Assembly: GCA_964415295.1 (NCBI GenBank)
Contig: CAYPYN010000004.1
Span: forward strand, 268,573 to 332,572
Length of the DNA stretch: 64,000 bases
Direction of reading: 5' to 3'
Origin: an uncultured Bacteroidota bacterium
GTDB lineage: Bacteria; CLD3; SB21
Part shown: one piece after another, positions 1-64,000 of the stretch
How positions within the stretch are numbered: the stretch's first letter is position 1
How the letters are laid out: each line of letters starts with the position of its first letter
Notes under the pieces: model-generated
Told to the model about the DNA's origin: nothing
Database searches by the model: none
What the model saw: only the letters and a program-made list of their open reading frames with translations
Made by a program: the position numbers and the translations under genes

Positions 1-1
1 C

Positions 2-745
2 AAATCAAAATTTGACAATAAATACGGCTGCCGTGAGTCTTTGGTTGATGCCATCCGGCGCGCTACCGACCTGATGCTCGCAGGCAAAGTGGCTGTTGTT
101 GCGGGCTTTGGAGATGTCGGCAAAGGCTCCGCCGAATCGCTGAGCAGTGCTGGTGTACGCGTGATCGTGACGGAGATCGATCCTATCTGCGCTCTTCAGG
201 CCGCTATGGAGGGATATGAGGTCAAGAAAATGGACCATGCCGTTAAAGAAGCGGATATCGTCGTTACGGCGACAGGAAATATGAACATTGTCACCGACCG
301 GCATTTCAGAATGATGAAAGATAAGGCCGTCGTTTGCAATATCGGTCACTTTGACACCGAGATCGATATGGCCTGGATTAACAAACATTACGGAAAAACC
401 AAAGAAGAGATCAAACCGCAGGTGGACAAATATACTATCGACGGCAAGGATATTATTGTCCTGGCCGAAGGCCGTCTGGTCAATCTCGGTTGCGCCATGG
501 GTCATCCTTCATTCGTCATGTCCAATTCGTTCACCAATCAAACTCTGGCCCAGATCGAGTTGTGGAATCATTCCGACAGATATGAGAAGAAGGTTTATAC
601 ATTACCGAAACATCTCGATGAAAAAGTTGCCCGTCTGCATCTCGAAAAGATCGGAGCAGAACTGGATGTGCTTACGCCGGAACAGGCACAATACATCGGC
701 GTAACGGTCGAAGGACCTTACAAATCGGACATGTACCGTTACTAA
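2..745 (+). CDS. ahcY: Adenosylhomocysteinase, C-terminal part; the 5' end lies outside the window
   Basis: Frame-2 translation from position 2 gives [21 protein letters not shown]..., the NAD-binding GFGDVGKG motif and the conserved C-terminus ...SDMYRY. The listed ORF is 41..745, but no stop lies upstream in this frame. Confidence 0.9.
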
Positions 746-765
746 CCGTAATTTACGATTATGCG

Positions 766-801
766 AAAAAGCGATTTCGAGTAATCGGGATCGCTTTTTT
801 T
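766..801 (+). terminator. Rho-independent terminator downstream of ahcY
   Basis: Hairpin GCGAT(771-775)/ATCGC(790-794) preceded by an A run and followed by T7 (795-801). Confidence 0.5.
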
Positions 802-818
802 GTTAAAAACGCTATTCC

Positions 819-2636
819 ATGAAATCATTCTTAGACATACTCAAAGAAAAGATCATAGTATTTGATGGCGCGACCGGAACGAACCTGCAAACGCAGAACC
901 TGACCGCCGACGACTTTGGCGGAGAAGTCTATAACGGTTGCAATGAATACTTGCTGATATCGAAACCATCGGCTATGGAAAAAGTCCACGTCGAGTTCCT
1001 CAAAGCCGGCGCGGATGTAATCGAAACCAATACGTTCGGCTCTTCTTCGATCGTTCTGGCTGAATACGGTCTTCAGGACCGCGCCTATGAACTTAGTAAA
1101 TTAGGCGCAGAGCTTGCAAAGAAGTGCGCCCACGACTTCTCCACTCCGGACAAACCGCGGTTCGTCGCAGGATCTATCGGGCCGACAACCAAACTGCCGT
1201 CGCTGGGCCATATCGATTTTGAATCCATGCGAAAAAGTTTTTACGATCAATTGGCAGGTCTGTTGGACGGAGGCGCAGACATTTTTTGTATCGAAACCTG
1301 CCAGGATATCCTACAAACTAAAATTGCCTTATGCGCGGCTCAGGATCTTTTCAAGGACAGAAAGAGGAAAGTCCCGGTGATCGTATCTGTAACGGTTGAA
1401 ACGACCGGTACCATGCTGATGGGAACCGAGATCGGCGCGGCTTTGACGACGATTGAACCATTGGATATCGTGGACGTAATCGGGATGAATTGCGCTACCG
1501 GACCTAAGGAAATGTCTGAGAATATCCGTTATCTGTGCCACAATTCACCTTTGCCTGTATTTTGTATGCCCAATGCCGGAATACCTGAAAATATCGGCGG
1601 TAAGGCGCATTACCATTTGTCGCCGACGGAACTAACCCAATGGCTTGGTCATTTTGCCAAAGATTTTGGCGTCAATATTGTAGGCGGTTGCTGCGGTACA
1701 ACACCGGAACATATCAAAGCTCTTGCGGATCAGACCGGTTCGCTGAACCCCAGATCACGCGAATGGTCCTACGTCTCTTCCGTGTCATCGCTTTATAACT
1801 CCGTTCCCATGCACATCGACCCGGCTCCGATCATCATCGGCGAACGGACAAACGCCAACGGTTCTAAGAAATTCAAAGAACTTCTGATCGCCGAAGATTA
1901 TGACGCGATGGTCTCTATGGGGAAAGAACAGATTCGAGAAGGGGCTCATGTGCTCGATGTGTGTGTAGCTTATGTAGGCCGCAACGAGATCAAGGACATG
2001 GAAGAAGTTATCAAGAGGTTCAATACCCAGGTATCCATACCTATTATGATCGATTCCACGGAATACCCCGTGATGGAAAAGGCTTTGCAGATGCTTGGTA
2101 GCCGCGCTATCGTCAATTCTATCAACCTCGAGGATGGTGAGGAGCGCATATCAAAAGTACTACCCTTATGCAAACGTTACGGGGCGGCGGTGGTGGCCTT
2201 GACCATCGACGAAGACGGCATGGCCAAAACCCGCGAAAAAAAGTTTGAAATCGCTAAACGTATTCACGACCTTGCGATTAACAAATACGGTATGCGTGAA
2301 GAAGATCTGATATTCGATACGTTGACATTTACGCTGGGGTCGGGCGATGAGGAATTTAGAAAGGCCGGCGTGGAAACTATCGAGGCTATACGATTGATCA
2401 AGAAAGAATTCCCCAAGGTCAAAACGTTACTCGGAGTTAGCAATATATCCTTTGGCCTGACTCCCGAGGCACGAAACGTGATCAATTCGGTCTTTTTACA
2501 CTACGCGATAGAAGCCGGACTTGATATGGCCATCGTCAACGCCCAGAAGATCAAACCACTTTATAAGATCGACGAGAAAGAACGCGAACTGGCTAGACAA
2601 TTGATATTTGATGAGAGAAAGTACGAAGCCGCTTAA
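819..2636 (+). CDS. metH: Methionine synthase, N-terminal half only (homocysteine-binding and pterin-binding domains)
   Basis: 605 aa ending in a stop. Has an Hcy S-methyltransferase-like TIM barrel (GGCCGTTPEHI) followed by a pterin-binding barrel. No cobalamin-binding or activation domain follows; those are encoded at 56085-58205. Confidence 0.85.
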   Translation: MKSFLDILKEKIIVFDGATGTNLQTQNLTADDFGGEVYNGCNEYLLISKPSAMEKVHVEFLKAGADVIETNTFGSSSIVLAEYGLQDRAYELSKLGAELAKKCAHDFSTPDKPRFVAGSIGPTTKLPSLGHIDFESMRKSFYDQLAGLLDGGADIFCIETCQDILQTKIALCAAQDLFKDRKRKVPVIVSVTVETTGTMLMGTEIGAALTTIEPLDIVDVIGMNCATGPKEMSENIRYLCHNSPLPVFCMPNAGIPENIGGKAHYHLSPTELTQWLGHFAKDFGVNIVGGCCGTTPEHIKALADQTGSLNPRSREWSYVSSVSSLYNSVPMHIDPAPIIIGERTNANGSKKFKELLIAEDYDAMVSMGKEQIREGAHVLDVCVAYVGRNEIKDMEEVIKRFNTQVSIPIMIDSTEYPVMEKALQMLGSRAIVNSINLEDGEERISKVLPLCKRYGAAVVALTIDEDGMAKTREKKFEIAKRIHDLAINKYGMREEDLIFDTLTFTLGSGDEEFRKAGVETIEAIRLIKKEFPKVKTLLGVSNISFGLTPEARNVINSVFLHYAIEAGLDMAIVNAQKIKPLYKIDEKERELARQLIFDERKYEAA

Positions 2637-2644
2637 CAATGAAT

Positions 2645-2694
2645 AATGAGTAATGAATAAAAATGGAGCTTGTATTAATTATTAATTACTCATT
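2645..2694. terminator. Long inverted repeat at the convergent metH-N / substrate-binding-protein junction (bidirectional terminator candidate)
   Basis: AATGAGTAAT (2645-2654) is the reverse complement of ATTACTCATT (2685-2694), with a central AT palindrome. The 3' arm overlaps the stop of the minus-strand gene. Confidence 0.4.
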
Positions 2695-4338
2695 ATGTAT
2701 TGTCCATTCCCAGAACTTGTCTATCTCCCCCAACATACTTGTTTTGGTGTTTTTGATTCTGTGATTGTAACCCACAATTTCATCCCTCCAAAACAAGAAC
2801 GTAGCCGGCTGATCTTCGTAGATGATCGCCTGAAACCTTTTCCAGGTCTGGGCCGCATCCTGAGGATTGATAAAACTCTTCCCCTTTTCGATCAGCTTAT
2901 CGACCTCAGCGTTCTGATATGAAACATCATTGTAAAGGTTCTTTTTCAGATCCGAATTCCACTCGCTTGTAGGATCGATCTGCAATGTTACTCCAATCCC
3001 GGAAATGAAAGCATCATAGTTCTTTTTAAGCTCATTATCGTAAAACACGTTGGTCTCAACGCTTTGAACGCGCACTTTGATGCCAATGTTCTCAAGATTT
3101 CTTTGAATAATCAGGGCGGCAAATTCTCGCCGGTCGTTGCCGGCATCGTAATAGAGATCAAATTCGAATTTCCGTCCGTTTCGGTCGATGACGCCGTCTC
3201 CGTCGTGATCTGTCCAGCCTTCCTTCTGAAGCAGCGACAGGGCTAATTTAGGATCGTATGGGAGCGGTCTCAATGAATCATTATAAGCCCATCTGAATAC
3301 GGGAGAAACGGGCGAGACAGCCTGTCGGCCGTATTCACCCAGAAAGCCGTCCACGATCTCCTGCCGGTTTATGGCCATGGTCAGCGCTTTCCGAACGTTC
3401 CTATTCCCAAACAACGGATGGGGAACGATCTTTTCTCCGCTACTCTCATGATAGATTTTCTGGTCGATATTCTGCCATCCGATGTAATCATAATAACGTG
3501 ATCTCATCAGTTCGATCCTGATGGACGGGTTGGCCTTCCTGATCTGTGCCACGTCCTGCGGGTTAATCGGATACATGACATCCACCTCACCGGTCATGAG
3601 TGCCGTAAGACGTGTGGTGTATTCCGGTATAACGCGAAATACGATCTGTCCGACACTACCCGGATGCGGGACCTTACATTCATCCCTCGATTTGTAAACG
3701 ATCTGTTCCTGCTTTTTCCAGGACGCCAATCGGTATGGACCTGCAGATACGGGAGATTGATTGAACGCGTGAGTCCTTATCTCCGCAGGCTTCACATCCT
3801 TCAGCAGATGATAGGGCAAAAAACCCGGCTGAAGATTGGTATCGTATATCTGAAGCGGATTTGCTTTTCTAAAATGGAAAACGATCGTAGAATCGTTGAT
3901 AACCTTGATCGCACGGTCAAGGTTTCCCTTTTCGTCAAGGTCAAGCATTTGCAGCTGATCTTTTTTAGAACTCGCTACGTCAGGATTATTGATGAGTTCA
4001 AAAGTAAACTTGATATCCCGGGCGGTAACCCTCTCTCCGTCCTCCCAGAAAACATCCGATCTCAAAAAGTACGTCAGGGATTTATGATCCTGAGAAAACT
4101 CGTAGCGTTTGGCAAGCAATGGCTTATAGAAAATGGCGCCGGACACGGTATCAAACTCCGATTCAAGCAGTCTGGGGTAGATGCCCGTACAGAGTATCCT
4201 TCCAAATGCCGAAACATGAGTGACCGGATTGATCTGATCCGGGTCGGCTTTGACCGCAACAACCACGGTAGATCGATCATGTTTTGTAGAACACGAAACA
4301 ATAAGTAGGCATACAAACAGTATGGAAAAACGACTCAT
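2686..4338 (-). CDS. ABC transporter substrate-binding lipoprotein, family 5 (peptide/nickel type)
   Basis: 550 aa, lipoprotein signal (LLIVSC), and a length and sequence pattern typical of OppA/DppA-family binding proteins. Confidence 0.75.
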   Translation of the reverse strand: MSRFSILFVCLLIVSCSTKHDRSTVVVAVKADPDQINPVTHVSAFGRILCTGIYPRLLESEFDTVSGAIFYKPLLAKRYEFSQDHKSLTYFLRSDVFWEDGERVTARDIKFTFELINNPDVASSKKDQLQMLDLDEKGNLDRAIKVINDSTIVFHFRKANPLQIYDTNLQPGFLPYHLLKDVKPAEIRTHAFNQSPVSAGPYRLASWKKQEQIVYKSRDECKVPHPGSVGQIVFRVIPEYTTRLTALMTGEVDVMYPINPQDVAQIRKANPSIRIELMRSRYYDYIGWQNIDQKIYHESSGEKIVPHPLFGNRNVRKALTMAINRQEIVDGFLGEYGRQAVSPVSPVFRWAYNDSLRPLPYDPKLALSLLQKEGWTDHDGDGVIDRNGRKFEFDLYYDAGNDRREFAALIIQRNLENIGIKVRVQSVETNVFYDNELKKNYDAFISGIGVTLQIDPTSEWNSDLKKNLYNDVSYQNAEVDKLIEKGKSFINPQDAAQTWKRFQAIIYEDQPATFLFWRDEIVGYNHRIKNTKTSMLGEIDKFWEWTIHNE

Positions 4339-4394
4339 ATACTCCTCTTCGTAAAGTATAATCGGTTTCGATCGGTATGATGTGTGTCATCCGT

Positions 4395-4431
4395 TAACAA
4401 ACAAAAAGCCTGCCTTAAATGAAGGCAGGCT
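4395..4431 (-). terminator. Rho-independent terminator of the ferredoxin-NADP reductase gene
   Basis: Stem AGCCTGCCTT/AAGGCAGGCT (4408-4431). On the minus strand it is followed by TTTTTGTTTGTT. Confidence 0.5.
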
Positions 4432-4464
4432 TAATTAAATACAAATCACAAACAAAAACGATAC

Positions 4465-5904
4465 TTATTTTTTCCCAACGGCTTTTAACATGTCATCAAC
4501 TTTGGTAAATTTCAACCGTGGACGGCCAATCGCCTGTCCGTTTTTCAATTCCATTTGGTCCAATTTCTGCCATTCGGCATACGTCACAAAAGGTACCTTC
4601 TTGTCATTAAGCATCTTTTCAAGGTTTTCACGTTTCGGAGTATTTGGATTGAACATTTTGTTCTGTTTGAAATCTTCCAGCATCATGTTGACGGTAGCCA
4701 CCGAATCGGGTTTGTTGGTTCCGATCACGCCGGACGGACCGCGTTTGATCCAGCCAACAACATACTCGCCTTCCACGATCCTGTCGGCTTTCGGATCGTG
4801 AACTCTGCCATCCTTATTCGGAATTACGCCCCAACTGTCATTGAACGGCACTCCGGGAAGCGCCAGGCCTTTGTAGCCGATAGAACGGAAGATCAATCCG
4901 GCTTTGATGTTCTCAAACTTGTCCGTCGCTTTCGGGCGGAGCGAACCGTCTTTATTCTGGAACAATTCATTCTTCACGATCTTTACGGCTTCCACACGAC
5001 CGTTACCTGTGATCTCTACAGGTGACACGAGGAAACGCATGTACAATTTCTTTTTACGGCCTTTTGGAGTCTGTTTTGCATAGCCGGTCAGGATGTCCAC
5101 GTTGTTCTGAATGGTACTGTCCGGATTGGCTTCCAGAGCGGCTTTACTCAAAGGATCCAAAGTAACTTCGTTAATATCGGCGATCACATCGGTCTCCTCC
5201 AATTCGCCTAATTCTTTGACTTCAGGATTAGTAAAGGCCGCCTGAGCCGGACCGCGACGTCCAAGCAGATATATATTCTTTACATTGCTGTTTTTCAGGG
5301 CCTCAACCGCATAATCGGCCATATCGGTCTTGACGAGTTCTTCATGGCTGCTCGCCAGTATGCGCGCCACATCCATGGCCACGTTCCCGACGCCTACCAC
5401 GATCGCACTTTCCTGCGAAAGATCGAATTTGTAATCGCGATAATCGGGATGACCATTGTACCAGGCTACGAATTCCGTAGCCGGATGGCTTCCGGAAAGG
5501 TCTTCGCCGGGAATCTCCATACGTTTGTCCGTCTGCGCGCCAACGGCATAGATCACCTGATGGTAATACTTAGATATTTCTTCATGAGTAATATCCTTGC
5601 CAAATTCCACATGGCCGTAAAATCGAAAGTTCGGATCGGCGGCTATCTTGTCATACACTTTGGTAACCGATTTGATCTTGGCATGATCCGGCGCAACGCC
5701 CCCGCGAACAAGTCCGAAAGGCGTAGGCAGACGGTCAAACATATCAATGTGAACGACGAGATCCTTTTGTTTCTGCAGGTGATCGGCCGCATAAAAGCCC
5801 GACGGGCCCGATCCTATGATCGCTACTCTTAATGGATTTTCCGCGGTTCCTATTTGGGCGCTCATGTTTTTTCTTCCTTTGAAAGCCGGTCGAAACCCTG
5901 TCAA
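4465..5904 (-). CDS. FprA-type NADPH:ferredoxin (adrenodoxin-reductase-like) oxidoreductase
   Basis: N-terminal dinucleotide fold VAIIGSGPSGFYAA, a second NADP fold, and about 460 aa of similarity to FprA / glutamate-synthase small-chain-like flavoproteins. The start could alternatively be the internal Met at 5865. Confidence 0.7.
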   Translation of the reverse strand: MTGFRPAFKGRKNMSAQIGTAENPLRVAIIGSGPSGFYAADHLQKQKDLVVHIDMFDRLPTPFGLVRGGVAPDHAKIKSVTKVYDKIAADPNFRFYGHVEFGKDITHEEISKYYHQVIYAVGAQTDKRMEIPGEDLSGSHPATEFVAWYNGHPDYRDYKFDLSQESAIVVGVGNVAMDVARILASSHEELVKTDMADYAVEALKNSNVKNIYLLGRRGPAQAAFTNPEVKELGELEETDVIADINEVTLDPLSKAALEANPDSTIQNNVDILTGYAKQTPKGRKKKLYMRFLVSPVEITGNGRVEAVKIVKNELFQNKDGSLRPKATDKFENIKAGLIFRSIGYKGLALPGVPFNDSWGVIPNKDGRVHDPKADRIVEGEYVVGWIKRGPSGVIGTNKPDSVATVNMMLEDFKQNKMFNPNTPKRENLEKMLNDKKVPFVTYAEWQKLDQMELKNGQAIGRPRLKFTKVDDMLKAVGKK

Positions 5905-6030
5905 GACGTTTACTAACTATTGGATTTCTATAAACTTTCGCATTTGGTGACCTGATCTTGACGCCGCCAATTTAGCTTTAACCAGCATATAAAACAATGA
6001 CTTCCATCATGTTTTACAACTTTATGCATA

Positions 6031-6063
6031 AAAAAAGGCAGAGCCGTGGCCCTGCCTTTTTTT
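6031..6063. terminator. Bidirectional hairpin terminator (downstream of the thiolase gene)
   Basis: A6-GGCAG...CTGCC-T7 symmetric structure. Confidence 0.45.
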
Positions 6064-6083
6064 GACATAAGACACAAAGGCCG

Positions 6084-7259
6084 TTACATCTTTTCGACAA
6101 TGAGCGCGCTGGCTTCACCGCCGCCGATGCACAGCGCGGCCAGGCCGTGCTTTTTATCGTACCGTTTCATCGCATAAAGCAGCGTAGTGAGTATGCGGGC
6201 ACCGCTGGCGCCGATAGGATGTCCCATCGCAATAGCGCCACCATGAACATTCATTTTTTCCGACGGGATCTTAAGATCATTGGCTGCGGCCAAGCTGACG
6301 ACCGCAAACGCTTCGTTGATCTCAAACAGATCAATCGATTCAACCGTCATATTTGCTTTTTTCAAAACTTTACTGATAGCATCGATGGGCGCAGTGGTGA
6401 ACCACTCCGGTTTACGTGCCGCCGAGGCCTGAGCCACGATCTTAGCCAGGGGTTTCAGCTTTAACTGATCGGCCTTCTCTTTGGACATCACAACTACGGC
6501 GGCAGCACCGTCGTTGATCTTGGACGCGTTGGCCGCAGTAATTGTTCCATCTTTCTGGAAAGCAGGTTTCAAAGTCAGCATCTTTTCAAAATTGGCCTTT
6601 CCGGGTTCTTCATCTTCCGTTATGACCATATCTCCTTTTTTGCCTTTGATGGTCACACCGGCTATCTCGTCCTTGAAATAGCCCTCTTTTTGGGCTTTGA
6701 TGGCACGCTCATAACTGCTTTTTGCAAAGGCATCCTGGGCTTCGCGCGGAATGTGGCATTCTTTGGCGCACAGCTCGCCCGCATTACCCATGTGATAATC
6801 ATTGTATACGTCCCACAGGCCGTCCTTGATCATGCTGTCGAGCACCTGGCCATGCCCCATCCGGTAGCCGTTTCTTGCTTTTTCCAGAAGATAAGGCGTA
6901 TTGGACATACTCTCCATGCCACCGGCAACGATCACATCGGCATCGCCGCACATGATGGCCTGAGCAGCCAGCATGACCGATTTCAAACCCGAACCGCAAA
7001 CTTTGTTGATAGTCATGCAGGTAACGGACTCTGGCAAACCCGCATATATAGAGGCTTGACGGGCAGGCGCCTGGCCTTCTCCGGCGGTCAGAACATTTCC
7101 CATGATCACTTCATCGATCACGCTTTTTTCAATACCGGCCTTTTTGATCGCTTCTTCGATAACTATCGCACCCAAACGCGTGGCGCCGATTTCGCTCAAA
7201 GTACCCTGAAAGGACCCGATCGGGGTCCGTGCGGCTGAAACAATCACTACCTCTTTCAT
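6084..7259 (-). CDS. Acetyl-CoA C-acetyltransferase (thiolase II)
   Basis: MKEVVIVSAARTPIGSFQG N-terminus, the active-site Cys region NKVCGSG, and the C-terminal CIGGGEASALIVE motif. Confidence 0.9.
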   Translation of the reverse strand: MKEVVIVSAARTPIGSFQGTLSEIGATRLGAIVIEEAIKKAGIEKSVIDEVIMGNVLTAGEGQAPARQASIYAGLPESVTCMTINKVCGSGLKSVMLAAQAIMCGDADVIVAGGMESMSNTPYLLEKARNGYRMGHGQVLDSMIKDGLWDVYNDYHMGNAGELCAKECHIPREAQDAFAKSSYERAIKAQKEGYFKDEIAGVTIKGKKGDMVITEDEEPGKANFEKMLTLKPAFQKDGTITAANASKINDGAAAVVVMSKEKADQLKLKPLAKIVAQASAARKPEWFTTAPIDAISKVLKKANMTVESIDLFEINEAFAVVSLAAANDLKIPSEKMNVHGGAIAMGHPIGASGARILTTLLYAMKRYDKKHGLAALCIGGGEASALIVEKM

Positions 7260-7294
7260 TTCAATTCCCTTAACTTAAAGTGTTAATCAGTTCT

Positions 7295-8326
7295 TTAGTC
7301 AACGCTGCGTTTCAGCGAAAGATTCTTTCCATTTGCAACGGACTGTGTATCGTCATAAGTATCATAAGCTTCAATGATTTCCCGAACCAGCCGATGTCGA
7401 ACAACATCCTTTTTGTCAAAGAAAACAAACGCGATGCCGTCAATGCCCATCAAGATCTCCTCTACCTCGCGAAGGCCCGAAGTCATATTACGTGGAAGAT
7501 CGCTCTGGGTGATATCACCGGTGATGATCGCTTTGGCGTTGGCGCCAAGACGGGTCAGGAACATCTTCATCTGCGTAGGGGTCGTGTTCTGCGCTTCGTC
7601 AAGAATCACGTAGGCGTTATTGAGCGTTCTTCCGCGCATATAGGCCAACGGTACGATCTCGATGATTCCTTGCTCCATATACGTCTTCAGCTTACTACTC
7701 GGGATCATATCGTGCAACGCATCGTATAAGGGCCGCAAATACGGATCGATCTTGTCGCGCAGATCGCCCGGAAGAAACCCAAGGCTCTCTCCCGTCTCCA
7801 CAGCCGGGCGTGAGATGACGATACGTTCGATCTCTTTGTTCTTGAGAGCGGCCAACGCAATTGCAACGGCCAGGTAGGTTTTGCCCGTCCCTGCCGGTCC
7901 AATGGCAAAAACGATATCGTTTTGTCGGGCCTGTTTGACGTACTCCGCCTGACCCTCCGATTTGATCTCAATGTAATCACGCGGTGTGAAAAGGACAACG
8001 GAGTTGAGGTTCTTGTGGGGATGCAGAACTTCTTTTTTCTTTTCCGTAATCTCTTCGTCAGAGCCCAACTTCACGAGCCGAACCACGGTCTCAATATCCA
8101 CGGAATCCAATTGATGCTTCTTGTGGCACAAGAAGGTGAGTTCAGTAAGAACTTCTTCTATTTGATCCACTTCACCCGAATCGCCCTTCAGATGGATCGT
8201 GTCACCGCGCACAATGATCTTAGCATCAAAACTCTTTTGTAAAAGCCTTAGATGGGAGTCATTGGGGCCTAATAGCAGTACCGGATTAACGCCTTGTATC
8301 TTTATCTTCTTGTCACCGTTTGGCAA
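7295..8326 (-). CDS. phoH: PhoH-like ATPase
   Basis: Walker A GPAGTGKTYLAVA and a conserved PhoH core. Confidence 0.85.
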   Translation of the reverse strand: MPNGDKKIKIQGVNPVLLLGPNDSHLRLLQKSFDAKIIVRGDTIHLKGDSGEVDQIEEVLTELTFLCHKKHQLDSVDIETVVRLVKLGSDEEITEKKKEVLHPHKNLNSVVLFTPRDYIEIKSEGQAEYVKQARQNDIVFAIGPAGTGKTYLAVAIALAALKNKEIERIVISRPAVETGESLGFLPGDLRDKIDPYLRPLYDALHDMIPSSKLKTYMEQGIIEIVPLAYMRGRTLNNAYVILDEAQNTTPTQMKMFLTRLGANAKAIITGDITQSDLPRNMTSGLREVEEILMGIDGIAFVFFDKKDVVRHRLVREIIEAYDTYDDTQSVANGKNLSLKRSVD

Positions 8327-8340
8327 TAATCATATCTCCC

Positions 8341-8384
8341 GAAAAAAAAACTCTCGAATACAGACGTATTCGAGAGTTTTGAGT
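8341..8384 (-). terminator. Rho-independent terminator of the LysM gene
   Basis: Stem ACTCTCGAATAC/GTATTCGAGAGT flanked by A9 on the plus strand, which is T9 after the hairpin on the minus strand. Confidence 0.55.
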
Positions 8385-8440
8385 ATTTAATCAACTTTAA
8401 CTGACTCTATCACGCTCATCGTGATATCCGGACCGTTTAA

Positions 8441-9286
8441 TTATTTCGGAATAATCAATATCGTATGCGGATAGATCAAATTAGAATCTTCTCCAAGAAT
8501 GCTCTTGTTGGCATTATAAATCTTAACCCAGTCTGCCGGTGAGCCATAAACATTTTGGGAAATCGACTTCAGATTATCCCCGCGTTGTACCCAGTACTCG
8601 TTAGCTTCCTGAGCACGCGGAATGACAAATGTTTGGGCCGGATAGATCAAATCCGGGTTCCTGATCTGGTCGCGGTTAGCCGAATAGATCTTCATCCACT
8701 GGAAAGGATCGGCATATACGTCTTTTTTGCCGGAAATCCTCCACAGATAATCTCCAACCACAACCGAATAGCTGTCGTGACGCGGCTTGGGAGGCGTATA
8801 ATTCTTGCCTCGGGAGATCAATTGATCGCATCGGTTCGACAGATCGTTGACTTTGTTGTAAATCTCGGTCAGTGCATAACGGCGGTCCTTCTTGAGAGCT
8901 TCCACTTCGGCCTTTAAAGCTTCCAACTCAGCCACTTTCTTGCTCAGGGCTTCGTCGCTCAATTTGGCTTGCTCATTAATGCGGCCTTCCAGATCCGTGC
9001 ATTGTTTCTTCATCGCTTCCACACCGGCTTTATCGGTACCAACCGCCGCATAGATCTCATTCCACAGAGCTTCGGTTTCGGCATCAACTTTGGCGCCTTC
9101 ATCCTTGACACCGGTAATGGATTTATTCAAGCTGTCAATCGTCTTCTGCAAGCCGGTCTGCTGCTGATTCAGCGCATTGACACTGTTCGTCCAGTCTTCC
9201 TTCTTCATTTTTTCTTCCTGGGCACGAAGGGAAGTACCTGCCATAACGAAGGCCAGACCTAATATCAAAATCTTTGCTAACTTCAT
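8441..9286 (-). CDS. Secreted coiled-coil protein with two C-terminal LysM peptidoglycan-binding domains
   Basis: Signal peptide, heptad-rich central region, and two LysM-like repeats (YSVVVGDYLWRIS... and YWVQRGDNLKSIS...). Confidence 0.7.
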   Translation of the reverse strand: MKLAKILILGLAFVMAGTSLRAQEEKMKKEDWTNSVNALNQQQTGLQKTIDSLNKSITGVKDEGAKVDAETEALWNEIYAAVGTDKAGVEAMKKQCTDLEGRINEQAKLSDEALSKKVAELEALKAEVEALKKDRRYALTEIYNKVNDLSNRCDQLISRGKNYTPPKPRHDSYSVVVGDYLWRISGKKDVYADPFQWMKIYSANRDQIRNPDLIYPAQTFVIPRAQEANEYWVQRGDNLKSISQNVYGSPADWVKIYNANKSILGEDSNLIYPHTILIIPK

Positions 9287-9334
9287 TTGTTTGTTCTCCT
9301 ATATTCAGTAACTATACTATTCGTAATGGCCGGT

Positions 9335-9607
9335 TTATTTGTTCGCTTTTTCAATCGCTTCAAGGCGCTTCAGCACTTCTTCTTTTTCCTTCTTGGCCTG
9401 ATCTAATTTTTGCTTCTTCTGTTGAACTTCCTGCTCGGCTTTCTTCTTTTCATTAGTTAGTTCAACCACTTTGTTCTCCATAGACTTTACCGTGGCTTTC
9501 TTTTCATCCAACTGCTGGACTTCTTCTTTGGTCGCATAGCTTGTACAGCTCGAAATCAGAACCATCACAAACGTTACCAAAAGCGCATTAGATTTTAAAC
9601 TATTCAT
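9335..9607 (-). CDS. Small coiled-coil lipoprotein (Lpp-like), C-terminal Lys
   Basis: 90 aa, lipobox LISSC, a KE-rich heptad repeat, and the sequence ends ...EKANK. Confidence 0.5.
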   Translation of the reverse strand: MNSLKSNALLVTFVMVLISSCTSYATKEEVQQLDEKKATVKSMENKVVELTNEKKKAEQEVQQKKQKLDQAKKEKEEVLKRLEAIEKANK

Positions 9608-9743
9608 GTGACCTCCTTACCGTGTAACTACAGTTATTATAAATTATTTTTCTGCGTATACAAACTTGAAATAATACAACTATTTACTTACTCCCGTTAA
9701 GATAACTAATAAAAAATATAATGTCAATAAAAATAATGCGGGA

Positions 9744-9944
9744 TCAGCGGTACTTAATGTTGATTATATTCACTGTATTGCAGGCTTTACACTCGTATTT
9801 GGGATACTGTTCCTTATAGCGTATCTGCCCTATCTGTCTCTTCCCGCAGTTTCGGCACCAAAAAGCGACAATGATCCTCTTCCTCCAGACAGACAAAAGA
9901 GACCTGAGAATGAGTACTCGAAAGGCAGTGATTGGCTCCATCAT
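9744..9944 (-). CDS. Possible small zinc-ribbon protein (CxxC...CxxC)
   Basis: 66-aa ORF with CRNCGK and CKAC pairs, downstream and co-directional with the M1 peptidase. There is no other support. Confidence 0.25.
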   Translation of the reverse strand: MMEPITAFRVLILRSLLSVWRKRIIVAFWCRNCGKRQIGQIRYKEQYPKYECKACNTVNIINIKYR

Positions 9945-9956
9945 TCACCCACTTGT

Positions 9957-12900
9957 TTAAAACTCATTGGACAACCCTATGAGCCAGCGGAACGCTACGG
10001 ATCGATCGTGACCGTTCTTTTCGGGTTTGCTAACCCAAAAAGGGAACTCGGATCGGATAACATAAGAACCCATCCAGTTTGGCAAAGGCAGCCGGAAAAT
10101 GGCACCCAAACCGCTGTCCATAAGGATACTCCTGTTCAAGTTGTGACGCAAAACTCTATTATCGTTCCACAAAAGTCCGATATCGTAGAATACATAAGGC
10201 ACAAACTGAGTAACAAAAAATATGTTCTTACTCGTGACATAACTGACCGGATTCCGGAACCACAGATCGGCATTGACCGTCATGATTCTTTTTGCAAATA
10301 AATTGGAATCCGCGTAACCGCTCATACTGCCTTCCCCGTCGTAATACACATGACGCGATCCGTCGGATCGGTTCATCCACAAGGCATTGGGTAGGGTTCC
10401 GCGCGATCGGAAAAATTTGTTTTCAAACATCTGTCTTGGCGAAGCGCCGGCTATATAAAAGCGCTCCTGAGGAGGTACGGAACCGGATGCATAGCCTCCG
10501 AACATCGATGGAATCAGTTTCACATGTCTTGGAACCAGATTAATGGGCCATTGACCCGATATGTAAGCCTTCGAAAAGTTCCACTTTGAACCGATTATCG
10601 TGGTTTCGAAGTCGGTTTTGAGCCTCGGAGAATCGTATAAGCGCGTTTGAATGACCCATTCAAGCAAAACAGTGTTGACCCTGCGATTGTCCCAGAAGAT
10701 ACCGGGAACAAGATAGCGCGAGTCGAAAAGATCGCTGGATCTGAAAGCCGTTCGAAACGTGTGTATCGGTGGCCGATAAAGCGTCGTATTATAGAGGCGT
10801 TTCGTAATACCGATGGAATTTTCGGAACGACCTTCCAGCCGGTAACTGCTCATATCCAGGTATATCTGCCGGCCCCAGTTGTATAGCGGTGTCGAATAGC
10901 CGATATCATAATCAACCGTTCTACTATCAATACCGTAATACAGTCCGGCTTTCAAACGGTACTCATCCGTCGCCCATTTGCCGTTGAACTGATACCCGAC
11001 TCGTACTGCGTCTACGCTGTTATACCACACCGAAGGCCTGTGTTCGATCAAGTAGGAATTTAAAGTGGGTGGCACACGGGCCGGCCACTTGAAGCGCCAA
11101 TCCGTTTTTGGCAGGACGGCCGAACTATTATTCATACGGTTCACATCGGGCAGTAACAACGTGGTATCAATATCGACGCGTTTCACACGGTGGTCCAGTT
11201 CCACATACATCCCGTAATCCGTGGACACCTTATTCCAAACCGGCTGCCGTATATAACCCGGTATATCCGGATCGTCCGGATGAGACGGAATGCGGTAAAC
11301 GATCACTGAATCGTTATCCAATGTGAGCGCGACATCGAGAGGCATTTCAATAAAGCCATGGCGTTTGAGAAGGACCTCCGTTTCATAAGAACCCTGATCG
11401 GTCCGCCGGCTTGAAGTTTTTTTGATTGCGTAATCGCATGACTCCGTCGTGTTCAGCCATTCTTCAAACAACCAATCCAGTTCGATGCCCGTCTCCTTTT
11501 CAAAGAACCGTTTCATGTCTTCCGTATACACATGATTCTGACGCCATGTTGCGTAGAACCTTCGCATCAATTCATCCAATTTGTCCCGGCCAAAATAATA
11601 TTGCAGGGTGAACATGAATACCTCGCCCTTATAATACACCGTATAAAGGTGCGACCGATCGCTTTTGAAGAAATCGGCATGTTGCAAGGCTTTTTCTTCG
11701 TAGCCCTGTTTGATCCACCACTCAAGTTCGGCATATGTGGCCGTGCGGGCATCTTCCTTGGGATACCATTTTTGTTGGAACGGCGAAGTATAATCGATAT
11801 TCGCGTACCGGCCAAACAGGTGTTCCATCAATCGGGTTGTATAATAAGAAGTGATCCCCTCATCCAGCCATGCTTCCATCGTCTCGTTATTGGCTATGAG
11901 GCCATAGAACCAATTGTGGGCCATCTCATGCGCGGTCACGCTGGCTAACGATTTCCGGTCCCTGTCTCCCGTGATAAATACGATATTGGGATACTCCATC
12001 CCTCCGTCTCCGGCTTGAGCGATGGTAAAATCCTCATAGGGATATACACCGACGCGCGTATTCATAAAATCCAGGATCTGAACTGTCCAAATTTTCATTT
12101 CTTTCCACTTATCCGCCACATCGGGTTGATACAATAGATGAATACGAACGCCTTGATGATCGACTTTTTCGTAAATATAATCAGGATCGGCGCACCATGC
12201 AAAATCGTGAACTTTTTCCGCGTGATACCGCCAGGTACGGAGCTTTGGACCTTTCTGTTGTTTCATGATTTTTGAAAATTCAGACAGCACAGACTCCAAC
12301 TCCTTATTGGCCGGGGCGGGGCCGGAGTCGTTTCCCGCAAACGCGGATTGAAACAGCCGATCGCCCAGCGTTTCGGCAGGATCTTTGGCCGTCATAGCCC
12401 CAATATCCTCCGCGTTCTGCAGATGGCCGGTGGCTCCAACTACGTAACTCTCAGGCAAAGTTATGCTCACATCGAACGTTGCAAACTCACCGTAGAATTC
12501 GCGTCCCAGATAATAATTACGATGCCAGCCTTTCTGGTCATAGACGCATAATTTCGGATACCACTGCGCCATGGAAAATTCCACACCCTCCCGATTGCGC
12601 CATCCCATGCGGCGCATCAACCACGGTACTTTCAACTCAAAATCCATACTGATGGTTGCAGACACGCCCGGTAGCAGGGGTTCGTCCAACGTAATTTTGA
12701 GGATCGTATCATCGATCTCAAAATCCAAAAAATCCCCTTTGCCATTTCTTACGTCACGTACATTGTTGTAACCCAGGTAACGGTCGTCTAACTGGCTGAT
12801 AAGACTACCGCCCTCGTATTGATTGCGTTCGTTCTGATAAGCTTCCATGTGACTGGTCTTCTTGAACGCATTGACGTACAAGTTGAGATACAGAACCGTC

Positions 12901-13094
12901 AGTGTATCCGGAGAATGATTGGTATATATAATCTTTTCTTTTCCGTAGGCTATGCGTTGTATCGGATCCAGTTCAACGTCGATCCAATAATGGACACTTT
13001 GATGCCAAGATGGAACGTGCGTCTGGGCTTCGACATTTGACCAAGCGGCACAGAGGAAGATTACAGAGCAGGAAATAATGAGTGATCGGTTCAT
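9957..13094 (-). CDS. M1-family zinc metallopeptidase (aminopeptidase N-like) with a long C-terminal extension, secreted
   Basis: HEMAHNWFYG with WLDEG downstream (the gluzincin HEXXH-E signature), a signal peptide, and about 480 extra C-terminal residues. Confidence 0.85.
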   Translation of the reverse strand: MNRSLIISCSVIFLCAAWSNVEAQTHVPSWHQSVHYWIDVELDPIQRIAYGKEKIIYTNHSPDTLTVLYLNLYVNAFKKTSHMEAYQNERNQYEGGSLISQLDDRYLGYNNVRDVRNGKGDFLDFEIDDTILKITLDEPLLPGVSATISMDFELKVPWLMRRMGWRNREGVEFSMAQWYPKLCVYDQKGWHRNYYLGREFYGEFATFDVSITLPESYVVGATGHLQNAEDIGAMTAKDPAETLGDRLFQSAFAGNDSGPAPANKELESVLSEFSKIMKQQKGPKLRTWRYHAEKVHDFAWCADPDYIYEKVDHQGVRIHLLYQPDVADKWKEMKIWTVQILDFMNTRVGVYPYEDFTIAQAGDGGMEYPNIVFITGDRDRKSLASVTAHEMAHNWFYGLIANNETMEAWLDEGITSYYTTRLMEHLFGRYANIDYTSPFQQKWYPKEDARTATYAELEWWIKQGYEEKALQHADFFKSDRSHLYTVYYKGEVFMFTLQYYFGRDKLDELMRRFYATWRQNHVYTEDMKRFFEKETGIELDWLFEEWLNTTESCDYAIKKTSSRRTDQGSYETEVLLKRHGFIEMPLDVALTLDNDSVIVYRIPSHPDDPDIPGYIRQPVWNKVSTDYGMYVELDHRVKRVDIDTTLLLPDVNRMNNSSAVLPKTDWRFKWPARVPPTLNSYLIEHRPSVWYNSVDAVRVGYQFNGKWATDEYRLKAGLYYGIDSRTVDYDIGYSTPLYNWGRQIYLDMSSYRLEGRSENSIGITKRLYNTTLYRPPIHTFRTAFRSSDLFDSRYLVPGIFWDNRRVNTVLLEWVIQTRLYDSPRLKTDFETTIIGSKWNFSKAYISGQWPINLVPRHVKLIPSMFGGYASGSVPPQERFYIAGASPRQMFENKFFRSRGTLPNALWMNRSDGSRHVYYDGEGSMSGYADSNLFAKRIMTVNADLWFRNPVSYVTSKNIFFVTQFVPYVFYDIGLLWNDNRVLRHNLNRSILMDSGLGAIFRLPLPNWMGSYVIRSEFPFWVSKPEKNGHDRSVAFRWLIGLSNEF

Positions 13095-13119
13095 ACTACG
13101 CTTTCAACAAAAAAAAAGT

Positions 13120-13150
13120 CTCACGTTAAACGGGAGACTTACTATCAGAA
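13120..13150 (-). terminator. Rho-independent terminator of the STAS-domain gene
   Basis: AGTCTC...GAGACT hairpin, with T8 following on the minus strand (A8 at 13121-13128 on the plus strand). Confidence 0.45.
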
Positions 13151-13194
13151 CAGATTATTAATTGACGTAACGCGGAATACTCGGCTTTTTGCTT

Positions 13195-13896
13195 TTAACG
13201 TTTGATGGATTTCAGTTTTTTTCGGATCTCGAACCATCCAACGCTGGTATAGCTGTATTCCGACGAATTAAGCACCTTTTTCAATTGCCACGCACCCAAG
13301 TGAGGGTACTTGGATACGGCATGACGAATTTTCTCTTCAACGGTCATGTCGTCCACATCGGCTTCTTTTTCTTTGAGCATTGCCGCTTTGGCTTCCAACT
13401 CATCGTCTTCATCCTCCTCAACCGGCTGCGTCATTTTAACGGCCGTTTGCGTTGGCACCGGCGTTGGAGCCGGCGAAGTAACGGCAACCGTTTCTTTCAC
13501 AGCGGCCGGCTTTGCGGAGGCGGTCAGGGTGCCCCCCGATTCCTTAACAAAGGCGTCAACCGCATCATCAATAGTATCGTACGCTTTTAGGATATAATGG
13601 AATTCCAGCAACTCAAATACTTCATACACCTCAGGAATCATGCGCACCAGTTTGAGGTCTCCGCTATTCTCTTTAATGCCTTTGATCTCGCTTATGAAAA
13701 TACCCCAGCCGGCCGAACTGATGTAGTCCACATCCCCTAAATCCACTATAATACGGAATTGGTTCTTTTTCAAAAGCGAACTCAGCGCACGCTCCAACTC
13801 GGAAGAGGTCGTCGTATCAATATAACCGCCCACCTTAATCACTCCGATAGAATCGCCGGGTCCGGTATATTTGATCGTCGTCTGGATACCTTCCAT
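13195..13896 (-). CDS. STAS-domain protein (anti-sigma-factor-antagonist-like) with a Pro/Thr-rich linker and an extra C-terminal domain
   Basis: The N-terminal 110 aa match the SpoIIAA/STAS fold (…DLGDVDYISSAGWG…). A further 120 aa follow. Confidence 0.65.
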   Translation of the reverse strand: MEGIQTTIKYTGPGDSIGVIKVGGYIDTTTSSELERALSSLLKKNQFRIIVDLGDVDYISSAGWGIFISEIKGIKENSGDLKLVRMIPEVYEVFELLEFHYILKAYDTIDDAVDAFVKESGGTLTASAKPAAVKETVAVTSPAPTPVPTQTAVKMTQPVEEDEDDELEAKAAMLKEKEADVDDMTVEEKIRHAVSKYPHLGAWQLKKVLNSSEYSYTSVGWFEIRKKLKSIKR

Positions 13897-14136
13897 AATT
13901 ATAACTCCCTATGTTGCGGTTGGAAAAACGTTCTCATCCTTGAGGGATTCAGTTCTACTGGCTTGTTGTGTGCAATTAACATAACAGAATTTTGATAAAG
14001 ACGCAAGTTTTTTATTCTTTTAGACCTTACGCAACGCCATTCTAAATTTCCATTTGTCTTTTTACAAAAAAATGAGTAACTTTTCGCCGTTATTCACTCG
14101 TGACATGTACCAAGATTCCACTTCCAGAGGATGTGA

Positions 14137-15150
14137 ATGTCTGAACTGCGCAAGGATCCGATTGTAAGTCGTTGGGTGATTATTTCTGAGGAGAGGGGCA
14201 AACGCCCATCCGATTTTGGTCCCGAAGAAAAAAGCGTAAAAGTCATGCATTGCCCTTTTTGCGAGGGAAATGAGCACACAACGCCGCAGGAAGTCATGGC
14301 CTACCGCCCGCCCAATTCCGAACGCAATAAGCCGGGCTGGTATCTGCGCGTCGTCCCAAACAAATTTCCAGCCCTGCAGATCGAGGGAGAAATCAACCCC
14401 CGCGGTGAAGGTATTTTTGACCTCATGCACGGCATCGGAGCGCACGAAGTGATCATCGAGACCCCTCATCACCAGAAAAGTATTACGGATCTCAACGATA
14501 CAGAGTTCGGTAATATCCTGTATGCGTACCGTGACCGTATTCTGGACCTCAAGCGTGATGCCCGTTTTAAATATATTCTTATATTCAAAAACCAAGGTTC
14601 AGCTGCGGGCGCTACGGTCGACCATACGCATTCCCAATTAATAGCCACACCGGTCGTTCCAAAGGCCGTACTGGAGGAACTCATTGGCGCCAAGCATCAC
14701 TACGATCTGAAAGAACGATGCATCTATTGCGATGTGATACGGCAGGAGATCACACAGTCCAAGCGCGTGGTCATGGAAAACGACAAATTTTTGTCGCTCG
14801 CGCCTTTTGCGGCCCGCTTCCCTTTTGAGACTTGGATCCTGCCGAAACAGCACCAAAGCCACTTTGAGATGCAGCCCGACGGGCATTACTTGGCATTGGC
14901 CCAGATATTCAAGGAAACGCTGCAACGATTGAATATGGCTCTGGATCATCCGCCGTATAATTACGTTCTTCATACGGCCCCGGTTAATCGCGGCGATGAC
15001 ACCAATACATACCATTGGCATATCGAGATCATGCCCAAGCTGACTAAAGTGGCCGGCTTCGAATGGGGCAGCGGTTTTTTTATTAATCCCACCCCGCCCG
15101 AGAATGCGGCCGAGTTTCTCCGTCAGGTTTCACTTGCCCAACATCATTGA
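14137..15150 (+). CDS. galT: Galactose-1-phosphate uridylyltransferase-like HIT-family nucleotidyltransferase
   Basis: Zinc site CPFCEGNEH and the HxHxQ motif DHTHSQL; about 337 aa. Confidence 0.75.
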   Translation: MSELRKDPIVSRWVIISEERGKRPSDFGPEEKSVKVMHCPFCEGNEHTTPQEVMAYRPPNSERNKPGWYLRVVPNKFPALQIEGEINPRGEGIFDLMHGIGAHEVIIETPHHQKSITDLNDTEFGNILYAYRDRILDLKRDARFKYILIFKNQGSAAGATVDHTHSQLIATPVVPKAVLEELIGAKHHYDLKERCIYCDVIRQEITQSKRVVMENDKFLSLAPFAARFPFETWILPKQHQSHFEMQPDGHYLALAQIFKETLQRLNMALDHPPYNYVLHTAPVNRGDDTNTYHWHIEIMPKLTKVAGFEWGSGFFINPTPPENAAEFLRQVSLAQHH

Positions 15151-15166
15151 GCGCAATCAGGAGTTC

Positions 15167-16636
15167 ATGTATATGAAAAAATCCAAGATCTTCTTCGTGT
15201 CCGCTGAAGTTTATCCGTTCGTCAAAGGAGGCCGAGGCGCCGAATTTGCCGGTTCCCTGCCACCGTACCTGCAGGCGTTGGGACATGAAGTCCGTGTCCT
15301 CATGCCCAAATACAGCCTGATCAACGAGAGAAAGCACATCATCCGGGACATTATCCGGCTCAAAGATATTCCCATTCCCATGCCCGGCGGTCCGATGACC
15401 GTATCGGTAAAATCGGGATTTATTCCGGAGACCAAGACCCAGATCTACTTTGCGGATTCGGATAAATATTTCAAACGCTCCGACCTCTACCGTGATATCC
15501 GTACCGGGCTTTTCTTCAAGGATAACGACGAGCGTTTTATTTTCCTGGCCAAAGTGGCTATCGAAACCCTCAAGACACTCGGCTGGCAGCCCGACATCGT
15601 CCATTGCTGCGACTGGCCGACAGGCCTTTTGCCGGCAATGATCCGCGACGAACAGAAGAAGAATAACTTCTTTAAGAAGACGATCGTCACCTTCTCCATT
15701 AATGAGATGAACGAAACCGGATTGTACGACAAGTCCGTGTTTGATAAAATGATGGTTTCCGAGAATCACGTGGACAGGGAAAAGTGCCTTTTCAAGAACA
15801 AACTTAGTTTCTTGAAGACAGGTATTACTTTCGCAGATACGGTCACCGTGCCGTATACCCGCAAAGAATTGAAAAACATCGGCAGACCTTCTAACGATTT
15901 TGAATCGATCGTGGCCCAGTGTAAATCGGTTGTTGACGTGCCTTTTGCCGGGGATCACAACTTGTGGAATCCGGCCAATAACAACACTCTGTACAAATCT
16001 TACACGGCCGATAAGCTGGAGCGCAAACAAACCAATAAAGAAGGTTTCCTTAAGGATAAAAGAACAGGTTTTTCGGATGACAGACTGATTATCGGTATCT
16101 TGGCTGAACAGATTGAAAGCCAGCAAAAGGCGATCGCCCAATTTCTAAAAGTCCTGAAAGATATTCCCCTGCAGTTTTTCATCATCGGTGACCAGAATCC
16201 AGGCTCACTCGGATCCATAAAAGCCGCCATGGCCAAGAATCACGTTCACAAGATTTTCACATATCATGATCCGGACGATCAATTCCGCCACAATTTCTTT
16301 GCGGTTTGCGATCTTTTCTATGTGCCTCCTACCGACGGCTTCAGCGAACTGTATTATCTCAACGGCATACATTACGGCGCCATACCCTTACTTCCACTGC
16401 ACACCCAAGTCACCGCTCTATTCGACAGTATCAAAGAAAAAAGCCACAACGGTAACGCTTTTATTTTTTCGGACGATAAAGAGCTTGTGAAACGCGTGGC
16501 CGGGGCCGTGGAGTTGTACAAAGAAAAGGATAAGTGGGAAGCATTGGTCAAACGGATCATGAAGACCGACCTGAGCTGGAATAAATTCACTTCTCCCATT
16601 ATCAAATTATACGAGCGGTCTTTGGCCAAACTCTGA
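15167..16636 (+). CDS. glgA: Glycogen (starch) synthase
   Basis: N-terminus KIFFVSAEVYPFVKGGRGAEFAGSLP and a GT5 family fold. The start was moved to the Met just after the galT stop. Confidence 0.8.
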   Translation: MYMKKSKIFFVSAEVYPFVKGGRGAEFAGSLPPYLQALGHEVRVLMPKYSLINERKHIIRDIIRLKDIPIPMPGGPMTVSVKSGFIPETKTQIYFADSDKYFKRSDLYRDIRTGLFFKDNDERFIFLAKVAIETLKTLGWQPDIVHCCDWPTGLLPAMIRDEQKKNNFFKKTIVTFSINEMNETGLYDKSVFDKMMVSENHVDREKCLFKNKLSFLKTGITFADTVTVPYTRKELKNIGRPSNDFESIVAQCKSVVDVPFAGDHNLWNPANNNTLYKSYTADKLERKQTNKEGFLKDKRTGFSDDRLIIGILAEQIESQQKAIAQFLKVLKDIPLQFFIIGDQNPGSLGSIKAAMAKNHVHKIFTYHDPDDQFRHNFFAVCDLFYVPPTDGFSELYYLNGIHYGAIPLLPLHTQVTALFDSIKEKSHNGNAFIFSDDKELVKRVAGAVELYKEKDKWEALVKRIMKTDLSWNKFTSPIIKLYERSLAKL

Positions 16637-16657
16637 CGCGCGGCCCGGAAAGGATCC

Positions 16658-18427
16658 ATGAGGACCATTTTTCTGTTTACCCTTTTCTTATTACCCTTTC
16701 AACACCATTACGCACAGGACGAAGCGTTTCATTATACCGTGGAAATCAGCAGTCCACAATCGGATCGCATCGGTATAACGCTTGAGTTTCCGCCTTTCGG
16801 CGAGAAAAATACGTCATTCTTCATGCCCGCCTGGTCACCGGGGAACTATGAGATCTGTGATTTCGGCCGTTGGGTTGAAGGTCTGCAGGCCTTTGACTCA
16901 GGCGGTGCGGCGCTGGAAGTGCAAAGAAGAAATGTCAACGAATGGTTTATCCCGAACGCCCGTTATCTCTGCAGGATCACCTATTTTGCCCGAGATATTC
17001 CGGAAGACAGCCTGGATACGCTGCCGACCACACTTAGCGAAATGGACAAAGATTTTGTCTATTTCAACGGCCCAGCCGTCTTCGGTTATCTGAAGAATAA
17101 CAAATCCCGATCATACGCCGTTTCTTACAAACTGCCTCCGGATTGGCGTGTCTGGTGCGGATTGGAAAAGAAAGACTATTTTTCGTTTGCGGCTCCTTCC
17201 TACGACAGACTGATTGACTCCCCTGTCCTCGCCGGCGGTTCAAGAATCCGAATCGATAAGTTCGATCTGGATTCCGTGAAATATACCATGGCCGTCAATT
17301 CCGAATCCGATGTATCGATGGATTCGCTGATACACTTCACCAAGCAATGCATCCAGTATCAGATCCGCTTTTTCGGTAAAGCACCTTTCAACGAATACCT
17401 ATTCCTGTTCAATTTCTCATCGGCCAATATCCGGTACGGCGCGCTGGAACATCTCAATTCATCCGCTTATTTCCTGCCGCCGCCCAGCCGTCAGGGCGCC
17501 TTGCGTAATAGTTTCTATACGCGTGTGATCGCGCACGAGTTCTTTCATGTTTGGAATCCGAAAATCATCTTTCCGAAAGAGTTGAGCAATTTTGATTATC
17601 AAGACTCCGTAAGACTGACTTCGATGTGGTTCATCGAAGGGTTGACCGAGTACTACGCCAAATTGACCTTGGTCCGTTCGGGTCTTCTTCCGGCCTCGCA
17701 TTTATATGAAGAAATGAAAAATATAGCGCTGTCGGATACCCGCGACGATCTGGAATACCTCAGCCTGAGAGCCGCTCAGTTGGGTGTGGCGTCATCCATG
17801 TACACCAAAGGGGCTTTGATCGCCTACTTTATGGACATCGAATGCCGAGACAAGACGGACAACAAGAAATCGCTTGATGACGCTGTCCTTTATTTGTTAA
17901 AAGAATACGGACAAAAGAAGAGAGCATACCAAGACCGCAAACTGATTCAGATCATCAAGGATGCTACGGGTGTGGATTTCAAGAGCTTTTACAAAAAATA
18001 TATAAAAGCGAAAGAAACGATACCGGTGGCGGACTATTTTGAAAAGGGCGGTCTGAGTTACGAGTACGAATATCCGGCTTATTACGGCTGGTATTTCGAT
18101 GTCGATGACGAGGGTCAGCTATTCGTATCTACGGTCTCAGACAATTCGACGGCCAGCGCGCTGGGTCTGCAGTCCGGAGATATTGTAAAAGAAATCCAAA
18201 ACCATCCCATCGGGACCGATCTGGATGAAACGCGAATTTTTGTACAATCCGCAGAAAGCCTGAAGGTCGGAGAAATTATCCGTTTTCTGGTGGAACGAAA
18301 CGGAACACTGACGGAACTCAGAGGTACGATCAAAAGCGGTACCAACCCCAATGTGGTCATTCGAGAAAACCCCAAAGCTACGGCTAAACAGGCCGCCATC
18401 AGAAAGAGTATCGTTGAAAGTAAATAA
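16658..18427 (+). CDS. M61-family (glycyl aminopeptidase-like) metallopeptidase with a C-terminal PDZ domain
   Basis: HEFFHVWNPK motif, a signal peptide, and a PDZ-like GLQSGDIVKEI segment. Confidence 0.75.
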   Translation: MRTIFLFTLFLLPFQHHYAQDEAFHYTVEISSPQSDRIGITLEFPPFGEKNTSFFMPAWSPGNYEICDFGRWVEGLQAFDSGGAALEVQRRNVNEWFIPNARYLCRITYFARDIPEDSLDTLPTTLSEMDKDFVYFNGPAVFGYLKNNKSRSYAVSYKLPPDWRVWCGLEKKDYFSFAAPSYDRLIDSPVLAGGSRIRIDKFDLDSVKYTMAVNSESDVSMDSLIHFTKQCIQYQIRFFGKAPFNEYLFLFNFSSANIRYGALEHLNSSAYFLPPPSRQGALRNSFYTRVIAHEFFHVWNPKIIFPKELSNFDYQDSVRLTSMWFIEGLTEYYAKLTLVRSGLLPASHLYEEMKNIALSDTRDDLEYLSLRAAQLGVASSMYTKGALIAYFMDIECRDKTDNKKSLDDAVLYLLKEYGQKKRAYQDRKLIQIIKDATGVDFKSFYKKYIKAKETIPVADYFEKGGLSYEYEYPAYYGWYFDVDDEGQLFVSTVSDNSTASALGLQSGDIVKEIQNHPIGTDLDETRIFVQSAESLKVGEIIRFLVERNGTLTELRGTIKSGTNPNVVIRENPKATAKQAAIRKSIVESK

Positions 18428-18484
18428 TTGTTGCCTCTGAATAATTGAGAAGCTATATTGGGCGGCGAAAAAACGAAACGCATT

Positions 18485-18730
18485 ATGTTAACAGCCAAAA
18501 TCAAAGTCATGCCTAAAGCCACCGTACTTGATCCTCAGGGTAAGGTGGTGATGCAGTCCCTCGAAACGATGGGTTTCCAAGGCATTGAAGACGTACGCCT
18601 GGGAAAGTATATTGAGATTAGATTAGACAACATGACCAAGCCGGAAGCTGAGAAATACGTGGACGAGATGTGCCGGAAGCTTTTGGCCAATTTAGTGATA
18701 GAAAGTTATCAATTCGAAATAGCACAGTGA
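18485..18730 (+). CDS. purS: Phosphoribosylformylglycinamidine synthase subunit PurS
   Basis: 81 aa reading KIKVMPKATVLDPQGKVV…, a typical PurS sequence. Confidence 0.8.
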   Translation: MLTAKIKVMPKATVLDPQGKVVMQSLETMGFQGIEDVRLGKYIEIRLDNMTKPEAEKYVDEMCRKLLANLVIESYQFEIAQ

Positions 18731-18735
18731 GATGA

Positions 18736-18810
18736 CGGGGTGTAGCGCAGCCCGGTTAGCGCGCTCGGTTCGGGACCGAGAGGTCGGGAGTTCAAATCTC
18801 CCCACCCCGA
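18736..18810 (+). tRNA. tRNA-Pro (anticodon CGG)
   Basis: Cloverleaf folded by hand. Acceptor CGGGGTG/CACCCCG, D stem GCGC/GCGC, anticodon stem CTCGG/CCGAG with loop TTCGGGA, T stem GGGAG/CTCCC with loop TTCAAAT, and discriminator A. CCA is not encoded. Confidence 0.85.
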
Positions 18811-18863
18811 CAAATGTTTGATCCCGGTTTATTCATTCCTGCTTTACTTCACGCTCCGCGCAC

Positions 18864-19544
18864 ATGAATTCATTTATCAAAAAAGTCTGGACGATCTTTG
18901 ATAAGGACTTTCTTACAGAACGCCGTACCAAAGAATCTTTCAGTGCGATGTTCGTTTTCGGCGTGCTGGTGCTGGTTATATTCAATTTCACCATGAACCC
19001 TGATACGGAACAGACTCTCCAGATCGGACCGGGCATATTGTGGGTCGCATTCACTTTTGCCGGTACTTTAGGTCTCAACCGAGCCTTCGCAGGAGAGAGT
19101 GAAAACGGGAATTTCCAGGCCTTAATGATGCTTCCTGTAGATAAGGGCGCGATCTACCTTGGCAAACTGCTTTCCGGCTGCGTATTTATGTTTGTCACAG
19201 AGCTTTTCATACTGCCCTTATTCATTCTATTCTTTAATTTATCTATCCTTCAGGAAATACCATCCCTGCTCCTTATCTGCTTTCTGGGAACCCTGGGATT
19301 CATAGGCACCGGAACTATCTTCTCAGCTATTTCCATGAACACCAAAATGCGAGAAGTTCTTTTGCCCGTATTGTTATTTCCGGTGGCCATACCCTCGATC
19401 ATCGCTTCTGTGGAAGCCACGGGAATCATTCTCCGCGGCGAAACACTTGCCGATGCGGCCGATTGGATCAAGATACTTGTGGCCTTCGATCTCGTAGTGA
19501 TCATTACCTCCTTCCTTACCTTTGAATACGTTCTGGAAGAATAG
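18864..19544 (+). CDS. ccmB: Haem exporter protein B (CcmB family, cytochrome c maturation)
   Basis: 226 aa with six predicted TM helices. Collinear with E. coli CcmB (…GPGILWVAFTFAGTLGLNRAF…QALMMLPV…). Confidence 0.75.
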   Translation: MNSFIKKVWTIFDKDFLTERRTKESFSAMFVFGVLVLVIFNFTMNPDTEQTLQIGPGILWVAFTFAGTLGLNRAFAGESENGNFQALMMLPVDKGAIYLGKLLSGCVFMFVTELFILPLFILFFNLSILQEIPSLLLICFLGTLGFIGTGTIFSAISMNTKMREVLLPVLLFPVAIPSIIASVEATGIILRGETLADAADWIKILVAFDLVVIITSFLTFEYVLEE

Positions 19545-19650
19545 TGAATTTCTTCCCGTTATCCTCACAAATTCCTTGCAATAAAATCAAATTTTAGTTA
19601 AATAGACACCCCCAAAAAGGATAGTTTACATTTTTTTATTAACTAAAGGA

Positions 19651-21699
19651 TTGTACATGGAAGCCGTTGTCAAACCGACTTCAGATGTTCAAAAACAAGT
19701 TAACCGCGATGACCTGAAAAGGTGGTATCAACTGGCTCACATGAGCCGATTGATCGACGAGCAAGCGTCCAAATTCATTCGTCAGTCCAAAGGCTGGTCC
19801 TATCTGGCCATGTGCAGCGGCCACGAAGGCATTCAGCTTGCCCTGGGATTGTCTTTCAGACCCAATAAAGACTTTTTGTTCCCATATTATAGAGATCAAC
19901 TGACCTGTCTTTCAGCCGGTATCACGGTGGATGAGATCATGTTAAACGGCCTCAGCCGCCGCGACGACGTCGCTTCCGGCGGACGGCATATGTCGAACCA
20001 TTTTGCAAAACCGTCCATACAGATTGAAAATGTCTCGTCGTGTGTATCCAATCATACGCTTCATGCCGTCGGTGTAGCCCGCGCCATCAAATACTACGGA
20101 TCGGACGGAATAGCGTACGCCAGCTACGGCGATGCATCGTCATCAGAAGGCTACGTATACGAGGCGATGAACGGCGCGAGTCGAGAGAAATTACCGGTGA
20201 TCTTTGTTGTTCAGAATAACCATTATGGCATCTCCGTGCCGACGGATGAACAAACGGCCAACTACGTTGTCTCAGAAAATTTCAAAGGACTCAAGCACCT
20301 GCACATCGTCAATTGCGACGGAAAGGATTTCTTTGACAGCCGCCGCGCCATGGATGAAGCGATCAACTATGTCAGATCCGGCAACGGCCCGGCCCTGGTT
20401 CACGCCGATTGTGTCCGTATCAATTCCCATTCCAATTCGGACCGGCACGAATTGTATCGCTCCAAAGAAGAGCTGGACGAGATGCATCGCCTGGATCCTT
20501 TGGTCAAATTCCGTGCATTCCTGGTCGAAGAAAAAATATTCAGCGAAAAGGAAATTTCCGCACTGGAACAAGACAATCACAAGAAAGTCGACGATGCCGC
20601 CGCGATGGCGGAAGCGGCACCGACGCCGGATCCGGAAACAGCCACGATGTTTGTGACGCCGGAACCGATCGAAGTGACGGAAACTCCCATCCCGGATGAA
20701 GAACCGACGGAAAAAGTTCGTGAAGCGATCAACCGAACGATGCACGAAGAATTTCGACGTAATCCCGACACATTTTTGTGGGGCCAGGACGTGGCTTCGA
20801 AGGACAAGGGCGGCGTCTTTAATGTCACTAAAGATATGCAGCAGGAATTCGGGCGCGGACGCGTATTCAATGCCCCGATCGCCGAGGATTTTATTGTCGG
20901 TACGGCCAACGGCATGTCGCGTTTCAAAGACGATATACGAATTGTCATCGAAGCGGCGCAATTTGCCGATTATGTGTGGCCGGCGATGGAACAGATCGTT
21001 GAGACCAGCCACGAATATTACCGCTCCAACGGCCAGAATTGCCCTAACATCGTGATCCGTTTGTCGCACGGAGGTTATATCGGCGGAGGCCTTTATCATT
21101 CACAAAGCGTCGAAGGCATCATGGCCAATCTACCCGGTGTCCGTGTGGTCATGCCGTCTTTTGCCGATGACGCCTGCGGGCTTTTGAGAACGGCCATTCG
21201 TTCCAGGGGTATCACGTTTTTCCTTGAACCCAAATTCCTCTACAACCAGATCTTCGCGCAAAGCCCGAAGACCGGACCCGAACATCTGGTGCCTTTTGGT
21301 AAGGCGCGGATCCGCAGAGAAGGTAAAGATGCGACCGTGGTCACCTACGGCACGACCGTTCACTGGTCTCTGAGAGCGGCGAATAAGCTTGCCGATAAGG
21401 GCGTCAGCGTCGAGGTTATCGACATTCGCTCCATTGTGCCGCTGGATATGGAGACCATTCTGCAATCTGTGAAAAAGACCAACCGAGTGATGGTAGTACA
21501 TGAAAACCAAACCATGGGAGGTTTTGGCGGTGAGATCGCCGCGCGTATCGCTCAGGATGCTTTCGAGCATCTGGATGCGCCGGTAAAGCGTGTATGCAGT
21601 GCCGATGCGCCAGTCCCCTTCTCACGAATTCTTGAAGCGGCAATCCTCGTGGACGAAGCCAAGATCCTGCATGCGCTCGAGGAATTGGTAGGATATTGA
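19651..21699 (+). CDS. 2-oxo-acid dehydrogenase E1 component, fused alpha-beta subunits
   Basis: A TPP-binding alpha part (…YGDASSSEGYVYEAMN…), a Pro/Thr/Glu linker, then a transketolase-like beta part. Confidence 0.8.
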   Translation: MYMEAVVKPTSDVQKQVNRDDLKRWYQLAHMSRLIDEQASKFIRQSKGWSYLAMCSGHEGIQLALGLSFRPNKDFLFPYYRDQLTCLSAGITVDEIMLNGLSRRDDVASGGRHMSNHFAKPSIQIENVSSCVSNHTLHAVGVARAIKYYGSDGIAYASYGDASSSEGYVYEAMNGASREKLPVIFVVQNNHYGISVPTDEQTANYVVSENFKGLKHLHIVNCDGKDFFDSRRAMDEAINYVRSGNGPALVHADCVRINSHSNSDRHELYRSKEELDEMHRLDPLVKFRAFLVEEKIFSEKEISALEQDNHKKVDDAAAMAEAAPTPDPETATMFVTPEPIEVTETPIPDEEPTEKVREAINRTMHEEFRRNPDTFLWGQDVASKDKGGVFNVTKDMQQEFGRGRVFNAPIAEDFIVGTANGMSRFKDDIRIVIEAAQFADYVWPAMEQIVETSHEYYRSNGQNCPNIVIRLSHGGYIGGGLYHSQSVEGIMANLPGVRVVMPSFADDACGLLRTAIRSRGITFFLEPKFLYNQIFAQSPKTGPEHLVPFGKARIRREGKDATVVTYGTTVHWSLRAANKLADKGVSVEVIDIRSIVPLDMETILQSVKKTNRVMVVHENQTMGGFGGEIAARIAQDAFEHLDAPVKRVCSADAPVPFSRILEAAILVDEAKILHALEELVGY

Positions 21700-21725
21700 T
21701 TTAATTTTAAACTCAGATCAATAAC

Positions 21726-21760
21726 AAAAAAGGCTGCGAGATGATCGCAGCCTTTTTTTG
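21726..21760. terminator. Bidirectional terminator between E1 (plus strand) and tkt (minus strand)
   Basis: A6-GGCTGCGA-GATGA-TCGCAGCC-T7. Confidence 0.6.
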
Positions 21761-21775
21761 TTGGATCATATCAAT

Positions 21776-23887
21776 TCATCGTCTTTTTCGTTTTGTCTGT
21801 TTTTTGGCTCGTTTCCCAGTACTGCTTTTCTTTTTAACACTCACAGCGGCTTTCTTAATAGTCGGTTTCCCTTTCCTGTTTTTCAGCCGGGACTTAGCCA
21901 GTTTCACCACCGCTTCCACCGTAAATCCAAACTCCTGCAGAAGCGCCTTGAGCGGGGCGGACTCTCCGAATTCCCGCATAGCCACTACGCCGCCGTCGGC
22001 ATCAATGCCCGTATAGCGCCGCCAACCGAAACTGGACGCGGCCTCTACGGCAATACGGCATCGGACGCTGCTCGGCAACACTTTTTCCCAGTATGCTTTG
22101 CCCTGCCGTTCGAACAAGCTCCAGCAGGGCAGACTTACGACACGGCATTTGATACCTTCTTTCATCAATTTCTCATATGCTCCAACGCATAACTGAATCT
22201 CAGAACCGGTTCCAATCAGGATCACGTCCGGCGTACCCTTGCAATCGGCCATGATATAGCCGCCGCGATGCAAACCGGACGCAGAGGCAAAAACTTTTCG
22301 GTCATAGGTGGGCAACGCTTGCCGTGTCAGGATGAGCGCGGCCGGACGGTCTTTGAGGTTCATCACATACCGCCACGCTTCGGTCACCTCGTTAGCATCC
22401 GCAGGACGGATCACTTCAAGATTGGGTATGGCGCGCAGGGATGGGATCTGCTCGATCGGCTGATGCGTAGGACCGTCCTCGCCCACGCCGATGCTGTCGT
22501 GCGTAAAGATGAATATCGGATTCTGTTCCATCAGCGCCGCCAGCCGAAATGTCGCCCGCATATAGTCGGAGAATATCAGAAAGCCTGAGCCGTAGGGGCG
22601 CAGATTGCTCAGCGCCATGCCGTTGACGATGGAGCCCATCGCGTGTTCACGCACACCAAAGTGAAAATTCCGCCCTCCGTAATTATCTTTCTGAAAATGT
22701 CCGCCGTCGCTGATCAATGTCTTGGTTGACGGCGCCAGATCCGCCGCGCCTCCGAGCAGCCATGGAACTTTGGCGGCAACGGCATTGAGAACCTTACCGC
22801 TCGCTTCGCGCCCGGCCAGACCTTTAGGATCGGCTGAAAATTCCGGCAAAGGCGAATCCCATCCCGAAGGCAGTTCCCTTTTCTGGATCAACTGAAATTC
22901 TTTGGCCAGATCCGGAAAGGCTTTCGCATATTCAGCGAACATTTGATTCCATGCCGATTCGGCCTGTTTTCCTTTTTCGATCGAATTTTTTGCGTATTGC
23001 TGAACCTCTTCCGGAACGTAAAACTTCTTATCGGGATCCCATCCGTAATTCTTTTTGGTAGCCCGGATCTCTTCTTCTCCAAGCGGTTCGCCGTGTGCTC
23101 CGTGCGTGTCTTGTTTTTTGGGAGCGCCGTACGCAATATGGCTGTCTACGATGATCAGCGTTGGGCGGGATGCTTCGTTGACAGCAGAACCAAGGGCTTG
23201 GGTCATGGCATTCAGATCATTGGCATCGCCGACACGCAGTACATTCCAGTGATAAGCCGCAAACCGCGCCCCGACATCTTCAGTAAATGCGAGGGATGTG
23301 GAGCCTTCTATGGTGATCTTGTTATTATCGTAGATCCATACGAGATTGTTCAATCCCAAATGCCCTGCCAAAGAGGCCGCTTCGCCCGAAACACCTTCCA
23401 TCATACAGCCGTCGCCGGCTAAAGCAAAAACTTTGTAATTGATCAGATCGAAGCCCGGCCTGTTGAAATATTTCGCCAACCATTTCTCCGCGATCGCAAA
23501 ACCGACGCTATTGGCCACGCCCTGACCCAAAGGCCCGGTAGTGGTTTCAAGTCCAGGGGCCAATCCGTATTCGGGGTGACCCGCACATTTACTGTGCAAT
23601 TGGCGAAAATTCTTCATGTCCTCAATGCCGATATCATAGCCATTGATGTGGAGCGAACTGTACAACAACATCGACGCATGCCCGGCGGACAAAATAAACC
23701 GGTCACGATTGGGCCAAAAAGGATTCTTGGGATTGTGACGGATGAACTTATCATACAACGTGAACGCCACAGGCGCCATGCCCATCGGCGTTCCCGGATG
23801 ACCGGAATTAGCCTGCTGGACAGCATCCATGGATAACGTACGGATCGTGTTAATGCATAACATTTCCAGAGAACTCTTAGTATCCAT
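21776..23887 (-). CDS. tkt: Transketolase with a Lys/Arg-rich C-terminal tail
   Basis: TPP motif SGHPGTPMGMAPVA and a full three-domain transketolase, followed by …KSRLKNRKGKPTIKKAAVSVKKKSSTGKRAKKQTKRKRR. Confidence 0.9.
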   Translation of the reverse strand: MDTKSSLEMLCINTIRTLSMDAVQQANSGHPGTPMGMAPVAFTLYDKFIRHNPKNPFWPNRDRFILSAGHASMLLYSSLHINGYDIGIEDMKNFRQLHSKCAGHPEYGLAPGLETTTGPLGQGVANSVGFAIAEKWLAKYFNRPGFDLINYKVFALAGDGCMMEGVSGEAASLAGHLGLNNLVWIYDNNKITIEGSTSLAFTEDVGARFAAYHWNVLRVGDANDLNAMTQALGSAVNEASRPTLIIVDSHIAYGAPKKQDTHGAHGEPLGEEEIRATKKNYGWDPDKKFYVPEEVQQYAKNSIEKGKQAESAWNQMFAEYAKAFPDLAKEFQLIQKRELPSGWDSPLPEFSADPKGLAGREASGKVLNAVAAKVPWLLGGAADLAPSTKTLISDGGHFQKDNYGGRNFHFGVREHAMGSIVNGMALSNLRPYGSGFLIFSDYMRATFRLAALMEQNPIFIFTHDSIGVGEDGPTHQPIEQIPSLRAIPNLEVIRPADANEVTEAWRYVMNLKDRPAALILTRQALPTYDRKVFASASGLHRGGYIMADCKGTPDVILIGTGSEIQLCVGAYEKLMKEGIKCRVVSLPCWSLFERQGKAYWEKVLPSSVRCRIAVEAASSFGWRRYTGIDADGGVVAMREFGESAPLKALLQEFGFTVEAVVKLAKSRLKNRKGKPTIKKAAVSVKKKSSTGKRAKKQTKRKRR

Positions 23888-24078
23888 GAAACACCTCCGT
23901 TTTGGAATTAAGATACATGCTTAGACCAATGTCTACCGGTAAAGATATGATGTGATAGAAAGGAATACGAATGAAAGTATGGCAGAATTGCTAGAACTTC
24001 AATACAAAAAAGTACACACGTTCAACATACGAAAGAGTGACATTTCGCAATACATAAGAACCCCTTTAAAGATAGACC

Positions 24079-24882
24079 TTACTTGATCACCAGATTTTCC
24101 AATCCTGCTTCCGGTTTTGGGGTCTTCATTCCCAGATCCTCCATGGTCTGAACCAGTATTTTGGCTACCGCCAGGTTTCGGAACCATTTGTGATTGGACG
24201 GAATGATGTACCATGGAGCATGCTTGGTACTGCAATGATTAAATACATCTTCAAACGCATCCATGTACTCGTCCCACTGGCTGCGCTCCTTCAGATCGTT
24301 AGAAGAAAATTTCCAATGTTTTTCCTTATTGTCCAACCGTTCCTGCAGTCTTTCCTTTTGCTCGTCTTTGGAAATATGGAGGAAGAATTTGAGTATGGTA
24401 ATGCCATTTTCGACCAACAATTCCTCAAAATCGTTAATCCGGTCAAAACGATCCTTGGCTACTTCGTCGGTGATCAGTTTATGAACCCGCGTCACCAGTA
24501 CGTCTTCGTAATGAGAACGGTTGAAAATCCCAACATACCCCCGCGGCGGAACGGCTTTGTGATAGCGCCAGAGAAAATCATGCAGGCGTTCTTCATCATT
24601 CGGTACTTTGAAACTGGTTACACGGCAGCTCTGGGGATTGATACCCCGCATCACGTGTTTAATAGTGCCGTCCTTTCCTCCGGCATCCATCGCCTGCAAA
24701 ATGATCAAGAGCCCGTGTTTCTTCTCCGCATACATCAACTCCTGCAGGTCGATCATGCGCATGTTGAATTCTTTGAACTGATCCCGGACATCATCCGCTT
24801 CTTTATAATCATCCGTATCGTCAGGATCGTAATCTTTAAGTTTGATTTTTTGGTCGTGAGGAACCTTGAATTTCTTGATCAT
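24079..24882 (-). CDS. ppk2: Polyphosphate kinase 2 family protein
   Basis: Walker A region LQAMDAGGKDGT and a length of 267 aa, typical of single-domain PPK2. Confidence 0.85.
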   Translation of the reverse strand: MIKKFKVPHDQKIKLKDYDPDDTDDYKEADDVRDQFKEFNMRMIDLQELMYAEKKHGLLIILQAMDAGGKDGTIKHVMRGINPQSCRVTSFKVPNDEERLHDFLWRYHKAVPPRGYVGIFNRSHYEDVLVTRVHKLITDEVAKDRFDRINDFEELLVENGITILKFFLHISKDEQKERLQERLDNKEKHWKFSSNDLKERSQWDEYMDAFEDVFNHCSTKHAPWYIIPSNHKWFRNLAVAKILVQTMEDLGMKTPKPEAGLENLVIK

Positions 24883-24951
24883 GATTCGCCTCCCTTTCTC
24901 TGGTTACTTGCGTATAAAATACCGGCCTTTCATCGTGCGACTTTTTGATTA

Positions 24952-26295
24952 TCAGTGACGTTTGAAACCGTACTTTTCAATCTTATGATACAACGTCACG
25001 CGGTCGATCCGCAGCATTTCGGCGCTTCGCGAAATATTCCAGCGGTTCTTTTCGAGTATATGTAAGATATGCCTGCGCTCCACGGCCGACAGACTCAGAT
25101 CCCCATCGTCCAAGGGTTCCGAACGGGCAGTATGAAAAGGCAGGTCCGATACCTGTATGGAATCCGTCTTACCTACTACCAGCGCTCTTTCTATTGCGTT
25201 TTCTAATTCCCGGACATTGCCCGGCCATTCGTACCGCAACAAGAATTCCCGGGCCTCGGTACTCAGAACATGCGGTGTCTTATTCATGGCGGCGGCAAAT
25301 TTGTGCACAAAATATTCGGCCAGCGGGAGTATGTCCTCGCGCCGGTCCCGGAGTGGCGGAATGAAAAGTGTGAAGACATTCAGACGGTAATAAAGGTCTT
25401 CGCGAAACTTACCGCTTTTCACTTTTTCCTCAAGAGACTCATTAGTGGCGCCGATAATCCGGCAATCCGAAGGGATCAGCTCCGAACCACCGACCCGGGC
25501 GAACCGTTTACTTTCGAGTACTCTCAAAAGTTCTACCTGCAGACGTGTCGGTATCGATCCGATCTCATCCAGAAAAATAGTGCCTCCGTCGGCCATTTCA
25601 AAACGGCCTTTCCGGCGATGATGCGCTCCGGCCACCGCTCCTTTTTCGTGCCCGAAAAGCTCTATTTCAAGCAAAGGCTCGGACATCGCGCCGCAATTCA
25701 CCGTCACAATTGGAAAATATTTTCTTTTGCTGTTCATATGGATCGCCCTGGCCACCAGTTCCTTGCCCGTGCCGCGTTCGCCGCGGATCATGACGTTCGT
25801 TTCTGTTTGCGCGACGGAATTGATCAGTTCAAATATTTTCTTCATCGACGTACTCTCGCCGACGAGATTGTCCGGCCGGATAATCTGGTCGATTTTGTCC
25901 TTGAGTTGTTCGTTCTCTGTACGCAAGGCCTTTTGTTCAAAGGCTTTCTGCACCAGATGATTCAATTCCTCGGGATCGATCGGTTTTGTTATGTAGTCAT
26001 ACGCGCCGTCCTTGAGCGCGGTAATGGCTGTCGTGACAGAGGCATAAGCCGTAATAAGTATGACAATCGAACCCGGATCGGCTTGTTTGATCTTTTTCAG
26101 CAACGTGAGGCCATCCATATCTGGCATTCGCATGTCCAGCAAATACAGATCGTAGTGATCTTTGATCACACGCGAAAGCGCTCCCTCGCCGCTGCTTTCG
26201 GACGTTACGTCATAGCCTTCTTCTTCAAACCAATGTTGAAGCGATTCGCGTACGATCGGTTCGTCGTCTACAATCAGAAGTTTTCTTTTTTCCAT
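24952..26295 (-). CDS. Sigma-54-dependent response regulator (NtrC family: receiver, AAA+, Fis-type HTH)
   Basis: Receiver domain (DDEP…D…KP), Walker A GERGTGKE, the sigma-54 interaction loop GHEKGAVAGA, and a C-terminal HTH. The start was placed at MEKRKLL, abutting the upstream kinase stop. Confidence 0.85.
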   Translation of the reverse strand: MEKRKLLIVDDEPIVRESLQHWFEEEGYDVTSESSGEGALSRVIKDHYDLYLLDMRMPDMDGLTLLKKIKQADPGSIVILITAYASVTTAITALKDGAYDYITKPIDPEELNHLVQKAFEQKALRTENEQLKDKIDQIIRPDNLVGESTSMKKIFELINSVAQTETNVMIRGERGTGKELVARAIHMNSKRKYFPIVTVNCGAMSEPLLEIELFGHEKGAVAGAHHRRKGRFEMADGGTIFLDEIGSIPTRLQVELLRVLESKRFARVGGSELIPSDCRIIGATNESLEEKVKSGKFREDLYYRLNVFTLFIPPLRDRREDILPLAEYFVHKFAAAMNKTPHVLSTEAREFLLRYEWPGNVRELENAIERALVVGKTDSIQVSDLPFHTARSEPLDDGDLSLSAVERRHILHILEKNRWNISRSAEMLRIDRVTLYHKIEKYGFKRH

Positions 26296-26296
26296 A

Positions 26297-27934
26297 TTAC
26301 GATCCCGGTTTATCGGCCAGCGGCAATACAATCCTGAATGCGGTTCCCTCCGGAGAGGTCTTTTCAACGTCCACGCTGCCGTGATGGTGAGTGACTATGC
26401 CATAAACCACAGCCAGTCCGAGCCCAGTACCCTTACCTTCGGATTTGGTTGTAAAAAAGGGTTCATAGATGTGCGGAAGATCTTTTTCCCGGATCCCGGA
26501 ACCGTTATCTCCGATGCGTAGCACGATCTTACCGCTGTCCGTCCGGGTTTCAACGGTTATCCTGCCGTTATTGCCGATAGCCTCAATGGCATTCATGAAT
26601 AAGGCCAATACGGCTTGCTGGATCTTCTGCGGATCGCACAGTATATCCGAACGGTCGGCTTCAAAACGCTCGGATGTAACGATGCGATTCATTTCCAGAT
26701 GATGACTCACCAGCGACAGCGCCTTGCGGATAAGCGTATGCAGATCATGCCGCATAAACATTTCTTCGTCTCGATGGGAGAAAACCAGCAGATCTTTGAC
26801 AATGCGTCCGCAGCGCACCGATTCCTCCGAGATCATACCTAAATGCTCCAGTATTTTCGAATACTCGCGATCCTTTTGCATCTGTTGCAATTGCCGGCTT
26901 ATCAACTTACTGAACGTCAAAATGCCTTCGAGAGGATTATTCAATTCGTGCGCAACGGTTGCGGATAACTTGCCAAGGGCGGCTAATTTTTCTATTTGAA
27001 CGATTTGTTCGTATACTTTCTTCAATTCTTCGGTTTTTTCATTCACTTTGGTATTCAGACTCTCCGACCACTCACGGATTTCCCTATGGGCCACATCCAG
27101 CTTGGAGGACATGTCATTGAAGCGTGCGGCCAAGAGCCCCAGTTCATCACTGGAATCGAGAGTGATTCGGTAAGTCAGGTTACCCTGCCCGATCTCCCGC
27201 ATGCCTTTATGAATGCGTCTTATCGGACGATTTACCAGCACGGTAATAAAAAAGCCGCAACACAAAGAAATGATCGCGGTCAAAGCGACCGAGCCGTAGA
27301 CAATGTCTCGGGTGTTGGAGCGGATGAGTTTTTCCGCCCGATCAAACGAGATAACCACATCCAGCACACCTAGGATCTTTTCTTCGGTCTTATGGGCGTG
27401 GCATCCGGACGAGAAGCATTCTTTCTCGTTCTCGATCGGATTGATGAGGCCCAGCACCTTTTGGCCTCCGGACTGAGTGTATAAGCGGGTCAAGGCGCTG
27501 GTGGGTACCTTGGAGAGTGCTGTGGACTCGCTGTGACAAATGATGCAGGCTTCGGCCTTGATATCTACCGTTTTCAGTCGCTCCGACGGATCGGTCGAGA
27601 ACATAATGGTGCCGAGTTTATTGTAAATGCGTATTTGCACCACATCATGCTCCTTCCCGATCGTATGGATAATGTGGTGAACGTCTTCCCTCCGGTTTAG
27701 CAGCATGGAGTAACGCGTGGACTTTTTTATAACGTCGCTGAGCTGATAGGCGTTTTGCGCATACGTGCGGGTCAATTCGGATTCGAGGCGTGCGGTAGTG
27801 AAATACGTATATAGAGCAAGATTAACGAGAAGAATTCCGGAGATCACCAAGATCAGTTTGACGCTTAACTTATGTATCCATCCAAACCGCATCGCGTCTC
27901 CAATTGAAGTGTGGCAATGTACCAAAAACGACAC
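26297..27934 (-). CDS. Sensor histidine kinase with a periplasmic CxxCH + Cx4CH domain, HAMP, HisKA and HATPase
   Basis: Two TM helices bracket a ~165-aa loop containing CIICH and CFSSGCH. An H-box (HELNNPL) and N/G boxes follow. The start may instead be Met 15 (27892). Confidence 0.8.
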   Translation of the reverse strand: MSFLVHCHTSIGDAMRFGWIHKLSVKLILVISGILLVNLALYTYFTTARLESELTRTYAQNAYQLSDVIKKSTRYSMLLNRREDVHHIIHTIGKEHDVVQIRIYNKLGTIMFSTDPSERLKTVDIKAEACIICHSESTALSKVPTSALTRLYTQSGGQKVLGLINPIENEKECFSSGCHAHKTEEKILGVLDVVISFDRAEKLIRSNTRDIVYGSVALTAIISLCCGFFITVLVNRPIRRIHKGMREIGQGNLTYRITLDSSDELGLLAARFNDMSSKLDVAHREIREWSESLNTKVNEKTEELKKVYEQIVQIEKLAALGKLSATVAHELNNPLEGILTFSKLISRQLQQMQKDREYSKILEHLGMISEESVRCGRIVKDLLVFSHRDEEMFMRHDLHTLIRKALSLVSHHLEMNRIVTSERFEADRSDILCDPQKIQQAVLALFMNAIEAIGNNGRITVETRTDSGKIVLRIGDNGSGIREKDLPHIYEPFFTTKSEGKGTGLGLAVVYGIVTHHHGSVDVEKTSPEGTAFRIVLPLADKPGS

Positions 27935-27992
27935 TCAGCCGCAATACGTCTGAGAGAAGCCTGCGACCGGTTCTCAACTGGCCGCACGTCTT

Positions 27993-28724
27993 CTATAAAC
28001 TCTTGATCCGGATCTTCTGCTTAAAAAGAAAATTCAGAATTTCGAAATAATTGTCTTTACCGATACGCTGATACAAAAACCGCCCGCCCGCACCTCTGCT
28101 CATGGATGGTATTTCAGGAACCTGCTCCTTCAGTCTGACGAGCTTTCGGGAAAGGCCGATCAATTGCTGCTGCCACTCCTGCTGTGAGAGCCTTTCCCTT
28201 TCGATCTCGCCTTTCTCCGATTGAATGATGCCGAGGACGCCACGCATCGGCCCTTCGCCGATCCCATCTTCGGATTTATCAAGAAAAAGAAAATGGATCG
28301 GCGACATTACGGTCAAACCTCCCCAGGCGCCGCTCAAGGTCACACAGGCCTGACCTTTCCGGATCCGTTCGCCCTGACGGCATGGCACCACCGAGAAGAC
28401 GTTATCGAGGAACCGAATGGCCAGCGAACTGAGACTGATGCGGTATGTACGATCGGGTAATTCATCCAGAACGAGGTTGCCGGGAAGATAAATGGAACGT
28501 TTATTCGGATACTCGGTCATAAGACTATTGAGGATACGGTCGAGCATATCGGATCCGTCTTCCTGAGCCCCTATATCTTCCTTTACCGTTTGAATATGGC
28601 TGCGGTTCCTCATCACATTGTCGAAGTCACAATGCTCGCAGTCAAAGGATTTGTCGCACAGTTTATAATCCACAACATGCGAGGCCATCCAAACACATGC
28701 GGCATTTTCGATATTGCTTTTCAC
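27993..28724 (-). CDS. Stand-alone protein with an N-terminal Cys cluster and a glycine-cleavage H-protein-like domain (no lipoyl-Lys)
   Basis: C-x5-C-x2-C at the N-terminus. The central region was aligned by hand to the GcvH hybrid-barrel (…DRTYRISLSS… / …TVMSPIHF…). This alignment is weaker than for the two receiver fusions. Confidence 0.45.
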   Translation of the reverse strand: MKSNIENAACVWMASHVVDYKLCDKSFDCEHCDFDNVMRNRSHIQTVKEDIGAQEDGSDMLDRILNSLMTEYPNKRSIYLPGNLVLDELPDRTYRISLSSLAIRFLDNVFSVVPCRQGERIRKGQACVTLSGAWGGLTVMSPIHFLFLDKSEDGIGEGPMRGVLGIIQSEKGEIERERLSQQEWQQQLIGLSRKLVRLKEQVPEIPSMSRGAGGRFLYQRIGKDNYFEILNFLFKQKIRIKSL

Positions 28725-28763
28725 TTCGTTCCTCTTTCGAGGTCCGTTTGATGGTACGAAATA

Positions 28764-29927
28764 TTACCTTACAAAAAACTCAGCCACCACTTTTTGCCAG
28801 TTCACATCCGACAGTTTTTCAAACTGGCCAACATAGATCTGGCTGTCTTCGACGTATTCACCGGCCGGCTTTTCCGATTTCAAAAGGTCTTTCATCAGAT
28901 TCTTTAACTTTTCTAGATCTTCCTGGAAAAAGGCCACGGCCGACTTGCCGATGTGCATACTCTTTATCTCGTGATCGAAATTATCCGTGTCAAAAGAGCA
29001 GATCCAGTTGCCCTCGTAGGGCGTCACATCCAGCGCCGATGTATTGTCCTTGACGTACTGATTGATCTGAGATATCTTGCCGCTGACCGGGGAATTGAAC
29101 GTCACACTCCGATTGCCCTGCCTGACGGTGAATAACGGCTGGCCGGCTTTGACGGTCATTCCAAGGTTCGGCAACTCAACGGATCCGACACGACCTATCA
29201 GTTTTTTGGCAAAGTCGTCGAGTCCGACCTTGGCAATGCCCTCTTGATTGATACTGACCCATGTATGATTCTTGGAAATGAACACACCGCCCGGTATCGA
29301 AAATTCGCCGCGTACAAAATCCCCTGAGGCGGGCATGTGCGTGATGTGGACCTGCGGTTTGAGTTGTTTCTGGATCCGGTCCTGGCGTTTGATCAGGGTT
29401 TTCTTTACGAAATCCAGCAATTCATCTTCGGTAAAAGGCTTCTGCACGTAATCCATCGCACCGTATTTCATCGTCTCAACGGCTGTTTCCACGGAGGCAT
29501 AACCGGTGATAATAATCACATCGATATCCGGACGCATATGTTTGACCGCTTTGGTCACCTCCACACCGTCCATGGCCGGCATCTTGAGATCCGTAAATAC
29601 AAAATCATAATGATGCTTCTGAATAAGCCCGAGTGCTTCCTGACCTGTTTCGACGGTGTCTACCGAATAGCCGTCGAGGACCAGGATTTTGCGGAAGCTC
29701 CCCAAAATGACCTCTTCGTCATCCACACACAGAATTTTGGCCTTCGGATTTTGTACTTCGGCGCGCTTGAGCGTTTTGGCTTCATGGGTAAAGTCCAGAC
29801 GGAGGCTTTCCTGCAACACGGTCTCGCGTTCTTTCTTTAGTTTTTTCTCCGTTAACTGTTTTGCGATCACGCGAATAAGGATGTCCGCGATGATGAAGAT
29901 GATGACTGCAACGATTAATAGTGCCAT
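28764..29927 (-). CDS. Membrane-anchored response-regulator receiver fused to a GcvH-like domain
   Basis: One N-terminal TM helix and a receiver domain (…CVDDEE…FTDLKMPAMDG…KPF). The C-terminal 120 aa align with E. coli GcvH (HTW/HEW, VGLDDFA/VGITEHA, SPVSG/APVSG, PYEGNW/PYAGGW). The lipoyl-Lys position is occupied by Asn. Confidence 0.7.
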   Translation of the reverse strand: MALLIVAVIIFIIADILIRVIAKQLTEKKLKKERETVLQESLRLDFTHEAKTLKRAEVQNPKAKILCVDDEEVILGSFRKILVLDGYSVDTVETGQEALGLIQKHHYDFVFTDLKMPAMDGVEVTKAVKHMRPDIDVIIITGYASVETAVETMKYGAMDYVQKPFTEDELLDFVKKTLIKRQDRIQKQLKPQVHITHMPASGDFVRGEFSIPGGVFISKNHTWVSINQEGIAKVGLDDFAKKLIGRVGSVELPNLGMTVKAGQPLFTVRQGNRSVTFNSPVSGKISQINQYVKDNTSALDVTPYEGNWICSFDTDNFDHEIKSMHIGKSAVAFFQEDLEKLKNLMKDLLKSEKPAGEYVEDSQIYVGQFEKLSDVNWQKVVAEFFVR

Positions 29928-29980
29928 GATGTATCTCCTAGACGTTTCGTCCGGTTATGTTAGATCAATTATTTGAAACG

Positions 29981-30772
29981 TTATAATTTATCTGAACTAT
30001 AGGGTAATAATTGTCTGGTCTCGTAATCGATATCGGTCGGAATAACACGGTATATCCAGCCTTCGAAATAAGGATCTTTTTCAACAATGCTTGGGTTTTC
30101 CCTGATGCTCTTATTTACCTCAATGATCCGGCCCGATACCGGTGACAGGATCTTATGTATCCTATCATCCCCCGACCGGATCACGGCACAGCTCGTGCCC
30201 TGAGCAATCTCTTCGTCCGCGGCCAGCAATTCAATCTCTTTCACCGATTCTATGGTCTTCAGGAATAGATCGCAGACACCCACGACGGCATTGCCTTCAT
30301 TCTCCTGATATACCCAGCTGGAGTAGCCCAATCGAAGATACCGGGCCGGACATGGTACGAAAAGAAGGCCGCTATGGCGCTTAGCCTGTTTTTCCTTTAT
30401 CTCCTGGTATCGGTGAGCACGGTATAGCGAACCCAGAAGTTCATCTACCGTAAAGGGCTTCGGAATAAAATCAACAGCACCCTGATACAGGGAATTGACC
30501 GCATTCTCAACCGTCGAATAGCCGGTCATCATGATGAGCACAGCACGACTGTCCCTGTTTTTCAATTCCTCCAGGATCTGAAAACCGTCACCATCAGGCA
30601 TCATAATGTCGCAGAGTACGATCGGATACTCGTTGGCCGCGATCTTTTCAATAGCCGACTGCACATTGAGTGCCGAATCGACAACGTATTTCTCCAGTGA
30701 ACAGATCTTTATCAAGCCGTCCAGTATCACCTGTTCATCGTCTATGGCCAATATGTCTGCCGTTCGATTCAT
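29981..30772 (-). CDS. Response-regulator receiver fused to a GcvH-like domain
   Basis: Receiver domain (IDDEQ…CDIMMPDGDG…KPF), then a GcvH-like domain (…VGVCDLF…SPVSGRIIEVN…PYFEGWIYRV) with no Lys at the lipoylation position. Confidence 0.7.
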   Translation of the reverse strand: MNRTADILAIDDEQVILDGLIKICSLEKYVVDSALNVQSAIEKIAANEYPIVLCDIMMPDGDGFQILEELKNRDSRAVLIMMTGYSTVENAVNSLYQGAVDFIPKPFTVDELLGSLYRAHRYQEIKEKQAKRHSGLLFVPCPARYLRLGYSSWVYQENEGNAVVGVCDLFLKTIESVKEIELLAADEEIAQGTSCAVIRSGDDRIHKILSPVSGRIIEVNKSIRENPSIVEKDPYFEGWIYRVIPTDIDYETRQLLPYSSDKL

Positions 30773-30781
30773 GCAGTATTC

Positions 30782-32647
30782 CTATTTATAAGGCAGCCGA
30801 ATAGTGAAAGTAGTTCCTTTCCCTATTTCGCTATCAACACCGATGGTACCGTTATGATTGTCGATGATACCCCAAATGACGGCCAGGCCAAGGCCGGTAC
30901 CTTTTTGTCCTTTGGTGGTGAAAAACGGTTCGAAGATCTTTGGTAAATCTTCTTTATTGATGCCGCTGCCGGTATCGGTTATTCGGATCTCAAGATATTC
31001 TTTTAGTCCGGCCGAATCGACAAAATCCCACTTCTCCCAATCGCTGTTCTCCGAGGAACAGACCTCATAAGTTCCTTCTCCGCTGATCTCAAACGAAAGA
31101 ACCGGGGCTCCGCAATTCGGACAGTTCTTACCTTGCTGGACGATGGAATTCTGACAATCGGGACACACGTATTTCGCGTCCTTACCGATATCAAAACCTG
31201 TTGTGAAATTATTTCTGTGTTTGCCGTATATCGGATCCAAATGGATTATCCCTTCATGCCCGCCGGATATGACCTTGACCTTTAATGCTGGGAATCCGTC
31301 GATCTTGTATTCATTGTCGATGAGGCTGTGCCGCTTGGGACAAGTCGCTTTTTTGACTTGCGCCACACCGAACGGCGATAGTGAAATATGCTTGGTTGTG
31401 ATCGTGATATTTCCGCCGTCCTTACCGATCGCATCGGCGGCATTGACAAAAAGATTGATGAAAACCTGCTCCATTTGGTTGGAATCTACCGTGATCGGCG
31501 GCAGATCGGGTTCGATCTGTTTGACGATCTTGACTTTTCGCATGGACAGCTGTTTTTCGATCACGGCTATGGCTCTTACAATGATCTCTCCGACATCGGC
31601 CATGGTTTTCTTGGGAACCGATTGCCGCGCAAAATCAAGCAGACTTTTGACGATCTCACGGCTCCGCAATGTCTCACGCACGATAACTTTGAGGTCTTCC
31701 TGAAATTCAGGATTATCCTTGGTCCGTTTGAGCAGAAAACTGCTGTAGGTCAGTACGCCCGTGAGAGGATTATTGATCTCATGCGCAACGCCGGCCGCAA
31801 GTCGACCCAGAGAAGCCATCTTGTCCGATTGAAAGAGCTGCATCCTCGCTTCGGATAACTTCTTGGTCATATTGTTGAAGGATTCGCCCAGTTTACCAAT
31901 CTCATTGTCCCCCAAATCTTTTATCGCGTAACTCAAATTACCCTGACTCACCTGCTGTGTCGCGTGAAGCAGATCGCGGACCGGATGCGATACCCACCGG
32001 CCGACAAAAAAAGCGATAAGGGAGCCCAATGCTACTATGGCGATCATCGCGAAAATGACGATCTCCCACTCCCTGGTAACAATGGCATTGTCGACTTCAG
32101 CCAATGAAATTGAAACATCCAGAACTCCCAGAACCTTCTGGTTTTCCGGATGCGCGTGGCAGTCGTTTTCCCAGCAGGACCGTTCGTTGTAAATCGGCGT
32201 GATGATGCCAAGTACACGATTGGAATCCTTGTGGACCTTAAATATGCGCGTTCTTTCTGTGATAGAGATCTGCTCCAGTGCCTTATCTTCGGCGTGGCAA
32301 GCATAACAGCTCTCCTCTTTCTTATCTACCATCTTATTGATATTCGCCGAATCGGAGGAGTAGATGATCTCGCCAACTTTATTGATGATGCGGACATCGC
32401 GTATTTGAGGCTGGGTGCCGATGGAATTGATGGTCTGCTGGATCCGATCTCGCTGGTTGAACATCATATCGAATCGGGTGCTGGCGATGACGGTCTCCCC
32501 CAACTGGTTGGCATGACGCTCAACCTCCGCTATCAGCGTATTACTCTGGGACTTGATATTGAAATAGGCAAATACGCCGATGATAAGAAGCGAAGCGAGC
32601 GCAACCACGGAGATCAGACGAAATCCTATTTTATTGAACATGGTCAT
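30782..32647 (-). CDS. Sensor histidine kinase, paralogue of 26297-27934, with a periplasmic CxxCH + Cx4CH domain and a ~130-aa zinc-ribbon-containing insertion in the HATPase domain
   Basis: CYACH and CWENDCH lie in the loop between the TM helices. An H-box (HEINNPL) is present. Between the N-box (NAADAI) and the G1 box (DTGSGI) there is an insert containing CPKRH and CPDC…CPNC. Confidence 0.8.
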   Translation of the reverse strand: MTMFNKIGFRLISVVALASLLIIGVFAYFNIKSQSNTLIAEVERHANQLGETVIASTRFDMMFNQRDRIQQTINSIGTQPQIRDVRIINKVGEIIYSSDSANINKMVDKKEESCYACHAEDKALEQISITERTRIFKVHKDSNRVLGIITPIYNERSCWENDCHAHPENQKVLGVLDVSISLAEVDNAIVTREWEIVIFAMIAIVALGSLIAFFVGRWVSHPVRDLLHATQQVSQGNLSYAIKDLGDNEIGKLGESFNNMTKKLSEARMQLFQSDKMASLGRLAAGVAHEINNPLTGVLTYSSFLLKRTKDNPEFQEDLKVIVRETLRSREIVKSLLDFARQSVPKKTMADVGEIIVRAIAVIEKQLSMRKVKIVKQIEPDLPPITVDSNQMEQVFINLFVNAADAIGKDGGNITITTKHISLSPFGVAQVKKATCPKRHSLIDNEYKIDGFPALKVKVISGGHEGIIHLDPIYGKHRNNFTTGFDIGKDAKYVCPDCQNSIVQQGKNCPNCGAPVLSFEISGEGTYEVCSSENSDWEKWDFVDSAGLKEYLEIRITDTGSGINKEDLPKIFEPFFTTKGQKGTGLGLAVIWGIIDNHNGTIGVDSEIGKGTTFTIRLPYK

Positions 32648-32655
32648 GATTCAAG

Positions 32656-33801
32656 TCATTTTGTAACCGGCTTGCCGGGCTTCTGTTTCGGGTACGAATA
32701 TCCCTCGTGACATCCGCTGCAGTCCGGTTTGAGTCCGTAATTATTCTTCGAATGGCAATCGGAACATTCGAGGTCCGAATGATTATCATCGAGCTGCAGG
32801 CCTGTCACCGCATGCTTGAATGTTGCCTTGTTCCAGCCCGTATGACACCGGATGCATTGGCTGTCGACCTTCTTGAAAGGCTGTTTTGTGCCGTGGCATT
32901 TGGCGCAGGATAGTCGCTCATGGTATTTACCAAGAGCCCAACCCGTTTTCTTCGCATGATCGAAAGGCCCCAATTTGGTATCGCTATGGCAGTCGCCGCA
33001 CGCTTGATTCTTGTCATGACAGGCGATGCAACGGGAATGTTGTTCCTCAAATGAGGCATTGACTGGTATTACTCTCTTAATCGGCTGCTTCGATTTATTG
33101 GCTGCATCATGGCATTTCGTGCAGTTCTCTTGCTTGTGACAAGTAACGCATGTTAATCCGAATTTCTTGGTATGCTCATCATGATAAAAGGTAACCAATT
33201 TCCCTTTGTCGGAATTGGTCTCATACATGAGGCTGGTTGGCTCATTTAGGGTTGGATGGCTCTTCCCCGCATACATTTTTTTGTCTTTGGCGGAACCCGT
33301 TTTATCCCCTGACCTCAGTTCGTGGCAAGTATTGCATCCCGTTTCATGGCTCCATTCTCGATGGCAATCCATGCATTGACGATGGAAAGCGCCCTTCAGA
33401 TCTGGAAGACTCACATCATCTCTTTTTCTTCCCGGCTCATGGCAGCTTTGACATTTAAGAATAGGTCCTGACGTATTGTGATGATGGCAATTTTCGCAAC
33501 CGCCGGACATCACGGACATCTGCGCGTGGATTTTGTGTGAAAAATAGACCGGACCGTAGCGGTCTGTGAGTTGATCCATAACAATGAGTTCCGGTGTCTC
33601 CTCGGGCGCCTGATACACAGTAGCGATCTTCTCCCTCGGACAAAGAACCAGGCACGGTTCATCTTTGGTAGGAACTTCACACGTATGGCACGTTTTACAA
33701 CTGAGGTTCAGTTTGGTGTGGCTTTTGACAACACTCTGCTGGGCCAGGATCCGGCCGGATACGGCAACTACTAACAATATAAAGAAGAATAGCTTTTTCA
33801 T
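32656..33801 (-). CDS. Periplasmic multihaem cytochrome c (13 CxxCH motifs)
   Basis: Signal peptide, then the motifs CKTCH, CENCH, CQSCH, CMDCH, CNTCH, CVTCH, CTKCH, CIACH, CGDCH, CAKCH, CIRCH, CSDCH and CSGCH. Confidence 0.85.
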   Translation of the reverse strand: MKKLFFFILLVVAVSGRILAQQSVVKSHTKLNLSCKTCHTCEVPTKDEPCLVLCPREKIATVYQAPEETPELIVMDQLTDRYGPVYFSHKIHAQMSVMSGGCENCHHHNTSGPILKCQSCHEPGRKRDDVSLPDLKGAFHRQCMDCHREWSHETGCNTCHELRSGDKTGSAKDKKMYAGKSHPTLNEPTSLMYETNSDKGKLVTFYHDEHTKKFGLTCVTCHKQENCTKCHDAANKSKQPIKRVIPVNASFEEQHSRCIACHDKNQACGDCHSDTKLGPFDHAKKTGWALGKYHERLSCAKCHGTKQPFKKVDSQCIRCHTGWNKATFKHAVTGLQLDDNHSDLECSDCHSKNNYGLKPDCSGCHEGYSYPKQKPGKPVTK

Positions 33802-35045
33802 GACTCCACCCCTCTGATTGAGTATTTGGTGGGCTGTGCGGTGGGTTTACCAGGCAAACTTATCACTGAAAAATTCATGACTATGAAACGGTATGCGAGA
33901 ACCAACATCGCGACAAAACCCAATGTCACCGAAATCTCTCCGATGGACGGAAAGTACGGCGTGGTGGCATACGGCGGCGTATAGGCGACAATAAAGTTAT
34001 TAATGCGGTTGAGCAGTACGCCAAGAACAACCAACGTGGCGGCCGTGAACAGCAATGGCGGAGATTTCAGGACTTTGGGCGAGAGGAACATGCGTAGAGG
34101 AATAATGACCCCAAATAGGATCTCGATCGTGAACATCACGCTCTCCGTACTGAATTCCGCAAGATAAACAAAAGTCTCTCTGACGAACATATCGCCGATC
34201 TTGAAGGCGAGATATATGCCAAGCAATGGCGCAACCATGGAACCTAGCCGAGAAAGGATCGGCATTTCAGGTTTTAGCTTGAGCGAACGGGATGCAATAA
34301 GCGACTCAAAAATGACCATCGGAAAACCGACGGAAACGGCTGATAACAGGAACAGCAACGGAAGGATCGGTGTTTGCCACAGCGGATGCATTTTCTGACC
34401 GGCAATTACCATCAGAGTTCCCAGCGACGACTGATGCAGAGTTGATAAAACGACGCCGGCGATGATAAAAACAAACATAGTCTTCGAAAGGCCGCGATCG
34501 AGCAGCCGCAGTATCTTGTCTGAAATCCTGTTAAATACAGAAAGAGGCCCTGGCAAATTGACTTTGCCGATAAACCGTTCGGTAAAGATGGGCAGAAATT
34601 CTATGTATAAGACGGTCATGTAAATCATGACGCAGATACCCACTTCAAAGAGAGCGGAATTGCCGTTCCACATGATCAGCGGATGCCAGATATAATACCA
34701 GCGGCCAATGTCAACAAAAACGCCGATGGCCACGAACGTATATCCGAGCATGGCGGTTAATAGTGCGGGACGGATCACCACATGGTACTTTTCGCGGTGC
34801 ATCACATGACCCAATGCAGCGGTAGTAAAACCGCCGGCCGCCAACGCGACGCCCGCGGCCACGTCAACACCTATCCAGAGTCCCCACGGATATTGATTAT
34901 CCAAATTGGTCACCGCACCGAGCCCAAAGAGAAACCGTCCCATCAGAAATACCATCCCGTTGACAGCGATGAGAATGAGTATGATGACTCCGGGCGTAAA
35001 GAATTTATATTTGATCGGTACCGGGTTAACGGCTTCGTGGTTCAT
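33798..35045 (-). CDS. NrfD/PsrC-family integral membrane quinone-interacting subunit
   Basis: About 415 aa of polytopic membrane protein with the NrfD-family pattern. The start was placed at MNHEAVNP. ATGA overlaps occur at both ends (with the 4Fe-4S gene stop and with the cytochrome start). Confidence 0.8.
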   Translation of the reverse strand: MNHEAVNPVPIKYKFFTPGVIILILIAVNGMVFLMGRFLFGLGAVTNLDNQYPWGLWIGVDVAAGVALAAGGFTTAALGHVMHREKYHVVIRPALLTAMLGYTFVAIGVFVDIGRWYYIWHPLIMWNGNSALFEVGICVMIYMTVLYIEFLPIFTERFIGKVNLPGPLSVFNRISDKILRLLDRGLSKTMFVFIIAGVVLSTLHQSSLGTLMVIAGQKMHPLWQTPILPLLFLLSAVSVGFPMVIFESLIASRSLKLKPEMPILSRLGSMVAPLLGIYLAFKIGDMFVRETFVYLAEFSTESVMFTIEILFGVIIPLRMFLSPKVLKSPPLLFTAATLVVLGVLLNRINNFIVAYTPPYATTPYFPSIGEISVTLGFVAMLVLAYRFIVMNFSVISLPGKPTAQPTKYSIRGVES

Positions 35046-35950
35046 AGCTCTTCCTCCTCCGCTAATTCTTTGCGGCGTTTGGCGATCCACATGATCCCGC
35101 CCAGCAAAGCATAGAGGGAAACCGGCGGAACAAAATAAGCAAAAATGCCGTGCTGAATGGATTCGGATACGCCGGGCGCCGGACTCTTTCCGAGTTTGGG
35201 GAATCCGAGTTCTGAAAAATCCTTGGAAGCAAGATACAGCCAGGAAGTCCCTCCAACTTCGTATTCACCAAAAATATGATCAACATAACGGTCCGGATTT
35301 TTCTTGATTCTGTTTCTGGCAATCTTTATGAGTTCGGTACGGGAGCCGTATGTGAGCGCCTCTACGGGACATATAGCCACACAAGCAGGCCATTGACCCT
35401 CATTGGTTCGATTAATGCAAAAGTCGCATTTCATGATGCGCGGTTTCAAAGCAACCTCGTATTCAAAAGAGGGTACCTGGAACGGACAAGCCGCCATACA
35501 ATAGCGGCAGCCGATACACATGTCGGTATCCCAGACGACCGCTCCGTTCTCAAGTTTTGAAAATGCGCCAACAATGCACGCCGAAACGCAGGCCGGGCGG
35601 TCGCAATGCATACACTGTACTTTGACGTCCACGGGAAGATTGGAATTCTTGCCGTGCTCGTATTCATTCACGACGGTTAATGCCGTCGGATCAGGTCTTC
35701 TTCGAGATTCAAGGATCTTTCGGTCTTCGTATGTAACAAGTTCCCCGGCCGTCATTTGATGGGCATCTTTGCATGCCCATTCGCAATTTCTGCAGCCGAC
35801 GCAGGTCGTAGTGTCCACAAGAACACCCATCCGGTCTTCCGAAAGAATATTCGTAGGTCCTGCTTTTGCGGATGAAGCCGACAGCCCCGTAGCGGCAGCC
35901 CCGGCCACAACCGATTTCTTGAGAAAGTCGCGACGACTCTTTCCAGACAT
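35042..35950 (-). CDS. Tat-exported 4Fe-4S ferredoxin-type subunit (NrfC/HmcB/PsrB-like) with a C-terminal TM anchor
   Basis: Twin-arginine signal SRRDFLKK, four Cys clusters (CVGCRNCEWAC, CMHCDRPAC, CIGCRYCMAAC, C…CVAICP), and a hydrophobic C-terminus. The start was chosen at the Met preceding the Tat motif. Confidence 0.8.
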   Translation of the reverse strand: MSGKSRRDFLKKSVVAGAAATGLSASSAKAGPTNILSEDRMGVLVDTTTCVGCRNCEWACKDAHQMTAGELVTYEDRKILESRRRPDPTALTVVNEYEHGKNSNLPVDVKVQCMHCDRPACVSACIVGAFSKLENGAVVWDTDMCIGCRYCMAACPFQVPSFEYEVALKPRIMKCDFCINRTNEGQWPACVAICPVEALTYGSRTELIKIARNRIKKNPDRYVDHIFGEYEVGGTSWLYLASKDFSELGFPKLGKSPAPGVSESIQHGIFAYFVPPVSLYALLGGIMWIAKRRKELAEEEEL

Positions 35951-36377
35951 GTTCCGTTCCTTTCGAAGTGTTGAAAACAATTCCACCAGCATACCAATAT
36001 ACATGTGTTTTTTTTCACAAACAATGACGACCGTCATGTTTTTCAACAGTCGCTCATATTTATTTTAGACCTTTATAAAGCACTAATACTATCAATATCA
36101 ATAGCTTGTGTCGTGTTTGATGGAACGAATATAGTTTGTTACAAAAGGAACAATGTTGATTAAATGATGTCTTTTTCAATGTAAGTGTTAATAATGTAAG
36201 CACTATTGATAGCTAACGGTGTATAGAGCTTGGGAACAATAAATTCTGAGAAAACTTCCAGAAATCGCTTCGGATGAACAAAAGTTGTATGGCTTCCCTA
36301 CTTTCTACTTGATTATCAGGAAAAAAAATAATATAGATTTATATTATGTTTCTCTTTGGACCCAGTATGGAGTATCT

Positions 36378-38777
36378 ATGAAAGTCTCACTTAATTGGCT
36401 CAAAGATTATGTCGATATAACACGGTCGCCGGAAGAACTGGCGCACCGTCTTACGATGAACGGACTCAATGTCGAAGAAATCATCGTTCGCGACAACTTC
36501 AAAGGAGTCGTACTCGGAAAAGTAGTTGAAGCGGTAAAACATCCGAACGCAGACAAGTTATCTCTGACGAAAGTAGATGTAGGTACGGAAACACTGCGTA
36601 TCGTATGCGGCGCGCCGAACGTGGCCGCCGGACAACTCGTTGCCGTAGCTACTATCGGCACTGTCATGCCGGGCGGTTTTGAGATCAAAAAAGCCAAAAT
36701 ACGCGGTGAGGAATCCCATGGGATGATCTGTTCCAAAAGCGAGCTCGGTTTTGAAAAGGAAAAATCAGCAGGAATATGGGAACTGGATGCCACCAGACCG
36801 TATCAGCTGGGACAGCCGTTTTCAAACTTCATGGGTTCCGGCGATACCGTTTTTGAGATCGATGTTACGTCCAACCGGCCCGACTGTCTTAACATGATAG
36901 GAATCGCACGGGAGATTGCCGTCATCGAAGAAAAACCCTTAAGAATTCCGATAACCGGCCATGAAGAAAAGGGAGAACCTGTTGAAGCCGCGGCCACGAT
37001 CACCATTGAAGACACAGAAGGCTGCCCCCGATACGCGGCCCGCGTAATCATGAATGTCACCGTCGGCCCTTCCCCTTCCTGGCTTATAGAAAAACTGGAA
37101 TCCGTCGGCCTTCGCTCCGTCAATAACATAGTGGATGTAACCAATTTCGTGATGTTGGAATGCGGACAGCCCCTGCATGCCTTTGATTACGACGAACTTA
37201 GAGGACGCCGTATTATTGTCAAGAAATCCCGACCGGGCGATAAATTTCAAACGTTGGACGGTAAAGAGCATGACTTGAATGATGAAACGGTGATGATCTG
37301 CGATGCCGAGCGCGCGATAGCTATCGGCGGCATTATGGGCGGCCGCAATTCGGAAATCTCAGACAAAACAACAAACGTACTATTGGAATCGGCCTCATTC
37401 AATTCCCGGCGGATACGACGTTCGTCCAAACATCTCGGAATCAATTCCGATGCTTCGTCGCGATTCGGCAAAGGCGTGGATCCGGACGGAACGGTTCGCG
37501 CCGCCAATCGTGCAGCGGCCCTTATCGTACATGTAGCCGGCGGAACGCTTTGCAGAGGAGTCATAGACCGGGTGGCCATTCCATTCACACCGCAAAACAT
37601 TACACTAGATATCTCTTCAGTAAGCCGGCTGCTTGGATTAGCCATTCCGGAAAACGATATCGTCCGAATTCTAGAAAAGCTGGAGTGCCGGGTTAGTCGG
37701 TCTTCAAAAGATTTATATGTTGTTTGTCCGCCCTCTTACCGGCTGGATCTGAATACGGAGGAGGACTTAATCGAAGAGATTGCCAGAATTTACGGATATG
37801 ACAAGATACCCCAATCTGTTGGCGCGTATGTCAACTACGAGGCGGAAGATTCAAAATCCGAAAAATTTCTCAGAGAACTTCGATCGGCTTTTCGTGAAGC
37901 GGCATTTTCAGAAGCCGTAACCAATTCCATGGTCCATCCCAAACCGCAATCGATCATTAATCCGGCGGCGGAGAATCTCTTCGTAAGACTTCTGAATCCC
38001 ATCAGCGAAGACATGTCCGTTATGCGGATTTCCATGTTACCAAGCCTTCTTGAGATTGTTAAAGGAAATCTGTTCAGAAAAAACTTTGACATAAGGCTGT
38101 ATGAAATTGGTAAAGTATATCTGAGTAATGGCAAGGACTCTCTTCCGGCGGAGCAAACCATTATGTGCGGATGCGCGACAGGCGCCAGGGAACCCATGCA
38201 TTGGGGATCGAAGCCTGAACCATTTGATTTTTTTGATTTAAAGGCCCTAATACTCCGATTAGCCGGAAAGTTTATGCTTGACAATATTGAATTTAATGCT
38301 TATCATTCAAATGAAGTGTATGCTCCCAATTCACTGGAGATTCGTTCCGACGGCAAATTCTTGGGATATTTAGGAAAACTCCAGAAGAGCGTACTAAGGC
38401 ACTTTGATATTGATAAGGACGTTTGGGCGTTTGAATTGAATTATGCGGCATGGTTTGAACAGGCCGGATTCAAAAAGACGTTCAAACCCATTTCGCGTTT
38501 CCCGTCCGTGCAGCGCGATCTGGCTTTGAGTGTGGGACAATCTGTTTCTGCGGGTTTACTCATGCAAGCCATCAGGACGAATGCGGGACCCCATCTGGAT
38601 TCGCTGGAACTTTTTGATTTATATACCGGCGATCAGATCATTTCCGATAGAAAGAGCCTTGCGTTCTCCATGGTTTTCCAGTCGGAAGAGCGTACGCTGA
38701 CAGAAGAAGAGATCGATTCCACGGTGAAGAGTATCATCACCGCCGTGGAGAAAGAGTTTGGCGCAAAATTAAGGTAA
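36378..38777 (+). CDS. pheT: Phenylalanine--tRNA ligase beta subunit
   Basis: Begins MKVSLNWLKDYVD. Contains a tRNA-binding domain and the B3/B4, B5 and FDX-ACB domains. The start was moved 93 nt downstream of the first in-frame Met. Confidence 0.9.
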   Translation: MKVSLNWLKDYVDITRSPEELAHRLTMNGLNVEEIIVRDNFKGVVLGKVVEAVKHPNADKLSLTKVDVGTETLRIVCGAPNVAAGQLVAVATIGTVMPGGFEIKKAKIRGEESHGMICSKSELGFEKEKSAGIWELDATRPYQLGQPFSNFMGSGDTVFEIDVTSNRPDCLNMIGIAREIAVIEEKPLRIPITGHEEKGEPVEAAATITIEDTEGCPRYAARVIMNVTVGPSPSWLIEKLESVGLRSVNNIVDVTNFVMLECGQPLHAFDYDELRGRRIIVKKSRPGDKFQTLDGKEHDLNDETVMICDAERAIAIGGIMGGRNSEISDKTTNVLLESASFNSRRIRRSSKHLGINSDASSRFGKGVDPDGTVRAANRAAALIVHVAGGTLCRGVIDRVAIPFTPQNITLDISSVSRLLGLAIPENDIVRILEKLECRVSRSSKDLYVVCPPSYRLDLNTEEDLIEEIARIYGYDKIPQSVGAYVNYEAEDSKSEKFLRELRSAFREAAFSEAVTNSMVHPKPQSIINPAAENLFVRLLNPISEDMSVMRISMLPSLLEIVKGNLFRKNFDIRLYEIGKVYLSNGKDSLPAEQTIMCGCATGAREPMHWGSKPEPFDFFDLKALILRLAGKFMLDNIEFNAYHSNEVYAPNSLEIRSDGKFLGYLGKLQKSVLRHFDIDKDVWAFELNYAAWFEQAGFKKTFKPISRFPSVQRDLALSVGQSVSAGLLMQAIRTNAGPHLDSLELFDLYTGDQIISDRKSLAFSMVFQSEERTLTEEEIDSTVKSIITAVEKEFGAKLR

Positions 38778-38801
38778 CCTCAAGTCCGGGAACTCGTCTC
38801 G

Positions 38802-39287
38802 ATGAAAAGCCCAGCGAGAAATAAGAAACCTAAAGCGACGAGCGGACTTGAACTCGTTTCTAATAATAACTTCGATCTGCTCGAGATAAAGGTTCTTCAG
38901 CTTCTCCGGGAACTTCAGGAAACAAAAGACGAGCGTGACCGGCTGAGATCCGATCTTGAAAGCAGTCAAAGCGGGCTGTCGGAATCGCTGATCCATAAGG
39001 ACAAAGAGCTGGAAAATAAGGAACAGGTGCTCAGGCGTCAGCAATCCGTCCTCAAAACAAAAGAAACGGCTCTTCAGGAATTGCAGCAGGCGCTGGCTGA
39101 ACAGCGTGAGCAAAACGAGGCATTGGTATCCGAGACAAGGGAATTGAGAGAAGAAATCGAACGTCTGAAAATGTCGGAACCGGACAACGGGTCCATGGAC
39201 CAAGCCAGCAAAGACCAAATACGATACCGGCTGGAGAAGGTCATTCAAAAACTTGATCAATTAGAAAAAATAGTACAAGTCAATTAA
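38802..39287 (+). CDS. Coiled-coil protein (ZapB-like?), upstream of zapA
   Basis: 161 aa, almost entirely heptad coiled coil, Q/E/L-rich. Confidence 0.5.
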   Translation: MKSPARNKKPKATSGLELVSNNNFDLLEIKVLQLLRELQETKDERDRLRSDLESSQSGLSESLIHKDKELENKEQVLRRQQSVLKTKETALQELQQALAEQREQNEALVSETRELREEIERLKMSEPDNGSMDQASKDQIRYRLEKVIQKLDQLEKIVQVN

Positions 39288-39312
39288 TCACCGCAAGTGC
39301 AGATAAACAACA

Positions 39313-39660
39313 GTGGACAAGAATACTGTTAAGGTAAATATCTATGGGTCGGAATATGTGATCAAAGGCGATGCCGACGCCGATCACATAGAAGAGATTT
39401 CCCAATTTGTCGACCAGAAGATGAAGGAGATCAATAAGAGCGGAGCCATCAAATCTCCTCTTAAGGTCGCCATTTTGGCCGCCCTCAATATCGCCGATGA
39501 ATACTTTAAAACCCGGGACGAACAAAAGCAACAGATCGCTTCCTATGAAGCACGTACTCAAAAGCTCCTCCGCTCCCTGAGCGCTAGTCTCAAGGAAAAA
39601 GAAGAGCCCGTTCCGGCTGAAGATAAAGAAGAAGAAATTTCCTTATTTTCTCAAAAGTAA
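39313..39660 (+). CDS. zapA: Cell division protein ZapA
   Basis: N-terminus VKVNIYGSEYVIKGD plus a coiled-coil tail; about 115 aa. Confidence 0.75.
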   Translation: MDKNTVKVNIYGSEYVIKGDADADHIEEISQFVDQKMKEINKSGAIKSPLKVAILAALNIADEYFKTRDEQKQQIASYEARTQKLLRSLSASLKEKEEPVPAEDKEEEISLFSQK

Positions 39661-39821
39661 GATTCATCGAGTTTAGTCCGTTACCTTAATTTTTGAACCC
39701 TGTTGTTGACGATGCGGTGAAAATCCGATTCGTGATAACAGGGTTTTTTGTTTGATCCATTAGACGGATTCCGTTCAACAAATTTGAGACCGATCATTAC
39801 TAACGACGATATAGAGGACAA

Positions 39822-41384
39822 ATGGACATAGCGATTTTCATATTAGCCGGCCTTGTCATTGCCGTGGCCGCTTTTATTTTCGGGCAGGCCTATGCTACCA
39901 AGATCACGGTTGCTAAACGCATACGAGAGGCTGAAGAAGAAGCCAAAACCATCAAAAATGCCGCCACCGCTGATGCGGAAAACCTGAAGAAGGAAAAACT
40001 GATCGAGGTATCGGATGAGTGGTTCCGCAAGAAACAGGAGTTTGACGAACAGACCAAGATCATCAAATCTCAGGTCAAGAATCAGCAGGACGAATTGCTC
40101 AAACGGGAACGCAATATCGAGCAAAAAGGCGATCTGATTACGCGCAAGGAGAAAGATTTTCTTCATCGCGAACAATTGCTGCACAGCAAGATGGAAGAGA
40201 CCACCCGGAGGAACGAGCAACTGGAAGCTCTGATCAAGTCTGAGAATGAAAAGCTCGAACAGATAGCGCGTATGAGCGCCGAAGATGCCAAACAGGTACT
40301 GATGAGCAACATGACCGAAAAGGCCAAACAGGAATCGGCCCAGGCGGTCAGAAATATCAAGGAACAGGCTCAGTTGACCGCCAAAGAACAGATCAAGAAC
40401 GTGCTTTTGCAGGCCATCAACCGGACCGCCATGGATCACACTATTGAGACAACCGTTACATCGATCAAATTGCCGAGTAATGAGATGAAAGGCCGCATTA
40501 TCGGCCGCGAAGGAAGGAATATTCGCGCTTTTGAAACGATCACCGGATGCGAGATACTTATCGACGACACGCCCAATACGATCGTGATCTCCGGTTTTGA
40601 CCCTATCCGCAGGGAAATTGCAAAGATGGCCCTTGAGAGCCTGATTACCGACGGACGTATCCATCCGGGACGCATCGAAGATGTGGTGGAAAAGGCCAAG
40701 CGCGATCTCGATGAGGTCATCGTTGCCGCAGGTGAAGAAGCATTATTTGAGGTTGGCGTTCACGGTACGCATATCGAGATAGTCAAGCTTTTGGGTAAAC
40801 TGAAATACCGTACGCAGTACGGGCTTAACCTCCTGCAGCACAGCACCGAAACGGCCATCATTGCCGGATTGATCGCGGCGGAACTGGGATTCGATGTGCA
40901 ACTCGCCAAACGGGCCGCTATTCTTCATGATATAGGTTTTGCGGTTGATCGTACCGATCAGCATCATGCCGCCGCCGGCGCCGACGTGGCCAGAAAATAC
41001 GGCGAGAACGCAACCGTTCAATTGGCCATCTTACTGCATCACGAGAACCCGACCACGGCGCATCCGATTGCGGTAATCGTTGCCGCGGCAAATCAGCTCA
41101 GTAAAGATCGCCCGGGCTCGCAGAAAAAAGCATTGGAAAGCTATCTCAAACGCCTGCACCACCTCGAAGATATGGCGCTTTCCTTCACCGGAGTTCTCAA
41201 AGCTTACGCCATTCAGGCCGGACGTGAAATACGGGTACTTGTGGATTACAATGTGCTGGACGATAACAAATCAATGGTTCTGGCCGACGATCTGACAAGA
41301 AAAATCGAAACAGAATTGGAATATCCCGGCCAAGTCAAGGTAACGGTGATCCGGGAATACCGGGCTATTGACATGGCGAAGTAA
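39822..41384 (+). CDS. rny: Ribonuclease Y
   Basis: N-terminal TM helix, coiled coil, KH domain (IGREGRNIRAFE) and HD domain (HD…HDIG). Confidence 0.9.
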   Translation: MDIAIFILAGLVIAVAAFIFGQAYATKITVAKRIREAEEEAKTIKNAATADAENLKKEKLIEVSDEWFRKKQEFDEQTKIIKSQVKNQQDELLKRERNIEQKGDLITRKEKDFLHREQLLHSKMEETTRRNEQLEALIKSENEKLEQIARMSAEDAKQVLMSNMTEKAKQESAQAVRNIKEQAQLTAKEQIKNVLLQAINRTAMDHTIETTVTSIKLPSNEMKGRIIGREGRNIRAFETITGCEILIDDTPNTIVISGFDPIRREIAKMALESLITDGRIHPGRIEDVVEKAKRDLDEVIVAAGEEALFEVGVHGTHIEIVKLLGKLKYRTQYGLNLLQHSTETAIIAGLIAAELGFDVQLAKRAAILHDIGFAVDRTDQHHAAAGADVARKYGENATVQLAILLHHENPTTAHPIAVIVAAANQLSKDRPGSQKKALESYLKRLHHLEDMALSFTGVLKAYAIQAGREIRVLVDYNVLDDNKSMVLADDLTRKIETELEYPGQVKVTVIREYRAIDMAK

Positions 41385-41403
41385 AAATCAGGACAATTAG
41401 ACA

Positions 41404-41456
41404 CAAAAAAAAGCCGTTACCCCGAATTTGTCGGGTGAACGGCTTTTGTAGTTTTA
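41404..41456. terminator. Bidirectional hairpin between rny and ssb
   Basis: A8-AGCCGTT…AACGGCT-TTTGTAGTTTT with an inner CCCGA/TCGGG stem. Confidence 0.45.
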
Positions 41457-41470
41457 TCTATACTTGTGTA

Positions 41471-41920
41471 CTAGAACGGCAGATCATCGCCGCCGGACTG
41501 GCCTGAAGCTCCGCCGCCCGTAGGGGCGCTCGAATCCATATCCCCCGGAGGAGGTACGAAATCTCCCCCGCTTTCGCCGGGTTTCCCGCCCAACATGCTC
41601 ATCTGATCACCGACAATCTCGGTCACAAATTTCTTCTGGCCCGACTGTTTATCGTCATACGACCTCGTCTTGATCTTTCCCTCGATGTATACGAGTGAAC
41701 CTTTCTTTAGGTATTGCCCGCAGATCTCAGCCAGTTTATTCCAGACCACCACGCGGTGCCAGTCGGTGCTTTCCACCATCTTGCCCTCTTTATCTTTATA
41801 CGATTCGTTGGTGGCCATATTAAATGTGGCCACGGGGCTCCCGCTCGGAGTGTATCGAAGTTCCGGGTCTTTGCCCAAGCGGCCGATGAGCATGACTTTG
41901 TTTAAGGTTCCTTTTGCCAT
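41471..41920 (-). CDS. ssb: Single-stranded DNA-binding protein with a Gly-rich tail ending DDLPF
   Basis: OB-fold N-terminus [19 protein letters not shown], then a Gly/Ser-rich linker and the acidic tip …GGDDLPF. Confidence 0.9.
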
Positions 41921-42055
41921 TGTTTCACCTGATATTTTAGTAATTATTTTAAATTAATTCATAGAATTGCCACAAAAGCGCAGAAAGCACAAAACAAAAT
42001 TATTCAATCGAAAACCTTTTTGCGACTTTTCTGCTATTTTGCGGTTGATATGAGT

Positions 42056-43132
42056 TTATTTACTCTTTTTCTCGGAACCGCTCGGATTTTGCTTGGGCGA
42101 TTCCTTTTCTGCGGCCAGAATCGGCACAAGTCCCAATTCCTGGCGTATCTTGGTTTCGATCTTTTTGGCTATATCGCGATTATCGGCCAAGAATTGTTTC
42201 GCATTTTCCCTGCCTTGACCGATCTTATCGTCGCCGAAGGCATACCACGTTCCGCTCTTCTGCACAATATTCATATTGGACGCCAGATCGATCAGGTCGC
42301 CTTCTTTGGAGATACCCGTTCCGTACATCAGGTCCACTTCCGCTTCTTTGAATGGCGGGGCGAGTTTGTTCTTCACGACCTTCACCTTAGTGCGGTTGCC
42401 TACAATATCCTCGCCGGCTTTGATCTGGCCGATGCGGCGAATATCGATACGGATCGAGGTATAGAATTTCAGCGCGCGTCCACCGGTAGTCGTTTCCGGG
42501 TTACCGAACATGACGCCGATCTTATCACGAACCTGGTTGATGAAGATAACGCAGGTCTTTGATTTACTTACTGCGCCGGTCAATTTACGCATCGCCTGGC
42601 TCATCAGACGCGCCTGAACGCCCATGGTCGCATCCCCCATTTCGCCGTCAATTTCGCTACGAGGAACGAGCGCGGCCACCGAGTCGATCACAATCACATC
42701 CACCGCATTGCTGCGAACAAGTCTTTCGGTGATCTCAAGCGCCTGCTCGCCATTATCCGGCTGAGAGATCAGAAGATTTTCCGTATCCACGCCAAGCCGT
42801 TTGGCATACACCGCATCCAAGGCATGCTCCGCATCGATGAAGGCCGCAATGCCGCCTGTTTTCTGCGCCTCGGCAATGATGTGCAGTGATAAGGTCGTTT
42901 TACCGCTCGATTCCGGTCCGTAGATCTCCGTGATACGGCCGCGGGGAATTCCCCCCACGCCCAAAGCGGCATCCACCGAGATCGAACCGGTGGAATAAAC
43001 GTCCACACCGACTGACGTCCGGTCGCCTAATTTCATAATCGAGCCTTTGCCGTATTCCTTGACAATATCCTGCAAGGTACGGTCGAGTGAGGCTTTCTTT
43101 TCTTTGTCCATAAGGACTGTTTCTTCTGCCAT
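42056..43132 (-). CDS. recA: Recombinase A
   Basis: Walker [10 protein letters not shown], the L1/L2 loops and a canonical RecA core. The C-terminus …[17 protein letters not shown] is basic rather than acidic. Confidence 0.95.
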
Positions 43133-43306
43133 TTATGTAACTCCTTAATTAAAATTTTTTCGTATGTCGTGGAAAGCTTGGTGAAAGTATAAAAACAAAT
43201 ACTATTCCGCAAGCACTATTCACACAAGCTCTTTGCATTTTGTAAAAACAAGGCGTCCCGCGAGGATCTCTCCCCACGGAACGCCCACGTTACACACCAA
43301 GAATTT

Positions 43307-43744
43307 TCAGAACGGCAGACCGTCCGGCGACTCGGTTTCTTCCGCGTCGATCGCTTCGTCATTCACCTGTTCGTGCGTGACGAGTTCCTGCGGCTGTTCC
43401 GCCCCCTTTTTGGAGGACAGCATCTGCATGGTTTCGGCAATGATCTCGGTCATATACCGTTTGACCCCGTCCTTATCGTCGTAAGAACGGGTCTTCAACT
43501 GGCCTTCGATGCATACGAGTGACCCTTTTTTCAAGTACTGCCCGCTGATCTCCGCCAGCTTTCGCCACGCGACGACCTTGTGCCAATCGGTCTGTTCGAT
43601 CGTTTTGCCGTCCTTTCCTTTGAAAACGTTATTGGTAGCGATGCTGAACGAGCTGATCGGTATACCGCTCTTGGTATAATGGACGTCAGGGTCTTTCCCT
43701 AATCTTCCGATCAATACGGCTTTGTTCAATGTTCCTCTGGACAT
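43307..43744 (-). CDS. ssb: Single-stranded DNA-binding protein, second paralogue, with an acidic tail ending DGLPF
   Basis: [21 protein letters not shown] fold. About 60% identical to the other ssb over the OB domain. Confidence 0.85.
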   Translation of the reverse strand: MSRGTLNKAVLIGRLGKDPDVHYTKSGIPISSFSIATNNVFKGKDGKTIEQTDWHKVVAWRKLAEISGQYLKKGSLVCIEGQLKTRSYDDKDGVKRYMTEIIAETMQMLSSKKGAEQPQELVTHEQVNDEAIDAEETESPDGLPF

Positions 43745-43952
43745 GTTGTCCTCCTTGTTTTTAGTTGATTTAGTGTAAATTAATTGGTCTCAAAGTTCGT
43801 TTGTCAATTGATCACATCATCAATTTAAGAGTACTCTAATGCGATTTTCGGTCAAAATTTGACCAAAAATGCTTTTTTCGAAAAAAATTGATTTAGAGGA
43901 TGGAGATTGGTAAGTTGGGGCGGAACAATTAGGAATGAATTAAATCATAATC

Positions 43953-44870
43953 TTGATGTCAGTACCCAAAACCATAAAAGTCATTCTTGTTGTTTTTTCC
44001 TATCTCCTATTGATCGCCCTGGGCGCCTCAGGAGCATGGTATTACGGATATAAGAATCAAACCGTGCCTTTGCAGGACGAACTGATCAACCTTCAGATCG
44101 ACATGAAATATACGCGGGACAGCCTGGCCCGTTATCAGGACAGCAACCGCCTCATGGCCGAAGAGAATAAATGGTATCGACTCATGATTCCGCCCGGAAG
44201 CGGCATTTATTATCCTGCCGAAATCTCGCACCAGTACTACATTTACGGCCAGCAAAAAGGCAAATATCTTGAGCTATCGTACAGCGCCAATACGTATTTT
44301 GCCCACCGCCGACGAAAGCAGGAAGAAGGCATACAACGTTTTATCGACGCTTCGACGCCTCATGAGAACTTTCTCTATATGATCCTGGATAGTCTCAGGA
44401 TCAAACCAAACGATTCGCTTCGCAATGACGAAAATGCCCAGAAGATCCTTAATTTCGTCAACAGCATTCCCTATGAATACAAGAAAAAGTATTATGTCAA
44501 GATGCCGATCGAAACGCTGGTCGAGGGCCGTGGCCACTGCGCGGATTTGTCCATATTGATGCATTCCCTTATGCTAACGGCCGGATTGGATGCCATGATC
44601 GTATTCCCTACCGACGGGGATAGTCTGGACCATGTCATGGTCGGTGTCCATGGCGATTTTAATGTGGATCGGACAAGAACCTATTTCACATACCCGGACA
44701 GCGGCGGCAAACGGTATTACCTCTGCCAGCCTACCGGCACCGATGATATGCGCTACCCTATCATGCATAAGGTCGGATTCTCTCATCGGTACCCATTGTC
44801 GGTCATTTATACGGACTCGGTAACCGTTGTCCAAAACAAAAAAGAATGGCTTAAACGAACACGAAGATAA
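43953..44870 (+). CDS. Membrane-anchored transglutaminase-like (Cys-His-Asp) domain protein
   Basis: N-terminal TM helix and a GRGHCADLSILMHS…H…D pattern typical of transglutaminase-like cysteine peptidase cores. Confidence 0.5.
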   Translation: MMSVPKTIKVILVVFSYLLLIALGASGAWYYGYKNQTVPLQDELINLQIDMKYTRDSLARYQDSNRLMAEENKWYRLMIPPGSGIYYPAEISHQYYIYGQQKGKYLELSYSANTYFAHRRRKQEEGIQRFIDASTPHENFLYMILDSLRIKPNDSLRNDENAQKILNFVNSIPYEYKKKYYVKMPIETLVEGRGHCADLSILMHSLMLTAGLDAMIVFPTDGDSLDHVMVGVHGDFNVDRTRTYFTYPDSGGKRYYLCQPTGTDDMRYPIMHKVGFSHRYPLSVIYTDSVTVVQNKKEWLKRTRR

Positions 44871-44946
44871 GATCTGCGCTGAACATTTCTGACATTATTC
44901 CGTATCATGGCCAGGCTCATATAAGGCCGATAATTGAAATTAGCTT

Positions 44947-47004
44947 TTGAAAGGAAACATGATCATGAAACGTATTTTAATCTTTGCACTGGCCGTCTTA
45001 TTCGTCTTTTCGGCATGCGGTCCGTCGTCTAAAACTGCTGGTCCAAACGATCCGCTGGTGTCCAATCGCGACACGTCCATAGCTCCGGGAAAGAACTTCT
45101 TTTATTACGCCAATGGCGGCTGGATGAAACGTAACCCGATCCCCGCTTCCGAGCGCTCCAATGGAATATGGCTTACGATCGAGGACGGCGTAAAAGATGC
45201 CGTTAAAGAAATATGCGAGCTTTCGGCCAAGGAAACGAACGCACCCAAAGGCAGCAACAAGCAGAAGATCGGCGATTTTTTTGCCAGCGGCATGGACACG
45301 ATCTCCATCGAGAAAATGGATATCAAACCGCTTGAACCCGAGTTCGACAGAATCGAAGCCATCAAAGATATTCCAAGCCTGCTCAGTACGGTGGCCTATC
45401 TGCAGTCATTGCAGGCCGGACCGATGTTCAATATCTATGTCGGACGTGACGATAAAGTTCCGACCCAATACGCCATCTTCCTCAATCAGGGCGGACTTGG
45501 ATTGCCGAATCGGGACTACTATTTTGACACAGATTCCAGAACGGCCAATATCCGCTCGGAATACGGCAAGCATCTGCAAGCGATGTTCCGTCTGATGGGC
45601 GATGATGAAACCAAGGCGGGTCAATACAGCCGGCAGATCATGGAACTTGAAACCAGTCTGGCAAAATCCAGCCGTAAACTCGAGGAACTGCGCGATCCCT
45701 ACAAAAATTACAACAAAATGACTCTGGCAGAAGCCAATAAGTTAACACCGTCCATTGACTGGAATGTCATGCTGAAAGATATGGGATTCACACAATTGGA
45801 CACCGTGGTTATCGGTCAGCCGGAATTTTTCAAATCACTCAGCGAAAACATTCAATCGATCAATATAGAACAGTGGAAAGCCTATTTACGCTGGTCATTG
45901 ATCAACACCTACTCAGCCTATCTGAGCAAGAGATTCGACGAACAGGACTTCAACTTCTATTCAAAGACGATCTACGGCATACCGGAACCCAAGCCGCGAT
46001 GGAAGCGTGTTGTGGAAAAGACCAACCGATCGCTGGGCGAGGTCATTGGGCAGGAATATGTAGCCAACTACCTCCCCAAAGGAACCAAAGAAAAACTGGT
46101 TGAGATCGGCAATAACATACGGGACGTTACGCGTGAAAGGATACTGAAAATCGACTGGATGACCGAACCCACACGGCAAAAAGCTCTGAAAAAAATCGAG
46201 ACCATGGTCATCAAGGCGGGCCACCCGGATAAGTGGAAAGACTACACGGAACTCGAAGTCTCCAGGGAGTCCTATGCGCAAAACGTCAAAAATGCGCACC
46301 GCTGGTCTTTCAACAACATGATCCGCAAATACGGCAAGCCGGTGGATCGTCTCGAATGGAATATGTTCCCCCAGACATACAACGCTTATTACGACCCCAC
46401 AGGTAATGAAATCGTCGTTCCCGGGTGCAATATCATCGTTCCGGGATTCGGCAAGAATCTGCCGGATGATGCGGTACTGTACGGCATTGTGGGCGGCAGC
46501 ACCTTCGGACATGAGATCATTCACGGATTTGACGATCAGGGCAGCCAATACGATGAAACAGGAAAACTGAACAATTGGTGGACCAAGGAAGACCGTGAGA
46601 AATTTGAAGCGCGCACGAAGTTGCTCGTAGAACAATACAATAACTACGTTGTGCTGGACAGCCTCCGTATTCGCGGTCAAGCGACGCTAGGTGAAAATAT
46701 AGCCGATCTCGGTGGGGTCCAACTCGGCTATGCCGCATTCAAAAAAACCAAGCAAGGACAATCTAACGAAATGCTGAACGGACTGACGGCCGACCAGCGT
46801 TATTTTCTCGGTTATGCGTATGCCTGGATGGTGCAGATACGCGACGAGTCTTTGGCTGCACAGATTAAAACGGATGTTCACTCTCCTGTTCAGTTCCGTG
46901 TTATAGGTCCTTTATCCAATACGCCGGAATTCTACAAGACCTTTAATGTGCAGCCCGGCGATCCGATGTATCGCGATGAAAGAGTTCGCGTATCTCTTTG
47001 GTAG
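44947..47004 (+). CDS. M13-family zinc metalloendopeptidase (neprilysin/PepO-like) lipoprotein
   Basis: HEIIHGFD (HEXXH), the ENIADLGG motif and a lipobox FSAC. Confidence 0.85.
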   Translation: MKGNMIMKRILIFALAVLFVFSACGPSSKTAGPNDPLVSNRDTSIAPGKNFFYYANGGWMKRNPIPASERSNGIWLTIEDGVKDAVKEICELSAKETNAPKGSNKQKIGDFFASGMDTISIEKMDIKPLEPEFDRIEAIKDIPSLLSTVAYLQSLQAGPMFNIYVGRDDKVPTQYAIFLNQGGLGLPNRDYYFDTDSRTANIRSEYGKHLQAMFRLMGDDETKAGQYSRQIMELETSLAKSSRKLEELRDPYKNYNKMTLAEANKLTPSIDWNVMLKDMGFTQLDTVVIGQPEFFKSLSENIQSINIEQWKAYLRWSLINTYSAYLSKRFDEQDFNFYSKTIYGIPEPKPRWKRVVEKTNRSLGEVIGQEYVANYLPKGTKEKLVEIGNNIRDVTRERILKIDWMTEPTRQKALKKIETMVIKAGHPDKWKDYTELEVSRESYAQNVKNAHRWSFNNMIRKYGKPVDRLEWNMFPQTYNAYYDPTGNEIVVPGCNIIVPGFGKNLPDDAVLYGIVGGSTFGHEIIHGFDDQGSQYDETGKLNNWWTKEDREKFEARTKLLVEQYNNYVVLDSLRIRGQATLGENIADLGGVQLGYAAFKKTKQGQSNEMLNGLTADQRYFLGYAYAWMVQIRDESLAAQIKTDVHSPVQFRVIGPLSNTPEFYKTFNVQPGDPMYRDERVRVSLW

Positions 47005-47045
47005 TAAATTTACCGCCAAGGAACTGAGACGCTCAATAAGCTTCT

Positions 47046-47918
47046 TTGGGCCTTGGCGGTTACTATATTTATTCTATGATCAAAAGTATAGACGAACTTC
47101 AGCGTCAGATCGAGATCGTAGCTTTTGTTTACGAACACCCGGACAGGTTTTCCGATATCGAACTGGCGGAGCGGTTTTTTACCAGCGATACATCGATCCG
47201 GCGCGACATGAAGGCCCTTCGAGATATGGGTATTATCATCCATTCCCGTAAACATGCCTACCGTATCGAGCTCACACCGCAGCAAGTCAATCAGCTTATC
47301 ACCACTTATTTCGCCTTCGGCAATAACGAAACAATTAAGAATCTCCCTCTGGTTCAGGAAAAGTTCCAGCAGAAGACGCTGTCATTCTTTGTGAATACGG
47401 TGAAGGCCATAAGGGAAAAGAAGATCATTGAGATCGAATACCGTTCCGCCAGGAATGGACGCCTTCAGTGGCGAACGGTCACCCCCGTAACGTTTTATAA
47501 CGCCGGCAAGACGCATTATCTCATCGGCATGCATCATACAACGCCTAAGATGTACACGCTGGAAAGGATCAACGATTTCCGGTTTTCTGACCAGCCTTCT
47601 CCCATCAAGGAGATACCGGCGCTCAGCGAACTCTTCAAATATTCATGGGGGTCCTTTACCGGAGGCGCCGTCAGCAAGGTCAAACTTCTTTTTAACGATG
47701 ATCTCGAGCCTTACATGTCGGAGAAGTTCTGGGTGGAAAATCAGGAGGTTCGCAGGACGGAACATGGCTTTGAGGTGACCATGAATGTCAAATTGTCCAA
47801 CGAATTGGTCGCCTGGATCATGGGATGGGGTGAAGCGGTGAAGATCATCGAACCAAAGGAATTGAAAGACCAGGTCTTGCAGAAGGCCAAAGCCATTCTT
47901 CAAAAATACTCCAAGTGA
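47046..47918 (+). CDS. WYL-domain transcriptional regulator (wHTH + WYL + C-terminal extension)
   Basis: N-terminal DeoR-like HTH (…FSDIELAERFFTSDTSIRRDM…) and a WYL core (RTVTPVTFYNAGKTHYLIGMHHTTPKMYTLERIN). The start may be Met 11. Confidence 0.65.
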   Translation: MGLGGYYIYSMIKSIDELQRQIEIVAFVYEHPDRFSDIELAERFFTSDTSIRRDMKALRDMGIIIHSRKHAYRIELTPQQVNQLITTYFAFGNNETIKNLPLVQEKFQQKTLSFFVNTVKAIREKKIIEIEYRSARNGRLQWRTVTPVTFYNAGKTHYLIGMHHTTPKMYTLERINDFRFSDQPSPIKEIPALSELFKYSWGSFTGGAVSKVKLLFNDDLEPYMSEKFWVENQEVRRTEHGFEVTMNVKLSNELVAWIMGWGEAVKIIEPKELKDQVLQKAKAILQKYSK

Positions 47919-48138
47919 CCTCGATCCGGCCGAGAATTAAAAAAGTCTAATTTTAAGAAAATTCTTTCATTTATATTCAATTAAAAATATATTACTTACG
48001 CTGAAGTAAACCGGTCAGAATAAAGGGTCAATCCTAACCGGCCTTTTGTGTAACCCGCCAGGTTTTGAAGCAAACCCGTATTTGACGCTCATGGGATCGC
48101 GTTAACGCCTTGAATAAGAATTCACGGGAAAAGTTGAT

Positions 48139-49059
48139 TTGGCATTTTACGTATTCGAAAGGAAAAGGATAATGATCGTCTGCATTCGCCTTGTTATCGC
48201 TGCCATGCTATTCGCGATGAATATGCATATCGCCTCCGGCCAGGAATGGAAAGCCGTAAAGGGAACCAAATTATGCGGGATCAGCGGAATGGCGCTCATC
48301 GGTCAAAACGGCAAACAGACACAATATCTTGCCGTACATGATAATAAGCAACCGGGTGAACCGCGTTTAACCATTATCACCGACGAGGTCGGCCGCGCGC
48401 CTCATTATGAATCCGTCGCCTGGCCCGACAGCAATCCCCCCGTGGACGCCGAAGCGATCAGCGCCCTGCCCGGTTCGGACAACTCGTTTGTAGTCATGTC
48501 CAGCAGCGGAAAGATGTTCCACATAAAACTGGACCTGACGGCAAAAACGGTCCGCGTCGTACAGAATTTTAGTTTTCCCTACATCCCTGCAGGCAGCAAT
48601 TACGAAGGACTGACCTTTCAAAAAGTAAACGGCAATCTACTTGCGATATGGGGACATAGAGGGCAGGACAGTAAACCCGGCGTGATCTATTGGGGGATCT
48701 TTGATCCGTCCAACTATACTTTTTCATCGACGGGTTCGGATACCATCAAAGCCCCGTGGCCTGGCGACGGCATACGCCACATTTCGGACATGAGATTGGA
48801 TCCGTTAGGTGTCCTGTATATTGTCGCCTCCTCCGATCTTGGCGACGACGGGCCATTTCAGTCGGCCTTTTATGTGGCAGGGCTTTTCAGCACTTGGGAC
48901 AAAGAAGTCATGTTTCGCAAAAACCGTGTCATGCACCGGTTCATGAAATTCGATTATCACAAGATCGAAGCGATGGAATTTGTCCCCGGACCGGACGGAG
49001 GTATCATCTTCGGTTCCGATGATGAGAACATGGGCGGCTGGATCTATACGACATGGTAA
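48139..49059 (+). CDS. Secreted hypothetical protein (possible beta-propeller)
   Basis: Signal peptide and no motif I can name. The start is probably MIVCIRLV (48172). Confidence 0.45.
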   Translation: MAFYVFERKRIMIVCIRLVIAAMLFAMNMHIASGQEWKAVKGTKLCGISGMALIGQNGKQTQYLAVHDNKQPGEPRLTIITDEVGRAPHYESVAWPDSNPPVDAEAISALPGSDNSFVVMSSSGKMFHIKLDLTAKTVRVVQNFSFPYIPAGSNYEGLTFQKVNGNLLAIWGHRGQDSKPGVIYWGIFDPSNYTFSSTGSDTIKAPWPGDGIRHISDMRLDPLGVLYIVASSDLGDDGPFQSAFYVAGLFSTWDKEVMFRKNRVMHRFMKFDYHKIEAMEFVPGPDGGIIFGSDDENMGGWIYTTW

Positions 49060-49062
49060 TAA

Positions 49063-50172
49063 TTATTTCCATTTAAAGAGCCCTAACATACCTCTTAGCC
49101 CTACCAGAACGACAAAAGGGGTTTGCAAAACAAACCACATGAGAAAAGTGATCATAGAAAATCTCTTTTTGAACACCTGCGTTCCTACATAACTCCCCGA
49201 AAAATCGATAACGCCTTTAGTGATCCATGAAAACACGATGATGATCAGTATCGGCTTAAGAATGAGACCAAATATAAGGCCGGCCAACAAGATCGTGTGC
49301 AAGAGATAGATAGAAACCAGGTATGCGAAAAACGGAAAATCCAGACTGGGCATGATCGTACCGTTGGATGCCCAGCGGGACCTCTGCTGGACCAAGTCGG
49401 ACAAGCTATACATAGGCTGTGTTGTCGTAAACGTACCCGGATCCGTGGCAAATACGATTTGATACTCGGTAAGCTTCCGGATCAATTGTATCATCAGCGT
49501 ATCGTCTCCGGAAATGCGGTGTTTGACCTTTTCAAAGCCACCGACACGATCAAAAGCGCTTCGGCGGTAAGCAAGATTTTGCCCGCTGGCCGCCAGCGGA
49601 TAGCCCAGATTCGCCGCCCCGCATGCGGCCGCCATCAAGACTACAAAATCAAATTCCTGCCATCGTTCAAAAACGCTCTTTGATCTTATAGACGAAAACC
49701 CGATGACCGCTCCAACGTTTTCAGTAAAATAAGAGACCATTCCTTCCACCCAGGTCTCCTTCACATGACAATCCGCATCGGTAAAAAGCAGTATCTCTCC
49801 TTTGGACAGACGTATACCGTGGTCCAAAGCGTTCTTCTTGCCGGATATCGCATCGGGTTTAGTGTCGACTCGAACCCATTTGATCTGTGAATTCCTGCTT
49901 GCGAAATTTTCAATGATCCTGCCCGTTCCGTCCCGGGATCTGTCATCAACCACAATGACCTCCCATTTGTCGGCCGGATACGTCTGCCGAACGATATTTT
50001 CTAGGCATTCGGCAATATTATTTTCCTCATTTCTGGCGGCAATAATAATCGAAACAAAAGGCCGGTTCGGGCTCTTGTTTTTTTCTGACATGAATAGCCC
50101 GATCAAGTATGCCAGACCGACCGCCAGATAAACGATCAGCAAAAACCCCAATAGAATCGTAAAGTAAATCAT
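49063..50172 (-). CDS. Membrane-embedded family-2 glycosyltransferase with a QxxRW motif (processive type)
   Basis: N-terminal TM helix, GT-A fold with DDRSRDGT…DAD, QQRSRW, and C-terminal TM helices. Confidence 0.75.
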   Translation of the reverse strand: MIYFTILLGFLLIVYLAVGLAYLIGLFMSEKNKSPNRPFVSIIIAARNEENNIAECLENIVRQTYPADKWEVIVVDDRSRDGTGRIIENFASRNSQIKWVRVDTKPDAISGKKNALDHGIRLSKGEILLFTDADCHVKETWVEGMVSYFTENVGAVIGFSSIRSKSVFERWQEFDFVVLMAAACGAANLGYPLAASGQNLAYRRSAFDRVGGFEKVKHRISGDDTLMIQLIRKLTEYQIVFATDPGTFTTTQPMYSLSDLVQQRSRWASNGTIMPSLDFPFFAYLVSIYLLHTILLAGLIFGLILKPILIIIVFSWITKGVIDFSGSYVGTQVFKKRFSMITFLMWFVLQTPFVVLVGLRGMLGLFKWK

Positions 50173-51341
50173 GATTTGTTCTCAGCCATTTTAGATGATG
50201 AATCTTTCCACTGATACTTTCCAAACAGCCCCCAGGCTCCGAAAACCACCACATGGATGGGGTGGATGCATGCAAAAACAGGATAAAACGGAAGAAATCG
50301 GCCAACTTTAAAACGCCAAGCACCAATGGAAAGTAAGAATAATTCTGAAAGAAGTTTGACCAGAAAAATTGAAACGTAAAGAGCTGAGTCCGAGCGACCG
50401 AAAAATATTTCATAAGGCACGTAGGTGACGAGGAGCAAATTGAAAAAATAAGTCAGAAAAAGGGCCGTGATCATCCGGAACGAATAATTTAGGCTTTTGG
50501 ATGCCTGACGTACCTTCTGATGCATGAATTGCGAAATAGATCCCGGAGGATCTGTGAATACAAGAGCCTTAGCATCTATGCCATAAGCCGTTTTCCATTT
50601 TGTTTTCTTAACCAATCCTAGCAGGAGATCATCGTCACCGGAGACGAAACGTGCAATTTTCGAAAACCCGCCGACCTCATGGAATGTCTCTTTTCGATAA
50701 GCCAGACTTCGACCGGTAGCCGTCAGCGTCACACCAAAGGCCGTTCCTGCCGCAGAAAGGGATGCAAGGGTTAGAGAATCCAGCGCAACGAAATTGTGTA
50801 ATAAAGAAAAACGGCGTTTGGGTTCGATCGGAGAATATCCGACAACCATGCCAGTGTCGGATCGGAAACAGGAAATCATACTTGAGAGCCAGTGGCGCTC
50901 AGGTCTGCAGTCGGCGTCCGTGCAAACCAGGATCTCTCCTCTGGACACTTTTATGGCTTCATTCAATGCATGCTTTTTCGGAGCCATGTCTTTCGATAAT
51001 TCAGAAATTGTTACTAAGCGCAGATTCGAATATTGTGCCTGCAGCGACCGCACGATAGACGCCGTTCGATCCGTGGAACGGTCGTCGATTACGATCACCT
51101 CATAGAGATCCGCGGGATAATCTTGTCCGTACAAGGCGCGTAAGCAGTTTTCAATATTGGCCTCTTCATTCCGTGCGGCAACCAGAACCGATGCGAAAAC
51201 GACACTTACCGATCTGGGAGACCGGTAAAAGAAAAGTCCAATAGCAAGTATAGTCAGGACCAGAGCATAAATAGAAATGAATATGGACAAAAACAGATCC
51301 AGCGCCGGCATATTACGCCTTCTCCTGATGGTTTCGAGCAT
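50169..51341 (-). CDS. Membrane-embedded family-2 glycosyltransferase, tandem paralogue
   Basis: Same architecture (DDRSTDRT…DAD). A 4-nt ATGA overlap joins it to the downstream glycosyltransferase. The start is probably the second Met (51311). Confidence 0.7.
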   Translation of the reverse strand: MLETIRRRRNMPALDLFLSIFISIYALVLTILAIGLFFYRSPRSVSVVFASVLVAARNEEANIENCLRALYGQDYPADLYEVIVIDDRSTDRTASIVRSLQAQYSNLRLVTISELSKDMAPKKHALNEAIKVSRGEILVCTDADCRPERHWLSSMISCFRSDTGMVVGYSPIEPKRRFSLLHNFVALDSLTLASLSAAGTAFGVTLTATGRSLAYRKETFHEVGGFSKIARFVSGDDDLLLGLVKKTKWKTAYGIDAKALVFTDPPGSISQFMHQKVRQASKSLNYSFRMITALFLTYFFNLLLVTYVPYEIFFGRSDSALYVSIFLVKLLSELFLLSIGAWRFKVGRFLPFYPVFACIHPIHVVVFGAWGLFGKYQWKDSSSKMAENKS

Positions 51342-52242
51342 CCGTCAGTGCGTGCCACAGGTAGTATGTCCCGAGAGTCTTCCAACCGTCCCACCGATCG
51401 GTCACCTTCAACAGGGTTTCAATACTCGTTCTTTCATCCTGTCCATAAAATAACCTTATGGCCCGGTGCAGACCTATGTCACCGCGGGGCAATACATTCT
51501 TATGGCCCAGGTGCATAAGAGCACATTCAGCGGTCCATCGGCCGATACCGCGGATTTTGGTGATCTCCGGTCCAAACTCACTTGCGGGGAGCTTTTCAAT
51601 GTGATCCAGATCGATCTTCTTTCCGGCAATGCCCCGGGCCAGATCGAGGATATATTCCGCCTTGCGTTCCGAGAACTGAAGTTTCAACAGATCTCTCTTC
51701 CGGATCGATGCCGCTGTCCGCGCATCGGGAAAAACATAGAACGATTCTCCTTCATGAACGATCTTTTTTCCAAACCGCCTAACGTAATTCATTTCAACCT
51801 TATCCGCAAAATTCACATTGATCTGCTGGCTGATAATGCATCGCGTCAGGCATTCAAACAGATCTCCGGGCCAGTTGGGTTTGAGCCCACGGTATCGTTT
51901 ACAAATAGAGGCAAGGATCTTATCTTTGGAAGCTACCTTGTAGAAGGGCCGGATATCGGAATCGGTAAGAAATTGTTTCTTGATTATCTCTCGAATGAAA
52001 GCAAGGGCTCCAACCGTAATGCTTTTCCCGATGATCTGAACGGTAATTCTAGGTCTGTCTATTTCCCCGTTTCCGCTCAGCTGAATCAAATACTGACGAC
52101 CGTCAAATTCAACCGCCTTTTTATAAAATCCTTTCCGGCGATCGTATTCATCGTAATGATATCTCTTGTACCGGTGGGAATGCGTGGAAATGTCAAAATC
52201 GAAAGGAGGCACCGCATCGATCAGGAACGTATGTTTTTTCAT
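51313..52242 (-). CDS. alkA: DNA-3-methyladenine glycosylase II (AlkA-like HhH-GPD)
   Basis: HhH-GPD motif …IRGIGRWTAECALMH…PRGDIGLHRA with the catalytic Asp. Confidence 0.75.
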   Translation of the reverse strand: MKKHTFLIDAVPPFDFDISTHSHRYKRYHYDEYDRRKGFYKKAVEFDGRQYLIQLSGNGEIDRPRITVQIIGKSITVGALAFIREIIKKQFLTDSDIRPFYKVASKDKILASICKRYRGLKPNWPGDLFECLTRCIISQQINVNFADKVEMNYVRRFGKKIVHEGESFYVFPDARTAASIRKRDLLKLQFSERKAEYILDLARGIAGKKIDLDHIEKLPASEFGPEITKIRGIGRWTAECALMHLGHKNVLPRGDIGLHRAIRLFYGQDERTSIETLLKVTDRWDGWKTLGTYYLWHALTDARNHQEKA

Positions 52243-52256
52243 CAGACCGCCGCAGG

Positions 52257-53288
52257 TTACGGAAAAAGGTTGTCAATACGGTAGCCTTTGTCCACAAAAG
52301 TCTGCCTGTTCTTCCTGATCAACTCGCTGATCGACTCCGTGGAAATAGAGTTGGTAATTCCGTATTTCAGATCGGCCTTGAGTTCCACGAACATCTCGCC
52401 TTCATACGGAATCGACGGGCTGTATTCGGACAATTCAAATTCTTTGCTCGGGGTTAATACGTACGAATAATTGGCCGGAACGGATTTCGCCATGCCGACC
52501 AATTCAAAATTCGGCACGCCGTCCCTAATGGCCAGAATAATACCGCCGCTGAATCCTCGGTTGAACGACGCGTCCGTCAGGAACCCCCCTCTTTTGTCCC
52601 TATTGGGACTACTGACCGTTCCTTTGGTAATCATCTTGAAACCCATCGGATATCCCACAATGTAAATAAACGTGCCCCAATTGAGGTCTTTTGATCGGCC
52701 GATAGGATAGTTGAAAACTGAGACTGGTGTTTCGGGTTTATGATCAAATTTCTTCCCCAGAATGGCAATATCCTGAGCATTATCAATTGCGAGGATTTCG
52801 AGTTCACCGCCTTCCGGCAGATCTTTTACAAAATTGACCTGCCTTTCTTTGATCGAAATACTCTGTACAAATCCCTTTCCGTTCTCATCTTTGCTGTAAA
52901 AGGATACCATGGTATCGGGAAAATCGATGATATGGGCGCAGGTGAGCAACGCCACCTGCTGATCCTGATAATAAATGACCGTTGCCGTGCCGACGACAGA
53001 GCTGTGCGGGAAAACCGTCTGAATGGTTTTCTCTTTCAGAACCGTTTCATTGATATCCTTGACCTGGATCTTGGATTTTTCACCAAACGTGTATGTCTTG
53101 TAAAAGGCGGTAGCATTGATCATCTTAACCGTTTCGACGATCTCGGTCAGTTGTTTCGAACAATCCTTGTAAGGGAATTCGGAATCATATTTGCCGTCTG
53201 CCAGCGTCGGATAAGCCACCTTATAGATCTTATCGGCACATGATACCGTTGCAAACGCTATTAAAGTCAGCCACATATATTTTTTCAT
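52257..53288 (-). CDS. Trypsin-like (S1) serine peptidase lipoprotein
   Basis: Lipobox VSC and a putative His (LTCAHI), Asp (DIAIL), Ser (GFSGG) catalytic triad in the canonical order. Confidence 0.5.
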   Translation of the reverse strand: MKKYMWLTLIAFATVSCADKIYKVAYPTLADGKYDSEFPYKDCSKQLTEIVETVKMINATAFYKTYTFGEKSKIQVKDINETVLKEKTIQTVFPHSSVVGTATVIYYQDQQVALLTCAHIIDFPDTMVSFYSKDENGKGFVQSISIKERQVNFVKDLPEGGELEILAIDNAQDIAILGKKFDHKPETPVSVFNYPIGRSKDLNWGTFIYIVGYPMGFKMITKGTVSSPNRDKRGGFLTDASFNRGFSGGIILAIRDGVPNFELVGMAKSVPANYSYVLTPSKEFELSEYSPSIPYEGEMFVELKADLKYGITNSISTESISELIRKNRQTFVDKGYRIDNLFP

Positions 53289-53304
53289 GATAACCTCCGG
53301 AAGG

Positions 53305-53634
53305 TTAGTCCCTCGGAATCCATTCGTACTTTTTCAGATCAATTCTTTCATTGACGAAAATGATTTTCTCTTTCATGAGCAATCGTTTCTGAAGAGCATA
53401 CAGGCCGTCCTTCTGAGGGAGAGAGATCATCCCTTTGGCGTTGATCACGCGGTGCCACGGAACCTTCATCCCGCGAGGAATATTATGCATCGCATACCCG
53501 ACCAGCCGCGCATTCTCACCCAAGCCGGCTATACGAGAGATCTGCCCGTAGGTGGAAACTTTGCCTTGCGGAATGCGCTTGACCGTCCTCCATATGACAT
53601 CGTAAGAACTATATCCCTCACTCTTTGTCCCCAT
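53305..53634 (-). CDS. Alkyltransferase-like protein (MGMT DNA-binding domain with Trp in place of the acceptor Cys: PWHRV)
   Basis: 109 aa, helix-turn-helix …TYGQISRIAG…, and active-site motif PWHRVI instead of PCHRV. Confidence 0.7.
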   Translation of the reverse strand: MGTKSEGYSSYDVIWRTVKRIPQGKVSTYGQISRIAGLGENARLVGYAMHNIPRGMKVPWHRVINAKGMISLPQKDGLYALQKRLLMKEKIIFVNERIDLKKYEWIPRD

Positions 53635-53643
53635 ACGATGTCC

Positions 53644-54885
53644 TCAGACCAAACCGGAAGGGGTTTGCGGCGTCGAGATCAGTCTCGTGAATATCTCCCA
53701 TCGTCGGGCCGGATTATCCGTTGTTCCCCCGTTCCTTTCGATGTATTGCTTTACCATATCCTGACCCAGATTGTAATTGATCACATAACTGCGGTATTTC
53801 TCAATAAATCGAATACGCTGTTCGGCCCGTTCGCGTGCATAGAGCCCGTACTCCACCAACCAGTCCACGGCTTCATCTTTGTTGAATTTACCATCCAGAT
53901 AACCGCGGGCGGCTTCATTTCCCGCATAAGCTAATTTGGATACCAGAGCGTGGATACGGTAATATTTTTCAGTCATTTCTCCGTTCATACCGGCCAGAGG
54001 GAATAAGACTTTTCTTTCAAACTCCATACGCTCCTCGTTCGGAAGCGCCATCTCGATTCCGAAATTAGCCGTGCCCTCAGCAATAAGCGATTGAGGGCTG
54101 AATAAAGCATACACGGAAAATTCACGCCAATTTCTTCGCCGCACCAGTTCTTTCTCGAGCTGGGAATTGAAAACATGATGGCCGGGATATCCTTCATGAC
54201 AGGCCAGATCTACGGCGCGATCGATATAGATCGGCAGATCCGTATTAATCTGGATAAGACTGAAGCAGCCGCCTTTGTACCAGTTGTAACCGCTCCAGGC
54301 CTTATCGGTTACGTATTCCACTACAAAGTTCTCATCCTCCGGCAATGCAATATACTTCTTTGTTCTCTCTCGCCCTTCTGTGATGGCCGCCTGGAAAACC
54401 GTATCCAGTTTGTCTTTGGGAATGATAAACGATTTCTTGAATGCTTCCAACCTGCTTGATACGCCGCCCGATCCCGGCAGTTCTCGGTCCAGCGCCTTCA
54501 AAGCGTCTTCAAAGAAAGTCTTGGTATGAACCGGCGCTACGGCGTCGTACAGCAATTTAGATTCTTGATCAAACGTAAATTGCTTCCCGAGGAGCATCTG
54601 GATCTTAGCATGGATAGCTACGAATTGCTTGGACAAGAATCTGAAGCGTAATCGCTCCATGTCATCCAGATCCGCCTTTTCAAACGTATTCAGCTTCTCG
54701 ATAAGACTTACGGTTTCTTCCTCGAGCTTTTTCAGACTGGTGTCTTTATCACCCGACGGCTCGGCCGGTTTCCATTCTTGAGGGCCGTAGTATGAATCGA
54801 CAAAATCGCCGTCATAAAGACCGACCTTTAAGATCAACTTCACATACGATTCAGCAATAGTATTCATAACGTTTTTCTTTTTCAA
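53644..54885 (-). CDS. HExxPGHH-motif protein (DUF885-like putative metallohydrolase)
   Basis: CHEGYPGHHVFNSQ motif. Otherwise unassigned. Confidence 0.45.
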   Translation of the reverse strand: MKKKNVMNTIAESYVKLILKVGLYDGDFVDSYYGPQEWKPAEPSGDKDTSLKKLEEETVSLIEKLNTFEKADLDDMERLRFRFLSKQFVAIHAKIQMLLGKQFTFDQESKLLYDAVAPVHTKTFFEDALKALDRELPGSGGVSSRLEAFKKSFIIPKDKLDTVFQAAITEGRERTKKYIALPEDENFVVEYVTDKAWSGYNWYKGGCFSLIQINTDLPIYIDRAVDLACHEGYPGHHVFNSQLEKELVRRRNWREFSVYALFSPQSLIAEGTANFGIEMALPNEERMEFERKVLFPLAGMNGEMTEKYYRIHALVSKLAYAGNEAARGYLDGKFNKDEAVDWLVEYGLYARERAEQRIRFIEKYRSYVINYNLGQDMVKQYIERNGGTTDNPARRWEIFTRLISTPQTPSGLV

Positions 54886-54900
54886 TATATGTAAGGCCGC

Positions 54901-56079
54901 TTATTTCTCGAATTGTTCCACCGCGGCGGTGATCGCTTTTCCTATGTTGATTTTGGCATCCGATCGGTCTAACACATTTTCCAGCGCAGAAAGGCATAAT
55001 GTAATATTCTTAAGATTACATCCGTATCCCATCAAACCAACGCGCCATATCTTGCCGGCTAATGAACCCAGTCCTCCGCCGATCTCGATGCCATAAGAAT
55101 GGAGCAATGCGGACCGCACTTTCATATCTTCGATGCCATCCGGAATGATCACCGCGTTGAGCTGAGGCAGTCGGGAGTTTTCCTCACCCAATAACCTCAT
55201 CCCCATGGCCTCTACACCGGCCTTGAATGCGGCATGGTGTCTTTGGTGTTTCGTCCAGGCATGCTCAAGTCCTTCTTCTCTGAGGATCAGGAGAGCTTCA
55301 TGAAGTGCGTAGAACGAATGCACCGGCGATGTGTGATGATACGTTCTCTTCGCACCGTTCCAATAACCGGTCAGGCGATTCATATCAAGAAACCAATTGG
55401 AAATCCTGGTTTTTCTTTTTCTGACCTTTTCCGCTGCACGGGCGCTGAAGCTTATCGGCGACAGGCCGGGAATACTGGCCAGACATTTTTGTGAACCCGC
55501 ATACACCGCATCGATGCCCCATTCGTCGGTTTTCAAAGGAATCCCGCCCAAAGAAGTGACCGCATCGACGATAACCAGGCAATCATGGTTACGGGCGATG
55601 TCGGTTAAAGTTCTAACATCCGATAACGCTCCTGTAGAAGTTTCGGCATGAACAAAAGCCACTAGTCTTATCTGGGGGTCTTTATTCAGAACGGATAGCA
55701 ATGCTTCGGGGTCGACCGGTGAACCCCACGTATTTTCGATCAAGATCACTTCGGCGCCATATAGTTCGGCCATTTCTTTCATACGGCTGCCAAAAAAACC
55801 GTTCTGACAAATAACGACTTTATCTCCGGGTTCGATCAGGTTCGAAAAACAAGTTTCCATACCGAGCGTGCCGGGTCCGGACACAGCCAACGTCCATTCG
55901 TTTTCTGTCTGAAAGGCATAACGAAGAAGCTCTTGGATTTCATTCATCAGTTCGATGCAACGGGGATCCAAGTGCCCCATCACAGGTCTTCCCAAAGCCT
56001 CTCTCACACGCGGGTGCAGATCGGACGGCCCTGGTCCCATCAGGACTCTCGTCGGGGGATAAAATGATCGGTCGGTCAT
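54901..56079 (-). CDS. Class V aminotransferase (alanine-glyoxylate / serine-pyruvate aminotransferase family)
   Basis: MGPGPSDLHPRV N-terminus and a PLP-fold pattern with a Lys region (…GSQKCL…). Confidence 0.8.
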   Translation of the reverse strand: MTDRSFYPPTRVLMGPGPSDLHPRVREALGRPVMGHLDPRCIELMNEIQELLRYAFQTENEWTLAVSGPGTLGMETCFSNLIEPGDKVVICQNGFFGSRMKEMAELYGAEVILIENTWGSPVDPEALLSVLNKDPQIRLVAFVHAETSTGALSDVRTLTDIARNHDCLVIVDAVTSLGGIPLKTDEWGIDAVYAGSQKCLASIPGLSPISFSARAAEKVRKRKTRISNWFLDMNRLTGYWNGAKRTYHHTSPVHSFYALHEALLILREEGLEHAWTKHQRHHAAFKAGVEAMGMRLLGEENSRLPQLNAVIIPDGIEDMKVRSALLHSYGIEIGGGLGSLAGKIWRVGLMGYGCNLKNITLCLSALENVLDRSDAKINIGKAITAAVEQFEK

Positions 56080-56084
56080 AAAGA

Positions 56085-58205
56085 TTATTTTATGTTAAAA
56101 TACTTGGCTTCCGGGTGATGCACAATGATCGCGCTGGTCGATTGCTCCGGTTCAAGGTGATATTCTTCGGTCAGCGATACTCCGATCTTCTCCGGCTCAA
56201 GCAATTCAAACAGTTTGGTTTGATCCTGAAGATTGGGACAAGCCGGATATCCGAAACTGTAACGTGAACCGCGATACGACTGCTGGAACAATTTCTTAAT
56301 ATCGGCATGATCGGAATGATTAATGCCAAGTTCCGCTCTCATTTGCCGGTGCCAATACTCAGCCAGTGCCTCGGCTGTCTCAACGCTGAGGCCGTGAAAA
56401 TACAAATAATCGGTGTAGTTATTGGATTCAAAAAGTCTGGCGGAAAATTCCGAAGCCTGCCGCCCGACCGTGACCAACATGCAACCAATGACGTCCATCC
56501 TTCCGGAATCCTTGGAGGCAAAAAAATCCGATATACAGAGATAATGCCCTTCCTGCTGCCTTGGAAATGCAAAACGCACGCGTTCCGACTTCATATCATC
56601 CCGATAAACGATAAGGTCGTCGCCGTCGGACTGGCAAGGAAAGTATCCGTATACAATCTTCGGAACGAGGAGCTTCTCGGACTCCGAGCGCCATTTCCAC
56701 GTCTCGAAAACGGGCCGGACTTTCCCATCAACAAAAGAATTGTATTCCGAAGACGTCATCTTGCCTCTGGTAAACTGCCATTGACCGCGGAACAAAGCGA
56801 TCTCATTGATAAAAGGATAAACATCCTTAAGCGCTACGTCTTCCACCACCCGGCTTCCCCAGAAAGGAGAGACCGGAATATTGGCTTTCGGATTTACGGA
56901 CGACCGCCGGGGCACCGACGGCGGTTTGAGCCCTTCGGCGCTCTGCCTCCGATGCAGCCAGTCCTGGACTTTTTTCAGATGTTTGTATTCATGCGCGAAA
57001 GACGATTCCGCGATGATCCAGCCTATCGTTTGATCGTGTACGGTTGTGCTCAGATACTCCGGCGATATGGACGAAACGTGATGAATCAGGTTTGACTGCG
57101 TTTCATTCCAAATATCCATCAGTTCTTCCCGGCTCTTGGATTTGTATTTCTCGACGGCTTCGGAATTGATGAGATCATTTTCCTTATCGGAAAAAACGCG
57201 GATTTGAGAACCATCGCCTCTGGCGATCCATTGCAACCGCTCGATCAATACCTGCTCCCAATGAACAAAGTGAGCGATGATGTCGTGCACCGACCAAAGG
57301 CCGATTGATTTGTCACGGTCAAACGGCTCATCCGATATGTACTCGAGAACCTTGTTCCATTGATGTTTTACGATACGGATCCTTTTAACCGTTTCCTGGA
57401 TCGTATCGGCCGGAGTGGAAAGAATATCCGCCGCGGCTTTTGTTTCCGCTTTTGCTCCGCTCATCACTTGTTCCATCACCCGTAGCCCTGAGAATGCGTC
57501 TTCACAGTAATAGAGCGGCGCATCATACACTTCTCTTAGATCCTCTTCGACATATCTTCGGGTCAGGGCGGCACCACCTAAGAGAACGGGAACGGACAGG
57601 TTTCTCTCAGCCATCACTTCCAGATTCTCCTTCATGATCAGAGTGGATTTGACCAGAAGTCCGCTCATGCCGATCGCGTCGGCTTTATGCTCCTCAAGGG
57701 CATGGATCATGGTTTCAACCGGGCATTTGATGCCAAGATTGATAACTTTGTACCCGTTGTTGGTCAAAATGATATCCACAAGATTTTTTCCAATATCATG
57801 GACATCCCCTTTTACAGTGGCCAGAACCAGCGTACCTTTTTGCGTTCCGCCTTTTTTTTCCATAAAAGGCTCGAGAAAGGCTACGGCCGATTTCATAACC
57901 TCGGCCGATTGCAGAACAAATGGCAATTGCATTTCGCCTTTGCCGAATAGTTCCCCGACAACCTTCATGCCTTCAAGAAGGATCTCGTTAATAATTTGCA
58001 GAGGCTTATGAGTTCCCATGGCCAGCTTCAGATCATCCTCGAGACCTTGTTTTTCACCGTCAATGATGCGGCCCTTCAGACGCTCTTCAAGGGAGGCCGT
58101 GGCTTTCGCGACCGTTTTGGAGGGATCGGCTTTCCGGCTTGCGTAATGGTTGATGATCTCAACCAGCGGATCGTAGACCACCTTCATTTTATCTTCTCTT
58201 TTCAA
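56085..58205 (-). CDS. metH: Methionine synthase C-terminal half (B12-binding cap and domain, AdoMet-dependent reactivation domain) with an inserted His-rich helical domain
   Basis: DxHxxG cobalamin motif (GDVHDIGKN) and a reactivation domain (…PFWGSRVV…YGYFPC…RYSFGYPACP…). The roughly 170-aa insert contains WSVHDIIAHFVHWEQ and FAHEYKH. Confidence 0.85.
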   Translation of the reverse strand: MKREDKMKVVYDPLVEIINHYASRKADPSKTVAKATASLEERLKGRIIDGEKQGLEDDLKLAMGTHKPLQIINEILLEGMKVVGELFGKGEMQLPFVLQSAEVMKSAVAFLEPFMEKKGGTQKGTLVLATVKGDVHDIGKNLVDIILTNNGYKVINLGIKCPVETMIHALEEHKADAIGMSGLLVKSTLIMKENLEVMAERNLSVPVLLGGAALTRRYVEEDLREVYDAPLYYCEDAFSGLRVMEQVMSGAKAETKAAADILSTPADTIQETVKRIRIVKHQWNKVLEYISDEPFDRDKSIGLWSVHDIIAHFVHWEQVLIERLQWIARGDGSQIRVFSDKENDLINSEAVEKYKSKSREELMDIWNETQSNLIHHVSSISPEYLSTTVHDQTIGWIIAESSFAHEYKHLKKVQDWLHRRQSAEGLKPPSVPRRSSVNPKANIPVSPFWGSRVVEDVALKDVYPFINEIALFRGQWQFTRGKMTSSEYNSFVDGKVRPVFETWKWRSESEKLLVPKIVYGYFPCQSDGDDLIVYRDDMKSERVRFAFPRQQEGHYLCISDFFASKDSGRMDVIGCMLVTVGRQASEFSARLFESNNYTDYLYFHGLSVETAEALAEYWHRQMRAELGINHSDHADIKKLFQQSYRGSRYSFGYPACPNLQDQTKLFELLEPEKIGVSLTEEYHLEPEQSTSAIIVHHPEAKYFNIK

Positions 58206-58268
58206 AATAACTCCGCGTTTAATGGCCGGTCATAATATAGATGATCTAATTGAAATTATAAAACATTT

Positions 58269-59327
58269 TTAGCGGCGGATCAGTTGTTTCAGTGCCTGGA
58301 CGGATTCTACAAGTTCATTGATTCCAACCGGCGTATCCGGATCAAATCTGTTATTGGGCCGCAAACTCATGAGTTTCCAATGACAAACATTTCTTATGGC
58401 CTCCCACTGCAGATCGCTTGTCGACACATCCGAAATAACCGGCGATTGATCCCCGCCATCTTTCCCAGCCGGGCCATGAAGGCTTACGATCTCGTTCAGA
58501 TAATAGGCCAGGTTGCGTCTTTTGACAATATGATACGGATAGAATTTTCCATCCGGTAAGAACTCCAGAAACCGAGCGGACAACGCTTTTTGATAGTAAC
58601 CGGCCAGGCTGTCGACGGCTGGAACATCTTTGAACAAGACGGCTTGCTGCCGGCTGCTCTCTCCCAGTTCCATCACGAGCACATAAGCCAGCATACCGCG
58701 CGTCGCCTGCGAGTAGCCCGGGAAGAAAGACTCCAGCCGCTTAACATAAGTTCTGGGACTTCGGGCGTTGGTCACAGTACTAACCTTTGAATACAGGGAC
58801 CTTATCTTTTCAATATTCGCTGATGTGCTGTCGCGGATTAAATGTTGAAGGTTCTCCAGCGCACGACCGTAATTTTCTACACGAAAATAGAGCCGGGCAA
58901 GTTTCCACGATGCTTCGGAGTAATGAGAGTCCGTTCTTGAAACCCGCTCCAGATGGACGATCGACTCATTGATTTTGTTTTGATTAAACTGAGCTGTACC
59001 CAACAGATAATAGAATCTCTGATTATCCTTAGCGTGCGCGGGAATCCGTTCTAACCAGAGTTCGGCTTCTTGATCGCGTTCTTGCGATATGAGTAGGTCG
59101 CCTAACTCCAAATACGCCTCTGTTCGTGACGAATCTTCGCGAACGGACTTTTCAAAGCACAGGATGGCTTTCTTGTATTGACCCGACGCTTTAGCCGACA
59201 GGCCTTGCTGAAGATAGGCTTCTGCCCGTCTATCGGCACTCGTTTGTATCGAGGCGGAGCAACCCAAATGGAAAACGGCCGGAAGAAAAAAGCAGAGTAT
59301 GGATAAAAGAGAAAAAAGAGGGCGCAT
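58269..59327 (-). CDS. TPR-repeat lipoprotein
   Basis: Signal peptide with Cys (LGCSAS) and multiple 34-residue TPR-like repeats. Confidence 0.6.
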   Translation of the reverse strand: MRPLFSLLSILCFFLPAVFHLGCSASIQTSADRRAEAYLQQGLSAKASGQYKKAILCFEKSVREDSSRTEAYLELGDLLISQERDQEAELWLERIPAHAKDNQRFYYLLGTAQFNQNKINESIVHLERVSRTDSHYSEASWKLARLYFRVENYGRALENLQHLIRDSTSANIEKIRSLYSKVSTVTNARSPRTYVKRLESFFPGYSQATRGMLAYVLVMELGESSRQQAVLFKDVPAVDSLAGYYQKALSARFLEFLPDGKFYPYHIVKRRNLAYYLNEIVSLHGPAGKDGGDQSPVISDVSTSDLQWEAIRNVCHWKLMSLRPNNRFDPDTPVGINELVESVQALKQLIRR

Positions 59328-59354
59328 GCATTAAAGATGGAATGAAAGAAATTG

Positions 59355-59426
<72 letters not shown>

Positions 59427-59483
59427 AAAAGCTTTGAAAATATACTCGTCACGTCCGGCAATGTCAATATCCAAAAATATTAC

Positions 59484-59512
59484 TTGACAACTCCATGCCG
59501 ATGCTCTATATT
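59484..59512 (+). promoter_or_regulatory. Consensus sigma-70-type promoter (TTGACA-N17-TATATT)
   Basis: Perfect -35 hexamer at 59484-59489, a 17-nt spacer, and -10 TATATT at 59507-59512. It lies about 230 nt upstream of the RRM gene start. Confidence 0.4.
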
Positions 59513-59672
59513 GAAAGCGTATATCCCAATGCATACGGAATACATGTTTTTTGGAATGTAGGATCCCTTATATAGGGAAAGCACAAAGAGTTCGGTGGCT
59601 AATCGGTACTTGATCCTTTTTTTAGACTTACTCGTCTCAAAAAGATTTCCGAATTAAGTATTTATCCAATTG

Positions 59673-59710
59673 TCTCAAAGTGTGATATGGGCGCTTTGAG
59701 ATTTTTTTTT
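59673..59710 (+). promoter_or_regulatory. Terminator-like hairpin + T9 inside the leader, 35 nt upstream of the RRM gene start codon (attenuator or sRNA 3' end)
   Basis: TCTCAAAG-(13 nt loop)-CTTTGAGA followed by TTTTTTTTT. Confidence 0.45.
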
Positions 59711-59744
59711 ATCCCATAGTTTAACTTTTTCAAGGAGATTTCTC

Positions 59745-60047
59745 ATGAATACCAGCAAACTCTACGTTGGTAACCTCTCGTACAAAGCGGACGAGCAAGC
59801 CTTAGCCGACCTTTTCAAACAAGCCGGCGAAGTAACTTCCGCTAAGATTATCGTGGACAAAATGTCCGGTCGCTCAAAAGGTTTCGGTTTTGTCGAAATG
59901 GCAACGACCGAAGAGGCCTCGAAAGCCATCGAAATGTTCAACAACTATTCCTACATGGAAAGACAGTTGGTGGTGAACGAAGCCAAGCCGCAGGAAAAGA
60001 AGAGCTTCGGCGATCGCGGCGACCGCTTCAAGAGAGATTCGCGATAA
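59745..60047 (+). CDS. RRM-type RNA-binding protein
   Basis: RNP-2 LYVGNL and RNP-1 KGFGFVEM; 100 aa with a short RG-rich tail. Confidence 0.85.
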   Translation: MNTSKLYVGNLSYKADEQALADLFKQAGEVTSAKIIVDKMSGRSKGFGFVEMATTEEASKAIEMFNNYSYMERQLVVNEAKPQEKKSFGDRGDRFKRDSR

Positions 60048-60103
60048 CGATAACAAGGAGACATCTCCAGATTATTGATACGATCGTTTATCTTCCGTAA
60101 TAA

Positions 60104-60138
60104 AAGGTCTCAAAGCTTTGCTTTGAGACCTTTTTTTG
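60104..60138 (+). terminator. Rho-independent terminator of the RRM gene
   Basis: GGTCTCAAAG-CTTTG-CTTTGAGACC followed by T7. Confidence 0.6.
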
Positions 60139-60219
60139 TCACAGACCCGCCTATCTGACACTTGTTAATGGAAATCAAATCCTGTATATTTCTAAAAATT
60201 CATTCATGCATCTGTTTCC

Positions 60220-61152
60220 ATGAACATGACCCGACTACTGGACTACTTCTTTGTTCTGCGGCCTATCCTCTTCTTTGCCGGATGGACCACGACCCTGGCC
60301 GGATACCTGGCCGCTTCACAATCCTACGATCCTTTTGACGGGCCCGTTACCTCCGGATCCCTGATAGGCATTATGATTTCCTCAGCCATGGTCATGGGCG
60401 CCGGTTTTATTGTCAATCAAATAAAAGACAAAGATACGGATCAGATCAACAAGAAATTGTTCTATTTATCCGATGGCGTCTTGCCTTATCGGTTGGTTGT
60501 ACTGGAGGCATGGGTGCTGGCTATGGGCTCCCTCGCCATCGCGGCATGGATATCCATGGGAATGTTAATCATTCACCTGCTTTCTTTGATTTGGATTACA
60601 GCAATTTATAATCTAAGGCCCTTTGAACTTAAGAATAAACCGTTTGGTAGTCTCTTTGCCAATATGGGGATGGGTGTTTTCGCATTTTTGTATGGATGGT
60701 ATCTCACACCTTTGTCATGGCAGGACTTTTTCACAAGTGTTGTGCCCTATGCCCTTTTTAACACATGCCTGTGTATACTTACAACAATTCCGGATTTTGA
60801 AGGCGATCGACAAGCCTCAAAACGGACCCTATGCGTCGTTTACGGCATTCCCGCAACGGTTGGCCTGGCTTTTACTCTATGGGTAGCCGCCTTCCTTTCC
60901 GCTGCATACAACATGGATTGGATCATTCTGATTCCTTGTATCCTTTCAGTTCCTTTAATGCTGAAACTTGTAATCAAACGCAACGCTGCGGCAGCGATTC
61001 TGAGCATAAAATTCACCGGCTTGTTTTTCTCGCTGGTCGTGGGTATTTTTTTCCCATGGTACATAATAATGATTATTCTGTTTTTTTTCGGAACCCGTTG
61101 GTATTACCGAAATAGATTCGGCATGATTTATCCAAATTTTAAGAGCGAATGA
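60220..61152 (+). CDS. UbiA-family aromatic prenyltransferase (membrane)
   Basis: Eight or nine predicted TM helices and an Asp-rich motif NQIKDKDTDQIN. Confidence 0.7.
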   Translation: MNMTRLLDYFFVLRPILFFAGWTTTLAGYLAASQSYDPFDGPVTSGSLIGIMISSAMVMGAGFIVNQIKDKDTDQINKKLFYLSDGVLPYRLVVLEAWVLAMGSLAIAAWISMGMLIIHLLSLIWITAIYNLRPFELKNKPFGSLFANMGMGVFAFLYGWYLTPLSWQDFFTSVVPYALFNTCLCILTTIPDFEGDRQASKRTLCVVYGIPATVGLAFTLWVAAFLSAAYNMDWIILIPCILSVPLMLKLVIKRNAAAAILSIKFTGLFFSLVVGIFFPWYIIMIILFFFGTRWYYRNRFGMIYPNFKSE

Positions 61153-61156
61153 CTCT

Positions 61157-62245
61157 ATGAAAACTTTCTTGTCTTACTTCTTGGGCGCTTCCGTCGTTCT
61201 GATCAGCCTGCTGATCATACCTGTAGAAAGGCTGTTTGACGAGGCAACGGACACTCAAAAGATTGCCGATAATGTCAGACAATCTAATCTGAATTCTCAC
61301 TTATCCCGTTTAGCCGCGCAGGAAATCTCAAAGCAGGAATCCGTGGTCTCGTTGAAGGAAAGCCCGGTCTGGCCCGCACAAAACGAGATAGAAGTTGTGA
61401 TCCGAACCACATTCAGTGAAGACTGGTTTTACGACAACCTCCGTTACACTCACAGTGCCATGATAGAATTGTTATCGGCCCAGGATCCGGCATTCAATTA
61501 TTATGTCGGAATCGATATTCGTGACCGCAAAAACCTCTTGTCGGAAAACCTGGTGCAGCTCCTTACTCAAAAATTCGATGCTTTGCCGGAATGTCCGCCG
61601 GCCGAACTGACTAAAATCAGTTCTTCGATACGATCCAAGGGCACTGCTTTTATACGCAACCACAAGTTCACCTGCAGACCGCCGGAGCCTTATGGCAAGA
61701 TGATGCTAAAAGCCATGCGTCAGGAACTGGACCGCGCCATCAGTGTTTTGCCGGACAGTCTGAGCCTTCTTTCCAAAGCATCAAAAGAATCCAGAGCCGA
61801 TTCTACATTAAACGATCTTCGTTCGGCCTATGCCTTTTCTGAATCCTTTGCAGCCGTTGGGTATTCTATACTCTTTTTTCTACTACTAACCATTGTTTTG
61901 ATCAATAAGGATGACCGCGGCCGCATGTTTTTCCGAACGGGTATTCCGCTTGTTGCAACAGGAGGCCTTCTGTTAATTCCTTTCACATATCTGATCACGA
62001 AAGCCGGTGAGATTTTCACAAGATCTTCGATGCAATTCAAGCTCACTGAAACAGATCCCATCGCTCGCGAAACAGGCGATCTTTTTGTCTCACTCTTGCG
62101 GAGCAGCGCCTTGCATTATAGTTGGAGTATGATATATATTTCGGCACTCATATTAATTCTAGGTATCCTTCTAATGATAGGCTCACGTATTGCAGAGATT
62201 AAACCTCTTTCCCCGTTGGACCAAAGAAATGAAACAAATATTTAA
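61157..62245 (+). CDS. Hypothetical membrane protein
   Basis: N-terminal TM helix, three or four C-terminal TM helices, no recognisable motif. Confidence 0.45.
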   Translation: MKTFLSYFLGASVVLISLLIIPVERLFDEATDTQKIADNVRQSNLNSHLSRLAAQEISKQESVVSLKESPVWPAQNEIEVVIRTTFSEDWFYDNLRYTHSAMIELLSAQDPAFNYYVGIDIRDRKNLLSENLVQLLTQKFDALPECPPAELTKISSSIRSKGTAFIRNHKFTCRPPEPYGKMMLKAMRQELDRAISVLPDSLSLLSKASKESRADSTLNDLRSAYAFSESFAAVGYSILFFLLLTIVLINKDDRGRMFFRTGIPLVATGGLLLIPFTYLITKAGEIFTRSSMQFKLTETDPIARETGDLFVSLLRSSALHYSWSMIYISALILILGILLMIGSRIAEIKPLSPLDQRNETNI

Positions 62246-62999
62246 AGACCTGCTGGAATCGTTGGATCGTTACGGAAAGGTCGCCGTTGTTACCATAGTC
62301 AAGGCCCAGGGATCTACTCCGCGCGCTGCGGGAGCCAAGATGCTTGTTTTTCCTGACGGTACGTTTCGCCATACGGTGGGCGGCGGTATTTTTGAATCCC
62401 TGGTCATTCAGGATGCTCTCGCGGTCTTGAGCAACCATGTAACGACCATCAAAACTTATTCATTTAATCAGGAAGGTAAATACGCCACAGGCGCTGTTTG
62501 CGGCGGACAGGCCGATGTCATGTTCGAAGTCATAACCAATGTACCGCAATTGCTTGTCGTCGGGGGAGGCCATGTCGGCCGAGCCCTCTCACGTGCAGCC
62601 TCCGTGCTCGATTTTAATGTTACCATAGCCGATGACCGCATCGAATTTGCAGGTCCCGATCCGAATGACCTGAATATCCGGCACATTCAAACTGCGCCGG
62701 ACTACCATGATCTACCACCTATTACCGAAAACACCTACGTTTGCCTGGTAACCAAAGGATATGTCACCGACGAAGCCGCCTTGAGACAAGTGCTTCGGTC
62801 CCCTGCTAAATACATAGGCATGATCGGAAGCAGGAAGAAGATCCAGACCGTTTACAAGAACCTTGAAAAAGACGGCTTTGAAACGGCGTTGTTCGAACGC
62901 GTGCATGCTCCCATTGGCATAGACATAGGCGCCGATTCTCCGGAAGAGATTGCCGTCAGCATCCTCGCAGAGATCATTCGCATCAAAAATCAGAAATAA
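62229..62999 (+). CDS. xdhC: XdhC/CoxI-family accessory protein (XdhC N-terminal and Rossmann domains)
   Basis: …VVTIVKAQGSTPRAAGAKMLV… followed by a Rossmann GGGHVG segment. The start was chosen at MKQIFKD. Confidence 0.7.
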   Translation: MKQIFKDLLESLDRYGKVAVVTIVKAQGSTPRAAGAKMLVFPDGTFRHTVGGGIFESLVIQDALAVLSNHVTTIKTYSFNQEGKYATGAVCGGQADVMFEVITNVPQLLVVGGGHVGRALSRAASVLDFNVTIADDRIEFAGPDPNDLNIRHIQTAPDYHDLPPITENTYVCLVTKGYVTDEAALRQVLRSPAKYIGMIGSRKKIQTVYKNLEKDGFETALFERVHAPIGIDIGADSPEEIAVSILAEIIRIKNQK

Positions 63000-63005
63000 C
63001 CTTCC

Positions 63006-63737
63006 ATGCAGCATTTCGGTTACAAACTGCTTTCGTTGGATGAAATTGATTCAACGAACGAGTTTGCAAAAAGGCTTATTCTTCAAGAACCCCTGGATCA
63101 GAACTGCATAGTAACCGCCAACTACCAAACCCGGGGTAAAGGACGTTTGGGGCGCACCTGGGAATCGCCGCGCAACGAAGGTCTCTGGATGTCCCTCATT
63201 CCGTCCACACCGGTAGATCATGATCAGTTGGTCCTGTACAATCTCGCGACGGCCTGCAGTGTATGCGAAAGCCTGCGAAAAATGACCGGTGCCGGCTTTG
63301 AGCTCAAATGGCCCAACGACGTACTGATCCGCAGCAAGAAGGTCTGCGGCATGTTGCTTGAAACGGTCAGCAAAGCCGGAAACCTCTATCTCATTATCGG
63401 GATCGGTGTCAATCTGAATCAGAAAGAATTTCCGGAACCTCTGAATTCTACGGCTACTTCCCTTCGCTTGGAAACAGGCAAGAACTGGGAACCTCTGCCG
63501 GTGATGGAAGAAATCGTGTCCAATCTGAATGAAAATTTGAAATTACAGGTGTCGGACAATCTTAAAAAATGGAAAACATTGTCCGGCATGTTAGGTAAAA
63601 GGATCCGGATCATTCAGAACGGTGAATCATTTGATTCTGTGGCCATCGATGTAGCCGAAGACGGGGCACTGATAGTGCAGGACAATGGGAGTGTTAAGAA
63701 ACTGTATGCCGGGGATGTTCAGATACGATTGAGTTAG
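63006..63737 (+). CDS. birA: Biotin--[acetyl-CoA-carboxylase] ligase (group I, no HTH)
   Basis: GRGRxGRxW-type motif QTRGKGRLGRTWES and a KKVCGMLLE segment. Confidence 0.8.
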   Translation: MQHFGYKLLSLDEIDSTNEFAKRLILQEPLDQNCIVTANYQTRGKGRLGRTWESPRNEGLWMSLIPSTPVDHDQLVLYNLATACSVCESLRKMTGAGFELKWPNDVLIRSKKVCGMLLETVSKAGNLYLIIGIGVNLNQKEFPEPLNSTATSLRLETGKNWEPLPVMEEIVSNLNENLKLQVSDNLKKWKTLSGMLGKRIRIIQNGESFDSVAIDVAEDGALIVQDNGSVKKLYAGDVQIRLS

Positions 63738-64000
63738 AAGAAATGTTTGCCTCCTACCATAAACCGATCCACTATGGATTGTGTCATTATGGTGCCTAAA
63801 AGAAGGGCGGTCACAACAACCAGCATATTCAGAAGAACAATCTCCGTAAATTCTATCGCCAGGTCCATCCCCAAAAAAACAGCGGCAAAAGTCAGTACGA
63901 TAAAAAGAACGGGCGTGATCCATTTGCGGGCATTACAGCATATACGTAAGTGGGGGTTGTCTCTTTGAACCTGTTTCCGTCCCCAGTCGTTGGTCCTTTC
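63734..64000 (-). CDS. Membrane protein, C-terminal 88 aa only; the gene starts beyond the window end
   Basis: Translating the reverse-complement of 64000..63737 by hand gives an open frame (…LTFAAVFLGMDLAIEFTEIVLLNMLVVVTALLLG…GGKHFF*) with two TM-like helices. Confidence 0.35.
   Translation of the reverse strand, partial: ERTNDWGRKQVQRDNPHLRICCNARKWITPVLFIVLTFAAVFLGMDLAIEFTEIVLLNMLVVVTALLLGTIMTQSIVDRFMVGGKHFF

Follow-up and report, generated by a model that had tools for sequence, protein, structure and literature searches.

The window, a 64,000-nucleotide stretch of a contig from an uncultured Bacteroidota bacterium, carries nine consecutive open reading frames on its minus strand between positions 24952 and 35950, all of them where a first-pass annotation of the same DNA had placed them. 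We refer to the genes of this Ignavibacteria cluster as A to I in the order in which they are read (Table 1). Neither hydrogenase, formate dehydrogenase nor terminal reductase genes were found beside the operon, among its immediate neighbours and ten other large open reading frames of the window.

Table 1. Genes and other features of the locus (positions in the window)
Feature	Description	Position	Strand	Basis or remark
A	Tat-exported, C-tail-anchored 4Fe-4S protein (HmcB/HybA/NrfC-like), 302 aa	35042..35950	-	Fer4_11
B	NrfD-family membrane subunit (HybB/HmcC-like), 415 aa	33798..35045	-	PF03916; ATGA overlap with A
C	Periplasmic 13-haem c3/c7-type cytochrome, signal peptide, 381 aa	32656..33801	-	CxxCH count; ATGA overlap with B
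D	Sensor kinase 2, 621 aa	30782..32647	-	Pfam: TM-sensor-TM-HAMP-HisKA-HATPase
E	Soluble response regulator, REC + lysine-less GcvH-like domain, 263 aa	29981..30772	-	Pfam
F	Membrane-tethered response regulator, 387 aa	28764..29927	-	N-terminal TM + REC + lysine-less GcvH-like + C-terminal extension
G	243-aa protein, invariant C-x12-C-x5-C-x2-C motif, then very divergent GcvH-like region	27993..28724	-	Family profile
H	Sensor kinase 1, 531 aa from ATG 27892	26297..27892	-	Pfam; start from 12 homologues
I	NtrC-family regulator, REC + AAA+ sigma-54 interaction domain + HTH_8, 447 aa	24952..26295	-	Pfam
Palindromes upstream of A	ATGAC-N4-GTCAT (36024-36037), TGTGA-N6-ACACA (36004-36019)	36004..36037	-	Candidate regulator sites
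Hairpin + U5	Within the 100-nt gap between G and kinase 1	27924..27970	-	Terminator- or attenuator-like

The two ATGA start/stop overlaps that join A to B (35042-35045) and B to C (33798-33801) were verified, each reading TCAT on the plus strand. The remaining junctions had been described as gaps of 0-60 nt, and this is correct for C/D (8 nt), D/E (9 nt), E/F (53 nt), F/G (39 nt) and H/I (1 nt), but probably not for the junction before kinase 1 (H). There, a gap of 58 nt results only if GTG 27934 is taken as the start; since 12 homologues without exception begin at the position equivalent to ATG 27892, a gap of 100 nt is more likely. The hairpin inside this gap recurs in L002 and L004, the two closest relatives that have the G/kinase 1 junction, and in both a U-rich run follows it directly (U11 in L002, UUUUUAUUUU in L004); a spacer of 7 nt lies between the hairpin and U5 in the window.

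Comparison of gene neighbourhoods across 80 related genomes delimited the conserved unit to six genes, A-F, encoding the FeS protein, the NrfD/HybB-like subunit, the 13-haem cytochrome, kinase 2 and two receiver–GcvH-like proteins. Their order is kept in about 60 other genomes of Ignavibacteria and in a single one of Calditrichia, and persists at sequence identities as low as 33-62%. Kinase 2 adjoins E in 69 of 70 loci and F adjoins E in 74 of 75, with the redox genes A-B-C upstream of D-E-F in 61 of 63; the two exceptions have another Tat-FeS and NrfD pair, a small cytochrome and an additional copy of the TM-receiver protein. D-E-F stands beside an NrfCD pair in every locus compared. The first-pass annotation would have been refuted had the signalling genes never been linked to redox genes in other genomes, and the neighbourhoods revealed the opposite. 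On the other hand, its single nine-gene operon found little support: only 8 of 43 loci have kinase 1 and the activator within 10 kb of E. Together with the terminator-like hairpin before kinase 1, this indicates that the locus is probably not one nine-gene operon; G, H and I form a separate unit, a facultative add-on adjoining the six genes in a minority of genomes.

The redox genes were identified correctly as an NrfC/NrfD pair with a multihaem cytochrome, although all their equivalog scores remain below the cut-offs. Protein A (Fer4_11, 69.7 bits in Pfam) is closest in NCBIfam to HmcB (332.7; cut-off 420) and HybA (245.4; cut-off 263). It has an RRDFLK Tat motif at residues 6-11, a C-terminal TM helix at 269-287 and a median identity of 80% to 61 relatives. 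Protein B (PF03916, 74.6 bits), with some 10 hydrophobic segments according to a hydropathy scan, is closest to HybB (347.9; cut-off 450) and HmcC (278.6; cut-off 550), and its median identity among relatives is 83%. The 13 CxxCH motifs of C are likewise present in 59 of 63 homologues; this protein matches Cytochrom_CIII and Cytochrome_C7 in Pfam and the C-terminal part of HmcA in NCBIfam (E 1.7e-14). By family, A-C would represent a quinone-interacting electron-transfer module of the HybA/HybB plus multihaem cytochrome class, which takes in Hmc, Nhc and Geobacter Cbc-type complexes. A tail-anchored Tat FeS protein, a HybB-like quinol oxidase and a periplasmic c-type cytochrome have been described as a three-gene module (bioRxiv 10.1101/2023.11.02.564894), which A-C resembles in the Tat signal and C-terminal tail of the FeS protein, the cofactor-less NrfD/HybB-like partner and the adjacent multihaem cytochrome. 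However, that module has no conserved flanking genes according to the same preprint, whereas the present module is invariably accompanied by genes for a kinase and two receiver proteins, and its cytochrome has 13 haems instead of 8, 9 or 16. The Desulfovibrio hmc operon, too, includes regulator genes (rrf1 and rrf2), but the present locus has no counterparts of HmcE and HmcF, its subunits on the cytoplasmic side.

Both kinases have the architecture TM-sensor-TM-HAMP-HisKA-HATPase and one type of sensor, a periplasmic Cache domain with two c-haem motifs: CxxCH (114) and Cx4CH (158) in D, CIICH and CFSSGCH in H. Kinase 2 alone of the two has a Cys-rich insert of about 120 aa, which splits its HATPase domain and shows a weak similarity to the rubredoxin-like end of rubrerythrin (E 0.011). 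All ten cysteines of D and its H-box histidine are invariant among 70-71 homologues. The structural model of the D sensor (pLDDT 81.7) matched WalK Cache domains (4e-9) and the GSU0935 haem sensor 3b42 (2.7e-5) in Foldseek searches, 3b42 being both the best PDB sequence match and a top structural match. These observations support the proposal of putative haem-binding periplasmic domains in both kinases, haem binding by the D and H sensors being predicted. Known haem-c Cache sensors (GSU0582/GSU0935; DUF3365/Tll0287) share with them the periplasmic single-Cache fold, a covalent-haem motif and a HAMP-linked transmitter, but have one motif in place of the two invariant ones. The second motif, Cx4CH, marks the D and H sensors as a different subtype, and both sensor Pfam families, PF11845 (14.2 against a gathering score of 24.1) and PF21563, score below their gathering cut-offs. 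That sensors of this type go together with respiratory modules is supported by homologues elsewhere, some encoded beside CbcBA-like genes and others, in a Desulfomonilaceae genome, next to an Hmc-like operon.

E and F have no DNA-binding domain. In its place, the receiver (Response_reg, 87.9 bits in E and 108 bits in F) is joined to a domain with a clear GCV_H fold (72.1 and 72.2 bits), scoring below the NCBIfam GcvH cut-offs. The C-terminal domain of E matches the solved GcvH structure 1ONL (E 2.8e-13), and the catalytic receiver residues DD/D/T/K are invariant. F begins with a TM helix (residues 3-21) and is conserved to a degree comparable to the membrane subunit B (median identity 79%). 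GcvH and the lipoate-binding LbpA proteins share the fold and many core residues with these domains, but they carry a lipoyl lysine, where E has D, F has N and G has W. Lysine occurs at this position in only 2 of 81 E homologues, 1 of 77 F homologues and 2 of 90 representatives of the wider receiver-GcvH family, and no conserved cysteine pair replaces it. The domains are thus GcvH-like in fold, as annotated at first, but not lipoyl carriers. They further differ from GcvH and LbpA in being fused to a receiver and in having a family-specific Q191 and H206 that flank a hairpin. Three types of paralogous module likewise combine an NrfCD pair with lysine-less GcvH-like proteins, and one of them includes a version without a receiver; to this REC-less TM-GcvH-like protein the C-terminal half of F is homologous (hhalign 99.8%, E 5e-30). 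Elsewhere, related lysine-less domains are fused to HdrD/HmcF-like FeS and CCG proteins. The description of G as a stand-alone GcvH-like protein found indirect support: there was no match in Pfam or NCBIfam and the structure model was unusable (pLDDT 38), but a profile-profile comparison related its family to the C-terminal half of F (94.5% probability, E 7.6e-8). Residues C10, W12, M13, C23, C29, C32, G132, W134, G135 and P142 are invariant in the G family, which also closes a paralogous NrfCD module.

Regulator I had been read as a sigma-54 activator. Its NtrC-family domains are in place (Sigma54_activat, 223 bits, together with REC and HTH_8), as are Walker A (GERGTGK) and Walker B (IFLDE), but its loop reads GHEKGAVAGA, with GAVAGA replacing the GAFTGA or GAFAGA of its relatives. 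This alteration makes coupling to sigma-54 uncertain, and no −24/−12 promoter was found in the window, including the region upstream of the operon; the connection with sigma-54 is weak in this locus. In most relatives, a sigma-54-like motif stands upstream of the operon at −81. Both palindromes upstream of A are conserved among four genomes, that of the window and L001, L002 and L004, which are also those without the −81 motif.

We consider it about an even bet that the locus encodes a quinone-linked respiratory module gated post-translationally by its own two-component system. Most likely, the A-C module links the menaquinone pool to periplasmic partners by electron transfer, and D-E-F would be the two-component system dedicated to it. 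Through its Cache domain with up to two c-type haems, kinase 2 probably monitors the periplasm, the signal being perhaps redox poise or a haem ligand, and it may also sense the cytoplasm via the Cys-rich insert. It would phosphorylate the receivers E and F, a pairing suggested by gene adjacency. The GcvH-like domains of soluble E and membrane-tethered F might then dock to the complex from the cytoplasm and turn its activity on or off, a fast form of control. Docking is supported by the recurrence of lysine-less GcvH-like proteins with NrfCD pairs, including the receiver-less version, and by the fusion, elsewhere, of members of this domain family with HdrD/HmcF-like FeS and CCG proteins. G-H-I, added in the lineage of the window and probably having its own transcript, may control the transcription of the A-C module or of a paralogous one.

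Several other explanations deserve consideration. Two-component genes are abundant and often neighbour unrelated operons, so a respiratory operon might have come to lie beside them by accident. We regard this as extremely improbable: conservation of the order of the first six genes in so many genomes shows that the adjacency is not due to chance, the synteny data at such low identities already contradict it, and overlaps and gaps of 8-9 nt join the genes. A question that concerns the signal is whether the kinases respond to a haem ligand, for example nitric oxide, and not to redox potential; the role of the module would then lie in nitrosative stress or the metabolism of nitrogen oxides, not in general respiration. 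According to a 2026 preprint, Cache domains that contain haem and are fused to signalling modules act as NO sensors, not oxygen sensors; it assigns GSU0935, which the present sensor resembles, to the haem-Cache family (PMC12889525). Yet the sensors fall short of the PF11845 gathering score and have the second invariant motif, and nitrite, NO or N2O reductase genes are likewise lacking beside the operon, among the immediate neighbours and the ten other large reading frames. This possibility, which we rate as fairly low, would change only the signal and leave the architecture intact, and is therefore compatible with post-translational gating.

The receivers E and F could act on another target, for example kinase 1 or its regulator. 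They might be phosphate sinks or connectors in a signalling network that never touch the complex and tune kinase 1 with the NtrC-family regulator, or another transcription factor, all control being transcriptional. Receiver-only proteins are common in branched phosphorelays, two kinases of one sensor type and three receivers lie together in the window, and the −81 motif in most relatives indicates that transcriptional control does exist. However, kinase 1 and the regulator are mostly missing from the vicinity of D-E-F, which is always beside an NrfCD pair, and a sink has no use for a membrane tether or a conserved output domain, although the GcvH-like part is strongly conserved (Q191, H206). 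The receiver-less version in a paralogous NrfCD module also argues against this explanation, which we consider unlikely. Still less probable, in our estimation, is that the GcvH-like domains act as genuine carriers or redox proteins, moving electrons or a cofactor at the cytoplasmic side of the complex in the manner of LbpA, the lipoate-binding proteins of sulfur-oxidising heterodisulfide-reductase-like systems. The fold fits, as do the fusions to HdrD/HmcF-type FeS and CCG proteins, which in other systems act on dithiol/disulfide carriers. Yet the lipoyl lysine is nearly always missing, in the fused proteins as well, no cysteine pair takes its place, and an upstream receiver suggests regulation instead of catalysis.

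There are precedents for parts of this system. In addition to the FeS–HybB-like–cytochrome module, these include Geobacter sulfurreducens CbcBA, a quinone-linked cytochrome module beside an NtrC-family response regulator, which is induced according to redox potential under the control of the sigma-54-dependent BccR (bioRxiv 10.1101/2021.04.15.440034). However, CbcBA consists of a dihaem cytochrome b and a 7-haem cytochrome c instead of an NrfCD pair, its control is transcriptional, and receiver-GcvH-like proteins have not been described for it; another difference is the altered GAFTGA loop of regulator I. Our literature search found no published description of receiver–GcvH-like regulators or of a system with this composition, in agreement with the initial impression. 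Here, the genes of a respiratory complex are joined to a haem-type sensor kinase and to two regulators in which a lysine-less GcvH-like domain replaces the DNA-binding domain, and this suggests that the complex is regulated directly by phosphorylation.

The first-pass annotation had described a single nine-gene operon in which a respiratory module carries its own signalling circuit. ORF and domain calls bore out nine consecutive minus-strand ORFs, running from 35950 down to 24952, and the pairing of a respiratory module with such a circuit also stands, but the single operon does not, since the core comprises only six genes. These encode a redox trio (A, a Tat-exported, C-tail-anchored 4Fe-4S protein; B, an NrfD-family membrane subunit; C, a 13-haem cytochrome), sensor kinase 2 (D) and two receiver proteins with a GcvH-like domain (E and the membrane-attached F). 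The other three are G, a Cys-rich protein of 243 aa, sensor kinase 1 (H) and the NtrC-family regulator I. Homologues of E that are 60-76% identical to it are annotated as Ignavibacteria. Taking one genome per species, we obtained 80 loci, nearly all from Ignavibacteriota plus one from Calditrichia, onto which the nine proteins were mapped. D directly precedes E in 69/70 loci having enough flank, F directly follows E in 74/75, and A-B-C lie upstream with their order kept in 61 of the 63. One carrier of the six-gene cluster is an Ignavibacterium album MAG (L038). In the two exceptions (L039 and L064), D-E-F are preceded by another Tat-FeS and NrfD pair, together with a small cytochrome and one more TM-REC-GcvH-like gene. 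Thus, the proposed linkage of the signalling genes to NrfCD-cytochrome genes holds across genomes. On the other hand, only 8/43 loci have kinase 1 and the regulator no more than 10 kb away, in five cases upstream and divergent and in three downstream. These counts show that A-F is the conserved unit, to which G-H-I became attached, as a separate unit, in the window's lineage.

Features of the locus and of related loci (window positions unless another locus is named)
Feature	Position	Strand	Description
A		-	Fer4_11 FeS protein; RRDFLK at residues 6-11; C-terminal TM helix, residues 269-287; best matches HmcB, HybA
B		-	NrfD family; PF03916, 74.6 bits; best NCBIfam match HybB, HmcC second
C		-	c3/c7-type cytochrome; 13 CxxCH motifs, signal peptide
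D, H		-	Kinases; TM-sensor-TM-HAMP-HisKA-HATPase layout (Pfam)
Insert in D	31003-31360	-	About 120 aa inside HATPase; residues about 430-548
E		-	REC + GCV_H (Pfam)
F		-	TM + REC + GCV_H (Pfam)
G	27993-28724	-	NCBI-derived protein P0121 (231 aa) begins at M13
I		-	REC + Sigma54_activat + HTH_8; PF00158 223 bits, PF00072 112.8, PF02954 45.5
Loop of I	25624-25653	-	GHEKGAVAGA, residues 215-224, in place of GAFTGA
ATGA overlap	35042-35045	-	
ATGA overlap	33798-33801	-	
Upstream palindromes	36004-36037		ATGAC-N4-GTCAT and CRP-like TGTGA-N6-ACACA
Split methionine synthase gene	819-2636	+	
Split methionine synthase gene	56085-58205	-	
Paralogous module	L010:493-4145	-	Small TM protein (86 aa), TM-GcvH-like without receiver, NrfC-like, NrfD-like, G-like
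Motif at -81, example	L010, about 4716		AAATGG[CT]A[CT]-N4-TTGTAT

The two ATGA overlaps noted at first pass are both real and join A-B-C, and the remaining junctions other than the G-H gap measure 8, 9, 53, 39 and 1 nt. Ahead of kinase 1, the spacing is 58 nt only with GTG at 27934 as the start; since 12/12 homologues begin at the position of ATG 27892, 100 nt is more likely. This gap folds into a hairpin, followed in the window by a 7-nt spacer and U5 and, in the closely related loci L002 and L004, directly by a U-rich run (U11 in L002), so that H-I probably form their own transcript or are attenuated. Rfam and tRNA scans found nothing in the locus, whose neighbours are pheT, PPK2 and transketolase genes. 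Elsewhere in the window, methionine synthase is apparently split into two distant genes, one with the homocysteine-methyltransferase and pterin-binding domains and the other with the B12-binding and activation domains and a DinB_2-like segment between them.

By family knowledge, a module of the A-C type would connect the menaquinone pool with redox partners in the periplasm. All Hmc and Hyb scores of the trio remained below the NCBIfam cut-offs, both for A (HmcB 332.7 bits against 420; HybA 245.4 against 263) and for B (HybB 347.9 against 450; HmcC 278.6 against 550). Cytochrome C matched the profile of 16-haem HmcA (NF045713) only over its C-terminal part (53.3 bits; cut-off 400). Moreover, Pfam domain calls revealed neither HmcE (cytochrome b) nor HmcF (Fer4_8 + CCG) domains in any of the nine proteins, and no hydrogenase gene was present among the locus neighbours or the other large ORFs of the window that were scanned. 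Given the low scores, the missing HmcE and HmcF and the lack of a nearby hydrogenase gene, A-C cannot be counted as Hmc or Hyb equivalogs. Instead, the trio belongs to a class already described in 2023 (bioRxiv 10.1101/2023.11.02.564894), a stand-alone module that combines a Tat FeS protein with a tail anchor, a quinol oxidase resembling HybB and a c-type cytochrome; the same authors placed HmcB/HmcC in this class. A-C match this architecture and possess both of its features, with the Tat motif kept in 56/61 homologues of A. However, the authors of that study saw no conserved flanking genes, whereas A-C carry an attached kinase and two receiver proteins.

The periplasmic domains of both kinases, as at first pass, are putative haem-binding domains, judged by their motifs. 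The sensors of D and H both contain CxxCH and Cx4CH, a pair present in 69/70 kinase 2 homologues; in an alignment of 41 sequences these columns are invariant or nearly so, C117, H118, C158, C163, H164, H166 and M61 being strictly invariant. The AlphaFold model of kinase 2 residues 1-220 (pLDDT 81.7) has a single-Cache topology, and Foldseek related the modeled sensor to WalK Cache domains (E 4e-9 to 1e-5) and to 3b42, the haem-c sensor of GSU0935 (E 2.7e-5). The latter was also the best PDB match by sequence, a weak one (E 0.15) that aligned the Cx4CH with the CxxCH of 3b42. Haem-sensor Pfam families scored below their gathering cut-offs (PF21563, 22.2 against 27; PF11845, 14.2 against 24.1), which suggests that these sensors are related to the haem-Cache sensors of PMC12889525 but form a subtype of their own, possibly dihaem. 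Homologous sensors also occur beside other complexes. A Desulfomonilaceae locus (L081, JBTSUB010000021.1) encodes a full Hmc-like operon with HmcE, F, A, D, B and C-like genes. This operon is flanked by a sigma-54 regulator containing a PAS domain, two receivers of a single domain each and a kinase whose haem-type sensor is homologous to those of D and H. Other homologous sensors adjoin CbcBA-like genes. In other lineages, too, this type of sensor is thus found with quinone-linked cytochrome modules. Kinase 2 additionally has an insert within its HATPase domain, with six invariant cysteines (C436, C495, C498, C509, C512 and C530; CPDC...CPNC) and a weak resemblance (E 0.011) to the rubredoxin-like end of rubrerythrin; the insert may serve the kinase as a metal or redox site on the cytoplasmic side.

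E and F are the predicted phosphorylation partners of kinase 2, and I would be that of kinase 1. The receiver of E retains its active site (DD, phospho-Asp, T, K) in 80-81/81 homologues, T83 being S in one, and the three Asp residues examined in the receiver of F are invariant in 77/77. F, which has an N-terminal TM helix, shows a median identity of 79%, close to that of the membrane subunit B (83%). Both E and F reach 72 bits for PF01597, the GCV_H family (cut-off 22.2), and the C-terminal domain matched solved GcvH structures in the PDB at E 2.8e-13. At the hairpin tip, where an H protein has its lipoyl-lysine, we found D in E, N in F and W in G; lysine occurs at this site in only 2/81 homologues of E and 1/77 of F. 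Judged from these replacements, the GcvH-like domains cannot be lipoyl carriers. A redox-active Cys pair in lipoate's place was considered and rejected, as C141 is present only in a subset and C195 occurs in E. coli GcvH as well. The family-specific residues flanking the hairpin are Q191 and H206. A search of the E C-terminal domain against 1.84 billion representatives gave 152 matches at E <= 1e-10; among the best 150, 90 were receiver-GcvH-like and 13 TM-GcvH-like, and only 2 of the 90 receiver-GcvH-like representatives had K at the lipoyl site.

For G, which has no Pfam or NCBIfam family match, the evidence for a putative GCV_H fold is indirect. Direct profile comparison with the E family was not significant (probability 0.5-1.3%), and a structure model built from an 11-sequence alignment was unusable (pLDDT 38). 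The only significant comparison was between the G family profile and the C-terminal half of F (94.5%, E 7.6e-8). As for the extent of G, the family is better matched by a GTG start at 28724 than by M13, which drops the family-invariant C10 and W12.

Further links between the lysine-less domain and redox complexes came from other loci. In many Ignavibacteria, a paralogous five-gene module lies upstream of A in divergent orientation (L010 and about 20 other loci). Along its whole length, the TM-GcvH-like protein of this module is homologous to the C-terminal half of F (99.8%, E 5e-30), the region that the G family profile also matches, and the NrfC-like protein has a C-tail and no Tat signal. 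A short motif, [AE]TM[YFM]DGG, is common to three proteins of the module and lies close to their C-termini. Another locus (L085) encodes a receiver-GcvH-Fer4_8 fusion followed by genes for a CCG protein and flavin/NuoE-like proteins and accompanied by a Cache kinase and another gene of the receiver-GcvH type, and in yet another case three GcvH-like domains are fused to an FAD oxidase-Fer4_8-CCG protein. Mainly on account of this repeated pairing, we infer that the GcvH-like domain would dock on electron-transfer complexes. Extending this, we tentatively propose, at somewhat less than even chances, that receiver-GcvH-like proteins are an unrecognised class of response regulators whose lysine-less H-protein fold might bind membrane or FeS electron-transfer complexes of the NrfCD and HdrD/HmcF types, with phosphorylation gating them directly.

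The transcriptional arm is less well defined. Regulator I has the expected REC, AAA+ and HTH_8 architecture, but its link to sigma-54, asserted at first pass, is weak in the window's genome. Ten orthologues of I in related loci have GAFTGA (7/10) or GAFAGA (3/10). Contact with sigma-54 depends on the loop's F and T, so with GAVAGA at this place it is doubtful that I acts as a sigma-54 activator. Nor did the window offer a -24/-12 site upstream of the operon, either for TGGCAC-N5-TTGCW or for two relaxed patterns, and matches across the window were no more numerous than expected by chance. In 36/62 related loci, a motif occurs at a constant position, -81 relative to the start codon of A. It is sigma-54-like, yet its -12 element is one nt nearer than canonical, and it overlaps a possible Bacteroidota-type -7 box (TAnnTTTG). 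It may be either a sigma-54 promoter or such a -7 box. Eleven other loci scored with the canonical N5 spacing, about eight of them sharing TGGCTT-N5-TTG at -45 to -103, and canonical GGCAY-N5-TTGC sites precede the paralogous module. The -81 motif is absent from the window's own clade, and two palindromes upstream of the operon, candidate binding sites for I, are conserved only in the window and in L001, L002 and L004, the three loci closest to it.

A redox-responsive quinone module under NtrC-family control has a precedent in Geobacter CbcBA/BccR (bioRxiv 10.1101/2021.04.15.440034), and the hmc operon, too, includes regulator genes. Three features look new: a haem-Cache kinase and two receiver proteins invariably accompany the redox trio, the output domain is GcvH-like but lysine-less, and this domain is more widely associated with NrfCD and HdrD-like proteins. 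A literature search, with most subscription journals outside it, returned no account of these features and nothing relevant on receiver + GcvH or GcvH + NrfD, in line with the original impression that the composition is undescribed.

The respiratory flexibility of anaerobes is usually explained by transcriptional control. If our proposal is true, a two-component system of the E/F type controls respiration post-translationally and not via transcription. The locus provides a conserved, testable case, in which regulators without a DNA-binding domain are always encoded together with the complex. Should the GcvH-like domain indeed dock on or gate such complexes, it would represent a new class of response-regulator output, with at least 90 clusters at 50% identity sharing the architecture, would give a function to widespread proteins whose present annotation is no more than 'response regulator' or 'GcvH', and would show how NrfD-type quinone modules can be switched quickly. 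The haem-Cache sensors, themselves newly described, would gain a probable dihaem variant from this locus.

Follow-up and report, generated by a model that had tools for sequence, protein, structure and literature searches.

Two histidine kinases encoded on the minus strand of the window, the whole 64,000-nucleotide stretch of DNA analysed here, probably each sense through a periplasmic domain of the sCache_heme type (GSU0582, GSU0935, Tll0287) that carries two c-type haems and works by the mechanism proposed below. Judged from its sequence, the sensor domain shared by kinases 1 and 2 is a recognisable relative of the described sCache_heme family, in which one haem-binding motif (site 2) would be the canonical site, two residues wider, and the other (site 1) an extra one. 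Both sites would very probably be occupied, giving two covalent haems per sensor domain.

Architecture of the two kinases

In kinase 2 a first transmembrane (TM) helix, the sensor loop with its two haem motifs, a second TM helix, and HAMP, HisKA and HATPase_c domains follow one another, with a zinc ribbon inserted in HATPase_c. Kinase 1 has the same architecture minus the zinc-ribbon insertion. The features of both are as follows.

30782..32647, minus strand: kinase 2, a 621-aa ORF with Pfam HAMP, HisKA and HATPase_c domains and TM segments
32558..32617, minus strand: kinase 2 TM helix 1, residues 11-30 (hydropathy scan, translation checked)
32095..32557, minus strand: kinase 2 periplasmic sensor domain, residues 31-185, predicted single-Cache fold
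32465..32467, minus strand: kinase 2 Met61, a candidate for the distal ligand at the site 2 haem, aligned with Met60 of GSU0935
32294..32308, minus strand: kinase 2 putative haem site 1, CYACH, residues 114-118 (C114, C117, H118)
32150..32176, minus strand: kinase 2 putative haem site 2, CWENDCHAH, residues 158-166 (C158, C163, H164, H166)
32000..32068, minus strand: kinase 2 TM helix 2, residues 194-216, continuing into HAMP
31853-32008, minus strand: kinase 2 HAMP domain (Pfam)
26297..27934, minus strand: kinase 1, 545 aa
27304..27799, minus strand: kinase 1 periplasmic sensor domain, residues 46-211
27704..27706, minus strand: kinase 1 Met77, counterpart of kinase 2 Met61
27533..27547, minus strand: kinase 1 putative haem site 1, CIICH, residues 130-134
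27392..27418, minus strand: kinase 1 putative haem site 2, CFSSGCHAH, residues 173-181

The two sensor loops are paralogous, and lie with exactly the coordinates and sequences that the original prediction had given them. The kinases share 32% identity across 447 residues (E 1e-79), the two motifs of one lining up with those of the other, and in each of them the loop spans about 155-165 residues between two TM helices and is followed by HAMP. Each loop contains a CxxCH and then a C-x4-C-H, as first proposed from the DNA; in kinase 2 the Cx4CH-x-H begins 44 residues after the CxxCH, and all four cysteines of the loop belong to the two motifs. The loop is flanked by two hydrophobic segments with HAMP after TM2, and this TM-loop-TM-HAMP topology places it outside the cytoplasm, which supports the periplasmic location originally suggested.

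Conservation of the haem motifs

Conservation was assessed in 144 family representatives clustered at 50% identity. Both motifs are conserved in these 144 relatives, with the Cys and His positions kept. Site 1 is invariant (C114, C117 and H118 in 144/144), and Met61 is present in 143 of the 144 representatives, C158 in 141, C163 and H164 in 138, and H166 in 133, being absent from about 10%. Exceptions at the conserved positions are either frameshifted or truncated fragments or proteins with shorter Cys-Cys spacers. This conservation rules out a chance or low-complexity origin of the motifs.

The spacer of site 2 is most often four residues long (Cx4CH in 129 of the 144 representatives, Cx3CH in 5 and CxxCH in 6), and one of the 4 proteins left unmatched by the spacer scan has Cx5CH. 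The distance between the two cysteines drifts over 2-5 residues while the terminal CH stays fixed, a pattern that is typical of haem-c attachment. Furthermore, the only conserved His and Met residues of the domain are the two proximal His, one Met and one further His, a set that suits two six-coordinate haems. The two-haem-motif form comprises 510 cluster representatives at E <=1e-30 and appears to be large and widespread.

Fold and relationship with known haem sensors

Run against the PDB, the family profile A2 matches the solved haem-c sensor domains of two Geobacter sulfurreducens chemoreceptors, GSU0935 (3B42, E 4.9e-9) and GSU0582 (3B47, E 6.4e-6). The haem-binding CQSCH of both proteins aligns with the Cx4CH of site 2, and Met60 of GSU0935 with the invariant Met61. 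In GSU0935, Met60 occupies the distal position at the haem in the crystal structure as well as in the reduced protein (PMC8396549). Of 29 family members, 28 match the Pfam family PF21563 (Mcp40H-20_sensor), with a best E of 3.8e-10, but the scores of kinases 2 and 1 on their own, 19-24 bits, lie under the 27-bit cut-off. No match to PF11845 was obtained at E 0.01.

For the kinase 2 sensor domain the AF2 model (pLDDT 80, pTM 0.75) predicts a single-Cache fold, in which a pair of long N-terminal helices precedes a beta-sheet; its confidence is lowest near site 1 (pLDDT 56-64). The best Foldseek matches of the model, with E values of 1e-5 to 1e-3, are the sensor domains of WalK, GSU0935, KinD, DctB and CitA. 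In the model site 1 sits on a short helix between strands beta2 and beta3.

The GSU0935 and GSU0582 domains are homologous to those of kinases 1 and 2 and have the same fold. In both groups the haem motif follows the same beta-strand (NE..C..CH), the N-terminal helix bears the distal Met, and the domain is placed between two TM helices before HAMP. Three differences separate them. The Geobacter domains hold one haem on a CxxCH, whereas the kinases have a Cx4CH then x-H; the kinases have a second CxxCH inserted between strands beta2 and beta3; and the output is a histidine kinase here instead of a chemoreceptor. In both kinases a CxxCH and a Cx4CH lie within one GSU0582/GSU0935-like domain.

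The sCache_heme family (DUF3365/Tll0287-like, PF11845) is defined by a 99% conserved CXXCH that binds a single haem (Deshpande et al., bioRxiv 2026, PMC12889525). Its members resemble the kinase sensors in being periplasmic single-Cache domains with a short haem-binding helix before the last strands, fused to signalling modules. However, where the canonical domains have CXXCH before the last strand(s), kinases 1 and 2 carry Cx4CH, as does about 90% of their family, and the extra haem site comes in addition. On the alignment, the Cx4CH is a widened form of the canonical motif that retains the haem-ligating CH, rather than a lost motif.

The rarity of Cx4CH, set against the 99% CXXCH of sCache_heme (PMC12889525), favours a reading in which only one motif carries haem and the other, most plausibly the Cx4CH, serves as a structural disulfide, a thiol-based redox switch or a metal site. 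We consider this improbable. It is the Cx4CH that lines up with the demonstrated haem site in GSU0935 and GSU0582, a spacer drift of 2-5 residues with a fixed CH would be needless for a disulfide or a metal site, and site 1 is invariant, its His included. Cx3CH and Cx4CH haem sites are also established in cytochromes c3, which counts against the one-haem reading, while the need of some maturation systems for dedicated lyases to handle non-standard haem motifs counts for it. No cytochrome c maturation genes were found among the scanned ORFs of the window.

A domain without any haem is very improbable. The original prediction had named a Cys-rich metal site as its alternative, and four Cys together with several His are in principle able to hold a metal, so that the four Cys and three His might form a Zn, Fe, Cu or Fe-S site in a ligand-binding Cache domain. 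Such a site is disfavoured by the homology with haem-c domains with the motifs in register, by the fold, by the variable spacer and by the topology. In addition, the position of the axial ligand holds a conserved Met, both motifs always end in CH, and the domain is periplasmic and adjoins a 13-haem cytochrome, which indicates that the cell makes haem-c proteins. A metal site or a disulfide as the sole function of the motifs was likewise judged unlikely on homology, Met conservation and spacer variation. The preferred reading of the domain as a haem-c-based sensor, which was the core of the original prediction, is supported by the profile homology to GSU0935 and GSU0582 with haem motif and Met in register, by the predicted single-Cache fold, by the interchange of Cx2CH, Cx3CH, Cx4CH and Cx5CH at site 2, and by the TM-loop-TM-HAMP topology.

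Sensors with two motifs have been described before. The Geobacter proteins GSU0591 and GSU0599 and the Anaeromyxobacter proteins Adeh_2011 and Adeh_3383 are described as homologues of GSU0582 and GSU0935, either signal transducers or sensor domains, with an extra c-type haem motif of signature CX2-4CH, GSU0599 being listed as a two-component system protein (PMC8396549; PMC3831638). Full-length GSU0599 was not among the matches of the homologue search, all of which were proteins of <300 aa. On the published description we liken these four proteins to kinases 1 and 2; they have been mentioned in passing in the literature and never characterised.

Gene neighbourhood

Kinase 2 is encoded downstream of a module of three genes, and both kinases are accompanied by response regulators.

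35042..36046, minus strand: HmcB/HybA-like FeS subunit, four-cluster, with a TAT signal
33798..35090, minus strand: NrfD-type (HmcC/HybB-like) integral membrane quinone-interacting subunit (Pfam NrfD)
32656..33801, minus strand: periplasmic multihaem cytochrome c with 13 CxxCH and a signal peptide
29981..30772, minus strand: response regulator with a receiver and a GcvH-like domain (Pfam Response_reg, GCV_H)
28764..29927, minus strand: membrane-anchored response regulator with a TM helix, a receiver and a GcvH-like domain
27993..28724, minus strand: 243-aa protein, Cys-rich at its N-terminus, that accompanies kinase 1-type kinases
24952..26367, minus strand: NtrC-type sigma-54-dependent response regulator, whose gene overlaps that of kinase 1

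The 13-haem cytochrome gene ends 8 bp ahead of kinase 2, and the true start of the FeS subunit is probably the internal MSGKSRRDFLKK. The three genes match HmcB, HmcC and the C-terminal part of HmcA of the HmcABC proteins (Hmc/Nhc complexes of sulfate reducers). Their scores against the NCBIfam equivalogs lie under the cut-offs (HmcB 332 against 420 bits, HmcC 278 against 550, HmcA 53 against 400), and the NrfD subunit, with 348 bits for HybB and 278 bits for HmcC, is below the equivalog cut-offs of both. On these scores the module reads as Hmc-like and not as an Hmc orthologue. It also differs from Hmc/Nhc in having 13 haems instead of 16 or 9, in having no HmcDEF-like subunits and in the types of its regulators. 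In the hmc operon the regulatory genes rrf1 and rrf2 come after the structural genes, and here too the regulatory genes are downstream of the structural ones. Neither a second FeS/NrfD/cytochrome module nor further multi-CxxCH ORFs were found within the window.

Synteny was examined in the best 80 loci of a genome scan, all of them from Ignavibacteriales, Melioribacter, Calditrichia or KSB1. In 70-74 of these 80 loci the genes for the FeS subunit, NrfD, cytochrome c, kinase 2 and two receiver/GcvH-like regulators come in this order, the regulator at 29981..30772 being syntenic in 74 and the membrane-anchored one at 28764..29927 in 70. The former is the likely phosphorylation partner of kinase 2. 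We found no paper on receiver/GcvH regulators, and the published account of Melioribacter respiration does not discuss this cluster. The 243-aa protein (27993..28724) is found in 23 of the same best 80 loci; it has no Pfam match, and its reading as a GcvH-like protein was unsupported.

Kinase 1-type kinases in other lineages come after FeS/NrfD(-cytochrome) genes and before a sigma-54 regulator. P0075, which is 41% identical to kinase 1 over the full length, is encoded in such a [FeS][NrfD-cytochrome][kinase][sigma-54 regulator] cluster. The NtrC-type regulator at 24952..26367 is the likely partner of kinase 1. A parallel is offered by GSU0599, which is beside the sigma-54 regulator BccR (GSU0598), judging by locus number. 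BccR turns on the cbcBA cytochrome operon when the redox potential drops (bioRxiv 10.1101/2021.04.15.440034). No sigma-54 -24/-12 element was found upstream of the FeS gene, in 36047-36284; the -24/-12 search gave 18 matches against 25 expected, no better than chance.

According to the original prediction, the domain probably reads out the state of the adjacent cytochrome complex, an idea that fits the very strong synteny. The sensor domain also turns up outside cytochrome clusters, and it can be joined to a GGDEF output, so that coupling to this complex is not intrinsic to the domain. This variety of genomic contexts lends some weight to another explanation, in which the domain does bind two haems and senses a gas or other small ligand (NO, CO, possibly sulfide or nitrite) that displaces Met61 at the site 2 haem, and not the redox state of the cytochrome pool. 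Indeed, NO binds to oxidised as well as reduced GSU0582 and GSU0935, and CO to their reduced forms, with displacement of Met60 (PMC8396549), and sCache_heme domains fused to signalling modules act as NO sensors (PMC12889525). We hold this explanation to be somewhat unlikely, since the tight, conserved and co-operonic placement with cytochrome and NrfD genes is better explained by electron-flow sensing, and for the added second haem no role in gas binding is evident. The two kinds of sensing are mutually compatible, and the signal that we propose for the two-haem sensor may be redox state or else a small ligand, for instance NO.

Proposed mechanism

The mechanism that we infer, including its ligand assignments, its signal and its kinase-regulator pairings, would run as follows. 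Haem 2 would be held at the canonical site by the Cx4CH, with His164 as the proximal ligand and Met61, on the N-terminal helix, as a distal ligand open to exchange. Haem 1 would be an addition, attached by the CxxCH between beta2 and beta3 with His118 as the proximal ligand; its likeliest distal ligand would be His166 of the CH-x-H, a tentative assignment because this residue is absent from about 10% of relatives. Periplasmic electron carriers would reduce and oxidise the haems, the prime candidate being the 13-haem cytochrome that is co-encoded as part of the FeS/NrfD/cytochrome c quinone-interacting module, and haem 1 would relay electrons to the sensing haem. Whether Met61 binds and detaches with the redox state or is displaced by NO or CO, the N-terminal helices would shift, and TM2 and HAMP would carry this shift on to the kinase core. 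Phosphorylation by kinase 2 would then fall on the pair of receiver/GcvH-like proteins encoded downstream and phosphorylation by kinase 1 on the downstream sigma-54 activator, both kinases together tuning the expression or activity of the respiratory module.

A more specific version of this scheme, which we regard as unlikely, has the extra haem convert a ligand-sensing Cache_heme domain into one wired into periplasmic electron transfer, haem 1 drawing its electrons directly from the 13-haem cytochrome and setting the coordination of haem 2, so that the kinase would gauge the flux of its own module, kinase 2 acting post-translationally through the membrane-anchored receiver/GcvH-like proteins. 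If this were true, the output of kinase 2 would fall on the complex or on cytoplasmic partners and not on transcription, and would represent an undescribed two-component output branch conserved in Ignavibacteriales, Melioribacteraceae, Calditrichia and KSB1.

Significance

Bacteria have few known means of sensing periplasmic redox state or NO, and haem-c Cache sensors are one of them. Their two-haem form is repeatedly encoded beside quinone-linked cytochrome modules and sigma-54 regulators, which makes it a good candidate for the sensor that chooses a membrane cytochrome complex according to potential in metal- or electrode-respiring bacteria. The BccR/CbcBA system of Geobacter is an example of a system in which such a sensor could act. 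The two-haem kinases extend a family that has been described before, and work of 2006 and 2013 had already pointed out the two-motif form, so that the gain is incremental. The series from Cx2CH to Cx5CH on one scaffold would be useful for studies of haem attachment.

Gene cluster and sensor domains

The two histidine kinases belong to a cluster of nine tightly packed genes on the minus strand (24952-36046), with spacing from overlaps up to gaps of about 60 bp. The genes are listed in minus-strand reading order, i.e. in descending window coordinates:

35042-36046, minus: HmcB/HybA-like FeS protein with a TAT signal
33798-35090, minus: NrfD/HmcC/HybB-like membrane subunit
32656-33801, minus: cytochrome c with 13 CxxCH motifs and a signal peptide
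30782-32647, minus: kinase 2
29981-30772, minus: response regulator, receiver and GcvH-like domain
28764-29927, minus: second response regulator, receiver and GcvH-like domain
27993-28724, minus: 243-aa protein with no family match
26297-27934, minus: kinase 1
24952-26367, minus: NtrC-type sigma-54 activator

On re-examination, the boundaries of the sensor loops (32095-32557 in kinase 2, 27304-27799 in kinase 1) and the four motifs (CYACH and CWENDCH, CIICH and CFSSGCH) match the original description exactly. In kinase 2, hydrophobic segments were found at residues 11-30 and 194-216 and the Pfam HAMP domain begins at residue 214; kinase 1 follows the same plan. Because two hydrophobic segments flank each loop and HAMP follows, the loops are placed outside the cytoplasm. 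The kinases share 32% identity over 447 residues, an alignment in which both motifs coincide, and the kinase 2 loop contains no cysteines beyond the four of its motifs. Judged from homologues, kinase 2 likely starts at Met3, and kinase 1 probably at Met15.

Conservation of the two motifs

An initial search returned 59 relatives from MAGs of Ignavibacteria, Calditrichia, Aminicenantes and Gemmatimonadota, in which both motifs are invariant or almost so, the exceptions being obviously frameshifted fragments. Run against 1.84 billion cluster representatives, a profile matched 3397 proteins at an E-value of at most 0.001, and 510 at 1e-30 or below. The top profile matches were aligned, giving 144 sequences with the two window kinases included. 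The Cys and His positions are conserved: in kinase 2 numbering, C114, C117 and H118 of site 1 (CxxCH) occur in 144/144 sequences, and at site 2 (Cx4CH) C158 is found in 141, C163 and H164 in 138, and H166 in 133. Moreover, Met61 is kept in 143/144, and no further conserved His or Met was found in the domain in this alignment.

Haem-c attachment sites of cytochromes c3 vary in spacer length while the Cys-His pair is fixed. Site 2 reads Cx4CH in 129 of the 144 sequences, Cx3CH in 5 and CxxCH in 6; the scan left 4 unmatched, among them one Cx5CH case (family member P0081). All variants lie about 43 residues from site 1, and the final CH is always kept. A domain with one haem only, or with a metal or disulfide site, is therefore unlikely, since a variable spacer with a fixed Cys-His would not be expected of a metal or disulfide site. 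In another member, P0064, Ser replaces the first Cys of site 2, possibly reflecting single-thioether attachment. The His two residues past site 2 is absent from 6/6 CxxCH variants (e.g. P0114 and P0133) and present in 125/134 Cx3-4CH members (Fisher p 5e-7); these motifs are short and align ambiguously.

Relation to known haem-c sensors

In the PDB, the structure that best matches the kinase 2 loop alone is 3B42, a haem-c sensor domain from GSU0935, a chemoreceptor of Geobacter, and the diverse family profile A2 matches both 3B42 (E 4.9e-9) and 3B47 (GSU0582, E 6.4e-6). The haem-binding NEQRCQSCH of GSU0935 lies opposite NERSCWENDCH with a two-residue gap. This alignment of CQSCH with Cx4CH points to the latter as the canonical haem site of the family in a widened form, and further argues against the one-haem, metal or disulfide readings. 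Furthermore, by residue count in the alignment, Met61 falls opposite chain residue 26 of 3B42, which is Met60 of GSU0935. In the crystal structure, and also when the haem is reduced, Met60 serves as the distal axial ligand, which CO or NO displaces (PMC8396549). A domain sensing gas or another ligand (NO, CO) instead of reporting redox state is plausible, and is compatible with the redox reading. Pfam PF21563, which models this sensor type, is matched by 28/29 family members; kinases 1 and 2 score slightly under its cut-off.

In the AlphaFold model (pLDDT 80, pTM 0.75), a pair of long helices at the N-terminus precedes a sheet of five strands, each motif being carried by a short helix. The model most resembles single-Cache sensor domains, namely those of WalK, GSU0935, KinD, DctB and CitA. 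These model-based matches agree with recent work that redefines GSU0582, GSU0935 and Tll0287 as sCache_heme proteins, a family whose inserted short helix, ahead of the last strands, carries a CXXCH conserved at 99% (PMC12889525). The present domains differ in that the canonical site is Cx4CH-x-H instead of CXXCH, and that an extra invariant CxxCH stands between beta2 and beta3, a stretch that in the single-haem proteins is no more than a short linker. Thus the proposed haem-c sensor domain finds support in the homology to 3B42/3B47, the conservation, the spacer variation at site 2 and the single-Cache model.

Periplasmic haem-c Cache or PAS-like sensors are of an already known kind. Single sentences mention a CX2-4CH signature in GSU0591 and GSU0599 (Londer 2006, as cited in PMC8396549) and an additional haem-binding motif in Adeh_2011 and Adeh_3383 (PMC3831638); as described there, these four resemble the window kinases. 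Our literature search for a characterised two-haem member found none, and we file the window kinases as new members of the uncharacterised two-haem branch of these sensors. Our work adds the recognition of Cx4CH as the canonical site and of CxxCH as the addition, the conservation of Met61 and His166, a large subfamily with spacer variation at site 2, and an operon conserved across Ignavibacteria, Calditrichia and KSB1 lineages.

Proposed haem ligands and mechanism

The conserved ligand set, the proximal H118 and H164 together with M61 and H166, would fit two six-coordinate c-type haems. By homology, the sensing haem would be held by Met61 and His164. His166, two residues past His164, has no counterpart in GSU0935 and GSU0582 and is absent from about 10% of relatives; we infer it to be the obvious candidate to ligate the added haem on its distal side, in which case the two haems would lie close together. 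In the characterised single-haem sensors, oxidation frees the Met and changes the spin state, which is thought to shift the swapped N-terminal helices, and the midpoint potentials are -156 and -251 mV (PMC8396549). The two-haem kinases could use the same Met-release switch, with the extra haem serving as an entry point for electrons from periplasmic cytochromes.

Genomic context

The best-scoring genomes are Ignavibacteriaceae MAGs, with sensor domains 77-87% identical. Of the 80 best related loci, 70-74 preserve the gene order FeS, NrfD, cytochrome c, kinase 2-type kinase and two receiver-GcvH regulators, the remainder being mostly cut contigs. In more distant lineages, kinase 1-type kinases occur in clusters of GCV_H, FeS, NrfD (with or without fused cytochrome c7), kinase and sigma-54 regulator, one of which adjoins an MtrB/PioB porin and multihaem cytochromes. 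This context supports a link between the sensor kinases and respiration. In Geobacter, the cbcBA cytochrome operon is turned on by the sigma-54 regulator BccR (GSU0598) at falling redox potential (bioRxiv 10.1101/2021.04.15.440034). A review counts GSU0599 as one of the two-component system proteins that carry two haem motifs (PMC8396549); going by locus number it adjoins bccR, a useful analogy for kinase 1 and the neighbouring sigma-54 regulator.

The sensor domain is modular, some members being fused to PAS-GGDEF and some lying in unrelated neighbourhoods. P0122 (1092 aa; locus L087, 7001-10279) carries the two-motif domain (CxxCH and Cx3CH) followed by HAMP, several PAS and GGDEF, so the domain also feeds c-di-GMP signalling, besides histidine kinases.

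Accompanying proteins

The FeS/NrfD/13-haem cytochrome c module (32656-36046, minus) is Hmc/Nhc-like; every NCBIfam equivalog scores under cut-off, and no HmcDEF-like partners of the module were found. The module could represent a cytochrome c:quinone oxidoreductase in its own right, belonging to Ignavibacteria, Melioribacter and Calditrichia. The FeS ORF as listed (start region 35950-36046) opens with a TTG; the likely true start, MSGKSRRDFLKK, which is the TAT signal, lies 32 codons further downstream.

The kinase 2 HATPase_c domain contains an insertion of about 120 residues (31000-31375, residues ~425-545) bearing a zinc ribbon, CxxC-x10-CxxC, at 31100-31165, with weak Pfam DZR matches. 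The ribbon is present in 66/69 full-length kinase 2 orthologues; kinase 1 lacks it.

In both regulators (29981-30772 and 28764-29927, minus) a receiver is joined to a GcvH-like domain (PF01597, E 5e-20) and a DNA-binding domain is lacking; in the second, a membrane helix lies at the N-terminus. Inspected by eye, neither shows the lipoyl-lysine, and a literature search found no report of this architecture. Such regulators, or lone GCV_H genes, recur beside these kinases in distant lineages (relatives' loci L082, 4678-5364, and L085, 14304-17575).

Pfam gives no match to the 243-aa ORF (27993-28724, minus) at E-values as high as 10; its N-terminus is Cys-rich, CDKSFDCEHCDF. In 23 of the best 80 related loci the protein is encoded next to a kinase 1-type kinase, its gene there often following a second FeS/NrfD pair.
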